A stretch of DNA of 54,977 nucleotides from an uncultured Bacilli bacterium (GCA_944372455.1 CALVZF010000003.1:1-54977), one strand, 5' to 3'. Shown: positions 1 to 54,977, counted from the stretch's first letter. Notes: generated from the letters alone by a model not told the origin. Numbers and translations: made by a program.

Positions 1-76
1 CCTTACATCTCTATTATATTATATTTCCTTCTATATGAAAAGACTATTAACTTTTTTTTCTTTGTCAACAGTCTGA

Positions 77-103
77 AAAATCTCTTATAAATTAAGAGAT
101 TTT
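77..103 (-). terminator. Rho-independent terminator downstream of the cotD 3' half
   Basis: Inverted repeat AAAATCTCTTA (77-87) / TAAGAGATTTT (93-103) just past the TAA at 110-112. Confidence 0.7.
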
Positions 104-109
104 ATAAAA

Positions 110-241
110 TTATCTAAAACAGCAACAAGAACCTTCGTTTAATTGACATACTTCATTTTCTTCACAGCAAGTATAGCATGGTGAATATGTATGTTTATAA
201 ACATGATGGTTTATAACTTTAGTATTGATAGGACAGATATG
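110..241 (-). CDS. cotD: 3' half of interrupted CotD-family spore coat gene (no start codon of its own)
   Basis: Manual translation HICPINTKVINHHVYKHTYSPCYTCCEENEVCQLNEGSCCCFR*. His/Cys-rich and continues the ...HEVP of ORF 4093-4392 in frame. Not in the ORF track. Confidence 0.85.
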   Translation of the reverse strand, partial: HICPINTKVINHHVYKHTYSPCYTCCEENEVCQLNEGSCCCFR

Positions 242-262
242 TCCTTGCCCCTTTTTGATAGA
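240..262. other. Attachment site at the left end of the element (core plus inverted-repeat arm)
   Basis: Core TGT at 240-242. Arm TTTTTGATAGA (252-262) matches the reverse complement of 4079-4089 at 10 of 11 positions. Confidence 0.8.
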
Positions 263-595
263 CTATATTTCTACTATACCATTTATTATGTCTATAACCT
301 CTTCTAATTCTTCTTTTTTTATTTTTTCAACAAATGATAATTTACGAGCATTAAAGTCAATACTTCTAATATGTTCACACAACACAGAACCTTTTACTTT
401 TTTAGTATTTAATAGTTCATAATGAGTAGGAAATTTTTTTGTATTTGTTGTAATTGGACAAATAATTGCCATACTAGTATATTTATTAAATTTATCTTTA
501 CTAATAACTACAGCAGGTCTAAGTCCAGTTTGTTCATGACCTTTAGTAGGGGCAAAATCCATATAACAAATGTCACCTTGTTTTGGTATATACAT
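263..595 (-). CDS. mazF: PemK/MazF-family endoribonuclease toxin
   Basis: Motifs QGDI..MDF.P.KGHEQ.G.RPAVVIS, CPITT and LCEHIRSID. Start overlaps the antitoxin stop. Confidence 0.93.
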   Translation of the reverse strand: MYIPKQGDICYMDFAPTKGHEQTGLRPAVVISKDKFNKYTSMAIICPITTNTKKFPTHYELLNTKKVKGSVLCEHIRSIDFNARKLSFVEKIKKEELEEVIDIINGIVEI

Positions 596-855
596 CAGTC
601 AATAATTTCCTTTCCTAAATCTTCTCCCCAATCATATGATTCTACTATTCCTTTTTCATTACTTGGTAATTGTTCAAACAATTTAAATCTTTCTTCTAAA
701 GTTAAATGCTTCTTTTTAGCTTTTGTGATTATAATTGTATCTTCTTTTTGTATTAATTCAACTATATCATTTGTTTTTAATTTAAGAGATTTTAAAAAAC
801 TACTTGGAATTCTTATTCCGTCTGAATTCCCCCATTTTTGAAGTCTTGCTTCCAT
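595..855 (-). CDS. mazE: AbrB/MazE-family antitoxin
   Basis: LQKWGNSDGIRIP AbrB fold and C-terminal YDWGEDLGKE. Likely start MEARL at 855 after GGAG (ORF track starts at 873). Confidence 0.92.
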   Translation of the reverse strand: MEARLQKWGNSDGIRIPSSFLKSLKLKTNDIVELIQKEDTIIITKAKKKHLTLEERFKLFEQLPSNEKGIVESYDWGEDLGKEIID

Positions 856-877
856 ATTATCATCTCCATTCATTTAT

Positions 878-906
878 AGTATATACAATGTTTATACTTT
901 TGTCAA
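878..906 (-). promoter_or_regulatory. SigA-type promoter of mazEF with an overlapping palindromic operator
   Basis: TTGACA (906-901), 17 bp, TATACT (883-878). Imperfect palindrome AGTATATAC-AAT-GTTTATACT (878-898), typical of TA autorepression. Confidence 0.7.
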
Positions 907-938
907 TGTTTTTTTCATTAATTAGTATGAATAATATA

Positions 939-2504
939 TTACAAATTATTAAAAGTAACTTTAACATTTATAGTTTTATCTCCAAATATTTCAATTCTGT
1001 CTATTAGATTAATTATTAATTCTCTACTAGGTTCTTTCATGGTTAAAAATTTATTAATATATTCTATTATAATTTTATTTTTTACTTCTTCATTAATATT
1101 ATCATTAATAGTATTATTTAACTCATTATATCTTTTTTGTTTTATATTTAATTCGTTTTCTAATTTAACTTTTACTCTTTCAAATTGTTCTTCAGTTATC
1201 TTTTTATTTAATTTATCAATGTAAATAACATCTAAATTATCATTTACTTGTTTAATATCATTAGTTAGTGTTTCTAATTCCTTTTTATTATTAAATTTAT
1301 TATCTTCAGTTAAATTATTTAATACATTATTTTTAACTTTATCTTTATTAATATAACTTAAGCACATATTAGTTAATGAATTAATGATTACCTTTTCTAA
1401 TTCATCATAATTATTTGAATGAGTTGTACATAATCTTTGTTTCATATAAGTTCTATAATAGTTACAAATAGTATAACATCTATTATCTTTTTTTCTTCTT
1501 GCTTGGATTGAAATTCTATGTCCACAATCACCACAATATAAAAGTCCATCTAATAAATGATTTTCTTTTTTTTCATTTCTTCCTACATTTTTAGGTATTC
1601 TTTTTTGTACTTCATAAAAAGTTTCTTTATCAATAATAGGTTCATGAGTATTTTCTACAATTATATAGTCTTTAGGATTATTTCTAATAACCTTTTTAAC
1701 TTTATAATTAACTTTACTTCTTCTATTTTGTACCATATCACCCATATACATTTGATTAGTTAAAATATCTCTTATTGTTTTAGAATGCCACTCTCCATAT
1801 TTTAAGTTATAATTGTTTTTCCATTCAAAACTATAATATTGTGCAGGTGTTTTTATTCCTTCATTAGTTAATTGTTTTGCTATTTTAAAAAATGATAAAC
1901 CACTTAAACACATATCAAATATTCTTTTAACTACAAATGCTTGTTCCTCATTTATCGCTAAATGATTTTTATCATTCGCATCTTGATCATATCCAAATGG
2001 AGTTCTACCTCCCACAAACTTGCCTTCTTTTTGTTTTGCTCTTAAACTAGATTTAATTTTTTTAGATATATCTTTCGCATACATATCATTCATAATTGCT
2101 TTGAATGGAGCAATATCATTATTAGAATTATCTAGAAAAGTGTCTATATTATCAGTAACTGCTATATATCTTACATTATGTTCTGGAAAATACTTTTCTA
2201 TTAAATTACCAGTACCAATATAATCTCTTCCAAGTCTAGACATATCTTTAGTAATAACCATATTAACTCTACCTAATTCAATATCATTTAATAATCTATT
2301 AAAATCAGGTCTATCAAAATTAGTTCCACTATAACCATCATCAATATAAATATCATAAACTTTTAAATTATTTTCTTTAACATATTGAAGTAATAAACTC
2401 TTTTGATTTGTAATACTTTCACTTTCTAATGCTTTGTCATCATCTTCCCTAGATAACCTTATATAAAGTCCAACATTATATATCTTATTTAAACTCCCTA
2501 ACAA
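939..2504 (-). CDS. Large serine recombinase (SpoIVCA/TndX-like integrase-excisase)
   Basis: Catalytic YIRLS, DDGYSGTNFDRP and KDMSRLGR motifs, recombinase domain, zinc ribbon CGDCG...C...C and a coiled coil. TTG start with a GGAGG RBS. Confidence 0.95.
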   Translation of the reverse strand: MLGSLNKIYNVGLYIRLSREDDDKALESESITNQKSLLLQYVKENNLKVYDIYIDDGYSGTNFDRPDFNRLLNDIELGRVNMVITKDMSRLGRDYIGTGNLIEKYFPEHNVRYIAVTDNIDTFLDNSNNDIAPFKAIMNDMYAKDISKKIKSSLRAKQKEGKFVGGRTPFGYDQDANDKNHLAINEEQAFVVKRIFDMCLSGLSFFKIAKQLTNEGIKTPAQYYSFEWKNNYNLKYGEWHSKTIRDILTNQMYMGDMVQNRRSKVNYKVKKVIRNNPKDYIIVENTHEPIIDKETFYEVQKRIPKNVGRNEKKENHLLDGLLYCGDCGHRISIQARRKKDNRCYTICNYYRTYMKQRLCTTHSNNYDELEKVIINSLTNMCLSYINKDKVKNNVLNNLTEDNKFNNKKELETLTNDIKQVNDNLDVIYIDKLNKKITEEQFERVKVKLENELNIKQKRYNELNNTINDNINEEVKNKIIIEYINKFLTMKEPSRELIINLIDRIEIFGDKTINVKVTFNNL

Positions 2505-2557
2505 TTCTTACCTCCTTCTAGAGAAAATCGCGTACATGATGAAGGTATCTCGCATTT

Positions 2558-2674
2558 TTAATTTTTACAAATCGTTTGAATATATTTTTTAATTTCTTTA
2601 TTTAAAATTTTTATAAGAATATCATTTATATCATTATTTTCATCATAAATATAATTAATCTTGTACTTATCCAT
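2558..2674 (-). CDS. Small ORF upstream of the recombinase, candidate recombination directionality factor
   Basis: MDKYKINYIYDENNDINDILIKILNKEIKKYIQTICKN* (38 aa) with a GAGGTG RBS. The frame stays open after the TAA until 2498, overlapping the recombinase start. Confidence 0.55.
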   Translation of the reverse strand: MDKYKINYIYDENNDINDILIKILNKEIKKYIQTICKN

Positions 2675-2958
2675 AACTCTCGCACCTCACTTAAATTTAT
2701 GGATAAATAACTAATTTTAGTAATACTAAATTGTATAATATTTAAATTATATATATTTTTAGTTTAATTATCCTAAATATCATTATTTTTTATTAATTTT
2801 ACTAAAGCAGGATAAGATGATGACACCCCATATAAAAAAGCTTATACAATAAGGACTCATTATAGTGTCATTCTTATTTTGCGCTTATAAAATTTATCCT
2901 ACTTCGTAAGTTGATACAATGAATAAATTCCTATTTTATAAGATATTAAAGCATATAA

Positions 2959-3002
2959 AAATATCCTACATTTAATAAATTGATTATTTTTGTAGGATAT
3001 TT
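2959..3002. terminator. Hairpin or terminator downstream of fic
   Basis: AAATATCCTACA (2959-2970) / TGTAGGATATTT (2991-3002). Confidence 0.5.
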
Positions 3003-3012
3003 CTATTTTTTT

Positions 3013-3765
3013 TTAATTATTTGCTTCTATTTCAAAATCTAATAATTCTTCGCACATTTTTTCATATAAATCTTGTTCATGTCTGATAGTATCAATTAAG
3101 AACATTTTGTCATTTTCATATTCTTTTAAACCTCTCATATAATAAGGTTTATCATCATCTAATACTATAAATGGCATAATGTTATTTCTTAAACACTCTT
3201 TAAACATTATTATTCTACCTATACGACCATTTCCATCACCAAAGGGATGTATGTGCTCAAATCTAAAATGAAAATCAACGATATCTTCTAAAGTAATATT
3301 GATTTTAGAATTATATTCATTTAATAATTCTTCAATTTTCCCCTCTACATCTTCAGGTGCAGTAGTATTAATAACATTAACCACACCTATTATATTAGGA
3401 ACAACTTTAAATCCTCCAACATTATATCTAGGATTTTCTTCATCATTAGTATTTCTTTTTAATATCTTATTCATTTCAATTATCATATCTTTTGTTAATA
3501 ATTCATCAACATTATCTAACATATAATCAAACAATTTAAAATGATTTTTAGATTACGTTAAATCATCTAATTTTATTAAATCATCACTTTTAGGAATAAA
3601 TGAAGATGTATCAAATATTGCTTCAGTTTGTTCACTAGTTAATCTACTACCTTCTATTTTATTTGAATTATATGCAAAATTAACTTGAGAATAATGATAT
3701 ATATTCCCTTTAAATTTTGATTCTTTTTGTTTAATTAATTCATTCTTGATTTTATTTATATCCAT
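3013..3765 (-). pseudogene. Fic/Doc-family protein broken by one in-frame TAA
   Basis: ORFs 3553-3777 and 3013-3534 are in the same frame. Read-through gives YNSNKIEGSRLT...DDLT*SKNHFKLFDYML...HPFGDGNGRIGR (intact Fic motif). Stop at 3553-3555. Confidence 0.88.
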
Positions 3766-3809
3766 AATCCAACTCACTTTCGTTTTATATTATTTGATAA
3801 AGAAATTAC

Positions 3810-3977
3810 TCATTTTAATAATTTGTCACTTGCATATTTTATTTCTTTGTCTATAACATTCCAACCTTTTCTTTTACCATTTTTATAATAACAAATTTCC
3901 TTTGAAATAACATGATCATCAATGTTATCATTATCCACTATTTCAAAAGTTTCCTTATTTATATATTTATGATTCAC
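3810..3977 (-). other. Short open frame (55 aa, GTG start) or gene remnant inside the element
   Basis: Open frame VNHKYINKETFEIVDNDNIDDHVISKEICYY...KLLK*. Weak RBS and no recognisable family. Confidence 0.25.
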
Positions 3978-4078
3978 AATTTTCTTCTTTAAATACTATA
4001 TTAATATTATATCATACAAAAAGACATTTCTTATCAAAATGCCTTTAAATTTGTACTTGTTTTCTCTTAAAATTTTGT

Positions 4079-4102
4079 TCTATCATAAATTATCACACTT
4101 GT
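4079..4102. other. Attachment site at the right end of the element
   Basis: Arm TCTATCATAAA (4079-4089) and core TGT (4100-4102). Confidence 0.8.
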
Positions 4103-4392
4103 GGTACTTCATGACAGAATGTTCTATGAACACATTTTTCAATAGGTTGTTCATAAACTGGTTGCATTTTACATCCACAACCCATATTCATATGTGAACC
4201 CATATTCATCATTGGTTCATAAGAAGAATTACATCCACAACTTCCACCTTTCATTGTTGGCATCATTTGAATATTTTTTTCTGATTTGTTAACATATTTT
4301 TGATCAATATCAATATTTGCAAAAATATCATTTCTTGGCATGCTTGGTGTCATTGGTCCAGCATCTATACATCTGTTTTTGTTTAAAAACAT
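4093..4392 (-). CDS. cotD: 5' half of interrupted CotD-family spore coat gene
   Basis: Met/Cys-rich and ends PVYEQPIEKCVHRTFCHEVP. The final QV* is supplied by the element. The P-V..P...C.H.T....VPHI.P..T...NH pattern of Bacillus CotD is completed by 110-241. Confidence 0.85.
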   Translation of the reverse strand: MFLNKNRCIDAGPMTPSMPRNDIFANIDIDQKYVNKSEKNIQMMPTMKGGSCGCNSSYEPMMNMGSHMNMGCGCKMQPVYEQPIEKCVHRTFCHEVPQV

Positions 4393-4414
4393 CTCTTATC
4401 CCCCTTTTCTAGTT

Positions 4415-4443
4415 TATATTATGAACAAAAGGGATAAAGTGTA
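4415..4443 (-). promoter_or_regulatory. Putative mother-cell (SigK/SigE-type) promoter of cotD
   Basis: TACA (4443-4440), 16 bp, CATAATATA (4423-4415). Fits the SigK pattern mACm-16-CATAnnnTA. Confidence 0.55.
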
Positions 4444-4460
4444 TATGTTTTAACCTATAA

Positions 4461-5357
4461 TCATTTTGTTTTAATATCATTATAAAATTGACCACTTTCT
4501 GTAAACATATTTACATCTGTTGGTACTTTTCTTATTAAATTAATTATTTCTTTTGGAACCTCTTCAAAATTAGAACTAAAATCGCCAACGGCATAAGTTG
4601 AATTCTCGTGAATTTTTTTGATACCTTTAAGTTTATTAATCATTTTAACATTGCATATTTTAGGAATAAAATATCTTATAAAACAATCTTCTTCTGAAAC
4701 CGAAATTTCTATTAACAAAGCATGTCCCTTATCTCTAACCATTAATAAAATATTGTTAGATAAAGACAAAATCTCAGTATTACCACAATCCATGTTATTA
4801 GGAAAACTTTCATAAATTTTTCTAACTAAAACATTATCTTTACCACGTAATACAATCGGATAATTTTCATCATTATATTTTTGTTGCAATATTGGGATAT
4901 CACTATAATAATTTTCATTATTAACTATTGAAGAATGTAATACATGAAGAATTTCATTTATAGAATTTGTCTCTTCAATTAAAAAAATAGGGTCTTTAAA
5001 CGAATATCCAGCTGAATTATTTCTTACATTGTTGATGAAATCAGTATCCATATCAGAAAAACAAGCTTTATAAAATATTTTAAGTTTGTCAAAATCATAA
5101 TTACACTTTAAAAGTTTATCTCTATAAATATTAAAAAGGTTATCAATAAATTTTGTGTAATTTAATTCAAAATTAGTAAGAATTTTTTTCAAATAAAATT
5201 CTATATCATTTAAACACTCATATAAGTTATCAGAATATTCAATTAAAGAATTTTTATTATACCTATATTGCTCTTTAGGAACTATATTATATAAAACAGT
5301 CTTAATTTTTAAATCATATTTAAAAAATTCTTCTACTTTTTTTAGATTAACGTCCAA
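4461..5357 (-). CDS. Hypothetical protein
   Basis: 298-aa ORF with a TTG start and AGGTG RBS, directly downstream of ffh. Confidence 0.75.
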   Translation of the reverse strand: MDVNLKKVEEFFKYDLKIKTVLYNIVPKEQYRYNKNSLIEYSDNLYECLNDIEFYLKKILTNFELNYTKFIDNLFNIYRDKLLKCNYDFDKLKIFYKACFSDMDTDFINNVRNNSAGYSFKDPIFLIEETNSINEILHVLHSSIVNNENYYSDIPILQQKYNDENYPIVLRGKDNVLVRKIYESFPNNMDCGNTEILSLSNNILLMVRDKGHALLIEISVSEEDCFIRYFIPKICNVKMINKLKGIKKIHENSTYAVGDFSSNFEEVPKEIINLIRKVPTDVNMFTESGQFYNDIKTK

Positions 5358-5374
5358 AATATCACCTACAACTT

Positions 5375-6682
5375 TTAAAATGGTAACTTCATATTTCCAT
5401 TAGATAACTGTTTCATCATTTTTTTCATTTGTTCAAATTGAGTAATTAATTTATTTACATCCTCAACTTTTTGTCCACAACCTTTAGCTATTCTTTGTTT
5501 TCTACTTGCTTTAATTATTTCTGGATTTCTTCTTTCTTTTGGCGTCATAGATAATACAATAGCTTCTAAATGAGCAATTTGTTTGGGATCAATTGTAATA
5601 TTATTTAAACCCATTTTTTTAGCTCCTGGAAGCATTTTAATAATATTTTCAAGAGGTCCTAATTTTCTAATTTGTTTCATATTGTTTAAAAAGTCCTCTA
5701 GATCAAATTTACCAGATTGTAATCTTTTCGCACTTTTTTTAGCTTCTTCTTCATCAATAACTTCCTCTGCTTTTTCTACAATTGATAGAATATCTCCCAT
5801 TCCTAGAATTCTATTTGCCATTCTTTCTGGATCAAATTCTTGTAATCCATCTAATTTTTCTGATACCCCTATCATTTTTATTGGAACATTAGTTAAATGT
5901 CTTATAGAAAGTGCGGCTCCTCCTCTAGTATCACCATCTAATTTGGTAAGTATAGCTCCTGTTAAAGGAAGAGTACTATTAAATCCTTCAATGATATTTA
6001 TAACATCTTGCCCTACCATACCATCAACTACTAATAAAATTTCATCAGGGTTTATTTCAGTTTTAATATTAACTAATTCATTCATTAAGTTTTCATCAAT
6101 ATGTAGTCTACCAGCAGTATCTATTAATATGTAATCATATTTTTGTTCTTTCGCATATTCTATTGCATTTTTAGCTATATCAACAGGATTAGTATTCCCT
6201 TCTTCATAAACATCAATACTTAGTTCTTTACCAATTTGCTTTAATTGATCAATTGCTGCAGGTCTATATACATCACAAGCAACAAAAAGAGGATTCTTCT
6301 TATATTTTTTTCTAACTAGACTACCAAGTTTTCCAATAGTAGTAGTTTTACCACTACCCTGTAGTCCAACTAACATTACAATTGTAGGATTTTTACTAGT
6401 AATTAAATCTGCTTTTTCTCCACCTAAAAGTTCTACAAGTTCATCCTTAACAATTTTGACAAACATTTCTCCAGGTTTTAAACTTTTTTTTACTTCTTCT
6501 CCTAAAGCTTTCTCTTTAACATCATTTATAAACTCTTTAACTACTTTATAATTAACATCTGCTTCTAAAAGAGCAAGCCTAATTTCTCTTGTCATATCAC
6601 TTATATTATCTTCTGTAATACGACCATACCCTTTTATTTTATCTAAAGCATTTTGTAATCTATCCCCTAAACTTTCAAACAT
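5375..6682 (-). CDS. ffh: Signal recognition particle protein Ffh
   Basis: ALLEADV, GLQGSGKTT, DTAGR, TKLDGDTRGGAALS and a Met-rich M domain. Confidence 0.98.
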   Translation of the reverse strand: MFESLGDRLQNALDKIKGYGRITEDNISDMTREIRLALLEADVNYKVVKEFINDVKEKALGEEVKKSLKPGEMFVKIVKDELVELLGGEKADLITSKNPTIVMLVGLQGSGKTTTIGKLGSLVRKKYKKNPLFVACDVYRPAAIDQLKQIGKELSIDVYEEGNTNPVDIAKNAIEYAKEQKYDYILIDTAGRLHIDENLMNELVNIKTEINPDEILLVVDGMVGQDVINIIEGFNSTLPLTGAILTKLDGDTRGGAALSIRHLTNVPIKMIGVSEKLDGLQEFDPERMANRILGMGDILSIVEKAEEVIDEEEAKKSAKRLQSGKFDLEDFLNNMKQIRKLGPLENIIKMLPGAKKMGLNNITIDPKQIAHLEAIVLSMTPKERRNPEIIKASRKQRIAKGCGQKVEDVNKLITQFEQMKKMMKQLSNGNMKLPF

Positions 6683-6684
6683 AA

Positions 6685-6831
6685 TTAGTCACCATCTTCT
6701 TGAGTCTCACTATCTGTTTTTCTTTCTTTATCTTCTATTTTCTGATTTAAATTTTCCATATCTAATTTTATTAATTCATCTAGATTTAATTTACCATAAT
6801 TTTCTAAATACTTATTTTTTTCTCTATACAT
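6685..6831 (-). CDS. Unannotated 48-aa small protein between ylxM and ffh
   Basis: MYREKNKYLENYGKLNLDELIKLDMENLNQKIEDKERKTDSETQEDGD*. Start overlaps the ylxM stop (TAATG) and its stop lies 2 nt before the ffh start. Confidence 0.6.
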   Translation of the reverse strand: MYREKNKYLENYGKLNLDELIKLDMENLNQKIEDKERKTDSETQEDGD

Positions 6832-7124
6832 TATAACAACTCCATAATTTGATTTTTTAAATTTTCATCATTTATATTTTTTAAAAGATTTTCAATTAAC
6901 TGATATTTTTTATTTAGATTTAACTTATCCTCATAATAATTAAGCTTTTCAGAAATATCTTTTAATTGTTTATGGACTGCATTTCTACTAACATTGTCAT
7001 TCTCACTTATTTCTTTTAAGGACAAATTATTAAAATAATAATCTTCAAAATATATCTTTTGTTTTTCTGTCAATAAATTTCCATAATAATCATATAAAAT
7101 AATCAATTTAGTATTTTTATCCAT
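6831..7124 (-). CDS. ylxM: YlxM (UPF0122) SRP-associated protein
   Basis: LYDYYGNLLTEKQ...LSLKEISE...VSRNAV, positioned between ftsY and ffh. Confidence 0.92.
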   Translation of the reverse strand: MDKNTKLIILYDYYGNLLTEKQKIYFEDYYFNNLSLKEISENDNVSRNAVHKQLKDISEKLNYYEDKLNLNKKYQLIENLLKNINDENLKNQIMELL

Positions 7125-7660
7125 TAATTATTCCCTTCCATAATTTTAATATACGATTTTTTATTTTCTTTTTCTAATTTTTCTAAACTTTTTATTGAAC
7201 GTAAAAAACAAGGTGTAAATTGTGGATATTTAGAACCTGTTTTAGTGAAAACATGCGAATTACTTATATTATTTTTATTTTTAATATAAAGTCCTATAAT
7301 TGGTTTTCTTTTATTTTCATTTTTTATAATTCTTAAAAAATTAGAATCTGCTATATTTGAATAATCATCATAAAAAGTAAACCAATTATGAGTTTTATCA
7401 TATAATGGATATTTTTCATATTCATAGTCGTTGAAATCTTTGAAAGCGTTGTACTCATCAACTAAAGAATTAAATAACTCGTTAAAAATTTCATAAATAT
7501 TTCTATCATCTGAAGTTATCTTAAATGAAAAGCCCATTAATCTTTCTGTAGCTTTTTTTCCATTTATCCATAAATAAATATTATTATCATTATTTAAAAC
7601 ATTTAAACATTTTTCTCTATCATTAATAACTAATGACTTGTCTATCTTATATATTTCCAT
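7124..7660 (-). CDS. Hypothetical protein inserted between ftsY and ylxM
   Basis: Long ORF with likely start MEIYK at 7660 after AAGGGG (track start 7720 overlaps ftsY). Confidence 0.7.
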   Translation of the reverse strand: MEIYKIDKSLVINDREKCLNVLNNDNNIYLWINGKKATERLMGFSFKITSDDRNIYEIFNELFNSLVDEYNAFKDFNDYEYEKYPLYDKTHNWFTFYDDYSNIADSNFLRIIKNENKRKPIIGLYIKNKNNISNSHVFTKTGSKYPQFTPCFLRSIKSLEKLEKENKKSYIKIMEGNN

Positions 7661-7673
7661 TTTAATTTCCCCC

Positions 7674-8672
7674 TTAAAATAGATCTTTAAATAATCCATA
7701 AATATATTTTTCAATATCAAATACTTTTAAATCCGTTTCTTTTTCCCCTAGTCCAATAAATTTTACTGGAATATTTACTTCATCCTTGATTGCTAAAACT
7801 ATACCACCTTTTGCAGTTCCGTCTAATTTAGTAAGTACTATTCCTGTTATATTGGTAATTTCTTTAAAACTTTTAGCCTGACTTATTCCATTTTGACCAG
7901 TAGTAGCATCTATTACTAAAAGAGTTTCGTGAGGAGCATTAGGAATTAGTTTTCCAATTACTTTGTTCATTTTTTCTAATTCTTTCATCAAATTAACTTT
8001 ATTTTGTAATCTACCAGCAGTATCTACTAATACAACATCATAATTGTTTTTTAAAGCTTCTTCTAATCCGTCATAGATTACACTTGAAGGATCTTTTTTT
8101 TCTTGGCCTACTACTTTACAACCTATTTTTTCTCCCCACTTTTCAATTTGTTCCACTGCTCCAGCTCTAAAAGTATCACCTGCAACCAATAAAACCTTTT
8201 TTCCCTCGTCTTTAAATTTTCTAGCAAGTTTTCCAATAGTAGTAGTTTTACCTACTCCATTAACACCTACAAATAATATAACAGTAGGACCATTATCTTG
8301 AAAGTTGATTTTATTTACTATTACTTCATTATTTACATAAATAATAAATAATTCATCTACAATAATTTCCTTTAAATCAAGAGTAGATTCTATATGTTCT
8401 TTTTTTACTCTTTTTTTAATTTCATCAATAAAGTTCATAACAGTATTAACACCAATATCTGCCATAATTAAAATTTCTTCTAACTCTTCAAAATATTCAT
8501 TACTTACTTTTTTATACTTATTGCTTAAAAGAGATAATTTAGAAGTAAAAACTTCTCTTGTTTTAACTAATGCTTCATCATATTTTTTTACCTCATCTAT
8601 CTCTTCTTTAGATATATCATCAATTTTATTTTTATTAAAAATATTTTTAAATTTATCAAATAGTCCCATCAT
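7674..8672 (-). CDS. ftsY: SRP receptor FtsY
   Basis: GVNGVGKTTTIGKLA, GDTFRAGA, DTAGRLQNK and TKLDGTAKGG. Confidence 0.98.
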   Translation of the reverse strand: MMGLFDKFKNIFNKNKIDDISKEEIDEVKKYDEALVKTREVFTSKLSLLSNKYKKVSNEYFEELEEILIMADIGVNTVMNFIDEIKKRVKKEHIESTLDLKEIIVDELFIIYVNNEVIVNKINFQDNGPTVILFVGVNGVGKTTTIGKLARKFKDEGKKVLLVAGDTFRAGAVEQIEKWGEKIGCKVVGQEKKDPSSVIYDGLEEALKNNYDVVLVDTAGRLQNKVNLMKELEKMNKVIGKLIPNAPHETLLVIDATTGQNGISQAKSFKEITNITGIVLTKLDGTAKGGIVLAIKDEVNIPVKFIGLGEKETDLKVFDIEKYIYGLFKDLF

Positions 8673-8724
8673 ATCACCCCGTATTTAAGATTATATATTA
8701 ATTTATTTAGAATATCAATAAATA

Positions 8725-9756
8725 CTAAACGCTTTCTTTTTGTTTAACTAAATCAGCATAAAACTCTTCCCATAATTTTAAAACGTGTTCTTTACCGTAA
8801 AACTCTGAAATTTCTCTAGAATTTTTTTGACATTTTTTATAAAGCTTTTTGTCTTCTTGTAACATCTTTAACAATTTAACAAATTCTTTATTGTTATTAC
8901 CCTTTAAATATTTTTCAAATAATATATCTTTATATAAATCTAAATCTCTTAAAATTAGTGGAGTTTCAGAATTTACTGCTTCTAATATAGTCATTGGAAA
9001 TAATTCATTATATGAAGGAACAAATAATACATCTGAAATGTTATACATAGTGTTCATTTCTTCTCTTGGAATAATACCTAAAAACTTAACATTTTTAGGA
9101 GGATTATCCATTATCTCTTTTAACTCATTATATCCATCTGTAATTTTTCCAAATGAAAAACCCCCACACCAAATAAATTTGATTTTAGGTAATTTTTTAG
9201 CACATTCTACAAAATCTTTTACCCCTTTTCTAGTTTGAACTTGACCTGCACCTAAGACTACAAAATCATCATCCGAAAATCCATATTTTTCTCTTAATAC
9301 ACTTCTTTTTTTGGGAGAAAATTTACTAAATTTTTCTTTAGAAACATAATTTGGAATATACGTAACTTTTTTTCTATCAATACCAACTTTTTCTAAGTCA
9401 TCAATAAAAGTTGGATTTACAACAACTAATTTGTCTGCTTTATTATAAAATTTAATTACATAATTTTTAAATACTTTAAAAGCGAATTTAGGTAATTTAA
9501 TAGAGCCATCTAAAGTAGTAGGTAAAAAATGCACATAAGCTACATTAATTCCTTTTTTATTTTTTTTCATCTTTATATAATTTGTGGGATCAATAGTATG
9601 TACATGAACAATATCACTAACCTCTTTTGAATTAACTAATATATTTAATTTATCACTTTCTTTAACAAGCGCAACTTGTTCTAAATAAGCACTACCTACT
9701 CCTTGTCCATCAACTTTATCTGCACAACTTAACATATTAATAGTTATTTTATCCAT
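8725..9756 (-). CDS. GT4 glycosyltransferase, CpoA-like glycolipid synthase
   Basis: DKVDGQGVGSAY, HFLP.TL.GS, GQVQTRKG and PSYNELFPMTILEA. Confidence 0.88.
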   Translation of the reverse strand: MDKITINMLSCADKVDGQGVGSAYLEQVALVKESDKLNILVNSKEVSDIVHVHTIDPTNYIKMKKNKKGINVAYVHFLPTTLDGSIKLPKFAFKVFKNYVIKFYNKADKLVVVNPTFIDDLEKVGIDRKKVTYIPNYVSKEKFSKFSPKKRSVLREKYGFSDDDFVVLGAGQVQTRKGVKDFVECAKKLPKIKFIWCGGFSFGKITDGYNELKEIMDNPPKNVKFLGIIPREEMNTMYNISDVLFVPSYNELFPMTILEAVNSETPLILRDLDLYKDILFEKYLKGNNNKEFVKLLKMLQEDKKLYKKCQKNSREISEFYGKEHVLKLWEEFYADLVKQKESV

Positions 9757-9758
9757 AA

Positions 9759-10883
9759 TTAATCCTCCAACAATTTTGATACCAAATTAAATAATTTTGG
9801 CATTGCATCATTTTTATTTATTTTTTTTATATTTTTTCTTAATTTTTCTAATTTTTTAGAATCTGTAAATAAACTTTCTATTTGTCTAATCATTTCTATG
9901 CTTTCATTAACACTAATAGAACATTTTTGTTTATCTAAATATCTAGCATTAGCTTTTTCTTGTCCTGAAGATTTACCTATAAAAAGCATTGGAACATTAA
10001 AATATAAGCATTCTGTAACTGTAGCTCCACCGGGTTTAGTAATTACTAAATCTGCAATATTAAGTAATTCTGGAACATTATTTATATAATCTAAAATTTT
10101 AATATTAGGATTATCGTAAGTTTTTTTAATTTCTTTTAATTCTTCTCTTAATTTAACATTGTTTCCAGTAATAACAAGGACATTACATTCTAAATTACTT
10201 TTTAAAATCTCTTTAGCGTATTTAGAAGTAATTTTTCCTCTACTGCAAAAGAAAACTAATGTTTTTTTCTCTTCATCTAATTTATAGGTTTTAATAGTTT
10301 TATTTCTATTATACATATTTGGATTAAATTCATCTGATAAAGGAATTCCAATATCTTTTATTTTATTTTTAGATATACCTCTTTTAGCTAATTCCTTTTT
10401 TTCAATTGAATTACCAATAACTAAATAACTTTCATATTTTTCATTTTCTAACCAAAATTCATGAGCTTCATAATCAGTTACAACAGTTATCAGTTTAGAA
10501 TTTAATCCATGTTTTCTTTTGTAATGAGAAATAATAGTACTACAAAAATAATGAGTAGATATTACTAAATCTGGATTAAATTCTAAAATTTTCTTTTTTA
10601 AACCTTTAAATTTAAAAGTAGATATAACCATTGTATTCTTAGGGAATAATTTTATTTTTCTATTAAAGGTATTATAAATAACATCCCATAGATAAGGAAT
10701 ACTAAAGTTAATCTTTTCAAAAGTCTTTTCAGTTAGAGAACCTAAAACAGGAGTAGAAAATTTTAAAATATCAATAAGTTCAATTTGATAATCACCATGA
10801 CTTTGAAAATATTTTTCAATATACTCAGCAATTTTTTTGTGACCAGTGCCGTAAGTGGCATACATTATTAATATTTTTTTCAT
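9759..10883 (-). CDS. GT28 diacylglycerol glycosyltransferase (UgtP/MGDG-synthase family)
   Basis: YGTGH, STH, TVVTDY..H..W, ITKPGGATVTEC and GQE..NA. Confidence 0.88.
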   Translation of the reverse strand: MKKILIMYATYGTGHKKIAEYIEKYFQSHGDYQIELIDILKFSTPVLGSLTEKTFEKINFSIPYLWDVIYNTFNRKIKLFPKNTMVISTFKFKGLKKKILEFNPDLVISTHYFCSTIISHYKRKHGLNSKLITVVTDYEAHEFWLENEKYESYLVIGNSIEKKELAKRGISKNKIKDIGIPLSDEFNPNMYNRNKTIKTYKLDEEKKTLVFFCSRGKITSKYAKEILKSNLECNVLVITGNNVKLREELKEIKKTYDNPNIKILDYINNVPELLNIADLVITKPGGATVTECLYFNVPMLFIGKSSGQEKANARYLDKQKCSISVNESIEMIRQIESLFTDSKKLEKLRKNIKKINKNDAMPKLFNLVSKLLED

Positions 10884-10903
10884 ACTCTACTCCTAATACT
10901 TTA

Positions 10904-12553
10904 TTATATTTCTTGAAATACTGTAATAATCATTGGCTTACATTCGGTTTCTTTGTATAGATATTTTCCTAGATTTTCTCTCATAGCAGTTTTAAGTTTA
11001 TTATATTCCACATGTTTATTATCCGTAATATTATTATTTATTACTGTAACGCATAATTTTTTAATTTCATTTAATAGTTCCGCACTATCTTTTATATAAA
11101 CAAATCCTCTAGTGATAATTTCTGGACCAGAGATTATTTTTTTAGTTTTTTTATCTAAAATAGTACTAATTATAACTATTCCATTTTCGCTTAAAACTTC
11201 TCTATCTTTTAAAACTGCTTCTCCAACATCTGATACTACATTACCATCAATTAAAATTTCATCAGTTTTTACTTTTTCAAAATTATCTACTAATTTACCA
11301 TTTTCAAACTCTACTACATCACCGTTTTCTTTCAATAGAATATTTTCTTTTGGAATTCCTAATTCTAAAGCAATATTAGCGTTCGCTACTTGAAAACGAT
11401 ATTCTCCCTTAACTGGAAAATAATATTTAGGATTAAATAAATTAATCATTAACATTAAATCTTCACTAGAAGCATGATATAACAATTGTTCTTTTTTATT
11501 AAACATTATAACATTTGCTCCTATTTTAGCAAGACTATCTGCTATTTTAACTGCACTTCTTTCCACAGAATCACTTATTGGTTCTGCAAAAACAAAAGTA
11601 TCAGTTTCTTTAACTTTAATATATTTATCATAACCATTTATCATTCTATTTATATTTGAGAAAGTTTTTTCTCTATCATTTGAAACTAATATTATAGAAT
11701 CTTTATCATTTACATTTGATAAATCGCCTATTTTCTTTTTGTCAAATTTTAAATATCCCAACTCTAATGCATTATTTATAATTCCTTGTAATGTTTTGCC
11801 CATGATAACTATTTTTCTTTCTGTTTTAGCTACTTCATTAAAAAGTTCCTGTATATTATAAATATGAGCTGCAAAGACATTAAAAATTATTCTATTTTCG
11901 TTTTTAGATAAAATTTCACGTACTTTGGATGCTGTTCTATGATGTGGTGAAGTATGTCCTTTTTTCTCAGCGTACATAGATTCAGAAAGTAAACATAGTA
12001 CTCCTTGTTTTCCTATATAGGCTAGTTTACCAATGTCTGTTTTATAAGCTCCCATCATTGTAGAATCAAATACAAAATCTCCAGTATAGACAATTGCTCC
12101 ATCTTTAGTATTTAATACGTACCCTACTGCATCTGGTATAGAGTGAGTTACACTTATAGGAAAAATACTGTTTTGTCCAAAATTAATTTTTTTATGAGCT
12201 TTAATTTCAATTAGATTATTAAATTTAATATCACAATTTTCTAATTCTCTTTTTAAAACTTCTAAAGTAAATTTTGTCCCATAAATCTTAATATTTGGAA
12301 TTTCCTTTACAATATCTGGAATTCCTCCCATATTTTCATTATGTCCATGAGTTAAAAAGATCCCCTTAACATCTTTAATATTTTCTTTAATGTAATCATA
12401 ATTTGGAAGTATATAATCAATTCCAAATAATTTATCATCCGCATATTTTAAACCCGCATCAAAAACAAAAATATCTTGGTCAACTTTAACCACATACATA
12501 TTTTTACCATTTTCATTTAAACCACCTAGGCTAAATATTTTAATTTTACTCAT
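10904..12553 (-). CDS. rnjB: Ribonuclease J (J2 type)
   Basis: LGGLNENGKNMY, degenerate metal motif THGHNEN as in J2, HSIPD and YTGDF. Confidence 0.88.
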   Translation of the reverse strand: MSKIKIFSLGGLNENGKNMYVVKVDQDIFVFDAGLKYADDKLFGIDYILPNYDYIKENIKDVKGIFLTHGHNENMGGIPDIVKEIPNIKIYGTKFTLEVLKRELENCDIKFNNLIEIKAHKKINFGQNSIFPISVTHSIPDAVGYVLNTKDGAIVYTGDFVFDSTMMGAYKTDIGKLAYIGKQGVLCLLSESMYAEKKGHTSPHHRTASKVREILSKNENRIIFNVFAAHIYNIQELFNEVAKTERKIVIMGKTLQGIINNALELGYLKFDKKKIGDLSNVNDKDSIILVSNDREKTFSNINRMINGYDKYIKVKETDTFVFAEPISDSVERSAVKIADSLAKIGANVIMFNKKEQLLYHASSEDLMLMINLFNPKYYFPVKGEYRFQVANANIALELGIPKENILLKENGDVVEFENGKLVDNFEKVKTDEILIDGNVVSDVGEAVLKDREVLSENGIVIISTILDKKTKKIISGPEIITRGFVYIKDSAELLNEIKKLCVTVINNNITDNKHVEYNKLKTAMRENLGKYLYKETECKPMIITVFQEI

Positions 12554-12624
12554 TGTTTCTCCTTTCTTTTTTAGTTATCACTGATAACATTATACAAAAA
12601 AAAAGAAGATTTGTAAAATACAAA

Positions 12625-13902
12625 TCATTCAATAACTCCATAGATTAAATTAGGAATTTCTACTACATCATCTACAATTTTAAAACAATTCATTATTCTT
12701 TCATGAATATTCTCTACTTCTTTGTTATAGTAAACGGTTATTAATTTTTCTTGAACATTTACTGTATCACCAATTTTTTTATGTAATTTTATACCCACTG
12801 AATAATCAATATCATCATATATATTTGATCTTCCAGCACCTAATTCCATAACAACATAACCTAATTTTTCTGTATCAATCTTGCTAATGAATCCGGACTT
12901 AGTTGATTTAATTTCTAATTTTTTACTTTTTACAATTAATTTATTAATATTTCCATTTTGATAATTTACAAATTCTAAAAATTTATTATAAGCACTTTTA
13001 TCAATTAATTTTTGTTTAACCATTTCTAATGCGTCATTAACTGAAATATTTAGTCCTAAAGATACCATATAAGCAGCAATTATTAATGATAGATTAGTAA
13101 TATCAGTTGGACCTTTTCCTTCAAGGGTTTCCATAGCTTCTAATACTTCTAAAGAATTACCAATCATATTTCCTAATGGTTGGTTCATATTTGAAAGGAT
13201 ACAAACTACTTCTTTATTATGATTTTTTCCGATTTTTATCATTAATCTAGCAAGTTTTTTAGCATCTTCTAGATTTTTCATAAAAGCTCCATTACCTACT
13301 TTTAAATCTATGACTATTTTATCTACACCACTAGCTAACTTTTTACTCATAATTGAGGAAGCAATAAGTGGTATAGAATCAACTGTTCCGGTGGTATCTC
13401 TAAGAGCATATATTTTTTTATCTGCTGGAACTAAATTATTATTTCCATAGGCATTGCAAATTCCAATTTCATTAACTTGATCTATAATTTCCCTAATTGA
13501 TAATTTAGTTTTAAATCCAGGAATGGCTTCTAATTTATCAATAGTACCACCTGTAAAACCTAATCCTCTACCACTCATTTTGACTACTTTTACTCCACAA
13601 GAAGCTACTAAAGGAATAACTATTAAAGTGGTTTTATCGCCCACCCCACCAGTAGAATGTTTATCTACTTTAATACCTTCTATTTCTCTTAAATCAATAA
13701 TTTTTCCACTATTTAACATAGAAGTCGTAAGATTAATTGTCTCTTCTTCGGTCATTCCGTTTATACATATAGCCATTAATAAAGAACTCATTTGGTAATC
13801 TTTGATTGAGTTATTAAGATAACTATCAATAACAAATTGTATTTCTTCACTAGTTAAAATTTGAGAATTTCTTTTTTTATTAATTATATCTATTATATTC
13901 AC
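12625..13902 (-). CDS. pdp: Pyrimidine-nucleoside (thymidine) phosphorylase
   Basis: DKHSTGGVGDKT, KMSGRGLG.TGGTIDKLE and SSIMSKK. Confidence 0.95.
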   Translation of the reverse strand: MNIIDIINKKRNSQILTSEEIQFVIDSYLNNSIKDYQMSSLLMAICINGMTEEETINLTTSMLNSGKIIDLREIEGIKVDKHSTGGVGDKTTLIVIPLVASCGVKVVKMSGRGLGFTGGTIDKLEAIPGFKTKLSIREIIDQVNEIGICNAYGNNNLVPADKKIYALRDTTGTVDSIPLIASSIMSKKLASGVDKIVIDLKVGNGAFMKNLEDAKKLARLMIKIGKNHNKEVVCILSNMNQPLGNMIGNSLEVLEAMETLEGKGPTDITNLSLIIAAYMVSLGLNISVNDALEMVKQKLIDKSAYNKFLEFVNYQNGNINKLIVKSKKLEIKSTKSGFISKIDTEKLGYVVMELGAGRSNIYDDIDYSVGIKLHKKIGDTVNVQEKLITVYYNKEVENIHERIMNCFKIVDDVVEIPNLIYGVIE

Positions 13903-13973
13903 TTAAACCACCTACTATTATAATAGTATCATAATTTATTTTACAAAAAAAGTAGGAAATTATCTTTTCCTAC

Positions 13974-15365
13974 TTAAATATTATTAAACTTACTACTTTT
14001 GTTAACATAAATAATGCCAGCAGTTCCACCTATAAGTGATAGTGCGATTATTCCTAATCCAATTCCTACTCCCGTTTGTGGAGAGTTTTGATCATTATCA
14101 CTTGGTTTTCCATCTACTGCACTGTTATTTTGCCATACTGCATATAACGTTAAATTTGCATCTTTACTATAACTACTTCCTGGATCATAAGTACTATCTT
14201 TACTAGTTGCATTTTTATTTGTTGACCACCCTAGGAATGTATACCCATCCCTTGTTGGTTTTTGTGTACTTAATCTAATTGTTTCTCCTTCATTTTTTGT
14301 TTGCGATGCTGGAGCATTTTCCCCTCCATTTGCATCATATCTTATTGTGTAAGCATCGCATTCGTTATATTCAATTTGATAATCAGCAACCATGTATCCA
14401 ACAAATTTGCTACAAGTATCGCCATTACAATTATATGTTCCAGGCTTTGCATAATAAAGATATGTTCCTTCTTCTTCATTGTCATATGGATCGTCTGGAT
14501 CATCATTAGCATCTATTTCATCAGCAGAATATCCAAAAACAGCCTCACCATTATTACATGATCTACTCATATTGTAGTTATATTTAAATAAATTAATTCC
14601 TTTTTCTGTTAAATGTTTTTCAGAATCTACTTCATTATTTAACTTATTAAAATTAGTTTGATTTAAACTCCAACTTTTGTTTACATAAAAACCAATTTTA
14701 TTGTTACTAGTGTTTTGGTATGGTGAATAAATTTGACCGTTATTTTCACCAAGAGAAATACTAAAGTTTGTTTCACTATTAATTATGGCAGAATTTAACT
14801 CATTAAAAAAGTCATCAGAAAGAAGCCTATTCATTTCTCTTTTACAAGAATCACTACCATTTTCTGAATAATAGTACATTTGGTATAACACTTTAGTTAA
14901 ATCATCAAATGAATTATCATTTTCTGAACTACTGAAATTTCCATCATTAATACAATAATAGTCTGAATCAATTTGTACGCATCTTGAAACCGCAGAAAGA
15001 TTACCATCTAAATCAACAATACTTTTATTAAGATCCCTAGCTAGTAATTTAACAGCTGCCATATATCCTTGCACATAATCATCAGCACTAATTTGTTTAA
15101 ATTGTCCTGACTTAATTTCATATTTTGGAGATTCAAAAAGAACACGTCTTTGATTACTACTTAAACCATTTTTTGTACCCCATTCAGTTGCTGCAGAACC
15201 AGGAACACCACTTTCCTTATTTGTTACAGTCTCTACTTTATTGGTAGATTCAGTAAACAAATAATGATATTTAACTGTCTTACAACTAGCCGCATTTACA
15301 TTAATTGGAAGTATTAATGCTGCCATAGGAATTATAGCTAATATACTTTTTATTTTATGTTTCAT
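13974..15365 (-). CDS. Cell-wall-anchored surface protein with an InlB B-repeat (Flg_new-type) domain
   Basis: Signal peptide ending VNA, B-repeat YTIRYDANGG...PTRDGYTFLGWST...LTLYAVW, sorting signal SPQTG plus TM and basic tail. Confidence 0.85.
   Translation of the reverse strand: MKHKIKSILAIIPMAALILPINVNAASCKTVKYHYLFTESTNKVETVTNKESGVPGSAATEWGTKNGLSSNQRRVLFESPKYEIKSGQFKQISADDYVQGYMAAVKLLARDLNKSIVDLDGNLSAVSRCVQIDSDYYCINDGNFSSSENDNSFDDLTKVLYQMYYYSENGSDSCKREMNRLLSDDFFNELNSAIINSETNFSISLGENNGQIYSPYQNTSNNKIGFYVNKSWSLNQTNFNKLNNEVDSEKHLTEKGINLFKYNYNMSRSCNNGEAVFGYSADEIDANDDPDDPYDNEEEGTYLYYAKPGTYNCNGDTCSKFVGYMVADYQIEYNECDAYTIRYDANGGENAPASQTKNEGETIRLSTQKPTRDGYTFLGWSTNKNATSKDSTYDPGSSYSKDANLTLYAVWQNNSAVDGKPSDNDQNSPQTGVGIGLGIIALSLIGGTAGIIYVNKSSKFNNI
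13994..14353. repeat. About 360-bp direct repeat, copy 1
   Basis: Aligns to 15504-15863 at offset 1510 with 5 mismatches by eye. Confidence 0.9.
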
Positions 15366-15483
15366 ACTATCCCTCCACTATTATCTATATTAAGATTAGC
15401 ATTTTTCTCACATCATGTCAATAAATTCAATAAATTATTTATCAAAGTCGTCAAAATAAAAAATAGGAAGTTATTTTCCTATT

Positions 15484-16701
15484 TTAAATATTTCTAAATT
15501 TATTACTTTTGTTAACATAAATAATACCAGCAGTTCCACCTATAAGTGATAGTGCGATTATTCCTAATCCAATTCCTACTCCCGTTTGTGGAGAGTTTTG
15601 ATCATTATCACTTGGTTTTCCATCTACTGCACTGTTATTTTGCCATACTGCATATAACGTTAAATTTGCATCTTTACTATAACTACTTCCTGGATCATAA
15701 GTACTATCTTTACTAGTTGCATTTTTATTTGTTGACCACCCTAGGAAAGTATACCCATCTCTTGTTGGTTTTTGTGTACTTAATCTAATTGTTTCTCCTT
15801 CATTTTTTGTTTGTGATGCTGGAGCATTTTCTCCTCCATTTGCATCATATCTTATTGTGTAAGTTCCACAATTCTCATTCGTATATTTAACAACATAATC
15901 TATTGCGATAACCCCATAACAAGTATTTGCAGTTTTACCTGCATTAGCTCCACCGTCTACTACATATGTAACACAGCTATTTCCTACATCACTATCAAGT
16001 TCTGGAAAAATATCTTCTCCAGCAAGACTATTAATTTCTTCTTTATAATCATATAGATTAAAGGCAATTTCATTCAATTTATTATGATCACTCAAATTAT
16101 AAGTCTTACTTAATTGAATATTTAATTCATTAGTTGAAACATTAAAACTAGGATTATCGTCAATGTTTCCTACACGAGTTACTTCTGTCAAATAATCATT
16201 TGTTATAGCACTACGAAGCTTACTTTTAAGTTCAGAAATTTTACTACTATCCATATTATAATAATAACTATAATAAATTACTTGATAAAGTTCATCCCAT
16301 TGATTTGGCCTATCAACTATATGCTGACAATAATACTCATTGTCATCTCCTAAAACACAAAAATCTTTTGCTGAACTTGGTAAGTTACCACTATGTGATG
16401 ATGCATAGTTAGCTAAATGTTTTGACACTTCAAAAGTATAATCAATATAATTAGTTAATTCTGTACTATTTAAACTATCATTAATTCCTTCTGCAACAGA
16501 TGTCATATCTATAATACTGCTACTACCTGGATAATAAAATGTTGCAGTAGATGAATCATTAACTACTCCAAGTGCAGAAAATGGTTGGCTAAATAAATAA
16601 TGATAATTTTCTTCACATTCTGCCGCATTTGCTTCCCTTGGAATAATTAAAAACATTAAAGCAACAATTAAACTTGTGATTAATTTTATTTTTTTATTCA
16701 T
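15484..16701 (-). CDS. Paralogous cell-wall-anchored surface protein with an InlB B-repeat domain
   Basis: Signal peptide ending ANA. B-repeat and SPQTG anchor identical to those of 13974-15365. Confidence 0.85.
   Translation of the reverse strand: MNKKIKLITSLIVALMFLIIPREANAAECEENYHYLFSQPFSALGVVNDSSTATFYYPGSSSIIDMTSVAEGINDSLNSTELTNYIDYTFEVSKHLANYASSHSGNLPSSAKDFCVLGDDNEYYCQHIVDRPNQWDELYQVIYYSYYYNMDSSKISELKSKLRSAITNDYLTEVTRVGNIDDNPSFNVSTNELNIQLSKTYNLSDHNKLNEIAFNLYDYKEEINSLAGEDIFPELDSDVGNSCVTYVVDGGANAGKTANTCYGVIAIDYVVKYTNENCGTYTIRYDANGGENAPASQTKNEGETIRLSTQKPTRDGYTFLGWSTNKNATSKDSTYDPGSSYSKDANLTLYAVWQNNSAVDGKPSDNDQNSPQTGVGIGLGIIALSLIGGTAGIIYVNKSNKFRNI
15504..15863. repeat. About 360-bp direct repeat, copy 2
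   Basis: See copy 1. Confidence 0.9.
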
Positions 16702-16808
16702 AACTTCAAACCTCTCTATTATTTATACTCCTTATTATAAGTAAATTATATAATATTTAAAATCTTTAGTCAATATCAAATAATTTATTTAATAAATGAA
16801 AGATTACA

Positions 16809-18512
16809 TTGTTTAAATATTACAAATGTGATAATATTATTTTAGAATATAGTATGGAGGTGATTAATATTAAAGACGTAATAATTTTTCTAGACGATCA
16901 AAAAATAACCTTTTCATACAAAATTGATAATCCTATTAAAATTGTGACTTTAAATGAAACTGAAGAAGAGGAAAATACTGTCAATTTAAAAAACAAGATG
17001 ATTTTTAATGAGAAATATATCAAGGATAATTTACAAATAGTAGCTAATTTTATTAATGGATTAGCTATAACAAATAATATAAATAGTATTTACGTAAAAG
17101 ATTACGATTTATTACCTACTGTGATTAAAGTTATTTCACCATTAAAATCTATAAATAAACTTTACATTATTGAAAATAAAGAATTAACTTTTGAAATATT
17201 TGAGATGATCATGAAGTGCAAATATATAAAATATATAGATTGTCACAGTATTCCATTATATATGTTAGACAAATTAGATAAAAAAGAAATAGTTGTTAAT
17301 TCTAGAATACAGTATATTTCTACGGGTAACTTTATTAGTAAAAATAAATTATTTTCATATTCTAAAATGTTTTATAAAGATTCAATAATGTTTGATAAAG
17401 AATTAGATGAAACAGATATTAATGATTTCAATTTATTTTTAAAAAATAATAACCATCTTAAAGTTGTAGATATATATAACTTTAATTTAGAACTATTAAA
17501 CCAAGTATTAAAATGTTTAAACGATAATAACATAGCTAATATTTTAATTAATATTAGAGCAGACTCTAATAATGCTGAAACTATCAAAGATTCTCTACCT
17601 TTTTTTAAAACAATCAATAAAATGTATAAAGAACAAATGAATATTACTTTTAAAATTAAGTATTCACTAGAATATAGAAGGAAAAATTCTTTAAAACAAG
17701 TATCTATGAATATAGTTACAACTTGTTGTATAATTGTTAATGTATTGATGTTATGTAGTTTTGGAATAATGGAATATAATAACTATATAACTAAAAAAAC
17801 TACTGAAAGTATAAATAATATTGCGCAAGTAGAAATTGATCAAACTGATATTAGTGAAATTGAAACTGAAGAATCAAGCGAAAATGTTAATCATGAAGAA
17901 CCAGAACAAGAGGATTCTCAAAATAATGCTAGTTCAGATAGTACTAAAAATAAATTAACAGAGGATTATTCTAAACTAACTAAAATCAATAGTGATACTG
18001 TTGGATGGTTAAAAGTAAACAATACTAATATTAATTATCCAGTAGTACAAGCAGAAGATAATGATTATTATTTACATCGCGGATTTTATAAAAATAAAAC
18101 CATAAATGGGTGGGTTTTTATGGACTTTAGAAATAAAAAAGATGCGAATAATAGAAACACTATTATATATGGACATAATTTAAAAAATGGTATGATGTTT
18201 GGTAGTCTTAGAAATGTTTTAAATAGCAGTTGGTATAATAATAAATCTAATTTAAAAATTACTTTTAACACAACAAGTAAAAAAATGACATGGCAAATAT
18301 TTTCTACATATGTTATAGATGTTACTAATGATTATATATATACATATTTTGCTAATGATGAAGACTATATGAACTTTTTAACTAAAATTAAAAATAGAAG
18401 TATTAAAGATTTTGGAATAAATTTGACAGCTAGTGATAAAATTTTAACATTATCTACATGTCAAAGTAATGGAACTAGAAGATTAGTAGTTCATGCAAAA
18501 TTAATTAATTAA
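16809..18512 (+). CDS. srtB: Class B sortase with a long N-terminal extension
   Basis: INSDTVGWL, INYPVVQ..DNDYYL, NTIIYGHN...G.MFG, catalytic LTLSTC and RLVVHAKL. TM helix near residue 300. Confidence 0.85.
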   Translation: MFKYYKCDNIILEYSMEVINIKDVIIFLDDQKITFSYKIDNPIKIVTLNETEEEENTVNLKNKMIFNEKYIKDNLQIVANFINGLAITNNINSIYVKDYDLLPTVIKVISPLKSINKLYIIENKELTFEIFEMIMKCKYIKYIDCHSIPLYMLDKLDKKEIVVNSRIQYISTGNFISKNKLFSYSKMFYKDSIMFDKELDETDINDFNLFLKNNNHLKVVDIYNFNLELLNQVLKCLNDNNIANILINIRADSNNAETIKDSLPFFKTINKMYKEQMNITFKIKYSLEYRRKNSLKQVSMNIVTTCCIIVNVLMLCSFGIMEYNNYITKKTTESINNIAQVEIDQTDISEIETEESSENVNHEEPEQEDSQNNASSDSTKNKLTEDYSKLTKINSDTVGWLKVNNTNINYPVVQAEDNDYYLHRGFYKNKTINGWVFMDFRNKKDANNRNTIIYGHNLKNGMMFGSLRNVLNSSWYNNKSNLKITFNTTSKKMTWQIFSTYVIDVTNDYIYTYFANDEDYMNFLTKIKNRSIKDFGINLTASDKILTLSTCQSNGTRRLVVHAKLIN

Positions 18513-18538
18513 AGAGGTATCAAATGATATACCTCTTT
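18511..18538. terminator. Bidirectional terminator
   Basis: AAAGAGGTAT / ATACCTCTTT between convergent genes. Confidence 0.7.
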
Positions 18539-18895
18539 TTAATTAAACGTTTTATCTAATTTATCAATTATTCTTTTTGGATTTTCTTTTAATTTTGAAT
18601 ATAGTTCATAATGTTTTCTAAGCTCTAAAATAATTTCAATATCTTCTTTTGAAACTGCTACGTTGTATTCGTCTTCGTCTTCTCTAAATTTCATACTTGC
18701 TTCACTATTAAGTAAGTAGTTTGGTGTAGTATTTAAGATTTGTGCTAAATCTATTAAAGTTTCAATATTAGGAGTCCTATTATTCTTTTCATAACAACAA
18801 ATTGAAACTTTGGTTACATTTACTAAGTCTCCAAGTTGTTGTTGAGTAAGTCCTCTTTCTATTCTAAGCTTTCTCAATCTTTCACCATCAAACAC
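18539..18895 (-). CDS. XRE-family HTH regulator (repressor-like)
   Basis: GERLRKLRIERGLTQQQLGDLVNVTKVSICCYEKNNRTP. GTG start with a GGAGG RBS. Confidence 0.9.
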   Translation of the reverse strand: MFDGERLRKLRIERGLTQQQLGDLVNVTKVSICCYEKNNRTPNIETLIDLAQILNTTPNYLLNSEASMKFREDEDEYNVAVSKEDIEIILELRKHYELYSKLKENPKRIIDKLDKTFN

Positions 18896-19035
18896 TAAAT
18901 CACCTCCTAGTTATCCATTAGTTAATGCAATTATATATTCCTATAAATAACTAATGTTTTAAATTAACTAAAAAGTAACTTTTCTGTTGTAAAACTAAAA
19001 TAAATGCTTTATAATTATAATGGTGGTGGTTAATT

Positions 19036-19251
19036 TTGAGTAAACTTTTTGAATTGAGAAAAGCATGTAACTTTTCTTATCAACAAATGGCCAATAAACT
19101 TAATATAAGTAAAACATTTTATTGGCAAATAGAAAATGAACAAAGAAGACTATCCTACGACATGGCTTATCGGATAGCGCAAATTTTTAATTTAAAGCCA
19201 GATGAAATATTTTTTGAAGAATATAAAAAGAGATTAGAAGCTAAAGATTAA
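19036..19251 (+). CDS. Small Cro-like HTH regulator
   Basis: LRK...SYQQMANKLNISKTFYWQIEN..R...IAQIF...PDEIF, divergent from the XRE gene. Confidence 0.85.
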   Translation: MSKLFELRKACNFSYQQMANKLNISKTFYWQIENEQRRLSYDMAYRIAQIFNLKPDEIFFEEYKKRLEAKD

Positions 19252-19592
19252 CTACTAGTCTCTTCTTTTTTAGATTTAGGAGTTAAAAATGAAAGCTTTT
19301 CAACAACTAATTGAATAGTATTAAATTTAGGTAAATTATCTTGTTCAATTGTTTTGGTTTGTAATCTTCCTTTTACTGCTACTAAATCTCCCTTAGACAA
19401 AAAAGTTACTGCTGTTTCCGCAACTCCAGACCATAAAGTACATTCAATAAAGTCAGTTTCATATTCACCATTATGATTTTTAAAAGATCTATTAACTGCA
19501 ATAATTAAATTAGTAACTTTAATATTATTTCCTGTTTCTCTTAATTCTGGAGTTTTAACTAATCTTCCAATTATTATTACATTATTTATAAT
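19248..19592 (-). CDS. ssb: Single-stranded DNA-binding protein, short SsbB-like form with a probable ATT start
   Basis: Manual translation (M)INNVIIIGRLVKTPELRET...AVNRSFKNHNGEYETDFIECTLWSGVAE...KGDLVAVKGRLQT, 114 aa. AAGGAGG lies 7 nt upstream of ATT. Missing from the ORF track. Confidence 0.9.
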   Translation of the reverse strand: MINNVIIIGRLVKTPELRETGNNIKVTNLIIAVNRSFKNHNGEYETDFIECTLWSGVAETAVTFLSKGDLVAVKGRLQTKTIEQDNLPKFNTIQLVVEKLSFLTPKSKKEETSS

Positions 19593-19738
19593 ATTAATTC
19601 CTCCTTACAAACAAAATATTAAGTTAGAATTTTAAAAAATACAAACAAAAGAAAAATGTTTTCTAGACTCCAATCTAAAAAACATTTTTGTTATTTGATT
19701 AATAATTATAAATAATTTATACTTTTTAAAGTACTAAT

Positions 19739-21100
19739 TTATAAATTTAGAAACTCTTCAAAACTTTTTTTAATACCTTCAACATACTTATCTTGATTAT
19801 TGATAATGTTCATTAAATCATTATCAGAATTCATAAATCCTAATTCAACAAGGTAACTTTCTACACCCATATTTGAATTATAATAAGTGTTAGCACCATA
19901 ATCTTTGTTTCTTCCGTCTACGTAAGCATTAGTAGCTATTCCTCCTGGTTCTCTTATAATAAATAAATACGGAGTATCAGTTGTTATATTATATGGTTCT
20001 AACCCTGCTTCTTCTGCTGAAGCCTTAGAAGATTCAATTTCAGAATAAGAGAAATTTCTTACATACACACCATTTGTAACTTTGTATGTTACATTTGGTG
20101 AATAAGTAGTATTAGCACTTTTTACTATATTATCTGCTAAAAGTGAAGCAAACTCTAATTTGGCATTTGATGGACAATAAATTTCTATTCCGCCATTTTT
20201 CATTTTATATTCTGCGCTATTTAAATGAATAGATATTAAATATTTAGCTTTTACTTCATTTGGAATTACTGCTCTACCACCTTTACCATACATATCATAA
20301 ATTCCTAAATCTTCTTCATTTGAACCATCTCTAGTTAATTTTACTTTAAGACCTAGACTTTCCAATGATTTTTTCAATTTTTTTCCTACATCTAAAGTAA
20401 TATCTTTTTCTATATAATCCGTTCCATTTATTTTAGTTACAGCTCCTCCATCTTTACCACCATGACCTGGATCAATTACTACATCATATATATTATTAGG
20501 AAGTTTTTCTTCTTTTACAACTATATTCATATAATTTTTATTTAAATCATTTTCTTTATATTTATCAAATGAAATATCTATTTTATTATTTTTATCATTT
20601 TTAGTAATTGTATAGTATTCAACATCTTTATATTCAGTTCCGTTTTTAATACTATAATATTCTATCTTATCTTTAGCGTCTTTATCTTCACTTAAATTTT
20701 TTTGTTTAATTTTTATCAAAATATAATAATTTCCTTTTTTTAAAGTTTCTAAATTAATTCCTTCATTAATATTATCTGAAGTTTTAAAATGAAATTTGTC
20801 ATCATTACCTAATTCATATTCAATTTCAAATTCTTGATCTTTACCTTTTAAATCTCTAAATACTAGTTTAGCTTCTAAAATATTATCTTCATATAACTTT
20901 TTGTCTAAACTACCGTTAATATTTAAATGAGTACCATAAACTATATACTTGGTTAATTCTACTTCTTCTTTATTAAGTGAAGTAAAGAGTAGTCTTTGTT
21001 GTTTTTCTTCTTCTGTTTCGCTAAAAAATTTACTATAAATTAAAAATCCCCCAAGTGCGATAAATAATATAATAATTATTAGTCCTAAAACTTTTTTCAT
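19739..21100 (-). CDS. Membrane-anchored N-acetylmuramoyl-L-alanine amidase (Amidase_3)
   Basis: N-terminal TM, VVIDPGHGGKDGGA, EKDITL, ISIHLNS and LVELGFM. Confidence 0.9.
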   Translation of the reverse strand: MKKVLGLIIIILFIALGGFLIYSKFFSETEEEKQQRLLFTSLNKEEVELTKYIVYGTHLNINGSLDKKLYEDNILEAKLVFRDLKGKDQEFEIEYELGNDDKFHFKTSDNINEGINLETLKKGNYYILIKIKQKNLSEDKDAKDKIEYYSIKNGTEYKDVEYYTITKNDKNNKIDISFDKYKENDLNKNYMNIVVKEEKLPNNIYDVVIDPGHGGKDGGAVTKINGTDYIEKDITLDVGKKLKKSLESLGLKVKLTRDGSNEEDLGIYDMYGKGGRAVIPNEVKAKYLISIHLNSAEYKMKNGGIEIYCPSNAKLEFASLLADNIVKSANTTYSPNVTYKVTNGVYVRNFSYSEIESSKASAEEAGLEPYNITTDTPYLFIIREPGGIATNAYVDGRNKDYGANTYYNSNMGVESYLVELGFMNSDNDLMNIINNQDKYVEGIKKSFEEFLNL

Positions 21101-22437
21101 TATTTTCCTCCAATCATTTTAATGTTTTCTTTTAACAATCTATTTAATTCTATGGCATATTCTAATGGTAATTCATTTCTAAAATCTCCAATAAAGCCCA
21201 TAAGTAAAAGTTCAGTTGCTGCTTCTTCAGTTAAGCCTCTACTCATTAAGTAAAGTAATTTATCTTCATCTATTTTTGAAACGCTAGCTTCGTGTTCAAT
21301 TATGCTGCTATTATTCATATTAGTATTCCTAGGAATAGTATCACTTTTTGATAACTTGTCCATAATTAATGAATCACATTTTACATTACTTTTAGAGTTA
21401 ATGGAATTTTTTCTTATTTCAACTGTACCTCTATAATTAGCTTCTCCACCATTGTTAGAGATAGACTTAGAAATAATTTCACTTTTAGAATTTTTACCAA
21501 TATGTATCATACGTGCACCAGTATCTTGTATTTGATTTTCTTTAGCTAATCCTATTGTAACACATCTTCCAATAGAATTATCACCTTTTAAAATACAGCC
21601 CGGGTATTTCATGGTAACTTTACTACCTACATTACCATCTATCCACTCCATCATTCCGCCATCATCTACTATAGCCCTTTTAGTGACTAAATTATATACG
21701 TCATCACTCCAGTTTTGAATTGTAGTATATCTACATTTAGCGTTCTTTCCAACATATATTTCTACAACAGCAGCATGAAGGGCATCACTACTATAAACTG
21801 GAGCAGTACATCCTTCTATATAATGAAGTTCACTATTATCATCTACTACAATTATAGTCCTTTCAAATTGTCCCATATTCTCTGAATTTATCCTAAAATA
21901 GCTTTGCAAAGGTCTATCAAGCTTTGTATTTTTAGGTATATATATAAATGTTCCCCCACTAAATACTGCACCATTTAAAGCAGTAAATTTATTTTCTTTG
22001 TAGTTTACCAGTTTATTAAAATATTTTTTAAAAAGTTCCGGATATTTTTTAATGGCACTATCAGTATCTAAAAAAATTACTTCTTTTTCTTTAATATAAT
22101 CTAACATATTATGGTATATTACTTCACTTTCATACTGAGCAGATATACCTCCTAAATATTCTTTTTCAGCTTTTATTACTCCGATATTATCAAAAGTTTT
22201 CTCAATATTTTCATTTACTTCATTCCAATTATCATAAATATTATTACTAGCTCTTTTATAATAGTTAATTTTATCAAAATCTAAATTTAGATTTGGACCA
22301 AAATCTGGCATATCAATTTCATAGAAAGCTTCAAGAGATTTTAATCTAAAATCTCTTATCCAATCTGGTTCATTTTTAATTTTAGATATATATTTAATTA
22401 AATCAGTATTTAATTTTTTATATTTCATTTTGTTCAT
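21100..22437 (-). CDS. sufB: Fe-S cluster assembly protein SufB
   Basis: AQYESEV, LQSYFRIN..MGQFERT, YIEGCTAP and TIQNWS. Confidence 0.96.
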   Translation of the reverse strand: MNKMKYKKLNTDLIKYISKIKNEPDWIRDFRLKSLEAFYEIDMPDFGPNLNLDFDKINYYKRASNNIYDNWNEVNENIEKTFDNIGVIKAEKEYLGGISAQYESEVIYHNMLDYIKEKEVIFLDTDSAIKKYPELFKKYFNKLVNYKENKFTALNGAVFSGGTFIYIPKNTKLDRPLQSYFRINSENMGQFERTIIVVDDNSELHYIEGCTAPVYSSDALHAAVVEIYVGKNAKCRYTTIQNWSDDVYNLVTKRAIVDDGGMMEWIDGNVGSKVTMKYPGCILKGDNSIGRCVTIGLAKENQIQDTGARMIHIGKNSKSEIISKSISNNGGEANYRGTVEIRKNSINSKSNVKCDSLIMDKLSKSDTIPRNTNMNNSSIIEHEASVSKIDEDKLLYLMSRGLTEEAATELLLMGFIGDFRNELPLEYAIELNRLLKENIKMIGGK

Positions 22438-22528
22438 TTCATCACCATCTAACTAGATTATACTAAAAAAGGAGCATAAAAAAAAGTCTAATTATAGAGA
22501 AAAAACAATCATTTTAATTTTGATTGTT

Positions 22529-22957
22529 TTAACTCATATAAGCATATTGTTCTTCCATCTTAACTTTTCTTTTAGTTTTTTCGCGTTTACATTTATTATT
22601 ACATTGGTTTACTTTTTTATTTTCTATAGATTCTAAATAATCTTCTTTATATTTTTGCATTGTATCTAAAATTCCTTGTAAATCTTTACCAGTTACTTTT
22701 TCTTTTGAGTCTATCCAAGGTCTATTTACTACATCAAAGGCAAGTTTGTTTTCTTCAATAACATCAGTATTTAATTCATAAATTTTATCTCCAAAAAAAT
22801 CATATACAAATACAATGTTTAAACCTTTTTGAGGAAGTAAATATCCAATCGTTGTTCCTTTATGTTTAGGTTTTAATCCTTCTCTTGTTTTAACTATATT
22901 ACCAACTACAAAATTAGAAAGCGCAAAACTTTTTGTGTCAAAATTTTTTTCTATCAT
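22529..22957 (-). CDS. Hypothetical protein (paralogue of the neighbouring gene)
   Basis: 142-aa ORF with a GAGGAG RBS and GNIV...GYLLP...VYDF motif. Confidence 0.75.
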   Translation of the reverse strand: MIEKNFDTKSFALSNFVVGNIVKTREGLKPKHKGTTIGYLLPQKGLNIVFVYDFFGDKIYELNTDVIEENKLAFDVVNRPWIDSKEKVTGKDLQGILDTMQKYKEDYLESIENKKVNQCNNKCKREKTKRKVKMEEQYAYMS

Positions 22958-23010
22958 AAACTCTCCTCTTTCTATAACATAATAATATGATTTATACTGA
23001 TATTTGTCAA

Positions 23011-23463
23011 CTAATAGTAAGTATTTTTTTTAATATATTCACTATGATTATATTCTGGATTTTCATCGCATATCCAAGCTTTTTTACTTTTTTCAAGGGC
23101 ATTTAAAAATTTACATTTATGTTCTTTAATTAATGAATTTATTACTACTTCTTGAGTATTATAATCTAACTCTAACCTTGAATTTTTAAAGTTAGAACAT
23201 ATAACGTAAAAATAGTCACCCTTTTTTTTATCAATGTTATTTCTAAAAACTTGATCGTATACATTTTTGGAAATAAAATCAAAAACTTGATTATCTGGTA
23301 AAAGATATCCAAAAGTAAAATCTTTTACTACTGAATTTAGTTTATTAGAATCTAAATAAACAATATTACCATAAACTATTTTTCTTTCTTTAAAAATTAT
23401 TTCTTTATTAGTTATTCCTTGTTCTAAAATTGATAAATATTCTAAGATTTCTTTCAATTCCAT
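23011..23463 (-). CDS. Hypothetical protein (paralogue of the neighbouring gene)
   Basis: 150-aa ORF with GNIV...GYLLP...VFDF motif. Confidence 0.75.
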   Translation of the reverse strand: MELKEILEYLSILEQGITNKEIIFKERKIVYGNIVYLDSNKLNSVVKDFTFGYLLPDNQVFDFISKNVYDQVFRNNIDKKKGDYFYVICSNFKNSRLELDYNTQEVVINSLIKEHKCKFLNALEKSKKAWICDENPEYNHSEYIKKNTYY

Positions 23464-23482
23464 AAATTCATTCCTTAACTAT

Positions 23483-23905
23483 TTAAATATATTTTTCCAA
23501 AATCTCTTTTATTCCATTCCAAGGTAATAAAGCACATTTTTTTCTGTTTGGTTGTTTATAAATTTCATCATATATTATAGCTTCACCAAGTATATCTTTA
23601 TCATAAGCTTTTTCATCTATCATATTTTCATAGTTACTAATTATAGTTAAAGCTTCTTTTACTGTTTTACCAATTAAGGTTTTAATCATAACAGAAGCAG
23701 TTGAAGTAGAAATTGCACAAGCTTCTCCATCAAATCTTATATCTTTTATAATATCATCTTCTATTTTTATCATAAAATCTAATTCATCAATACAACTTTC
23801 ATTATTAGTGTTAATTTTGATATAGCTTTCATCATCTATTAATCCTTTATTTTGAGGATTTTGAAAATTATCTATTAATAAACTTCTTTTTAAATTGGCA
23901 TCCAT
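23483..23905 (-). CDS. sufU: SUF system NifU-family protein SufU
   Basis: N.SC.D, FDGEACAIS..ASVM and R.KCALLPW. Confidence 0.94.
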   Translation of the reverse strand: MDANLKRSLLIDNFQNPQNKGLIDDESYIKINTNNESCIDELDFMIKIEDDIIKDIRFDGEACAISTSTASVMIKTLIGKTVKEALTIISNYENMIDEKAYDKDILGEAIIYDEIYKQPNRKKCALLPWNGIKEILEKYI

Positions 23906-23906
23906 A

Positions 23907-25124
23907 TTAAAGTAATATTTGATTATAAAGCATATCAGTATTTTTTAAAACACTAACTAATTTATCAATTTCTTCTTTGGTATTATAAAAATATAAGCTG
24001 ATTCTACAAGTATTTTTAATATCTAATTCTTCTTTTAAAATTTTAGCGCAATGGCTTCCTGCTCTTACACATATATTATAGTCATTTAAATAAATTGCGG
24101 TATCTTGACTGAATACATCTTTAACATTAAATGCTAAAATTCCACTCTCACTGTTTTCATTATAAATTATTATTTTGTCATTTTCTTTTAATCTTTTTAC
24201 CAAATATTCTTTTAATTTTACTTCATATTCATGTACTTTATCCATATCTAGTAAACTTAAATAATCTATTGCCGCACCTAAACCAATTACTCCTTCTATA
24301 TTAGGAGTACCTGCTTCTAGTCTTTGTGGTAAACTTTTTAATTCTATATTTCCTTCTGGTGAAAAAGAAGCATTCATACCTCCACCAAGATTATAAGGTT
24401 TAAGTTTATCTAAAAGTTCATATTTACCATATAAAACTCCTACTCCAGTTGGACCACACATTTTGTGTCCTGAAAAAACTAGAAAGTCGCAATCTAAATC
24501 CTGTACATCTACTTTTATATGTGGGACTGATTGAGCTGCATCTACTACTACTAATATATTATTTTCATGAGCATAACTAGCTATTTCTTTAATTGGTCTT
24601 ATATCTCCTACTACATTAGTAATATGCGCAAGAGAAATAACTTTAGTTTTAGAATTTACTTTCTTTTTAACATTATCTAAAGTTACCTTTAAGTCTTTGT
24701 CTAAATCTATATAAACTATCTTACAACCTATTTCTTCACATAATCTAAACCAAGGAAGTAAATTTGAAGCATGTTCACTTTTAGTAAGTAAAATTTCGTC
24801 ATCTTTATTTAAATAGTTTTTGAAAAAACCTTGTATAAGCATATTTAATCCTTCAGTAGTACCACTTGTAAAAATAATTTCTTCTGGTTTAGAAGCATTA
24901 ATAAAATCTTTTACTTTTTTTCTAGTCCCTTCATATTTCATATCAGTTTTTAAACTAATATTATAATCCCCTCTATGGGCATTAGAGGTATAATTTTCAT
25001 AGTAATCTTTAATGCTGTCAATAACTAATTTAGGTTTAAATGTTGTTGCACCATTATCAAAATAAATCAAATCTTTATTATTGACCAACATTGGAAATTC
25101 TTCTCTAATATCCATCTTTCTCAC
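23907..25124 (-). CDS. sufS: Cysteine desulfurase SufS
   Basis: YFDNGATT.KP, DAAQS.PH, FSGHKMCGPTG and VRAGSHCA. Confidence 0.96.
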   Translation of the reverse strand: MRKMDIREEFPMLVNNKDLIYFDNGATTFKPKLVIDSIKDYYENYTSNAHRGDYNISLKTDMKYEGTRKKVKDFINASKPEEIIFTSGTTEGLNMLIQGFFKNYLNKDDEILLTKSEHASNLLPWFRLCEEIGCKIVYIDLDKDLKVTLDNVKKKVNSKTKVISLAHITNVVGDIRPIKEIASYAHENNILVVVDAAQSVPHIKVDVQDLDCDFLVFSGHKMCGPTGVGVLYGKYELLDKLKPYNLGGGMNASFSPEGNIELKSLPQRLEAGTPNIEGVIGLGAAIDYLSLLDMDKVHEYEVKLKEYLVKRLKENDKIIIYNENSESGILAFNVKDVFSQDTAIYLNDYNICVRAGSHCAKILKEELDIKNTCRISLYFYNTKEEIDKLVSVLKNTDMLYNQILL

Positions 25125-25882
25125 CTCCTAAAAATATATTTTTCAAACAATAAATGTTTTTCTTCTTTAGTTAATTTTAAATTATTAACTAAAAAACCAG
25201 TTGTAAGTAAATTAATTGATTCTTCTTTTGAAATTCCTCTACTCATTAAATAAAATAATTCTTTATCATTAATAGGACTTATTACTGAAGAATGTGATGC
25301 AGTTACATCTTGTTCATCAATTAACAATATTGGTTTAATTGTAGAAATATTATCTTTCAAATTTATTATTCTACTTTTTTGATTTAAATTACACCCAATA
25401 ACTTTTTTTGGAACCTTTTCAGTAATTTCAAATATTATATGTTCATTATTAGAAATTCCATTTGAACTTACTAAACTATCAGTTTTACTAGAATTATGAT
25501 ATACATTTAACTTTTGTTTAGTATTGCCTTTACAAGAATAATAATATTCTATTTTTGAACTTAGTCCATTCATATTTATTTCCTTAGTATCATTAATATT
25601 ATCATTAATACTAAAATGGTTAAACAAAAGATTACTATTATTTTTAAGAACTATAAAACTATTTAAATTATTGTTTTCTAATTTGCTCATTAAAAATATT
25701 TTTGCTTCTACATTATCATTTAAATTTATTTCTAAGTTTATATCTTCCTTACTTAAAAGATTTATGCAAAGACTTGTATTATTAATAATATTAATTATAA
25801 TATTTTTTTTAGCTTGCTTTAGGAAAATAGTACTGTCAAGTTGTTTTTCTAAAATGCTATTTTCTATATTTATTATATTCAT
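25121..25882 (-). CDS. sufD: Fe-S cluster assembly protein SufD (short, divergent)
   Basis: P.LLIDE.DV.ASH and LFYLMSRGI, plus operon position. Confidence 0.88.
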   Translation of the reverse strand: MNIINIENSILEKQLDSTIFLKQAKKNIIINIINNTSLCINLLSKEDINLEINLNDNVEAKIFLMSKLENNNLNSFIVLKNNSNLLFNHFSINDNINDTKEINMNGLSSKIEYYYSCKGNTKQKLNVYHNSSKTDSLVSSNGISNNEHIIFEITEKVPKKVIGCNLNQKSRIINLKDNISTIKPILLIDEQDVTASHSSVISPINDKELFYLMSRGISKEESINLLTTGFLVNNLKLTKEEKHLLFEKYIFRR

Positions 25883-25911
25883 AATATCATATTCCCTTTA
25901 TATCATTTATA

Positions 25912-26640
25912 CTAGTAATTTTCAAAACCATTTTTTTCTACCGCAAGCGCTAATGAATAATCTCCAGTTTTTACTATATGTCCTTCTTTTACAATGTGTA
26001 CAAAATCTGGTTTAATGTATTCTAATATTCTAGGATAATGAGTTATTATTATAACACTAGTATCTTTAGTTTCTTTTAGATATTCTAAAGTGTTTTGTGC
26101 TACTATTTTTAAGCTATCTACATCAAGACCTGAATCTATCTCATCTAGTATTACTAGTTTAGGTTTTAGTAATCTCATTTGTAGTATTTCATTTTTCTTT
26201 TTTTCACCGCCAGAAAATCCAGAATTAATACTTCTATAAAGCATATTCTCCTTTAATTGTAAATTTTTACTAAGAGTTTCCATTTCATTCGCAAAGGTAT
26301 ACAAGTTAATTGGTTTATTGCTTTTAGCTCTTAAAGCTGCTTTTAAAAAATCTACATTATTTACTCCTTCAATTTCACTTGGATGTTGATAAGCTACAAA
26401 AATTCCTTTTCTAGCTCTTTCATCAACACTTAACTTTTGTAAATCTTCATCTAAAAATATTATTTCACCACTAGTTACTTTATAGTGGTTATCACCCATT
26501 AAAACTCTTGATAAAGTAGATTTACCTACCCCATTTGGTCCCATAATTACATGGATTTCTCCTTTATTAATATTAAGGTTGAAATTTTTTAGAATCTCTT
26601 TATCCTCCACACTAACATTAATATTTTTAATGTTTAACAT
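25912..26640 (-). CDS. sufC: Fe-S cluster assembly ATPase SufC
   Basis: MGPNGVGKST, FSGGEKKKNEILQ and LDEIDSGLDVD. Likely start MLNIKN at 26640. Confidence 0.96.
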   Translation of the reverse strand: MLNIKNINVSVEDKEILKNFNLNINKGEIHVIMGPNGVGKSTLSRVLMGDNHYKVTSGEIIFLDEDLQKLSVDERARKGIFVAYQHPSEIEGVNNVDFLKAALRAKSNKPINLYTFANEMETLSKNLQLKENMLYRSINSGFSGGEKKKNEILQMRLLKPKLVILDEIDSGLDVDSLKIVAQNTLEYLKETKDTSVIIITHYPRILEYIKPDFVHIVKEGHIVKTGDYSLALAVEKNGFENY

Positions 26641-26730
26641 AATTTCACCTCTATATAAAATTTTAACACGTTTTATAGAATTTAACAATTATTATAATAA
26701 TTATAGTATAATTTAATTAGGAGTGGTATT

Positions 26731-27534
26731 ATGTCTAAAATTTTTGCTCATAGAGGTTTTGCTTATATGTATGCAGAAAATAGTTTAGAATCAATTAAGG
26801 AAGCTTTATCTATTGATTATATAGATGGTGTAGAAATAGATATAAGAATGACTAAAGATAGACAATTTGTATTAATTCACGACCCAATTTTAAACAATGT
26901 ATCAAATGGAGATGGATTAGTTAATTATTATACTTTAAAAGAATTAAAAAAATTAAAGTTTCATACTAACATAATTGAATATAAAATGTTATATTTAAAA
27001 TCCTTAATTAATAAAGATGGATTTAAAATTAGAAAAAGATTAAGAAAAATTAAAAAACATAAATTTCAAATTACCACTTTAGATAAAGTATTAGAAATAT
27101 TAAATGATAAGATATTATTAATAGAAATTAAGTCTGATATAAATAACGATTTTGATTATGAAAAATTTATTGATTTAATTAATAAATATAAGGGTAAAAA
27201 AATAATGATACAAAGTTTTAATATGAATGTTATTAAACAACTAAAAAAACTAGATAAAAAGCTTAATCTTGGTATACTAATTGCAGATATAAATAAAGAT
27301 ACTAAATTAAGCTTTAAAACTAATTTCATTTCTATAAAAAATGAAGAATTAGATAATTCTATTTTAGTAAATGCATTATATCAAAATAAAATTATAAATG
27401 TTTGGACTGTTGATTATTATAATAAATTAAAAAAGTTAATTAAAAAAATTGATGGAAAAATTAATGATGTTAACATAATTACTAATAATCCAGATTTAAT
27501 ATATAAATATTTTAGAATTTTGAATAAAAAATAA
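26731..27534 (+). CDS. Glycerophosphodiester phosphodiesterase family protein
   Basis: AHRG, ENS, EIDIRMTKD...HD, IEIK, QSF and VWTV. Confidence 0.9.
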   Translation: MSKIFAHRGFAYMYAENSLESIKEALSIDYIDGVEIDIRMTKDRQFVLIHDPILNNVSNGDGLVNYYTLKELKKLKFHTNIIEYKMLYLKSLINKDGFKIRKRLRKIKKHKFQITTLDKVLEILNDKILLIEIKSDINNDFDYEKFIDLINKYKGKKIMIQSFNMNVIKQLKKLDKKLNLGILIADINKDTKLSFKTNFISIKNEELDNSILVNALYQNKIINVWTVDYYNKLKKLIKKIDGKINDVNIITNNPDLIYKYFRILNKK

Positions 27535-27634
27535 ATTAATAGGACATATTAATAATGATATTTGGATAGTATTCACACAAAAACGCTTGAATGCGTTTTA
27601 TTTTTTTTATAAAATAGTTTTAGGAGATGATAAT

Positions 27635-28024
27635 ATGGATTGTGTTTTTTGTAAAATTATAAAAGGAGAAATTCCTAGTTATACTGTATATGAAGATGAA
27701 ATTGTGAAAGCTTTTTTAGATATTAATCCTAATACTAATGGGCATATATTAATAGTACCTAAAAACCATTATGAAAATATCTTAGATATAGATTTAGATA
27801 CTATGAGTCATATTTTTGAAATTCAAAAAGAATTATATAATTTGGTTAAAGAAAAATTAGGTGCGAAAGGAATTACTTTTGCTCAAAATAATGAATTAGG
27901 ACAAGACATTAAACATTATCATTTACATTTGATTCCAAGATATAGTAATGATGGTTGGGTTAATCATTATAGAGAAGATAATAAATTAGAAGTACAAGAA
28001 GTATTTAAAAAGTTGAAGAATTAA
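27635..28024 (+). CDS. hit: HIT-family protein
   Basis: DCVFCKII, AFLDINP..GH and HYHLHLIPR. Start after AGGAG. Confidence 0.92.
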   Translation: MDCVFCKIIKGEIPSYTVYEDEIVKAFLDINPNTNGHILIVPKNHYENILDIDLDTMSHIFEIQKELYNLVKEKLGAKGITFAQNNELGQDIKHYHLHLIPRYSNDGWVNHYREDNKLEVQEVFKKLKN

Positions 28025-28036
28025 TTCTTCAACTTT

Positions 28037-28552
28037 TTAATTTATTATTCCGCCTAATATACCGTAAGAAACTACCATCATAATTATTCCCGCTAGTAAG
28101 ACTCCTAAACATGCAGCAAGAAGTGATTTCTTTTTATTCATATCAAGAATTGCTGCTATTAAACATCCAGTCCAAGCTCCAGTTCCTGGTAATGGAACTC
28201 CTACAAATAATAACAATCCCCAAAATTCTGCCTTTTCTATTTTATCTTTCTTTTTTAAAGCTCTTCTTTCTAATTTTTCAATCCATTTATCAAAGGCTCT
28301 AAATTGCTTAAGTTTTTTAAATAGTGGAGTTATAAACCATAAAATAAAAGGAATTGGCAACATATTAGCAATTAAAGCAACTATAAAACTAGTAACTGGG
28401 TTTGCATGTAACAAAGCCGCAGCAATAAGGCCTCCTCTTAATTCTAAAATAGGCATGATTGAAATAATTGCAATTAATATTTCTTTTCCAAATGGTATAT
28501 CTATTAATCCACCAAAACTGTCTATAAAAACATTTACTAAATTTTCTGTCAT
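28037..28552 (-). CDS. COG2426 / small multidrug-export family membrane protein
   Basis: P.LELRGG and FVGVPLPGTGAWTG. Confidence 0.88.
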   Translation of the reverse strand: MTENLVNVFIDSFGGLIDIPFGKEILIAIISIMPILELRGGLIAAALLHANPVTSFIVALIANMLPIPFILWFITPLFKKLKQFRAFDKWIEKLERRALKKKDKIEKAEFWGLLLFVGVPLPGTGAWTGCLIAAILDMNKKKSLLAACLGVLLAGIIMMVVSYGILGGIIN

Positions 28553-28658
28553 ATTTATCTTCCTTTTACTGCATTATAATTATATTAATTAAATATATGA
28601 AAGTCAAATAAATATTTTAAAAAAACGAGGATTTTACTCCTCATTATTTTAAACTTTA

Positions 28659-28775
28659 TTAGCAAAAGAATGCTGAACCAAGGATGATTGCTAAAAGTAC
28701 ATATAATACAATAATAATTACAAAACTATTATTTCCACCACATGTTCCTCCACATGAATTTTGTACACAAGACAT
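28659..28775 (-). CDS. YjcZ/SscA-family small sporulation protein (38 aa)
   Basis: MSCVQNSCGGTCGGNNSFVIIIVLYVLLAIILGSAFFC* with a GGGAGG RBS. Below the ORF-track cutoff. Confidence 0.8.
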   Translation of the reverse strand: MSCVQNSCGGTCGGNNSFVIIIVLYVLLAIILGSAFFC

Positions 28776-28793
28776 TTTCTGCACCTCCCTTTA

Positions 28794-28877
28794 TTAAATG
28801 AATGCCCCTAGTATAATTACTAATAAGATAAATAATACTAAAACGATTGCAGCGCAAGAAACGTATGATTGACCCAT
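28794..28877 (-). CDS. YjcZ/SscA-family small sporulation protein (27 aa)
   Basis: MGQSYVSCAAIVLVLFILLVIILGAFI* with an AAGGAGG RBS and the VLFILL.II.G family signature. Confidence 0.8.
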   Translation of the reverse strand: MGQSYVSCAAIVLVLFILLVIILGAFI

Positions 28878-29093
28878 AATTCATTCCTCCTTTTTTCTTA
28901 TTCACAGTATTTTATACAAAAAGTATAAGAAGTGTGAATATTTATTGATTAAAAATAATAAATTTTATATTATTGATTATTTTATTTTTTCAAACGTTTT
29001 AATAATTTTTATTATGAAATAACACTTTTTATTGTTTTTTTTATTTTATTTTGTTATTATAATATTGTTTACGTTGAAAGGAGAATTATAATA

Positions 29094-30056
29094 ATGCATA
29101 AAAAAATATTATTAGTATTATCATTTGGATTACTATTTGTTACTGGTTGTGGAAAAGTACCACAATTAAAAAATGGTGAAGAAGTATTTTTACAGGTTGA
29201 TGGTAAAAATGTAAGCGCCAATGACATTTATAATGATTTAAAAGAAAAATATGCTAGAGATGAAATAATTGAAACTATAGATAAAATCATTCTTGAAAAA
29301 AAATATAAAGAAGATGAGGCTTTAAAAGAATATGTTGATGCTCAAATTAACAATTACATTCAACAATATGGCGAAGAAGGCTTTAGGCAAGCTTTAAGTC
29401 AATCAAATATGACAGAAAATGATTTAAGAGCTACAATTGCTTTAGATTATAGAAGAAATTTAGCTGTTAACGATTATGTAAAAGCACAAATTACCGATGA
29501 TGAAATCAACAAATATTATGAAAACGATGTAAGAGGAGATATTAAAGCTAGTCATATTTTAATTAAACCTGATACTACTGATAGTAGTACTGATGAAGAA
29601 AAACAAACCGCTGAAGAAGAAGCTTTAAATAAAGCTAAAGATGTTATTAGTAGGTTAAATAATGGAGAAAAATTTGAAGATTTAGCTAAAGAATTATCTG
29701 ATGATGAAGGTTCAAAAGAAAATGGTGGAGATTTAGGATATTTCTCTAAGGGTAGCATGGTTGATGCATTTGAAGAAGCTGTTGTAAAACTTGAAAATGG
29801 TAAATATACTACAGAGCCAGTTAAATCAGAATATGGGTATCACATTATTTTAAAAGTTGACCAAAAGGAAAAACCAAAATTAAAAGAAGTAAAAGATGAA
29901 ATAATTGATACATTAGTAACTAATAAATTAAATGAAGATGTAACATTAAAATATAAAGCATTATATGAAATAAGAAAAGATGCTAACCTTGAAATTCATG
30001 ATGATGAAACTAAGAAAAAATATGAATCATATATGAAAGAATTAATGTCTAATTAA
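29094..30056 (+). CDS. prsA: Foldase lipoprotein PrsA (parvulin PPIase)
   Basis: Lipobox VTGC, ASHILI, FEDLAKELS.D, GGDLG and SEYGYHII. Confidence 0.93.
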   Translation: MHKKILLVLSFGLLFVTGCGKVPQLKNGEEVFLQVDGKNVSANDIYNDLKEKYARDEIIETIDKIILEKKYKEDEALKEYVDAQINNYIQQYGEEGFRQALSQSNMTENDLRATIALDYRRNLAVNDYVKAQITDDEINKYYENDVRGDIKASHILIKPDTTDSSTDEEKQTAEEEALNKAKDVISRLNNGEKFEDLAKELSDDEGSKENGGDLGYFSKGSMVDAFEEAVVKLENGKYTTEPVKSEYGYHIILKVDQKEKPKLKEVKDEIIDTLVTNKLNEDVTLKYKALYEIRKDANLEIHDDETKKKYESYMKELMSN

Positions 30057-30081
30057 AAAATAATCACTTCTAAGTAAGTGA

Positions 30082-31194
30082 TTATTTTTTTACAATGAAT
30101 GCATTTGGAATTCTTCTCATTCCAGAAGGAGTAGCAGCTACTGGATTATTCATTACTTTATTATTAACAACTAAAGTAGTAGAAGATCCACCATCTAAAT
30201 TAGCTGCATTGTAAGCTCCGTAATTATACATAATATCTTGAACATCTTTTATACTAGCTCCAATACTAGTAGCTCTTCTGCCATCTATTACTAACATTAA
30301 AATAATACCATCTTTACGTTGTCCAATAACAGTTCTAGGACCATATCCCCAGCCACCATTACCGTATATTTTACTTTTTTGTCCATTAATAATTAAAAAT
30401 GGACCAAACTGTATAGCATCTCTAATTTTATTTTTTTTAATTTCAGAAATTCCCATATTACCAAGGATTAATTTGTTATCCTCAGTTAATCCAATTAGAT
30501 TACCTCTATCATTATTTTCAAATTTGTATATTATTTCCCCATCTTTAACAGTTAAACCAACTGGAATTCCTCCTTGACTTTTCCAATCTGGATCGTAAAA
30601 ACCTCCTCCATTAATTGCCACTACAGCATCATTATTTTTTGCTATATCTGTAATAAGTTCTCCTTGTTGTCCAAGATATTTAGAATGAGCAATAGTGACT
30701 TTTGATGGATCGTAAACTGCTACTAAAAATCCTTTATAAGTAGCTTCTCTAATTTCAATTACTTTATATAAATTTTCTTCACTAGTTCTTTTAAGAATTG
30801 CTTTCTCATATTTATTAGCGTAGTTTTGATATATATTTTTATCATAATTTTTTATTAAAATATCACTTGTATCTGTTATTTCATTTGTTGAAATAATTTT
30901 ATTTTTTTCTAGAACTTTTCTTATAGTTTCATCATCATAAAACCAAGTTGCTAAATATTGATGATTTAAAGTAGTCATTGCAGTAGTTATTAAAGTTTCT
31001 CTAAAAAATGCCCAAGGACCATATAGTAGGAACAGACCACTACTTAGTAAAAAGATTAATATTGATGATACTATTATAATTACTTTTTTAAAAGTAGACA
31101 TTTTTTTCTTTTCTAACTTTTTTTTAGCTTTTTTTATTTGTTCAGTATCTACAAGACCTGTTAATATTTCAGTATTAAAATTATTGTCCTTCAT
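30082..31194 (-). CDS. Phosphodiester glycosidase (NAGPA/EpsL-like) family protein
   Basis: AINGGGF, GPFL, PRTVIGQ, IDGR and NLDGGSS. Likely start MKDNN. Confidence 0.88.
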   Translation of the reverse strand: MKDNNFNTEILTGLVDTEQIKKAKKKLEKKKMSTFKKVIIIVSSILIFLLSSGLFLLYGPWAFFRETLITTAMTTLNHQYLATWFYDDETIRKVLEKNKIISTNEITDTSDILIKNYDKNIYQNYANKYEKAILKRTSEENLYKVIEIREATYKGFLVAVYDPSKVTIAHSKYLGQQGELITDIAKNNDAVVAINGGGFYDPDWKSQGGIPVGLTVKDGEIIYKFENNDRGNLIGLTEDNKLILGNMGISEIKKNKIRDAIQFGPFLIINGQKSKIYGNGGWGYGPRTVIGQRKDGIILMLVIDGRRATSIGASIKDVQDIMYNYGAYNAANLDGGSSTTLVVNNKVMNNPVAATPSGMRRIPNAFIVKK

Positions 31195-31771
31195 TTTGTT
31201 TTCCTTTATATGTACCATCACCATTAAAATCTATATAATCATTATAATTATTACTAACATAGTGTTTTAATGGATTTTTGTTGTCAATCTTATTACTATT
31301 TAACCATTCATTGTAATCATCAATATTTTTATTAAACATTTCTATATCGTTTACAAATAAATTAATTATTACCTCGTAATTATCATTAAAACTACCACAT
31401 TTTTGATTAATTTCACTATTCATAATTCTAATATTTTTGCATTCTATCTTTAAATTTTTGGAATCATTATCTATTTTTTTGATACTATTTTCATAGTTAG
31501 TTAACAGATTGTTAAAGTTTTCTATTTTATTATCCATTTCTTCATAATAGTTATTACTAAATATTTCACTATATATATTATCTCTTTCTTTAGTTATTTC
31601 ATTAGATTGTGATTTAAATAGATCGTAATTATCAATAATAGTATTTATTTTTTCTTGTGTTTCTTTTTTATCTTTTTGATAATTTTTAAAGAAATTATAT
31701 ATTATTAATGTTAGTATAACTACGATAATTACAATTATTATTGAAATAATGATTTTTTTATTTCCATTCAT
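31181..31771 (-). CDS. Membrane-anchored hypothetical protein
   Basis: N-terminal TM, helical body and C-terminal DFNGDG. Confidence 0.75.
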   Translation of the reverse strand: MNGNKKIIISIIIVIIVVILTLIIYNFFKNYQKDKKETQEKINTIIDNYDLFKSQSNEITKERDNIYSEIFSNNYYEEMDNKIENFNNLLTNYENSIKKIDNDSKNLKIECKNIRIMNSEINQKCGSFNDNYEVIINLFVNDIEMFNKNIDDYNEWLNSNKIDNKNPLKHYVSNNYNDYIDFNGDGTYKGKQNEGQ

Positions 31772-31863
31772 ACTCTATACACCCTATTATTAGTATAACA
31801 TTTTTAATTACTGTTATAAATACTTTTTATATAAATAAAACAGCTTACGCTGCTTTATTAATA

Positions 31864-32127
31864 TTAACTGTTATTTTCTGCATAATCAAGATAATTCATA
31901 GTAAATGCTGTAACTAAAAACTCTTTAATTTTTTCATCTTGTACTTTTTGTACAGTAATTTTTCCATTATCATTAAATTCTTCTAAAAATATATATTCGT
32001 TTGTAATATCAGACATATCAGCTTTTATACCTACGGCATAGAAAAATTTTCTATTTTCAATATTTGTAGTATCTAAAAGTAAATAGTGTAAATTATTATC
32101 TAAATCAATAATTGTATCTACATTCAT
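31864..32127 (-). CDS. Small acidic hypothetical protein (DUF1292-like)
   Basis: 87 aa, coupled to the upstream gene. Family guess from composition only. Confidence 0.65.
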   Translation of the reverse strand: MNVDTIIDLDNNLHYLLLDTTNIENRKFFYAVGIKADMSDITNEYIFLEEFNDNGKITVQKVQDEKIKEFLVTAFTMNYLDYAENNS

Positions 32128-33308
32128 CTTTGAATACCTCCAACATTTTCAATAGGTATCAATCTATTATTATTTGCTTCTAATAATAGTTTTTGATTTT
32201 TTAAATCTTCTAGTTGAAGTTGTCTATCATTTGTATCCTCATTTTTATTATTTTCGTTATTTTGAACTTCTTCAGATGTATTTTTATTTGTTTTAAATTT
32301 ATTTAATACTTTATCTACTAATTTTTTTGCGGCAAATCCTAACGCTCCTACACTTGTAACATTAAGTGTAAGTGCGGCTAAAACACTAGCCTTAGCTGCT
32401 TCTGCATTTATTAAAGCTCCATTTATACTTGTCCATAAGCCAGATGGTGCATAACTAGCTCCAATTACTTTGCCCAAAACAAGATTAAAACCATGAAGAG
32501 CCTCTTTTATTATTGGGACTGAAGTATTAGCCCACAAAGTTGAGTTCGCACTCATTAAAGCGGGAATTAAGTAAGCTTGAGCTACTATACAAAAGGCAGC
32601 TAATCCTGCAGCTATTAAAAGTTGTTTTTTATGTTTTTTTAAAAAGTCTACCGCTTTTCTAATTCCTTTAACTTCATGTTTTTCATCATCTATTTTAGTA
32701 ATTGGATCAACCATTTTTGGTGGATTATAAGGTTGTAAATTGTTATTTGGATTATTAATTGATAATGCATTAGAATTTGAAGGAACTAACTCCTTAGGTG
32801 ATGGGACATTAGAATATTTATGAGCATAATATTTTAACATATCATCATAATAAGGATCAGTTTTACTTACGTTATCTAAAATCTCATGAGGATATTTAGC
32901 TCTAGGTTTTGGTATATTAGTGTTAGGATAATATTCTACTTTATTATTAATACCAAAAAAGCTATAATATTGTTTTAAATATTTTTCATATTCTTCAAAA
33001 CTTTGATTAGCCTCTTTTTTCCTAGGTACTGGTATATTAGTTCCAGGAATTATTTTGCTAGTCATTTTTTCATTAAGTTCTAAATGATTTTCTTTCTTCT
33101 TTTTAATTTGTTCATAAGCATCGTTAATTTTTTGAATGATATTATAATTTTCACTACTAGTATTTAAATCAGGATGATATATTTTTACTAATTCATTACG
33201 TCTACTAGTAATTTCTGCAAAACTATTATTTGGAGTAACACCTAATATGTCATAAGGATCATTACTATTAAAATCTGATTTTAAAAATGTATTACCATTT
33301 TCATTCAT
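32124..33308 (-). CDS. J-domain membrane protein
   Basis: DPYDILGV...YHPD...INDAYE, followed by an internal repeat and hydrophobic helices. Confidence 0.8.
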   Translation of the reverse strand: MNENGNTFLKSDFNSNDPYDILGVTPNNSFAEITSRRNELVKIYHPDLNTSSENYNIIQKINDAYEQIKKKKENHLELNEKMTSKIIPGTNIPVPRKKEANQSFEEYEKYLKQYYSFFGINNKVEYYPNTNIPKPRAKYPHEILDNVSKTDPYYDDMLKYYAHKYSNVPSPKELVPSNSNALSINNPNNNLQPYNPPKMVDPITKIDDEKHEVKGIRKAVDFLKKHKKQLLIAAGLAAFCIVAQAYLIPALMSANSTLWANTSVPIIKEALHGFNLVLGKVIGASYAPSGLWTSINGALINAEAAKASVLAALTLNVTSVGALGFAAKKLVDKVLNKFKTNKNTSEEVQNNENNKNEDTNDRQLQLEDLKNQKLLLEANNNRLIPIENVGGIQR

Positions 33309-33471
33309 ATTTTCACTTCCCCGTATAATATATTTTATAATTTATAATACTTACCGACTATTTACTTTTAATAATACTCTAACGGTACTTATTAGTATAT
33401 TTCTTATTAAAGAATACAATAAGTTTAAGTCTTGGTCAAGTCTTTTTATTAATATATAAACTAAAATAAAG

Positions 33472-34485
33472 TTAATTAAGTTCTAATACTGGAACAGCAT
33501 TTAGGGTTAAATCAGCAGTTATTCCTTTTTTTAAAGCATAGTAAGCAGCGCAACCTATCATAGCAGCATTATCTGTACAATATTCAATTGGTGGAATTAA
33601 TAGTTCAATATTATTTTCCTTACAAAGTTTATTTAGACTATCTCTTAAACCTTTATTGGCTGCTACCCCACCAGCTACTATTAATTGTTTAATATTATAT
33701 TCTTTAACTGCTTTAATAGTTTTCTTACAAATAATATTTACAACTGTTTCTTGAAAAGAACACGCTAAATCTTTTTTATTAATTTCATTTCCTCTTTGTT
33801 TTTCGTTATGCGCTAAATTAATAACTGCACTTTTTATTCCACTAAAACTAAAATTATAGCTGTCATCGTCCATTGGTGTCGGAAGTTTATAAGTATGATT
33901 TCCCATTTTAGCTAATTTATCAATTCTTGGTCCCCCTGGGTATGGAAGATCAATAACACGGGCTACTTTATCATAGGCTTCACCTATTGCATCATCTAAA
34001 GTTCCACCTAGATATTCAAAAGAATAGTCTTCTTTCATAAGAACTAACTCTGTATGTCCTCCGCTTACTACAAGGGCAATTAATGGAAATTTAAATTTCC
34101 CAACTAATCTATTAGCATATATATGTCCAGCAATATGATGCACTGGAATTAAAGGTTTGTTATATATAAAAGATAGTGTTTTAGCACATTGTAATCCCAC
34201 TAATAACGCACCAGATAGTCCTGGTCCATAAGTTACTCCAATTGCATCTATGTCTTCTAATTTCATGTTAGATTTATCCAATAATTCTTCTAAAACTATT
34301 GTAATATTCTCTATATGGTTTCTTGAAGCTATTTCAGGGACAACCCCACCATATTGTTTATGTATATCCATTTGCGATAAAGTAACTGTTCCAATTTCGG
34401 TATTTCCATTTTTAATAATACTCATACTTGTTTCATCACAACTAGATTCTATTGCTAAAATAAATTTATCATTCATATAAATCAC
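33472..34485 (-). CDS. tsaD: tRNA t6A threonylcarbamoyltransferase TsaD
   Basis: IESSCDET, GGVVPEIASR.H, HHIAGH, VSGGHT and CTDNAAMI. Confidence 0.97.
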   Translation of the reverse strand: MIYMNDKFILAIESSCDETSMSIIKNGNTEIGTVTLSQMDIHKQYGGVVPEIASRNHIENITIVLEELLDKSNMKLEDIDAIGVTYGPGLSGALLVGLQCAKTLSFIYNKPLIPVHHIAGHIYANRLVGKFKFPLIALVVSGGHTELVLMKEDYSFEYLGGTLDDAIGEAYDKVARVIDLPYPGGPRIDKLAKMGNHTYKLPTPMDDDSYNFSFSGIKSAVINLAHNEKQRGNEINKKDLACSFQETVVNIICKKTIKAVKEYNIKQLIVAGGVAANKGLRDSLNKLCKENNIELLIPPIEYCTDNAAMIGCAAYYALKKGITADLTLNAVPVLELN

Positions 34486-34569
34486 CCGTAATACGTAACT
34501 ATTTTACTACACTTTTAATAATTTTACAAATTAAAAAAACATCTCATTAAAATATTTGAGATGGTATTA

Positions 34570-34959
34570 TCATAATTTTTTTTCCATTAAAATTCCATCT
34601 ATTCCATTATAATACCCTTTTCTTTTAGCCACTTCTTTAAATCCAAATTTTCTATATAGACTAATCGCACTATTATTTTTTATATTGACCTCTAAAGTTA
34701 TATTATCTTTTTCTTTAACTTCGTTAATTAAATAACTTAACAAATTATAAGCAATATGCTTTCTACGACAATTTTTATGGGTAAAAATGTAAATTATTTC
34801 TACTTTCTCATATATAACATCATAAATTAAAAAACCCAATACTTTATCAGATTCTAAATAAACTATTGTGTTAGTAAAAGGACTTTTACTTAACAAAACC
34901 TTTTTATTATCTGAAATTTCCTTTATTTGATTAAAATAATTATCTGATTTTACAATCAT
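34570..34959 (-). CDS. rimI: GNAT acetyltransferase (RimI-like)
   Basis: ITLEV...N..AI.LY.KFGF....RKGYY, in the tsa operon. Confidence 0.8.
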   Translation of the reverse strand: MIVKSDNYFNQIKEISDNKKVLLSKSPFTNTIVYLESDKVLGFLIYDVIYEKVEIIYIFTHKNCRRKHIAYNLLSYLINEVKEKDNITLEVNIKNNSAISLYRKFGFKEVAKRKGYYNGIDGILMEKKL

Positions 34960-35549
34960 TAAATCACTTCTTTTAAATAGTTTGGATTAACTTCATGTGG
35001 ATTAATAAGAGCTTGTTTATTATAATATTCAATTATTTTTTCAATATTTATATTTTGATTTAAATTATTCTCTGTTACTTCAATTGTTTTTATATTTCCT
35101 TTTAACTCTCCTATTTTCTTTTCAAGTTCTTCTTGGTTTATTAATTTTTCAAATAAAGTATTATAATTTTTGTCATAAACACCTACAAATGATAAATCTT
35201 TTTTATCTTTCATTATAACTAAATAATTATCATAGTTATTATAATTTAATATTTGCATTTTTAAACTTGATACTGTAACTATTTCTTTTTTTAAGGCATA
35301 AGCAATTGTTTTAGCAATTGTTACTCCTATTCTTATACCTGTAAATGAACCTGGACCATTTACTACGTATATTTTTGAAATATCTTTAACATATAGAGAA
35401 TTTCTTTCAAGAATTTCTTTTAATTTTTCCACTGCATAAATAGAGTGTTCTCGTAATGATTCTATTTTTAAAGTGTCAACTAATTTTTGATCCTTTACAA
35501 TAGCTAAAAGTAAAGTTGTAGAAGAAGTATCTAAAAAGAGGCTTATCAT
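34959..35549 (-). CDS. tsaB: t6A biosynthesis protein TsaB
   Basis: LDTS, HS and GPGSFTGIRIG. Confidence 0.94.
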   Translation of the reverse strand: MISLFLDTSSTTLLLAIVKDQKLVDTLKIESLREHSIYAVEKLKEILERNSLYVKDISKIYVVNGPGSFTGIRIGVTIAKTIAYALKKEIVTVSSLKMQILNYNNYDNYLVIMKDKKDLSFVGVYDKNYNTLFEKLINQEELEKKIGELKGNIKTIEVTENNLNQNINIEKIIEYYNKQALINPHEVNPNYLKEVI

Positions 35550-35998
35550 TATAAAACAGCCTCACATATTTCTTCGTATTTTTCTCCGTGTGGAGTAATT
35601 TTAAATATTCTTACATCTTCATCTACTACTTTAATATTTATATCTAATCTTTCTTCTGGTAAATAATCTTCTATCATATCAGCCCATTCTATAACTACTA
35701 TACCACCTTTTTTGTAGTATTCGTCTAATCCTAGTCCGTCTACTTTACCGTTTAATCTGTAAACATCCATATGATATAGTGGTAACTCTCCATTGTATTC
35801 TTTAATAATATTAAAGGTAGGAGAAGTAATAGTTTCATTTATTCCTAATGCATCGGCAATTCCTTTTGTAAAAACTGTCTTACCGCTTCCAAGATCGCCT
35901 CTAAGACAAATAATCATGTTTGGAAATTTTTCTGATTCAAAGTTTTGGGCTAACTCAATTGTTTCATCTTCATTTTTTGTTGTAACTTTGTATTCCAT
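35549..35998 (-). CDS. tsaE: t6A biosynthesis ATPase TsaE
   Basis: GDLGSGKT, SPTF, HMDVYRL and IEWA. Likely start MEYKV. Confidence 0.95.
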   Translation of the reverse strand: MEYKVTTKNEDETIELAQNFESEKFPNMIICLRGDLGSGKTVFTKGIADALGINETITSPTFNIIKEYNGELPLYHMDVYRLNGKVDGLGLDEYYKKGGIVVIEWADMIEDYLPEERLDINIKVVDEDVRIFKITPHGEKYEEICEAVL

Positions 35999-36109
35999 TT
36001 TATTATCACCTTTCAACTTTAATTTCAAATCTATTATATCAGAATAAATTATATATATTCAACTCTTTTTTAAATTTTGTAAATTAATTTCATATTATTA
36101 ACAAAGGGA

Positions 36110-36475
36110 TTGAATTTTATGGAAGAAACGAATGAGATAGAACAAATTAATTTATACATTATTGGTGTTATTGTAATTATATTAGTCTTGTTACATGCTA
36201 TTTATTTACTTACAGTAAGGAAGAAAAAAGTTTTAAATGAAGAGACTATAAGCGATGAGGAATATATTCTACAAGGACTTACTAATAGAATAATTGCGGG
36301 AATTGTGGTTTTTATGTTTTTTTGTTTTGCCTATAATAATTTTTCTAATCTTGAAGAGAAAACAACTAATAGTTATTTGCAGTTATCGGTATCGGTTTTA
36401 GCTCTTATAGCTGTTAGTATTGAAATATATTTAGCCTATAGTGCTTATATATCAATTCAAGAAGAAATTTTATAA
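36110..36475 (+). CDS. Hypothetical 3-TM membrane protein
   Basis: Three hydrophobic segments. CATATTAT box upstream (36091-36098). Confidence 0.7.
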   Translation: MNFMEETNEIEQINLYIIGVIVIILVLLHAIYLLTVRKKKVLNEETISDEEYILQGLTNRIIAGIVVFMFFCFAYNNFSNLEEKTTNSYLQLSVSVLALIAVSIEIYLAYSAYISIQEEIL

Positions 36476-36520
36476 AGATTTTAAATAAAAAAATCATTGA
36501 TTATTCAACGATTTTCAAAA

Positions 36521-36958
36521 TTATTTCTTTTTCTTTTTAGTATTTTTTTTCTTCTCTTCCTTAATTCTAGCTTTTTCCTCTTTAAATTCCTTTTTATAAG
36601 CCGGCTTTAATTGATAACCGTAAGTTTTATATGACCAACCAAGCAACATACCTATTCCATAACTAAATGAATATATTAATGAATATACAAATAAATCAAC
36701 TGAATAAAACCAGAAGATAGCTGGAATAAATAAAAGTCCAGGGATTAAGCACATAAAAAAGTTTAGTCTATATTTATATGAATCATAAGTTGAAATGGTA
36801 ATAATTATTAATAGATTAAACACTACTAAAAATAAAGCATTTATTATATCTCTAGCACTTTCACTAAGAAACTCTATTGATATAAAAGGAATTAGATACA
36901 TTATAATTAAGTATATTAAGACTTGTATGCCTACTCTTTTATAAATATCTTTAAACAT
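36521..36958 (-). CDS. Hypothetical 4-TM membrane protein with a basic tail
   Basis: Hydrophobic helices and an AAGGAG RBS. Confidence 0.75.
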   Translation of the reverse strand: MFKDIYKRVGIQVLIYLIIMYLIPFISIEFLSESARDIINALFLVVFNLLIIITISTYDSYKYRLNFFMCLIPGLLFIPAIFWFYSVDLFVYSLIYSFSYGIGMLLGWSYKTYGYQLKPAYKKEFKEEKARIKEEKKKNTKKKKK

Positions 36959-37066
36959 ATCACACTCTCCTTATATTTACATTAAAATTAAATCATATTT
37001 TGAAAAAATATGCAACTAATATCATTATTTTTATTTGAATGCATAATTTATTATTGGGTGGTAATT

Positions 37067-37588
37067 ATGAATGAAAATTTTAAAGTAGCTTTAAATATTC
37101 CATATCCTAAAATAGAAATATCTAGTAAAGATCCAAATTTTGCTTATAAAATTTTTAATGTTTATGCGGGAAAAGTTAGTGAACTTAGTGCAATTACTCA
37201 ATATTCATTTCAAAGTTTTTATTTGAAAAATTATTCTGAGTTAAGTAAGATTTTAGAACAAATTGCGGAAGTAGAAATGAGGCATTTAAAAATATTAGGA
37301 GAATTAATAAAAGAATTAGGATTAACTCCATATTATGTTACCTATTGCTGTGGAAATAGGGCTAATCCATGGAATGCTGATTTCATAGATTTTACTACTG
37401 ATTATAGAAGTATGTTACTTAGTAATATTAATTCCGAAGTTATTGCAATTAAAGATTATAATAATTTAATTTCATATACAAATGATCCAAATATAAAAGA
37501 AATAATTAAAAGAATTATAATAGATGAAGAACATCATCTTAAAATTTTTACTGAATTATTAAGACAGTATGACTCTTATGAAAACTAG
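37067..37588 (+). CDS. Ferritin-like (rubrerythrin/Mn-catalase-like) protein
   Basis: SELSAITQY, EMRH, E..AI..Y and DEEHH di-metal motifs. Likely start MNENF. Confidence 0.85.
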   Translation: MNENFKVALNIPYPKIEISSKDPNFAYKIFNVYAGKVSELSAITQYSFQSFYLKNYSELSKILEQIAEVEMRHLKILGELIKELGLTPYYVTYCCGNRANPWNADFIDFTTDYRSMLLSNINSEVIAIKDYNNLISYTNDPNIKEIIKRIIIDEEHHLKIFTELLRQYDSYEN

Positions 37589-37689
37589 TTAAAAATTAAA
37601 TTTTTAACTAGTTTTCATACAATTTGTAGCAGATTATAGGTGATGCTTTTTTGCTTTCAAAATAAAAAAAGAAAAATAAATTTCCTTTT

Positions 37690-38325
37690 TTATTTTTCTT
37701 TTTTGTGCATACTTACTAATAAACCAATTGGTATTATAATTATAGTTGCTACTACGCCTATTACAAATTGATTAATTAATTGAATTACTAATTCATTTGA
37801 AGGTATAGTTCCTACTTTTGAAATTAATACAAATATAACTGCATCTAAAATTATTCCTAATAAAACAGCTAAAGCAATCGCAACTCCTTTAAAAGTGTTT
37901 TTTCTTGCAAATTTGTAAAGATAAATACATATAATTTGACTAACTACAAATCCAATTAACGATGCTATTATTGATCTTAAAGCTGGGAAAACTATTCCAG
38001 CTGCACTTGAAGTTCCAAATAAAACGGCTAAAGCATTAGATTTATCAATAGTATCAATTTGATTAGGTAAATTAAGTGTAATTGTTATAAGTACCAATAC
38101 AATTATTTGAATCAAAACTGCACTTAATACACTTTTAAGTGAAGATTTATGTCCATATAACTCTGTAATAGCTACTGTACATAAAAATGTAAATGGATAT
38201 ACAAAGAAACTACAAGCTAAAGGTAGTTTTGCAACCACAGTAATTTTTAGTGCTAAAATATTAGACATAACTAATAAAACAGCTAGTAACGCTGAAAAAA
38301 ATATTTTTCTTCCATCCTTTGTCAA
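37690..38325 (-). CDS. Queuosine precursor transporter (VUT/YhhQ family)
   Basis: SNILALK, YPFTFL....TELYG, RSIIASL..F..SQ and D..IF. Confidence 0.82.
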   Translation of the reverse strand: MTKDGRKIFFSALLAVLLVMSNILALKITVVAKLPLACSFFVYPFTFLCTVAITELYGHKSSLKSVLSAVLIQIIVLVLITITLNLPNQIDTIDKSNALAVLFGTSSAAGIVFPALRSIIASLIGFVVSQIICIYLYKFARKNTFKGVAIALAVLLGIILDAVIFVLISKVGTIPSNELVIQLINQFVIGVVATIIIIPIGLLVSMHKKEK

Positions 38326-38384
38326 AATAATCCCTCCTACTATCTCTATCTACATTATATATTAATAATAAATAAAAGTAAATA

Positions 38385-40319
38385 TTATTTTTTTTTGTTA
38401 TACATTAAAAATTTTAAATTTAAAATAAGAATTTCAATTATTAGAATTATTGGTAAAATACCAATAATTCTAACACAAGATAAAATGACAATAGTTAAAA
38501 GATTTATAAAAGTTAAAACGCTCAATATAAAAATCAAACGCTTAGTTTTTTCTAAAAATTTATATAGTGTAATCATAGTTTTTCTAAAGGTATTAAACGA
38601 ATTATCATATAAAATTATATCAGAAAAATCCATTAAAGCACTTTTATTAAATTTACTAAGAGTAATTTTTATGCTAGAATTTTCAAAATTTATTAAATCT
38701 TTTAAAGAATTAAATGTTGTAATAGTATAAAGAGAATTCTTTTCTAATAAATCAATTATTCTCTTTTTATTTTTATCCTTTATTTTAGAAAATATTCTAT
38801 TTTTTTTAAGTTTATTTAATAATTCTTCATCTGAGCTTTCAGTTATTATTTTATCATCTAATATTTCTTCAGTATCAATACCTAAATTTTCTCCCAAAGC
38901 TTTTGAAATAATTTTATTATCATTAGTAAATATTAATGTTCCTATATTTTTATTGTTGTATTCTTTGATAAAACTTTCAATACCATGTTTAGGAAAGTCA
39001 TATAGTGCTATTAATCCGTCAAAATGAATATTATAATTAAATATATCTAATTCTATAGAGTTAATTTGCTTAGAAGCTATTCCTATTACAACAAGTCCTT
39101 TTTTATATAAACTTTTTTGAAAATTATGTAACCTATATTTTTCTTCTACATCAAGTTCACAAATGTCAAATATACTTTCTAAATCTCCAGATACAAATAA
39201 ATGATTTTTATTTTCAAATTTATAAATTGATGCATAAAGATTATTTTTTTCATCATAGGGATATTGTTTTACTAAATTATTAAAAGTTACTTCCTTGTTA
39301 TAATATTTATTTATAGAATCAAACATATCACCTTTTTTTGAACTTGGATTTGAGAGAATTGCATTTAATAATAATTCATCTTTAGGAATATTATTTGAAT
39401 ATATTTCTTTTACTTTCAAAATACCTTCAGTAATAAAATTTTCTTTGTTTAAACACAAATAATTAATTTTTGAAATTTTGCGAATAATTTTTTTATTTTT
39501 TACATATATATTATATTTTAAAGCTTTATTAAAATATGTATTCATAAAACTTTTTAAAGTATAACTAAAATTTAGTAACAATACGGAAATTAGAATTGAA
39601 GAGTTAATAATAAACCCACTATATACATCTAAAGTAAAAATTACTACTAATAGTGATATTAAATATATAACTATACAAATTATATCAACAACATTTGATA
39701 TTTTATCCATCTTATTTTTAGATTCTAATTTATTTAAATAGAAAAAAGTATTTAATCCTATATTAGTAATTTTTATAGTAGCTGTACCTTTTAAAATTAA
39801 GCTACCTTCATATAAATAATTAGATTTTAAAATATCATTTTTATTTAATAATGATGTATTTTTTTTAACAAAGTTATTAAATTCTTTTACATATAAATTT
39901 TTAGCTTTTACTATTAAACCATCTACTGGTACCCTTTCTCCTTCTTTAACAATTAGAAGATCATCTATAGTTATTTCACTAGACTTTATAAGTTTTTCTT
40001 CTCCATTTCTAATAACTGTATATTTATAATTAAGTAATTCACTATTTTCTAACATATATTTATTATTTATTTTATTATTGATTAATCTAACAATAATTAA
40101 TATTAGGTAAGAAATTAGTATAATTATTGCAACTAAATATTCTTTTTTTAAAAGATTTATAATTATAATTATCACTACTGGTAAAATTATTAATCCTACA
40201 ATATTAATAATAGTTGATATTGTATTATATTTAGTGGTAGATGTTTTAATATTTTTACCATATAATTTTTGATTATTATCAACTTGTTTATCTGTAAGTC
40301 CTTTTAATACTTCTTCCAT
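38385..40319 (-). CDS. Degenerate P-type ATPase homologue lacking the catalytic motifs
   Basis: GLT...YG.N, VIRNG, EGERVPVDG and G..T.F are present, but DKTGTLT appears as NKENFIT and TGES/TGD/GDGxND are lost. Confidence 0.8.
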   Translation of the reverse strand: MEEVLKGLTDKQVDNNQKLYGKNIKTSTTKYNTISTIINIVGLIILPVVIIIIINLLKKEYLVAIIILISYLILIIVRLINNKINNKYMLENSELLNYKYTVIRNGEEKLIKSSEITIDDLLIVKEGERVPVDGLIVKAKNLYVKEFNNFVKKNTSLLNKNDILKSNYLYEGSLILKGTATIKITNIGLNTFFYLNKLESKNKMDKISNVVDIICIVIYLISLLVVIFTLDVYSGFIINSSILISVLLLNFSYTLKSFMNTYFNKALKYNIYVKNKKIIRKISKINYLCLNKENFITEGILKVKEIYSNNIPKDELLLNAILSNPSSKKGDMFDSINKYYNKEVTFNNLVKQYPYDEKNNLYASIYKFENKNHLFVSGDLESIFDICELDVEEKYRLHNFQKSLYKKGLVVIGIASKQINSIELDIFNYNIHFDGLIALYDFPKHGIESFIKEYNNKNIGTLIFTNDNKIISKALGENLGIDTEEILDDKIITESSDEELLNKLKKNRIFSKIKDKNKKRIIDLLEKNSLYTITTFNSLKDLINFENSSIKITLSKFNKSALMDFSDIILYDNSFNTFRKTMITLYKFLEKTKRLIFILSVLTFINLLTIVILSCVRIIGILPIILIIEILILNLKFLMYNKKK

Positions 40320-40368
40320 GATTTCACATCCTATATGTTTTAAAAAAAATAAACGATTAAGTTTATTT

Positions 40369-41334
40369 TTAATTTGTACTCACATTTTCTTCTTTTAATA
40401 AATCATTAAATTCTATTTTAAATCTTTCAATTTCTTTTTTTAGGGTATCTGGGTATATTGAATTACAATTTTTAACTGCTTGCCAAACATGTTTCATTTT
40501 AATTTTTTTCTCATTATCAAAAACTGCATAAGAAAATACCTTTTGTAAAAGCGCTAAAGAAATGTCTGGATATCTAGATGATATTTCGTAATATCTTTTA
40601 TATTCGGAAGTCATTTCTACTAAAAATACACATATTCTTTCCATAATATAGTGAGTATAATCAAATTTTACACCTGTTTGACTTTCCATTTTAGGAATTG
40701 TACCCATCATTATTTTTACAGTAGTTACTTGATCAGGTTCTGAAATATCTATTTTTTCAAAACGTCTTATAAAAGCTCTATCACGAAGCATATATCTTTC
40801 ATATTCTTCACTTGTAGTAGCTCCTATTAATTTAACATTACCACGTGCTAAAGCAGGTTTTAAAATATTAGCAAAATCTAATGAAGAACCAGTTTTTGCC
40901 CCTGCTCCCATTAGAGTGTGAATTTCATCTATAAATAATATTATTTTATCTTGTTTCATTACTTCCTGAATAAGTATTTGAATTCTTGAATCTCTTTCAC
41001 CATCACTAACACTTTCACCTAATAATGAAGCAGTTGCAATATTAATTATTGTATATCCTTTTAATGCATCAGGGACATCATTATTTTGAATTTTATAGGC
41101 TAATCCTTCTACTATAGCAGTTTTACCAATACCAGCTTTACCTGTTAAAACAGCAGATTTATCAGGGGTAAGTAAAATCAAAATTAGCTCTTTTATTTCA
41201 TTTTCACGGGCTATTGCAGGATTTGTAATGTATTTCTTTTTTGTTAAATCCTCTCCATATCTTTCTAAAACACTAAATGTATTATTATTTAAATCTGTTT
41301 TAGGATTATTACTAATGTCAATAAATTCATCCAT
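40369..41334 (-). CDS. Stand-alone ClpA/B-type AAA+ ATPase (NBD1 only)
   Basis: L.RYG.DLT, Walker A GKAGIGKT, Walker B LFIDEIH, ANILKPALARG, IGATT..EY and R.YPD. Confidence 0.88.
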   Translation of the reverse strand: MDEFIDISNNPKTDLNNNTFSVLERYGEDLTKKKYITNPAIARENEIKELILILLTPDKSAVLTGKAGIGKTAIVEGLAYKIQNNDVPDALKGYTIINIATASLLGESVSDGERDSRIQILIQEVMKQDKIILFIDEIHTLMGAGAKTGSSLDFANILKPALARGNVKLIGATTSEEYERYMLRDRAFIRRFEKIDISEPDQVTTVKIMMGTIPKMESQTGVKFDYTHYIMERICVFLVEMTSEYKRYYEISSRYPDISLALLQKVFSYAVFDNEKKIKMKHVWQAVKNCNSIYPDTLKKEIERFKIEFNDLLKEENVSTN

Positions 41335-41416
41335 TTTTAATCCTCCATTCAATTATTATTATAACATAATGTAAATTAAAATACATAAAAAGTATGATTT
41401 TTAATAACAATCATAC

Positions 41417-41581
41417 TTATTTTTTTAAACAACTTTCTATCATACTAATTATTACATTATTAAAAGAAGTATTGTTTTCTTTTGCAATTTTATCTATTTC
41501 TTTGACTAATGCTTCTTTAATATATAAAGTTTTATAAATAGCATTTTCTTTTTTCTTAGTATTTTTTATTTCAAAAGCCAT
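41417..41581 (-). CDS. Small ribbon-helix-helix-like protein (54 aa)
   Basis: MAFEIKNTKKKENAIYKTLYIKEALVKEIDKIAKENNTSFNNVIISMIESCLKK* with an AGGTG RBS. Not in the ORF track. Confidence 0.7.
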   Translation of the reverse strand: MAFEIKNTKKKENAIYKTLYIKEALVKEIDKIAKENNTSFNNVIISMIESCLKK

Positions 41582-41670
41582 TCAATCACCTACTACTTAC
41601 TAAATATAATTCTAATATATTATGTTATAATTATTATGCTCAGTACTTCATTTTTTATAGGGGGAATTTT

Positions 41671-41886
41671 ATGGTTAATAAAAATGAGTGTTTAAAAACA
41701 CAAAAAGAGTTAAAGAGGGAAATAATTGAATTTGAAGATTTCTTAATTCAAAAAAGACTTTATGAAATTGAAAAACTAGTAAAAACTTTGGTAAAAACCA
41801 AAAATAAGAATAGACGTTCTAAACTTTACGAAAAATTAAATAATGAATTTAAACTTATAGAACTTTATTATGATAATAATCTATGA
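41671..41886 (+). CDS. Hypothetical protein
   Basis: 71 aa with an AGGGGG RBS. Confidence 0.6.
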   Translation: MVNKNECLKTQKELKREIIEFEDFLIQKRLYEIEKLVKTLVKTKNKNRRSKLYEKLNNEFKLIELYYDNNL

Positions 41887-41915
41887 TAAATGAAAAAAAA
41901 TGAAAATTAATTTTT

Positions 41916-43190
41916 TCATTTTTTTTCTATTACAAATTTAACACCTTTTTTAGTATTTTCAACTTTTATAGTATAACCTAATAAATCACATGTCTTATTT
42001 ACTATTGATAACCCTAGACCAAACTGTCCTTTAATCCCTTTTTTGTATGGAGAAAATATATCTGTTATTATTGTTTCATCTATTGGTTCTCCATCATTAA
42101 ATAAAGACATTTTTCTATGACCAATATTAATTTCTATTTTACTTTCCGCATATCTTATAAAATTAGTAAGTAGATTATCAACTATTGATTCCCACATATC
42201 AAAAGTTCCTTTAAAGTATATAGGGCTTTTTTTATATAACACTTTAAATTGAATTTTATTGTTTTCTGGAATAAACTTTTCAACACTTTTATTTACAACG
42301 TCTATTATGTTTACTTCTTCTTCTGTTTGTGAATAACGTTCTTTTAAATACTCTATTTTATTTAGTTGAAGTAAACTTTTAACTTTAGAGTCTAATTTAT
42401 TTATTTGTTCTTCTACTACTTCTCTTGTTTGTTCTGTACTCATTACTCCATCTTTATTAGCTTCAATGTAAGATTTTATAACTGCAATTGGAGTTTTAAA
42501 GTCATGTGATATATTTTGATACATTTCGTTTTTAAAATTTTCTTGTTCTAAAATCATAAGTCTAACATCTTCTATAGTTTTTTCAAGAATTTGCAATTCA
42601 TCTTCTACTTTGATTTTAGAACTATGATCAAATTTATCATTATTTATATTTTTAACCTTATTTATTAATATTCCTATTTTATGAACAAGAAAGTTACACC
42701 AAATTAATAGAGCAATTAATATTACTAAAAATGTCATTATAATTACTGGTAAAATTGCGACAAACAGTCTATTTTTCATATTATTTATCAATTTTTCATC
42801 AGTAATAGTTACTTTAGTTATATTTTGGTTATTAACAGTAGCTACATAGTAAAATTTATTATTTTTAATTTTAAAAGTTCCATGTTCATAATTTATAAGT
42901 GATAATACACTTTTAAAATCATCAGTTTTTAAAACTTTTTCTGCATTATTACTTATTAACATTTTGTTATTATTGGAAATTTCAATATAAACGATATTGT
43001 CATTAAAATATTCTGATGATATGTTATTACTAAAATATTTAAGGGGTTGATTTAAAAAATTATATACTGTTTCTTCAAAGTAAGGTAATAAAGCACGGGG
43101 TAAAAATATTGTAAGTGATAATGTAAGAATTAAAAAGACGCCAAGTGAAATTAATACTAATTGATTAGATAATGATATTTTATTTTTCAT
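41916..43190 (-). CDS. Sensor histidine kinase (CssS-like)
   Basis: Two TMs, HAMP, QNISHDFKTP, NLL.N.IRYA, FNDG and GQFGLGLSIV. Confidence 0.92.
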   Translation of the reverse strand: MKNKISLSNQLVLISLGVFLILTLSLTIFLPRALLPYFEETVYNFLNQPLKYFSNNISSEYFNDNIVYIEISNNNKMLISNNAEKVLKTDDFKSVLSLINYEHGTFKIKNNKFYYVATVNNQNITKVTITDEKLINNMKNRLFVAILPVIIMTFLVILIALLIWCNFLVHKIGILINKVKNINNDKFDHSSKIKVEDELQILEKTIEDVRLMILEQENFKNEMYQNISHDFKTPIAVIKSYIEANKDGVMSTEQTREVVEEQINKLDSKVKSLLQLNKIEYLKERYSQTEEEVNIIDVVNKSVEKFIPENNKIQFKVLYKKSPIYFKGTFDMWESIVDNLLTNFIRYAESKIEINIGHRKMSLFNDGEPIDETIITDIFSPYKKGIKGQFGLGLSIVNKTCDLLGYTIKVENTKKGVKFVIEKK

Positions 43191-43840
43191 GATAATCTAT
43201 ATCCAAATCCATATATAGTACTAATTTTTAACTTAGGCATTTTTTTTCTTAGACGTCTTACTAAATCATCAACTACCCTATCACTACCATAATAACCAGT
43301 TCCCCAGATTTTTTCTATTATTAATTCTCTATCTAAGGATTTATTTTTATTTTCTAAAAATAATATAAGTAAATCAAATTCTAAAGTAGTCAAATTTATT
43401 TCTTTATTATTTTGAACGACAACTCTTTTATTTAAATCTATTTGATAATCCTCATAATTTAAATGATTATATTCTGATTTATAAACTCTTTTAATCATAT
43501 TATTAACTCTTAAAACTAATTCTTTAGGAGAATATGGTTTAGTAATATAATCATCACTTCCAAGTTCTAATCCTATTATTTTATCTAGGTCTTGATCTCT
43601 AGCAGAAGTGAATATTACTGGTACAATATCATTTTTTTCTCTTATTTGTTTAATGATATCATACCCGCTAATATCATCTTCTAACATAATATCAAGAATC
43701 CAAAGATCAATTTTATCTTGTAAATTAAGAGCATCCATTCCTTTAGTTAAACTAATTACATCAAAACCAGCTTGCTTAAGATAAGTAGTTATTAAATTAT
43801 TTAAATCTTTTTCATCTTCTACTAAACATATCTTATACAT
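43187..43840 (-). CDS. OmpR-family response regulator (CssR-like)
   Basis: LVEDE, DLWILDIML, SARDQDLD, GSDRVVDDLVRRLRKK and TIYGFGY. Likely start MYKIC. Confidence 0.93.
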   Translation of the reverse strand: MYKICLVEDEKDLNNLITTYLKQAGFDVISLTKGMDALNLQDKIDLWILDIMLEDDISGYDIIKQIREKNDIVPVIFTSARDQDLDKIIGLELGSDDYITKPYSPKELVLRVNNMIKRVYKSEYNHLNYEDYQIDLNKRVVVQNNKEINLTTLEFDLLILFLENKNKSLDRELIIEKIWGTGYYGSDRVVDDLVRRLRKKMPKLKISTIYGFGYRLS

Positions 43841-43869
43841 AAAACTCACCAATTAAATTATAACATTTT

Positions 43870-43941
43870 TTATACATATATGACATTTACTTTGTAAAAA
43901 AGGTTTAAAATTATATTTATTTTATTTCTTAATATATCCAT
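43870..43941 (-). CDS. Possible 23-aa peptide upstream of the two-component operon
   Basis: MDILRNKINIILNLFYKVNVIYV* with a perfect AAGGAGG RBS. Confidence 0.35.
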   Translation of the reverse strand: MDILRNKINIILNLFYKVNVIYV

Positions 43942-44061
43942 AAAGCAACCTCCTTATAGCTTTATTATAATAAGAAAAAAGTTATTTATTATGTTTTAAA
44001 TGTGTTAAATTGTGGGATAAATTATCAAGTACAAAAAAATTCACTCTATAAATAAAGTGAA

Positions 44062-44865
44062 TTAAAATATAAATTTCAATAAAACAAGTAATGCAAAAAT
44101 TAATCTATAATAAGCAAAAATTGCAAAATCATTTTTCTTAACATAATTCAATAAAAATTTAATACTTAATATTCCAAAAATTGCAGCTGTTACTATTCCT
44201 ATTACTAAATTTAAATTAAATTGAGCTACCATATCTCCAAATTTTAAAATTGTTGCTCCAAAAATAATTGGTGTTGAAAGCATAAATGAAAATTTAGCAC
44301 ACGCCTCTCTAGATACTCCCATAAGTCTTCCTGCTAAAATAGTTGTACCTGATCTCGAAAATCCTGGGAAAATTGCTAAAGCTTGACTAAGTCCTATTAA
44401 GAATGTTTGTTTTAAAGTTAGATTTTTGTATTCTGTTTGATTTTTATAATGTTTTTCTGCCCATTTATCACCTAAATAAATAAATATACCCATAACTGCT
44501 AACGCTAAAGCAATAAGTAATGGTAATTTTCTAAAAACTGTCTCTACATATTCTTCTAATAATTTTCCTATTAATGCTCCAGGTATAGTTGCTATTACTA
44601 AATACCAAAACATTTTATTTTCAAAAGAATCTTTTTTATGAAATACTTTATTAATAACTCCTTTAGCAAGGATAATCCAATCTTTAAAGAAAACCGATAA
44701 TACTGCAATTAAAGTACCAAAATGTAAGGCTACATCAAAAGCTAGTGATTGTTCCTCAAACCCTAATAAGTAAGGTACTAATATTAAATGTGCAGAACTT
44801 GATATAGGTAAAAATTCTCCAATACCTTGAACTATACCTAATAATATACTTTGTAAAATTTCCAT
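44062..44865 (-). CDS. uppP: Undecaprenyl-diphosphate phosphatase
   Basis: GIVQGIGEFLPISSSAH and PGFSRSGTTI. Confidence 0.96.
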   Translation of the reverse strand: MEILQSILLGIVQGIGEFLPISSSAHLILVPYLLGFEEQSLAFDVALHFGTLIAVLSVFFKDWIILAKGVINKVFHKKDSFENKMFWYLVIATIPGALIGKLLEEYVETVFRKLPLLIALALAVMGIFIYLGDKWAEKHYKNQTEYKNLTLKQTFLIGLSQALAIFPGFSRSGTTILAGRLMGVSREACAKFSFMLSTPIIFGATILKFGDMVAQFNLNLVIGIVTAAIFGILSIKFLLNYVKKNDFAIFAYYRLIFALLVLLKFIF

Positions 44866-44970
44866 AATGTATAATGCTCCTTCATTTATAAATTATATTA
44901 AAATTATATTGTAAATATTATTTTATGTAAAGCTGTTTTAAAAAAAATTATAATTGAATTAAAAATTTTA

Positions 44971-44999
44971 TTGACAATTTATAAGTAAATGCATAAAAT
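44971..44999 (+). promoter_or_regulatory. SigA promoter of tRNA-Gly(GCC)
   Basis: TTGACA, 17 bp, TAAAAT. Confidence 0.75.
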
Positions 45000-45011
45000 A
45001 ATATATGTAAT

Positions 45012-45086
45012 GCACACGTGGTTCAATGGTTAGAATATGGCCTTGCCAAGGCTGTGATGAGAGTTCGATTCTCTTCGTGTGCTCCA
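45012..45086 (+). tRNA. tRNA-Gly (GCC)
   Basis: Acceptor GCACACG/CGTGTGC, anticodon loop TTGCCAA, TTCGATT T-loop and encoded CCA. Confidence 0.95.
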
Positions 45087-45184
45087 TTTGAATACAACTT
45101 ACGGACTGTAAAAAGTTCGTAAGTTTTTATTTTAAATAAATATTAAACTTTCATGTTCTCTTTCTAGGAAGGAGGACATTTTTT

Positions 45185-45415
45185 ATGGTTAAATTTAAGA
45201 CTATTCAGATTTTAGATCCAGACATGGAAATACTTGAAGTGATTAAGGAATATAAATGCAGAGTTAAAAATGGCAAGGTTAAACATTTATTACATACGGA
45301 TTTACAACTTATAAAACCTACTGAATATTTAATTACATATCCTACTACTCTTACAATATTAGAATACAATGAAAATGAAATATTTAGTAAATTATTTTAT
45401 ATTAAAAAAGTATAA
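45185..45415 (+). CDS. Hypothetical protein
   Basis: 76 aa with an AAGGAGG RBS. Confidence 0.6.
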   Translation: MVKFKTIQILDPDMEILEVIKEYKCRVKNGKVKHLLHTDLQLIKPTEYLITYPTTLTILEYNENEIFSKLFYIKKV

Positions 45416-45526
45416 ACAAAAATATAATCTCAAAGAAATTAAATAAATACTCATAAAATTATCAAAATAAAGTCTTTTATTTGTTTTGTATAAACATCCA
45501 AAACAAATAAAAGAAATAATATAAAT

Positions 45527-46147
45527 TTAATTGTTCTTGGTATTTTTTCTTCTTTTGTAAAACCAAATGATGAAAATAATAAAAATTAGTCCAAGTAAAA
45601 TTACTACTAAATGAGAATAAGTATCAAAAATTCCTAGTATACTTTTCCAATTACTTCCTAAAATATTACCTAATGTTATTAAGATAATATTCCAAATTAA
45701 AGAGCCTAAAGTAGTATAAATTAAAAATTTTATCATTGGCATTTCACTCATGCCAGCAGGAATAGAAATAAGACTTCTTACTAAAGGAACAAATCTACAG
45801 AAAAAAACTGTTTTTTGTCCCTTTGTATCAAACCAATGATCAGCATTATCAATATCACTATTTTTTAATCTCAATATCTTACCTAATCTTCCCGATAATA
45901 TTCTTTTTAATCTTTCTTTATTAAAAATTCTACCAATATAATATAAAGCAATTCCTCCACATACTGAACCTAACGTAGAAGCAATTACCATACCCAATAT
46001 ACCAAGTTTAGTATAAGTGGTCATAAACCCTCCAAATAATAGTATTACTTCTGATGGTATTGGTGGAAATACATTTTCAATCATGATAAGTAAAAATACC
46101 CCCACATAACCAAATTGATTCATTATATTTAAAATTAAATCTTGCAT
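45527..46147 (-). CDS. dedA: DedA-family membrane protein
   Basis: ENVFPPIPSEVIL..GG and FFCRFVP.VRSLISIPAG. Confidence 0.93.
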   Translation of the reverse strand: MQDLILNIMNQFGYVGVFLLIMIENVFPPIPSEVILLFGGFMTTYTKLGILGMVIASTLGSVCGGIALYYIGRIFNKERLKRILSGRLGKILRLKNSDIDNADHWFDTKGQKTVFFCRFVPLVRSLISIPAGMSEMPMIKFLIYTTLGSLIWNIILITLGNILGSNWKSILGIFDTYSHLVVILLGLIFIIFIIWFYKRRKNTKNN

Positions 46148-46205
46148 ATTTGCCTCCTAACTACTTATAATTATTACACAAAAATCTAAAAAAGTTGGAC
46201 TATTT

Positions 46206-46365
46206 TATAATTTTTCCCCACAATTTTTACAATATTTATTATTATTTTAAATTATATGATGACACTTTTCGCAAACCTTATTAACTTGGCTACCGCAGTA
46301 AGGACAGTAAGCTACATTTTTCGTTAATGAAATACTACATTTAGGACAATTTATTCTTTTTATAT
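46206..46365 (-). pseudogene. Double-zinc-ribbon protein remnant
   Basis: Minus-strand reading NCPKC...YCPYCG...VCEKC HHII* NNKYCKNCGEKL with an internal stop. Boundaries approximate. Confidence 0.55.
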
Positions 46366-46629
46366 ATATATAATATAGATTATTACTCCAAATATATTAG
46401 TAAATAAAACGAGTATTGTCCAAAAATAAGTGTCTAGCTTAATTTTAAAACATTTTGATAAATTAGTAAACTGGTAATTACTAAATAAAGCATAAAAAAC
46501 ATTATAAAAGTTGAAATAGAAAGTTTAAGATAAAAATAACTGTTAACTACAGGTGTTATTTTAGCAACTATTACAATTTGCTCACTTACACTATTTAAAT
46601 AAGTAATCAATCTTATTCATTCTTTATTC

Positions 46630-47130
46630 ACATAATTTATTATATTCTTGTTACTTCTTCTAACCAAACATTCTCAATATTTTCTCCAGGTACTTCAACT
46701 GAAATATGCGAGAACCAAGAATCTTTTTTTGACCCATGCCAGTGTTTTACATTTTTTGGTATTACAATTACTTTACCTGTTTCTAAACTAATGAACTCTT
46801 TTCCATCTTCCTGATACCCACCAAACCCTGCAGTACAAATTGAGATTTATCTTCCACCTTTTGGAAACTCTTGAATACATCATTTCTAAATCTTGGTTCA
46901 AAAGTAACATTCGCTAAAGATACTGATGTTTCCTGCGGATTAGTAAGTGGATTTAAATAATTATTGCCAATAAAATATTTTGCAAAAACTGTATTAAGTT
47001 GCTCTAATCTAATTGTTTTTTATTCATTATCTTTGCTATACACTTTCTTAATAAAATCAAATGTACTCTAGACTTTTGCCCAAGTGAAATAAAACGTCAA
47101 TTGTGTAACCTTTTCTACAACTTCATCTGG
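46630..47130 (-). pseudogene. Carboxymuconolactone decarboxylase-cupin fusion remnant
   Basis: Fragments TQLTFYFTWAKV*, KYFIGNNYLNPLT...ANVTFEP and ICTAG..YQEDGK...VKHWHGSKKDSWFSHI, with stops and frameshifts. Boundaries approximate. Confidence 0.75.
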
Positions 47131-47261
47131 AAATGAACCTTGAGCAAATAAATATAAATTCTTGCTTTAGCTTCAGGTAACATATAAAATCTATCTATAA
47201 ATACTTTTAATATTCTACTAACTGTGTACCAATAAATAGATGTGCCGACAACTAAAGTATC

Positions 47262-47462
47262 CTAAGATTTTGTCTTTTCTAAAAGTTCTTTTATTTGGTC
47301 ATCACTAAATATTTGACCATATTGTGAAATTTTATAATCAGAGATTTGCATAGTTTCATGATTAATGTCTTTTAATGGTGCCTCACTAATCAGATAAGTG
47401 TTACCATTTTTATTAGAAAAAATTTTAGTCATAATTTCCCTCTTTGCATTAAAATAATACAC
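47262..47462 (-). CDS. Hypothetical protein or gene fragment
   Basis: 66-aa open frame with no clear RBS. Confidence 0.3.
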   Translation of the reverse strand: MYYFNAKREIMTKIFSNKNGNTYLISEAPLKDINHETMQISDYKISQYGQIFSDDQIKELLEKTKS

Positions 47463-47846
47463 ATGTGTGCAACACCCGTATCAAGATTTAAAAAACTATT
47501 CTTTACATATTAAAACATGGTATATTATTATAACCAACGAAAGATTATATGTACTTTTTCATTATTGTAAAAAGGCGTAGATAAATACGACACTCACTCC
47601 ATTTGAATATAACTTACGGCCTATTTAATGTTAGTAAGTTTTTATTTATTTGTAATAATTTAGTGTTATTAATAAAAAGAACACTTAACTAATTTAATAG
47701 TTATAGTGTCCACCCAATAAAATTTAATCAAGAAATATATTTCTTTAGTGTTATATTAAAATATAACACCTTATGTAAGCTTACAAATTAATTATACAAA
47801 ATTTTAACTTTTTTTTCAATAATTAAAATCTGAAATTTAATGAAAA

Positions 47847-48080
47847 TTAATTTTCAACTAAATTAGCAACTATTAAATCGTTTATAAAAGAAATATTTCT
47901 TTTTGTTATATGTTTACTTTTATTTATAAAAATAGTTCTATCTTTTATCAAAATATCAATAGTAATAACAGAATTACCATATATAATCTTTTTTTGATAT
48001 GTAGGAAAAAGTAAATATGGTTCATAATTATATCCAAAAAATTCTAATACATCAAGCCAAATTCCTTTTCTTATTTTCAT
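47847..48080 (-). CDS. Hypothetical protein
   Basis: 77 aa with a GAGGTG RBS. Confidence 0.6.
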   Translation of the reverse strand: MKIRKGIWLDVLEFFGYNYEPYLLFPTYQKKIIYGNSVITIDILIKDRTIFINKSKHITKRNISFINDLIVANLVEN

Positions 48081-48146
48081 GGAAACACCTCATATTTAAA
48101 GTATTTCCATATTATTAATATTAATTACAAAAGAATTAAGCTATTA

Positions 48147-49121
48147 TTAATTTTGAAAATTTATTTGTTCTTCCATTATTAATGGATATCGTATTAGTTC
48201 ATTTCCATTTAAATTTTCTTTATGCATATTTACTGCACTAATTTGATGATTATCATAAGTTGTGTAATAATAAATACCTTTATTTATATTGCAACATGAG
48301 GTATAAAGAGTGATTTCATACTTTCCATTGCCTAAATCACAACATCCTCTTTGTTGTTCAACAGAATTAAGAATATGAAAAAATTGACTAACACTATTCA
48401 TTTCGTTATCTGAAGAAACAGAGTTCATTTTTGTGAAAGCTACTCTTACAAATCTAGATTGGGATGACAAATCTCCAGGAAGTCCTATTGCACCCATTCC
48501 ACGACTATATTCTTGTAAATCAAGTCCTCTTGCAAACTTAGACTCTGGAGACTTTGGAGATAAATTTATATAATTATTCAAACTAAACATTTGTACATCA
48601 AATGGAGGATTATTTGTTAAAACCCCTATTGGATTTTCATAAATTTTAATGCCCTCTTTTACCGCTTCAACAGTTATAGATTCTGTACTATCCGAAATAA
48701 TCCAATGAAGCATTGCTACTGGTAAATCATTATTAAATGTGACATTTAATAAATTTATTTTTCTAATTAAATTTTGGGCTTCTTTTACAGTAGTACATTG
48801 ACTTAGAATCCATGGAATAAATTCAAATTGGGCAATATTATCTTTTCCTTTTATACTTTCATTGTACGATGCATTACCGACAAAATTTAGTCCAGCTATA
48901 GCTAACCCTTTTTCATTAATTGCATCATAATATAGTGGATAATTATTTATAACATGGGCCATTCCAATTATTGCGTAATTAGATTTTATACTCTTTTTTT
49001 CTCTAAAGTTAAATATATAGTTTCTAGGAGTAATAGTAACTTCATCTCCGTACGAAAACTCATAATCTAAAGTACGCCCAAAATAAAAATCTTTCGTCTT
49101 ATAAGTTGCTGCTGTACACAT
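48147..49121 (-). CDS. bsh: Choloylglycine (bile salt) hydrolase
   Basis: N-terminal nucleophile MCTA, FGRTLD, NEKGL..AGLNF, VLTNNPPF, YSRGMG..GLPGDLSS.SRF. Confidence 0.93.
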   Translation of the reverse strand: MCTAATYKTKDFYFGRTLDYEFSYGDEVTITPRNYIFNFREKKSIKSNYAIIGMAHVINNYPLYYDAINEKGLAIAGLNFVGNASYNESIKGKDNIAQFEFIPWILSQCTTVKEAQNLIRKINLLNVTFNNDLPVAMLHWIISDSTESITVEAVKEGIKIYENPIGVLTNNPPFDVQMFSLNNYINLSPKSPESKFARGLDLQEYSRGMGAIGLPGDLSSQSRFVRVAFTKMNSVSSDNEMNSVSQFFHILNSVEQQRGCCDLGNGKYEITLYTSCCNINKGIYYYTTYDNHQISAVNMHKENLNGNELIRYPLIMEEQINFQN

Positions 49122-49173
49122 AAAATTTTCTCCTTTTCTTTTATAAAACCTAAATATTAATTTAATTAATAAA

Positions 49174-50193
49174 TTATTTTTCTTTTTTATTATTGAAAAA
49201 CCTATGAATTAAAAATTTATTATTCTTTTTCTTTGCTTCTAATGGTTCAGATTTTTTTAGTAGAAAATATATTATAGGTTGACTTAACATTCTTGAAAAA
49301 AATCTAGTTGTTCTTTTAGTTTCTTTATCAACTCTATTATAATATGTTTCTAATGTATCATGTCTAAAATGCAAAATATCGTTTAATTTGTCGCCATCTA
49401 GAAAATATCCACAATGAAAATTCTTTTCTGCAAAAGCCATATCTTTCAAATATTTAATATTTAAACCATATATTTTAAACATATTAGTTAAGAATTCTCT
49501 ATAGGTTGTTCTACATTTTTCTCCACCGCCTAAATTGAAAATTTTGTGTTTTAATTCTTTTTCATATTCTATAGATTTTACAAATGCTGTAGCTGTATCA
49601 ATTGTAGTAGCTATTTCTAATTTAGTATCTAGTGGCATGTGAAACATCAATGGATCAATATCTGGTCTTCCCATTATACCAGTAAGTCTAAAAATAGTAT
49701 AATTAATTTTAGAACTTATTATCATCTTTTCAGTTTCTATTTTAGTTAATGCATAATAATCCCCTTCACTTGGATTTAAATCATCACCTACTTTTATCCA
49801 GGGATTACTAATTCTATCTCCATAAACACTAACAGAAGAAGAATAAACTAAAAAACAATTTTTATTTGTTTCGTTAATCGCATCTACAATATTTTTAGTA
49901 CCAAAATAATTTACTTTTCTAGTTAGTTCTGGATTTTTATCCGCTAATGGAGGAATAACAGCAGCTAAATGGATAACAACATCTTTACCCTTAACTAAAG
50001 TTTTAATCAGTTCATAATCATTTATTGAACCATATACTATGTTTATAACATTTTTATAAATTTCTAATCTTTTTCTTGATTTTTTATTATCTAAATCTAA
50101 AACAGTAATTTCATATTTATTTTTTTTCATTAATTGTTTTAGTGTCTCATATCCTATACTACCTGCTGCTCCAGTAATTAAAATTTGTTTCAT
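49174..50193 (-). CDS. Extended SDR, NAD-dependent epimerase/dehydratase (3-beta-HSD-like)
   Basis: TGAAGSIG, HLAA.IPP, SSVSVYG and YALTK. Likely start MKQIL. Confidence 0.88.
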   Translation of the reverse strand: MKQILITGAAGSIGYETLKQLMKKNKYEITVLDLDNKKSRKRLEIYKNVINIVYGSINDYELIKTLVKGKDVVIHLAAVIPPLADKNPELTRKVNYFGTKNIVDAINETNKNCFLVYSSSVSVYGDRISNPWIKVGDDLNPSEGDYYALTKIETEKMIISSKINYTIFRLTGIMGRPDIDPLMFHMPLDTKLEIATTIDTATAFVKSIEYEKELKHKIFNLGGGEKCRTTYREFLTNMFKIYGLNIKYLKDMAFAEKNFHCGYFLDGDKLNDILHFRHDTLETYYNRVDKETKRTTRFFSRMLSQPIIYFLLKKSEPLEAKKKNNKFLIHRFFNNKKEK

Positions 50194-50284
50194 AAAACCA
50201 TCTCCTGAATTAATATTCAATTTAATTATAGTCCAATATTTAAAATTATTAAACATAAATTATTAATTTTTACTAATATTATTA

Positions 50285-50560
50285 ATGGTGAGTATTATGG
50301 ATCTTAAGAAAACTTTTGGAAAAAATATGAGATATTATAGATTTTTAAGAGGTTATACACAAGAAGAATTTGCAAAAAAAACTTTTTCAAGTGTTACTTA
50401 TATAAGTAATATTGAAAACGGAAAAAATAGTCCCTCGTTTACTAAAATTGAAATTTTTTCCAAAATATTAGATGTTCCTACTAAATATCTTTTTGATAGT
50501 AAAATAAATAATTTTATGATAGAAAAAGATATTAGAAAGCATCGTAATAAAAAAGAATAA
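50285..50560 (+). CDS. XRE-family HTH regulator
   Basis: FGKNMRYYR..RGYTQEEFA...YISNIENGK. Confidence 0.85.
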   Translation: MVSIMDLKKTFGKNMRYYRFLRGYTQEEFAKKTFSSVTYISNIENGKNSPSFTKIEIFSKILDVPTKYLFDSKINNFMIEKDIRKHRNKKE

Positions 50561-50676
50561 TTTTAAAATTTAATTACATATATTTTTAAATTTTAAATAT
50601 ATAAAAGTTAAATTTTCTTTCTTTTTACGTTTTGACAAAATCCTAACAATTTATTTTTATTATTGTTGGTGATTTA

Positions 50677-52452
50677 ATGAATAAAAGAGAAATGATTAAA
50701 GCTTTTAATAATGAGTTTACTTTAGAATATATAGATTTTAATAAAGAACAGTATTTAAAAAACAAGTATGAAGAACTTTTTAATTCAATAAAAAAAACTA
50801 AGGATTATATAAAGAATAAGAATTATTGTAACTTTATATATAATTATAATAATATTGATGAATATGTAAAATATAAAAACAAAAAATTTATAGAAAAAGA
50901 ACTTTTTGAATCTAGAATGCTATTTAATAATATAAATGGTTTTAGCCTAGATGAATTTCAAAGAAAAGCAATTATAACTGATGAGGTAAGTAATCTTGTA
51001 ATTGCAGGAGCTGGTAGTGGAAAAACTCTTACAATGATTGGAAAAGTAAAATATTTGATAGAAAGACAAAATGTAAAAGAAGAAGAAATATTATGTATCT
51101 CTTTTACAAATGAAACTGTTAAAAGTTTACAATCTAAAATTAATAAAGATTATAATGTTGACATTTATACTTTTCATAAATTAGCGCTTAATATTATTAA
51201 AACTATTAATAAAAATGTTAATATCTCCCTTGAATCTTATCTTAAATATATTATTGATGAATATTTTTTAATTATTAAAGATTTTGAAATTGTACAAAAA
51301 TATATATTAGTTTATTTTGATGAATATACTGGTAAAAAAAGAATAAATAAAAGTTATTGTAATTTAATTAAAAGTAGAAAATTTGGTTCATTTAAAAAAC
51401 TGATTCAAAAATTTATTTTATTATTAAAATCAAATAATTATACTATTAATGATATTGATATCTTTTTAAATAGAAATGTAAAAGAATTTAAGTTAGAAAA
51501 GCAATATAAAAATAAGATATTTTTAAAGTTAGTATTTAACATTTTTAAAATTTATAATGCTGAACTTTTATCCACAATGTCTGTGGATTTTGATGATATG
51601 ATTAATCAAGCAAGTGAGATAATTAAAGATAGAAAAGTTAATTTAAAATATAAATATATTATAATTGATGAATACCAAGATATTTCATTTACTAGATTTA
51701 ATTTAATTTTAAATATGATAAAATGTTTTAAATGTAAACTAATAGCTGTTGGAGATGATTATCAATCAATTTATAGATTTACAGGATGTGATATAAATTT
51801 ATTTTTAGATATTGAAAAATATTTTGAAAGAGTATCAATTTTAAAAATACAAAATACTTATAGAAATTCTCAAGAGTTAATTGATACTGCAGAAAACTTT
51901 ATTACAAGAAATCCATTCCAAATAAAAAAACACTTAGTTTCAATGAAAAGTGTTAGAAAACCAATTAAGGTTATTTTTAATAATAATTTAAAATCAACTT
52001 TTGAAAAAATAATTTTATATATTTATAATAAACATTTAGCCCCTATACTTATTCTGGGAAGAAATAATGACGATATATATGAATTTATGGATAATACTAA
52101 ATTTATAATAAATAGTGATGGAACAATAATATATATTAAAAATCAACATATGAAGCTTAAATATTTAACTGTTCATAAATCTAAAGGTTTGGAAGAAGAG
52201 GTAGTTGTAGTAATTAACATGAAAAATGAATTATTGGGTTTTCCTAATAAAATAGAAGATGATAAAGTTTTAAGTTTAATTAATAAAAAATCTAAATATT
52301 TATATGATGAAGAGCGTAGACTTTTTTATGTAGCACTTACTAGAACTAAAAGTTTGGTTTATCTTTTAGCTTCTAAGAATAATATTTCTATATTTTTAAA
52401 AGAAATTTTAAAAGATGACAATGTTGATATTTTAAAATTTAATAATATCTAG
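50677..52452 (+). CDS. UvrD/helicase IV-like SF1 DNA helicase
   Basis: AGAGSGKT, TFH, IDEYQD, GDDYQSIYRF, TVHKSKGLE and EERRLFYVALTR. Confidence 0.92.
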   Translation: MNKREMIKAFNNEFTLEYIDFNKEQYLKNKYEELFNSIKKTKDYIKNKNYCNFIYNYNNIDEYVKYKNKKFIEKELFESRMLFNNINGFSLDEFQRKAIITDEVSNLVIAGAGSGKTLTMIGKVKYLIERQNVKEEEILCISFTNETVKSLQSKINKDYNVDIYTFHKLALNIIKTINKNVNISLESYLKYIIDEYFLIIKDFEIVQKYILVYFDEYTGKKRINKSYCNLIKSRKFGSFKKLIQKFILLLKSNNYTINDIDIFLNRNVKEFKLEKQYKNKIFLKLVFNIFKIYNAELLSTMSVDFDDMINQASEIIKDRKVNLKYKYIIIDEYQDISFTRFNLILNMIKCFKCKLIAVGDDYQSIYRFTGCDINLFLDIEKYFERVSILKIQNTYRNSQELIDTAENFITRNPFQIKKHLVSMKSVRKPIKVIFNNNLKSTFEKIILYIYNKHLAPILILGRNNDDIYEFMDNTKFIINSDGTIIYIKNQHMKLKYLTVHKSKGLEEEVVVVINMKNELLGFPNKIEDDKVLSLINKKSKYLYDEERRLFYVALTRTKSLVYLLASKNNISIFLKEILKDDNVDILKFNNI

Positions 52453-53173
52453 TATTTTTTTTAAATAGTTCATAAAACATTTCAGGATAACTGCATACAA
52501 AAGTTGTTTTATTAAATATTATATCTCTATTTGCATTAGAATTTTTATGAAAAAATTCAAAAACTAACATTAAATCATTACCATCAACAACTTTAACCAT
52601 AATTTCTTTTCCTAAATTTAATTGTTGTAATATTATTTCTTCATTTAACATTTCACTACTTAAAACGTAATAATCTGTAGTTATATAAGTTAAATCATTA
52701 GGAGCTATTTCCCATCCAATTTTAAAACTTTTTATTTGATTAATCATGTAATCTATTAATAATCTATTTGTACTATGTAATGAGATATTTAAATTTTTAT
52801 GTTTTTCTACTATATCTTTAATTTTAGAAATATATTCCCAATTTTTTTGATTAATTAATTTAATAGTAGATTCAGATAGTGGTGGAATGATAATTGGGGT
52901 AACATTTATAACTATTTTTTTAGTCCAAGTATCTAATCTATTAAGTAGAGTATCTAGTTCTATTATACAGGTTTTATCTAGTTTTTCTATTGTATTATTT
53001 TGTAAATCTTCTAATGATAAGTTATCTTTAGGATCTATACTGTATGCTATAATGTTACCATCTTTTGATTGAACAATATATATATACATTCCATTAATAT
53101 AGGTACTTTTTTCTACTATATCAAGAAAATTTACAGGATTAGAAATATTATTTTTATATGCAATTATACTCAT
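52439..53173 (-). CDS. Hypothetical protein, possibly a degenerate phosphodiesterase-like barrel
   Basis: 244 aa. SKDG motif and overall layout loosely recall GDPD, without the catalytic His residues. Confidence 0.65.
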   Translation of the reverse strand: MSIIAYKNNISNPVNFLDIVEKSTYINGMYIYIVQSKDGNIIAYSIDPKDNLSLEDLQNNTIEKLDKTCIIELDTLLNRLDTWTKKIVINVTPIIIPPLSESTIKLINQKNWEYISKIKDIVEKHKNLNISLHSTNRLLIDYMINQIKSFKIGWEIAPNDLTYITTDYYVLSSEMLNEEIILQQLNLGKEIMVKVVDGNDLMLVFEFFHKNSNANRDIIFNKTTFVCSYPEMFYELFKKNTRYY

Positions 53174-53226
53174 ATCTTATCACCTATTTAATTTTATGTT
53201 TTTTACCTATTAAAATTCATAAAATT

Positions 53227-53445
53227 AAAAGGACATATATTATATGCCCTTTAAAAAGTTTCGGAGTGAGAATTTATTGTATATTTATGACTCGGAATAA
53301 GCAGTAACACATCATTATTCCATGTCTTTTTGTAAGGTTTGTAAATTTTAAATTAGTTATGTAATTTTTAGGAGTGAGAAAACATAACTTTTTAACAACG
53401 ATATCTTATAATATCTATATAATCATCTACCATCTCCTTTCTTAC
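53227..53445 (-). ncRNA. Candidate small regulatory RNA with two anti-SD motifs
   Basis: TATACT -10 box, upstream 11-bp tandem repeat, two TTCTCACTCC copies (one in a hairpin loop) and a terminator at 53227-53252. No ORF longer than a short peptide. Confidence 0.45.
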
Positions 53446-53466
53446 AATACAAGTATATAAAAAGAA

Positions 53467-53488
53467 TATGGGATAATTATGGGATAAT
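53467..53488 (-). promoter_or_regulatory. Perfect 11-bp tandem repeat, candidate OmpR-family binding site
   Basis: TATGGGATAAT twice (ATTATCCCATA on the minus strand), located where a -35 box would be. Confidence 0.55.
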
Positions 53489-53492
53489 AAAT

Positions 53493-54017
53493 TTAAATTG
53501 TGAAATTCTTAACTAATTGAAACATTTCAATATGTAGAGGATCTTTACCAAAAACTAATTTATTATCTTTTCTTTTAATTCTTCTAATTAAAGAGTCAAT
53601 ACTATAAAATTTTAATTTTGTAAGTTCTTCTTTTTGAATTGTAAAATCTTTTATTTGTTTATTAGTTTTTAAAACATAAATGTAAATAAAAGCTTTATTT
53701 GTTTTATCTTTCTTTATGTATATTTCTAAAAATCTTAAATCTTTTGAATTTACAGATAATCCAATTTCTTCTTTTAACTCTCTTACTGCTGTTAATTTTG
53801 GAGTATCACCACTTTTAACATGTCCTGCCATAAGTCCCCACTTTCCAGGATAGTTATGTCTTTTATAACTTCTTTTTTGAAGTAAAATTTTATTCTTTTT
53901 GTTTATTACTATTACAACTGCTTCTCTATGCCATAATCCTAATTTATGTACTTCTTTTCTATCTAACTTTTGTCCTGTTGCTTTATTGTTCTCATCATAT
54001 ATATCTAATAATTCCAT
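53493..54017 (-). CDS. NUDIX hydrolase
   Basis: GLWHR, LLQKRS, PGKW and Nudix box GHV..G......AVRELKEEIG. Confidence 0.92.
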   Translation of the reverse strand: MELLDIYDENNKATGQKLDRKEVHKLGLWHREAVVIVINKKNKILLQKRSYKRHNYPGKWGLMAGHVKSGDTPKLTAVRELKEEIGLSVNSKDLRFLEIYIKKDKTNKAFIYIYVLKTNKQIKDFTIQKEELTKLKFYSIDSLIRRIKRKDNKLVFGKDPLHIEMFQLVKNFTI

Positions 54018-54018
54018 T

Positions 54019-54720
54019 TTATCTTTGTTCTCTACTTTCTATATAGTCTATATAATCTGCTACACTATTAAATTTAATATTACATACTTTTAATAAATCT
54101 TTTGTTGAATTTTTCATACATGCTCCATTAAATTCATTTATCATATTTATATCATTAATAGTATCTCCAATAGTATAGATTTTTTCAAAATTTAATAAAC
54201 TTTTTAAAAACAATATACCATTAGTTTTTGTTACTGATTTTTCAGTTATATTAATCCAATTATCACTAATATATCCATGTATATTACTATATTTTGAAGT
54301 TAATTCAACTAATAAATTTTTTGAAAATGCACTATCAATTTCTTTTATTATTATTGCATTTACTTCATTTTCAATTTTTTTAGAATAGTCATATCCAGTA
54401 TCTATAAAGGTTATATCTAAAAGATTTTTTACTTCTAGATCTTTAAAGATACTTTGAGCGGTAAGTAAATCTATATCTTTTTTATACAATAATTTACCAT
54501 TATTATTAAATATGGTTCCACCATCATTACATATTAAATAATTGAAAGGTATGTTATATTTCATTATCATTTTACTTATGTCAATGTAACTTCTTCCAGT
54601 GGCAATTACAAATAAGTTTCCTCTATTAATAAACTCATTTATTTTTTCTATATTTTTTTTAATTTGTTCATCACTTGTATAAAGAGTATTGTCGTAATCT
54701 GAAACTAATACTTTTTGCAT
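54019..54720 (-). CDS. HAD-superfamily hydrolase (Cof/IIB)
   Basis: SDYDNTL, ATGR, K..G and GDTINDINM. Confidence 0.92.
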   Translation of the reverse strand: MQKVLVSDYDNTLYTSDEQIKKNIEKINEFINRGNLFVIATGRSYIDISKMIMKYNIPFNYLICNDGGTIFNNNGKLLYKKDIDLLTAQSIFKDLEVKNLLDITFIDTGYDYSKKIENEVNAIIIKEIDSAFSKNLLVELTSKYSNIHGYISDNWINITEKSVTKTNGILFLKSLLNFEKIYTIGDTINDINMINEFNGACMKNSTKDLLKVCNIKFNSVADYIDYIESREQR

Positions 54721-54787
54721 AAGGTGCTCCTTTCTATTTATACTAATAATAGTATATCAAAAAATTCAATTTTTGTATTATTTTTTA

Positions 54788-54815
54788 TTGACAAATGAAT
54801 ATAATATGGTATAAT
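54788..54815 (+). promoter_or_regulatory. SigA promoter of tRNA-Gly(TCC)
   Basis: TTGACA, 16 bp, extended TGgTATAAT. Confidence 0.75.
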
Positions 54816-54835
54816 TTATATTGCCTACTGATTTT

Positions 54836-54909
54836 GCAGACGTAGTTTAATGGTAGAACCTCAGCCTTCCAAGCTGACTGCGTGGGTCCGATTCCCATCG
54901 TCTGCTCCA
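54836..54909 (+). tRNA. tRNA-Gly (TCC)
   Basis: Acceptor GCAGACG/CGTCTGC, anticodon loop CTTCCAA and encoded CCA. Confidence 0.95.
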
Positions 54910-54977
54910 GTGACGTTTCTGTTCGAACTTTTATAGTTTGAACTTGAGATACATATCAATCCGTTCGGGTTGATTTT

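Follow-up and report, generated by a model that had tools for sequence, protein, structure and literature searches.

A miniature serine-recombinase element splits a CotD-like spore-coat gene at a recurrent site in uncultured gut Bacilli

Is a spore-coat gene that is split by a small recombinase-bearing element lost to its host, or is it rebuilt when the spore coat is made? The question is raised by the window analysed here, an entire contig of 54,977 nt (G000:C3) from an uncultured Bacilli bacterium. A CotD-like gene on its minus strand is interrupted after Pro97, the N part being found at 4392..4100 and the C part at 241..113.

The initial annotation described a gene split by an element with a full-length large serine recombinase, whose precise core-to-core deletion restores the reading frame. 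Both the split and the recombinase domains were confirmed, and the restored frame fits the intact homologues through the joint. In the integrated state, the N part is read as an ORF of 99 aa (4392..4093, minus strand) ending in TFCHEVPQV and a stop codon, and the frame at 241..113 reads HICPINTKVINHHVYKHTYSPCYTCCEENEVCQLNEGSCCCFR up to its stop. A 3-bp core, ACA on the coding strand and TGT on the plus strand, is located at 240-242 and 4100-4102. Deletion in silico of the 3,860-bp insert (one core copy counted) yields 97 + 43 = 140 codons. Related genomes were expected to carry the gene intact over the junction, and they do: in the protein alignment, all 13 intact homologues (125-141 aa) read CHEVPH(V/I)CPINTK unbroken over the joint, and the two halves of the window's gene align on opposite sides of it. 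These alignments indicate that chance does not account for the split. In the window, the C exon lacks a start codon and is therefore useless unless rejoined. Two genomes of the window's genus, G001 and G003, have an intact coat gene adjoining ffh, which is also its neighbour in the window. A stretch of 110 nt separates the C part from the contig end; positions 76-242 nevertheless align at 86% with the corresponding locus in G001, which identifies the 3' flank as genuine host DNA. In a public protein collection, the coat gene of this species is found solely in the split form, with the exact 99-aa product on 7 contigs and a next-best match that is 66% identical.

Table 1 Features of the split coat gene and the intervening element (positions in the window)
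Feature	Position	Strand	Remarks
Two hairpins after coat-gene stop, likely terminator	40..103	-	-21.1 kcal/mol, z -5.0
C exon of coat gene	110..241	-	43 codons + stop; TAG closes frame just upstream
attR core	240..242	.	ACA on coding strand
P arm at attR	243..264	-	coding strand starts with inverted-repeat half GTCTATCA
Intervening element body	243..4099	-	between the two cores
MazF/PemK-type toxin	263..595	-	PemK_toxin 96 bits
MazE/AbrB-type antitoxin	595..873	-	40.6 bits
Sigma-70-like promoter upstream of MazE gene	906..878	-	11/12 positions
Large serine recombinase, 521 aa	939..2504	-	Pfam, PHROG matches
38-aa ORF, candidate recombination directionality factor	2558..2674	-	alignment of 18 rows; predicted complex
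Conserved 7-1-7 palindrome upstream of small ORF	2716..2730	.	alignment of 14 upstream regions
Hairpin then U-run 3' of Fic gene, likely terminator	2940..3006	-	-19.2 kcal/mol, z -6.6
Fic/DOC-family gene	3013..3777	-	one in-frame stop at 3553-3555
55-aa ORF	3810..3977	-	without family match; not conserved in other elements
P' arm at attL	4078..4099	-	ends in inverted-repeat half TGATAGA; conserved in 7 occupied loci
N-exon ORF in integrated state	to 4093	-	extends into element arm, stops after QV
N exon of CotD-like coat gene	4100..4392	-	97 codons to HEVP; matches residues 1-96 of intact homologues
attL core	4100..4102	.	ACA on coding strand
SigmaK-type promoter of coat gene	4415..4442	-	AC, 17 nt, then CATAATATA on coding strand

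Judging by its gene content, the insert is a site-specific integrative element of miniature size, and its conserved working part is the operon that joins a small ORF to the gene for a large serine recombinase (Table 1). The recombinase is assigned to this class by its catalytic, recombinase and zinc-ribbon domains (Pfam Resolvase 85.8, Recombinase 92.7 and Zn_ribbon_recom 37.9 bits, all above the cut-offs). It matches a PHROG integrase at 378 bits, and its YIRLS motif, in the catalytic region, is invariant in 16 recombinase orthologues. The element had been described as very small and without phage genes, which agrees with its 3,860 bp and with the finding of no phage gene in it. Scans of its ORFs against Pfam, NCBIfam and PHROGs gave no relaxase or mobilisation family. 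The earlier picture is corrected in that the element has cargo, namely MazEF and a broken Fic gene. The MazE and MazF genes overlap and both score above threshold, making up a type II toxin-antitoxin system. The Fic motif region is kept in the downstream piece (Pfam Fic 54.4 bits on that piece), and intact Fic copies of 247-254 aa are present in three other elements. The terminator-like hairpin at 2940..3006 stands between the coat promoter and the recombinase operon, and the region upstream of the small ORF showed no recognisable promoter of sigmaE or sigmaK type.

The att sites are of textbook form, with a short direct repeat inside inverted-repeat sites, and CA is the likely crossover dinucleotide. 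A natural attP inside a composite element of another genome (G086) contains an 8-bp inverted repeat, GTCTATCA/TGACAGAC with one mismatch, whose halves are placed 22 nt either side of the central CA. The perfect half TGATAGAC is found in P' arms of other elements, and both att arms of the window's element fit the consensus.

The identity of the interrupted gene needs more caution. It had been named cotD, and a match of the joined protein to the CotD family was expected. The window's gene halves gave no match to Pfam PF11122 (CotD, inner spore coat protein D), and five close intact homologues reached 11.1-17.8 bits (E 0.005-0.62), all on one common stretch and below the gathering threshold of 22 bits. 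However, among 44 relatives from a profile search, 14 hit PF11122 with E <= 0.01 (best 7.5e-8), and this is the one family that recurs, hence the name 'CotD-like'. A C. difficile protein also named CotD is a catalase and thus a different protein, according to the available text of 10.1101/2022.02.25.481979. What stands of the original name is a weak or transitive similarity; the direct family match does not. The motif CATAnnnTA was found upstream of 74 of 80 CotD-like genes (shuffles: mean 7.9, maximum 16) and the full sigmaK-type motif upstream of 43 of 80 (shuffles: mean 0.9, maximum 3). A promoter at one end and a terminator at the other had also been claimed, and both have a counterpart here: the promoter is assigned by the sigmaK consensus, and hairpins follow the stop codon; a strict terminator scan found none at the coat-gene 3' end. 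From the promoter motif together with the weak CotD similarity, we infer that the coat gene is expressed in the mother cell. Bacillus subtilis can do without CotD. In the family studied here, 23 of 121 genomes are without any CotD-like match, so the gene can be lost. The host is probably able to sporulate, as suggested by genes for SpoIVA (368 bits) and Spo0A (142 bits) and by uninterrupted sigmaK-like (290 bits) and sigmaE-like (258 bits) genes.

The split is not confined to the window. The 121 genomes sample, at about one per genus, a family of uncultured gut Bacilli with genomes of about 1 Mb, and 21 of them hold a cassette related to the window's, 3.7-9 kb long, at the identical His codon. 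The insertion falls at the CA of this codon, after HEVP and in H(V/I)CP, and the central CA is present in all 21 occupied genomes. The recombinases of the occupied sites are 44% to 100% identical and branch off at two or more separate points of the tree, which argues for a specialisation on a late mother-cell gene that goes back a long way. Decay was seen in none of the exons: the C exons are open frames of 41-46 codons in 21 of 21 cases, and the N exons that were found are open to the joint in nine of nine. The pN/pS ratio is 0.34 for split C exons versus 0.20 for 81 intact copies. In 19 of 19 elements, the recombinase is at the 3' (attR) end. Occupancy is patchy, with G001 and G003 intact in the window's genus and 10 of 11 congeners of other occupied genera intact as well. 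Between genera, the recombinase is more conserved than the host Ffh (90% versus 76% for G086, 89% versus 75% for G082). Insertions can therefore be recent, which makes open exons weak evidence of selection, and these identities point to cassettes having moved between genera. Sister recombinase lineages are found directly upstream of 3' parts of ZIP-type transporter and P-type ATPase genes; gene splitting is a family habit and not a mark of sporulation genes. The 3.7-9 kb elements are apparently an undescribed family. The initial annotation knew of no description of cotD as a target, and literature searches likewise found no paper naming cotD as a target of such elements; it appears to be an unreported one.

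The small ORF recurs as a conserved upstream neighbour of 18 recombinase genes, where it is 37-75 aa long and usually overlaps the recombinase start. The window's copy, at 38 aa, is shorter than most relatives and does not overlap. As described in the available parts of two papers, directionality factors bind at the zinc-ribbon/coiled-coil junction of the recombinase (PMC12286644; PMC10747680), and the small ORF is predicted to bind there too. The predicted contacts involve recombinase residues 368-398, 475-500 and 510-521, at this junction, and residues 3-35 of the small ORF, which are kept in the window's shorter version. The predicted complex scored 0.73, and the best of three controls 0.00. 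Of 80 solved complexes, 58 reached the mark applied to such scores, as did 2 of 110 mismatched pairs; these counts are only rough because the analysis used its own alignments. Contacts agree between runs to at least 97%, with a partner pLDDT of at least 79. The prediction may pass through likeness to solved SprA-SprB complexes.

With cassettes at the same spot in many related genera, the element is probably a new small example of the intervening elements of sporulation genes, which are excised during sporulation. Those described so far all encode a large serine recombinase, as this one does. The favoured reading, programmed mother-cell excision that rebuilds the coat gene, is given a probability of roughly 0.5. 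The recombinase, with the small ORF product as its directionality factor, would recombine attL and attR in the terminal mother cell while the spore is being made and rebuild the 140-codon coat gene just as its promoter fires. The forespore chromosome would retain the element, as is the case for skin, SPbeta, vfbin, vrin, gin and yin, and MazEF would penalise its loss from the germ line.

It is quite possible, if short of an even chance, that the cassette is an ordinary site-specific mobile element of the integrative mobilisable or Tn4451 style. The HEVPHVCP stretch would then serve as a reliable attB, excision would take place for transfer and not for sporulation, and the coat gene would be switched off at little cost. 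Patchy occupancy and the signs of horizontal movement fit this explanation, as do the ZIP-type transporter and P-type ATPase genes split by relatives, the addiction module with its variable cargo, and a recombinase operon without visible sporulation-type promoter. The closest solved N-terminal domain is that of TnpX of Tn4451 (98.7 bits), and the 23 genomes without a CotD-like match point to a gene that can be lost. However, a purely mobile element has to be reconciled with the use of the cotD site by recombinases down to 44% identity in at least two places on the tree, with 21 C and nine N exons free of decay, and with the lack of a relaxase or mobilisation gene in the window's element. Precedent also speaks for sporulation: in the available text of PMC5595907 and PMC10747680, the tested elements in mother-cell genes all excise during sporulation.

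A dead insertion, i.e., an element unable to excise and a coat gene that is a young pseudogene in the window's species, is improbable. The recombinase is full length and has all invariant positions in common with 15 orthologues, both att arms fit the consensus, neither MazE nor MazF is disrupted, and both exon frames are open. The truncated small ORF no longer overlaps the recombinase start, as might be expected of a dead element, but it retains residues 3-35, which make the predicted contacts. The broken Fic gene and the split form as the sole form seen, on 7 contigs, would also agree with a dead insertion. Contigs of four public runs showed the integrated form. Among the 15 joints listed, of 37, none is the 3,860-bp skip of the joined form, and no empty-site or circle junction was seen. 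The same contigs make an assembly artefact, a chimera of a mobile element and two gene halves, hardly credible, even in a 49-contig genome assembly with the C exon 110 nt from a contig end. The attR junction is bridged with zero mismatches by X2 (48-888), X5 (87-565) and X3 (211-361), and attL by X1 (4018-4700). These contigs come from separate runs of two studies, one of which runs may be the source sample, and the same architecture is found in 20 other genomes.

Beyond programmed excision in the window's species, a broader and more tentative proposal is an old guild of miniature small-ORF and serine-recombinase cassettes, at home in one coat-gene dinucleotide, excised in the mother cell and with circles freed at lysis. 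If true, this dinucleotide would be the guild's ancestral home, with offshoots in a LysM/peptidoglycan-binding gene beside a SleC-like gene, and the cassettes would be developmental switches across a whole family of reduced-genome gut Bacilli. Since the cassettes would be excised there and their circles freed at lysis, the terminal mother cell would offer a cost-free launch pad for horizontal spread. At 3.7-3.9 kb, the cassettes would then be smaller than any sporulation-linked intervening element known so far, and they would supply compact integrase-factor pairs whose defined sites measure about 46 bp.

Several known systems invite comparison. Tn4451 and Tn4453 are, like the window's element, small and equipped with a large serine recombinase, TnpX, whose N-terminal domain is the best solved match noted above; they move as a circular form. 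They are mobilisable, whereas the window's element has no mobilisation gene. TnpX uses GA-containing sites and several targets, in contrast to the one conserved target, with its central CA, in all 21 occupied genomes of the window's family, and it is not known to need a directionality factor. SPbeta, which interrupts spsM and has SprA as its integrase and SprB as its factor, provides one of the closest solved full-length relatives of the window's recombinase, SprA (YokA; 93.6 bits, residues 8-488), a similarity at family level only. Unlike the window's element, which has no phage genes, SPbeta is an active phage whose size well exceeds 100 kb. As reported in the available text of PMC12286644, the SPbeta factor binds the zinc-ribbon/coiled-coil junction, where the window's small ORF is predicted to bind. 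In the skin element of sigK (SpoIVCA in B. subtilis, CD1231 and CD1234 in C. difficile), a large serine recombinase likewise rejoins a split mother-cell gene, but the sigmaK-like gene of the window's genome is uninterrupted. The portions available of the skin reports state that excision in C. difficile needs a small directionality factor (PMC5025042; 10.1101/2022.02.25.481979) and that skin is prophage-like, the B. subtilis element being 48 kb long and that of C. difficile 14.6 kb (10.1101/2022.02.25.481979), compared to 3.86 kb here.

Two further parallels are yin and gin, as far as the available parts of their descriptions go. The target of yin, yabG of Clostridium botulinum, is a sigmaK-dependent coat-maturation gene, and its directionality factor was likewise proposed from a predicted complex at the recombinase C-terminal region (PMC10747680). 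In contrast to the window's element with its lack of phage genes, yin is prophage-like, and its recombinase adjoins the 5' gene part instead of the 3' (attR) end seen here in 19 of 19 elements (PMC10747680). Excision has been measured for yin (PMC10747680) and seen in vivo and in vitro for gin (PMC5595907), whereas for the window's element it is a prediction. The gin element, found in gerE of Bacillus cereus ATCC 10987, is 28.6 kb long with three recombinase genes, compared to 3.86 kb and one, and its target is a regulator, not a structural coat gene (PMC5595907). Like the window's element, however, gin is a non-phage element in a small late mother-cell gene, combines a large serine recombinase with a small accessory factor (GirC and GirX), and has att sites in which an imperfect inverted repeat encloses a short shared core (PMC5595907).

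The coat gene of the window is interrupted, as the initial annotation had proposed. On the minus strand, one ORF ends in ...TFCHEVPQV and a stop codon, and a second frame reads HICPINTK...CCCFR before its stop; 3,860 bp lie between the ACA cores of the two joints. A protein search with the 99-aa product of the first ORF returned 13 intact homologues (125-141 aa, 48-66% identity), and all of them run on uninterrupted as ...HEVPH(V/I)CPINTK(I/V)INHH..., so the joint motif expected of intact relatives is indeed present in them. In one alignment with these proteins, the halves of the window meet exactly between Pro and His. Since the homologues are continuous and the halves abut at this point, the split-gene observation is confirmed, and precise excision would restore a frame of 97 + 43 = 140 codons. 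Just beyond its stop codon, the coat gene has two hairpins.

Membership in the CotD family, also claimed at the outset, is seen in some of the wider relatives and is weaker for the gene itself. Neither half was matched in Pfam or NCBIfam, and PF11122 (Spore-coat_CotD) stayed below threshold in five close intact homologues, at 11.1-17.8 bits versus a cut-off of 22, over the same stretch. A profile of the 13 homologues, searched against 1.84 billion representatives, matched 103 proteins at E <= 0.001. PF11122 was matched at E <= 0.01 (best 7.5e-8) by 14 of 44 sequences, comprising 43 longer matches of this search aligned with protein P0008; other families do not recur. In view of the sub-threshold matches and these 14 relatives, the gene is called CotD-like. 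The C. difficile catalase named CotD is unrelated to it. Many exon-only ORFs of the coat gene are found among public proteins by the profile search, and annotation calls the gene halves as separate small ORFs in genomes of the family. The 298-aa ORF between ffh and the coat gene is without match in Pfam and PHROG and has no counterpart in 32 compared loci; in G001, a genome of the same genus, the coat gene comes directly after ffh.

Coordinates of the features at the split coat gene and at related sites (window positions unless a contig is named)
Feature	Position	Strand	Remarks
N exon	4392..4100	-	ORF called at 4392..4093
attL core	4102..4100	-	ACA; bridged by contig of chicken-gut run X1, 4018-4700
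55-aa orphan ORF			element item 1
Fic-family gene	3013-3777	-	element item 2; one in-frame stop
Hairpin + U-run			element item 3
7-1-7 palindrome	2716-2730		~60 nt upstream of small ORF
38-aa ORF			element item 4
521-aa large serine recombinase			element item 5; PHROG integrase, 378 bits
MazE + MazF			element item 6; own good sigma-70-like promoter
attR core	242..240	-	ACA; bridged by contigs of chicken-gut runs X2 (48-888), X5 (87-565), X3 (211-361)
C exon	241..113	-
ORF between ffh and coat gene	4461-5357	-	298 aa
Second element of the genome	G000:C2 ~12790-16185		locus L017 ~4793-8185
Other serine recombinase genes	G000:C46:1253-2698; G000:C1:49559-50263		30% and 28% identical
Tandem cassettes in a coat gene	G086:C3:6000-25000		locus L047
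Arm junction, attP-like site	G086:C3:13716-13746
Extra C exon	L169 (G284:C8), 16120-16299		locus L169

The recombinase, rightly described as full-length, has Resolvase, Recombinase and Zn-ribbon domains, and the element is indeed very small. Phage structural genes and mobilisation genes are absent from it. All its genes are co-oriented with the coat gene. The Fic gene, interrupted by a stop in the window copy, is whole in three other genomes (G086, G044, G112); decay thus affects the cargo and spares the recombinase module.

The region upstream of the operon formed by the small ORF and the recombinase contains a conserved palindrome and a conserved leader. The palindrome recurs at a similar place in 13 other elements and is possibly an operator for some regulator. 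A sigma-70 scan of positions 1-4700 returned 51 sites versus 46 expected, which is uninformative in AT-rich DNA, and a strict terminator scan returned none. Upstream of the small ORF, no convincing sigmaE/sigmaK motif was seen by eye in a 14-row alignment, and the CATAAATT box was rejected as a -10 element of the operon, since its distance from the ribosome-binding site is too short. The hairpin after the Fic gene weakens the idea that the recombinase is driven by read-through from the coat promoter.

The small ORF is a candidate directionality factor. Among the recombinase genes examined, 18, including that of the second element of the genome, have an ORF with its motif, KYKINYIY..NDINDIFIKVL.KE.KKY, just upstream, and the ORF typically overlaps the recombinase start codon; in the window, an early stop at 38 aa leaves a 54-nt gap. 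The predicted complex with recombinase residues 170-521 scored 0.73, compared with 0.00 for the best of three controls. Of 80 solved complexes, 58 reach the score mark, as do 2 of 110 mismatched pairs; these counts apply only roughly here, as custom alignments were used. At least 97% of contacts are shared between the runs, with a partner pLDDT of at least 79, and the contacts fall in residues 368-398, 475-500 and 510-521, i.e., the zinc-ribbon/coiled-coil junction and the C-terminal strand. Directionality factors are reported to bind in this region (PMC12286644; PMC10747680). The model thus supports binding of the small ORF to the recombinase. SprA-SprB complexes are among the solved structures, and therefore the result may partly reflect likeness to them. 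The 55-aa ORF near attL was discarded as a directionality factor, as it occurs in no other element.

In coding-strand orientation, the sequence of attL is ...GAAGTACC-ACA-AGTGTGATAATTTATGATAGA and that of attR is GTCTATCAAAAAGGGGCAAGG-ACA-TATCTGTCC..., and the element arms are kept in related elements. Genome G086 carries two tandem cassettes in its coat gene; their recombinases share 90% and 83% identity with that of the window. Between the two recombinase modules of this composite lies a natural arm junction, GTCTATCAAAAAAGGGCAAGGA CA AGTGTGATAATTTATGACAGAC, which by its sequence is an attP: an 8-bp inverted repeat, there with one mismatch, stands 22 nt either side of the central CA. The attP pattern occurs in the 401 family genomes at this internal site only and was absent from the metagenome and viral contig collections. 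Distant elements, with recombinases about 45% identical, have other arms (TTATCAC...GTGATAA) and are likewise centred on the CA in the His codon. For intact genes, the attB consensus reads CATGAAGTACCA CA TGTTTGTCC, taken from 81 of 91 loci scanned with the junction pattern after the 10 without a match were dropped.

The arrangement recurs across the family. In a sample of 121 genomes (G000, the source genome; G001 of its genus; one each from 119 other genera), recombinase relatives at E <= 1e-40 were present in 71, with up to 9 per genome, and a CotD-like match in 98. The coat gene is occupied in 21 of these 98, with a C exon that opens with the His codon and is preceded by non-coat sequence (G000, G044, G045, G047, G048, G054, G074, G082, G084, G085, G086, G088, G098, G100, G109, G112, G118, G121, G122, G130, G136). 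In 75 it forms one alignment across the joint (8 inspected directly), and in two (G053, G070) it lies at a contig break, at or a few bases from the joint. G054 and G118 hold an intact copy besides the occupied one. In all 19 loci showing both, recombinase and coat gene point the same way; in 18 of the 19 a C exon was detected, and there the recombinase lies 20-2,800 nt upstream of it. Complete elements span about 3.7 (G284), 3.86, 4.4, 5.9, 7.5, 8.1, 8.3, 8.7 and 9.0 kb, and their cargo differs: Fic (whole in three), MazEF, ABC ATPases, a radical-SAM protein and others.

Several apparent exceptions were rejected. Matches with internal stops in G021, G062, G049, G058, G093 and G107 are intact genes with stops upstream of their start codons; the gene of G108 is intact as well, and an additional fragment in G003 is an overlap of contig ends. 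In G053, the start of contig C65 and the end of C84 (L069, L070) fall exactly at the core with an ACA overlap, leaving the N and C exons on separate contigs. This form would be expected of an assembly graph if the sample contained the empty site alongside the occupied one; no recombinase contig was found in the G053 bin. Extra C exons behind element-like sequence were seen in G284, with identical protein sequence, 15 kb off on the opposite strand, and in G118 (L072, L073; contigs C45, C75). Some cassettes may carry the flanking exon along, or bins may mix strains.

Other genes are also targeted. The second element of the source genome (recombinase 55% identical, at the element's 3' end, with a similar small upstream ORF) splits a gene of two PG_binding_1 domains and LysM repeats inside a YTV.SGDT/LW motif (slash at the split). 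An intact 386-aa orthologue is protein P0120, and the neighbouring gene is SleC-like (PG_binding_1 and weak SpoIID). LysM 3' parts adjoin recombinases 81-89% identical in at least 6 other genera. Recombinases 30-37% identical are encoded in MT838605.1, MT838398.1, MT837700.1 and other 'Bacteriophage sp.' records, which are unannotated, 4-10 kb long and derived from virus-like-particle preparations of faeces. These records could represent small cassettes of a similar kind in free circular form.

As ffh adjoins the coat gene in most loci, the sites are orthologous. Host Ffh is 85-87% identical to that of G000 within the genus and 65-77% in other genera. Ffh and recombinase identities are, respectively, 76% and 90% in G086, 75% and 89% in G082, and 75% and 46% in G085; transfer of the elements between genera follows from this, as does the use of one site by several lineages. 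In the window's genus, G001 and G003 have intact coat genes. Among 13 congeners searched from other occupied genera, 11 have the gene, intact in 10 and split in G284 by a different element variant. A quick maximum-likelihood tree of 36 recombinases requires two label changes for coat-gene users (forced by starred branches) and nests LysM users and ZIP-transporter/ATPase users between them. Thus, coat-gene targeting is old in the recombinase family or has more than one origin.

The reading we favour (probability about 0.95) is that the insert is a genuine integrative element and that the gene would be made whole by its precise excision. The source assembly is fragmented (1.15 Mb in 49 contigs, estimated 94.65% complete, G+C ~24%, the window being one whole contig). 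Both joints are bridged without mismatch by contigs of public chicken-gut runs from two studies, one run of which may be the source sample, and an assembly artefact is very improbable. No joint skipping the 3,860 bp occurs among the 15 joints listed from contigs of X1, X2, X3 and X5 (22 more exist), which is uninformative on excision because contigs drop rare variants. Neither an empty site of the window's species nor a free circle was found in the run contigs listed, the metagenome and viral contigs or the 401 family genomes. No RNA run with the window sequence was present among the public runs listed. A dead insertion is unlikely. The exons are open wherever found (C 21/21, N 9/9), and pN/pS over 30 codons is 0.34 in split copies versus 0.20 in 81 intact ones; given that the insertions may be young, these values support selection on split copies only weakly.

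A link between excision of this integrative element and sporulation has roughly even odds. CATAnnnTA occurs upstream of CotD-like genes in 74 of 80 regions (shuffles: mean 7.9, maximum 16), and the full AC-N16-18-CATAnnnTA, which we take to be the sigmaK consensus, in 43 (mean 0.9, maximum 3). These regions are the window, with AC, 17 nt and CATAATATA, and 79 of 80 loci, one gene start lying too near the locus end. SpoIVA and Spo0A are also encoded in G000, and its sigmaK-like and sigmaE-like genes are uninterrupted. A mobile element devoid of developmental role is a somewhat less probable, still serious alternative. The recombinase family splits genes without evident sporulation link: right after relatives 50-52% identical to the window's, of a related clade, comes the 3' part of a gene for a ZIP/ZupT-type transporter (three loci, L044-L046) or for a P-type ATPase (one locus, L043).

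If excision is developmental, the rebuilt sporulation genes gain a structural coat gene, about 4 kb (recombinase, partner ORF, two arms) suffices for a functional intervening element, and the phenomenon is widespread in a gut lineage that is abundant and uncultured, in about one fifth of the sampled genera with the gene. Whatever the timing, the loci provide a natural set of large serine recombinases (44-100% identity) with a common attB, a known attP and a candidate directionality factor, useful for studying target keeping and switching and for genome-engineering toolkits.

By mechanism, the element would fall in the class of skin, SPbeta, vfbin, vrin, gin and yin. No link of cotD to such an intervening element was found in the literature searched, of which supplementary tables could hold more. 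New here are the cotD-like target, the very small size and the unusually wide spread in an uncultured lineage; the decisive property would be developmental excision. The smallest skin among the published examples compared measures 14.6 kb. The nearest precedent in kind is gin, which is non-phage, interrupts a small late gene, comes with a recombinase plus a small factor and spans 28.6 kb versus 3.86 kb for the element of the window.
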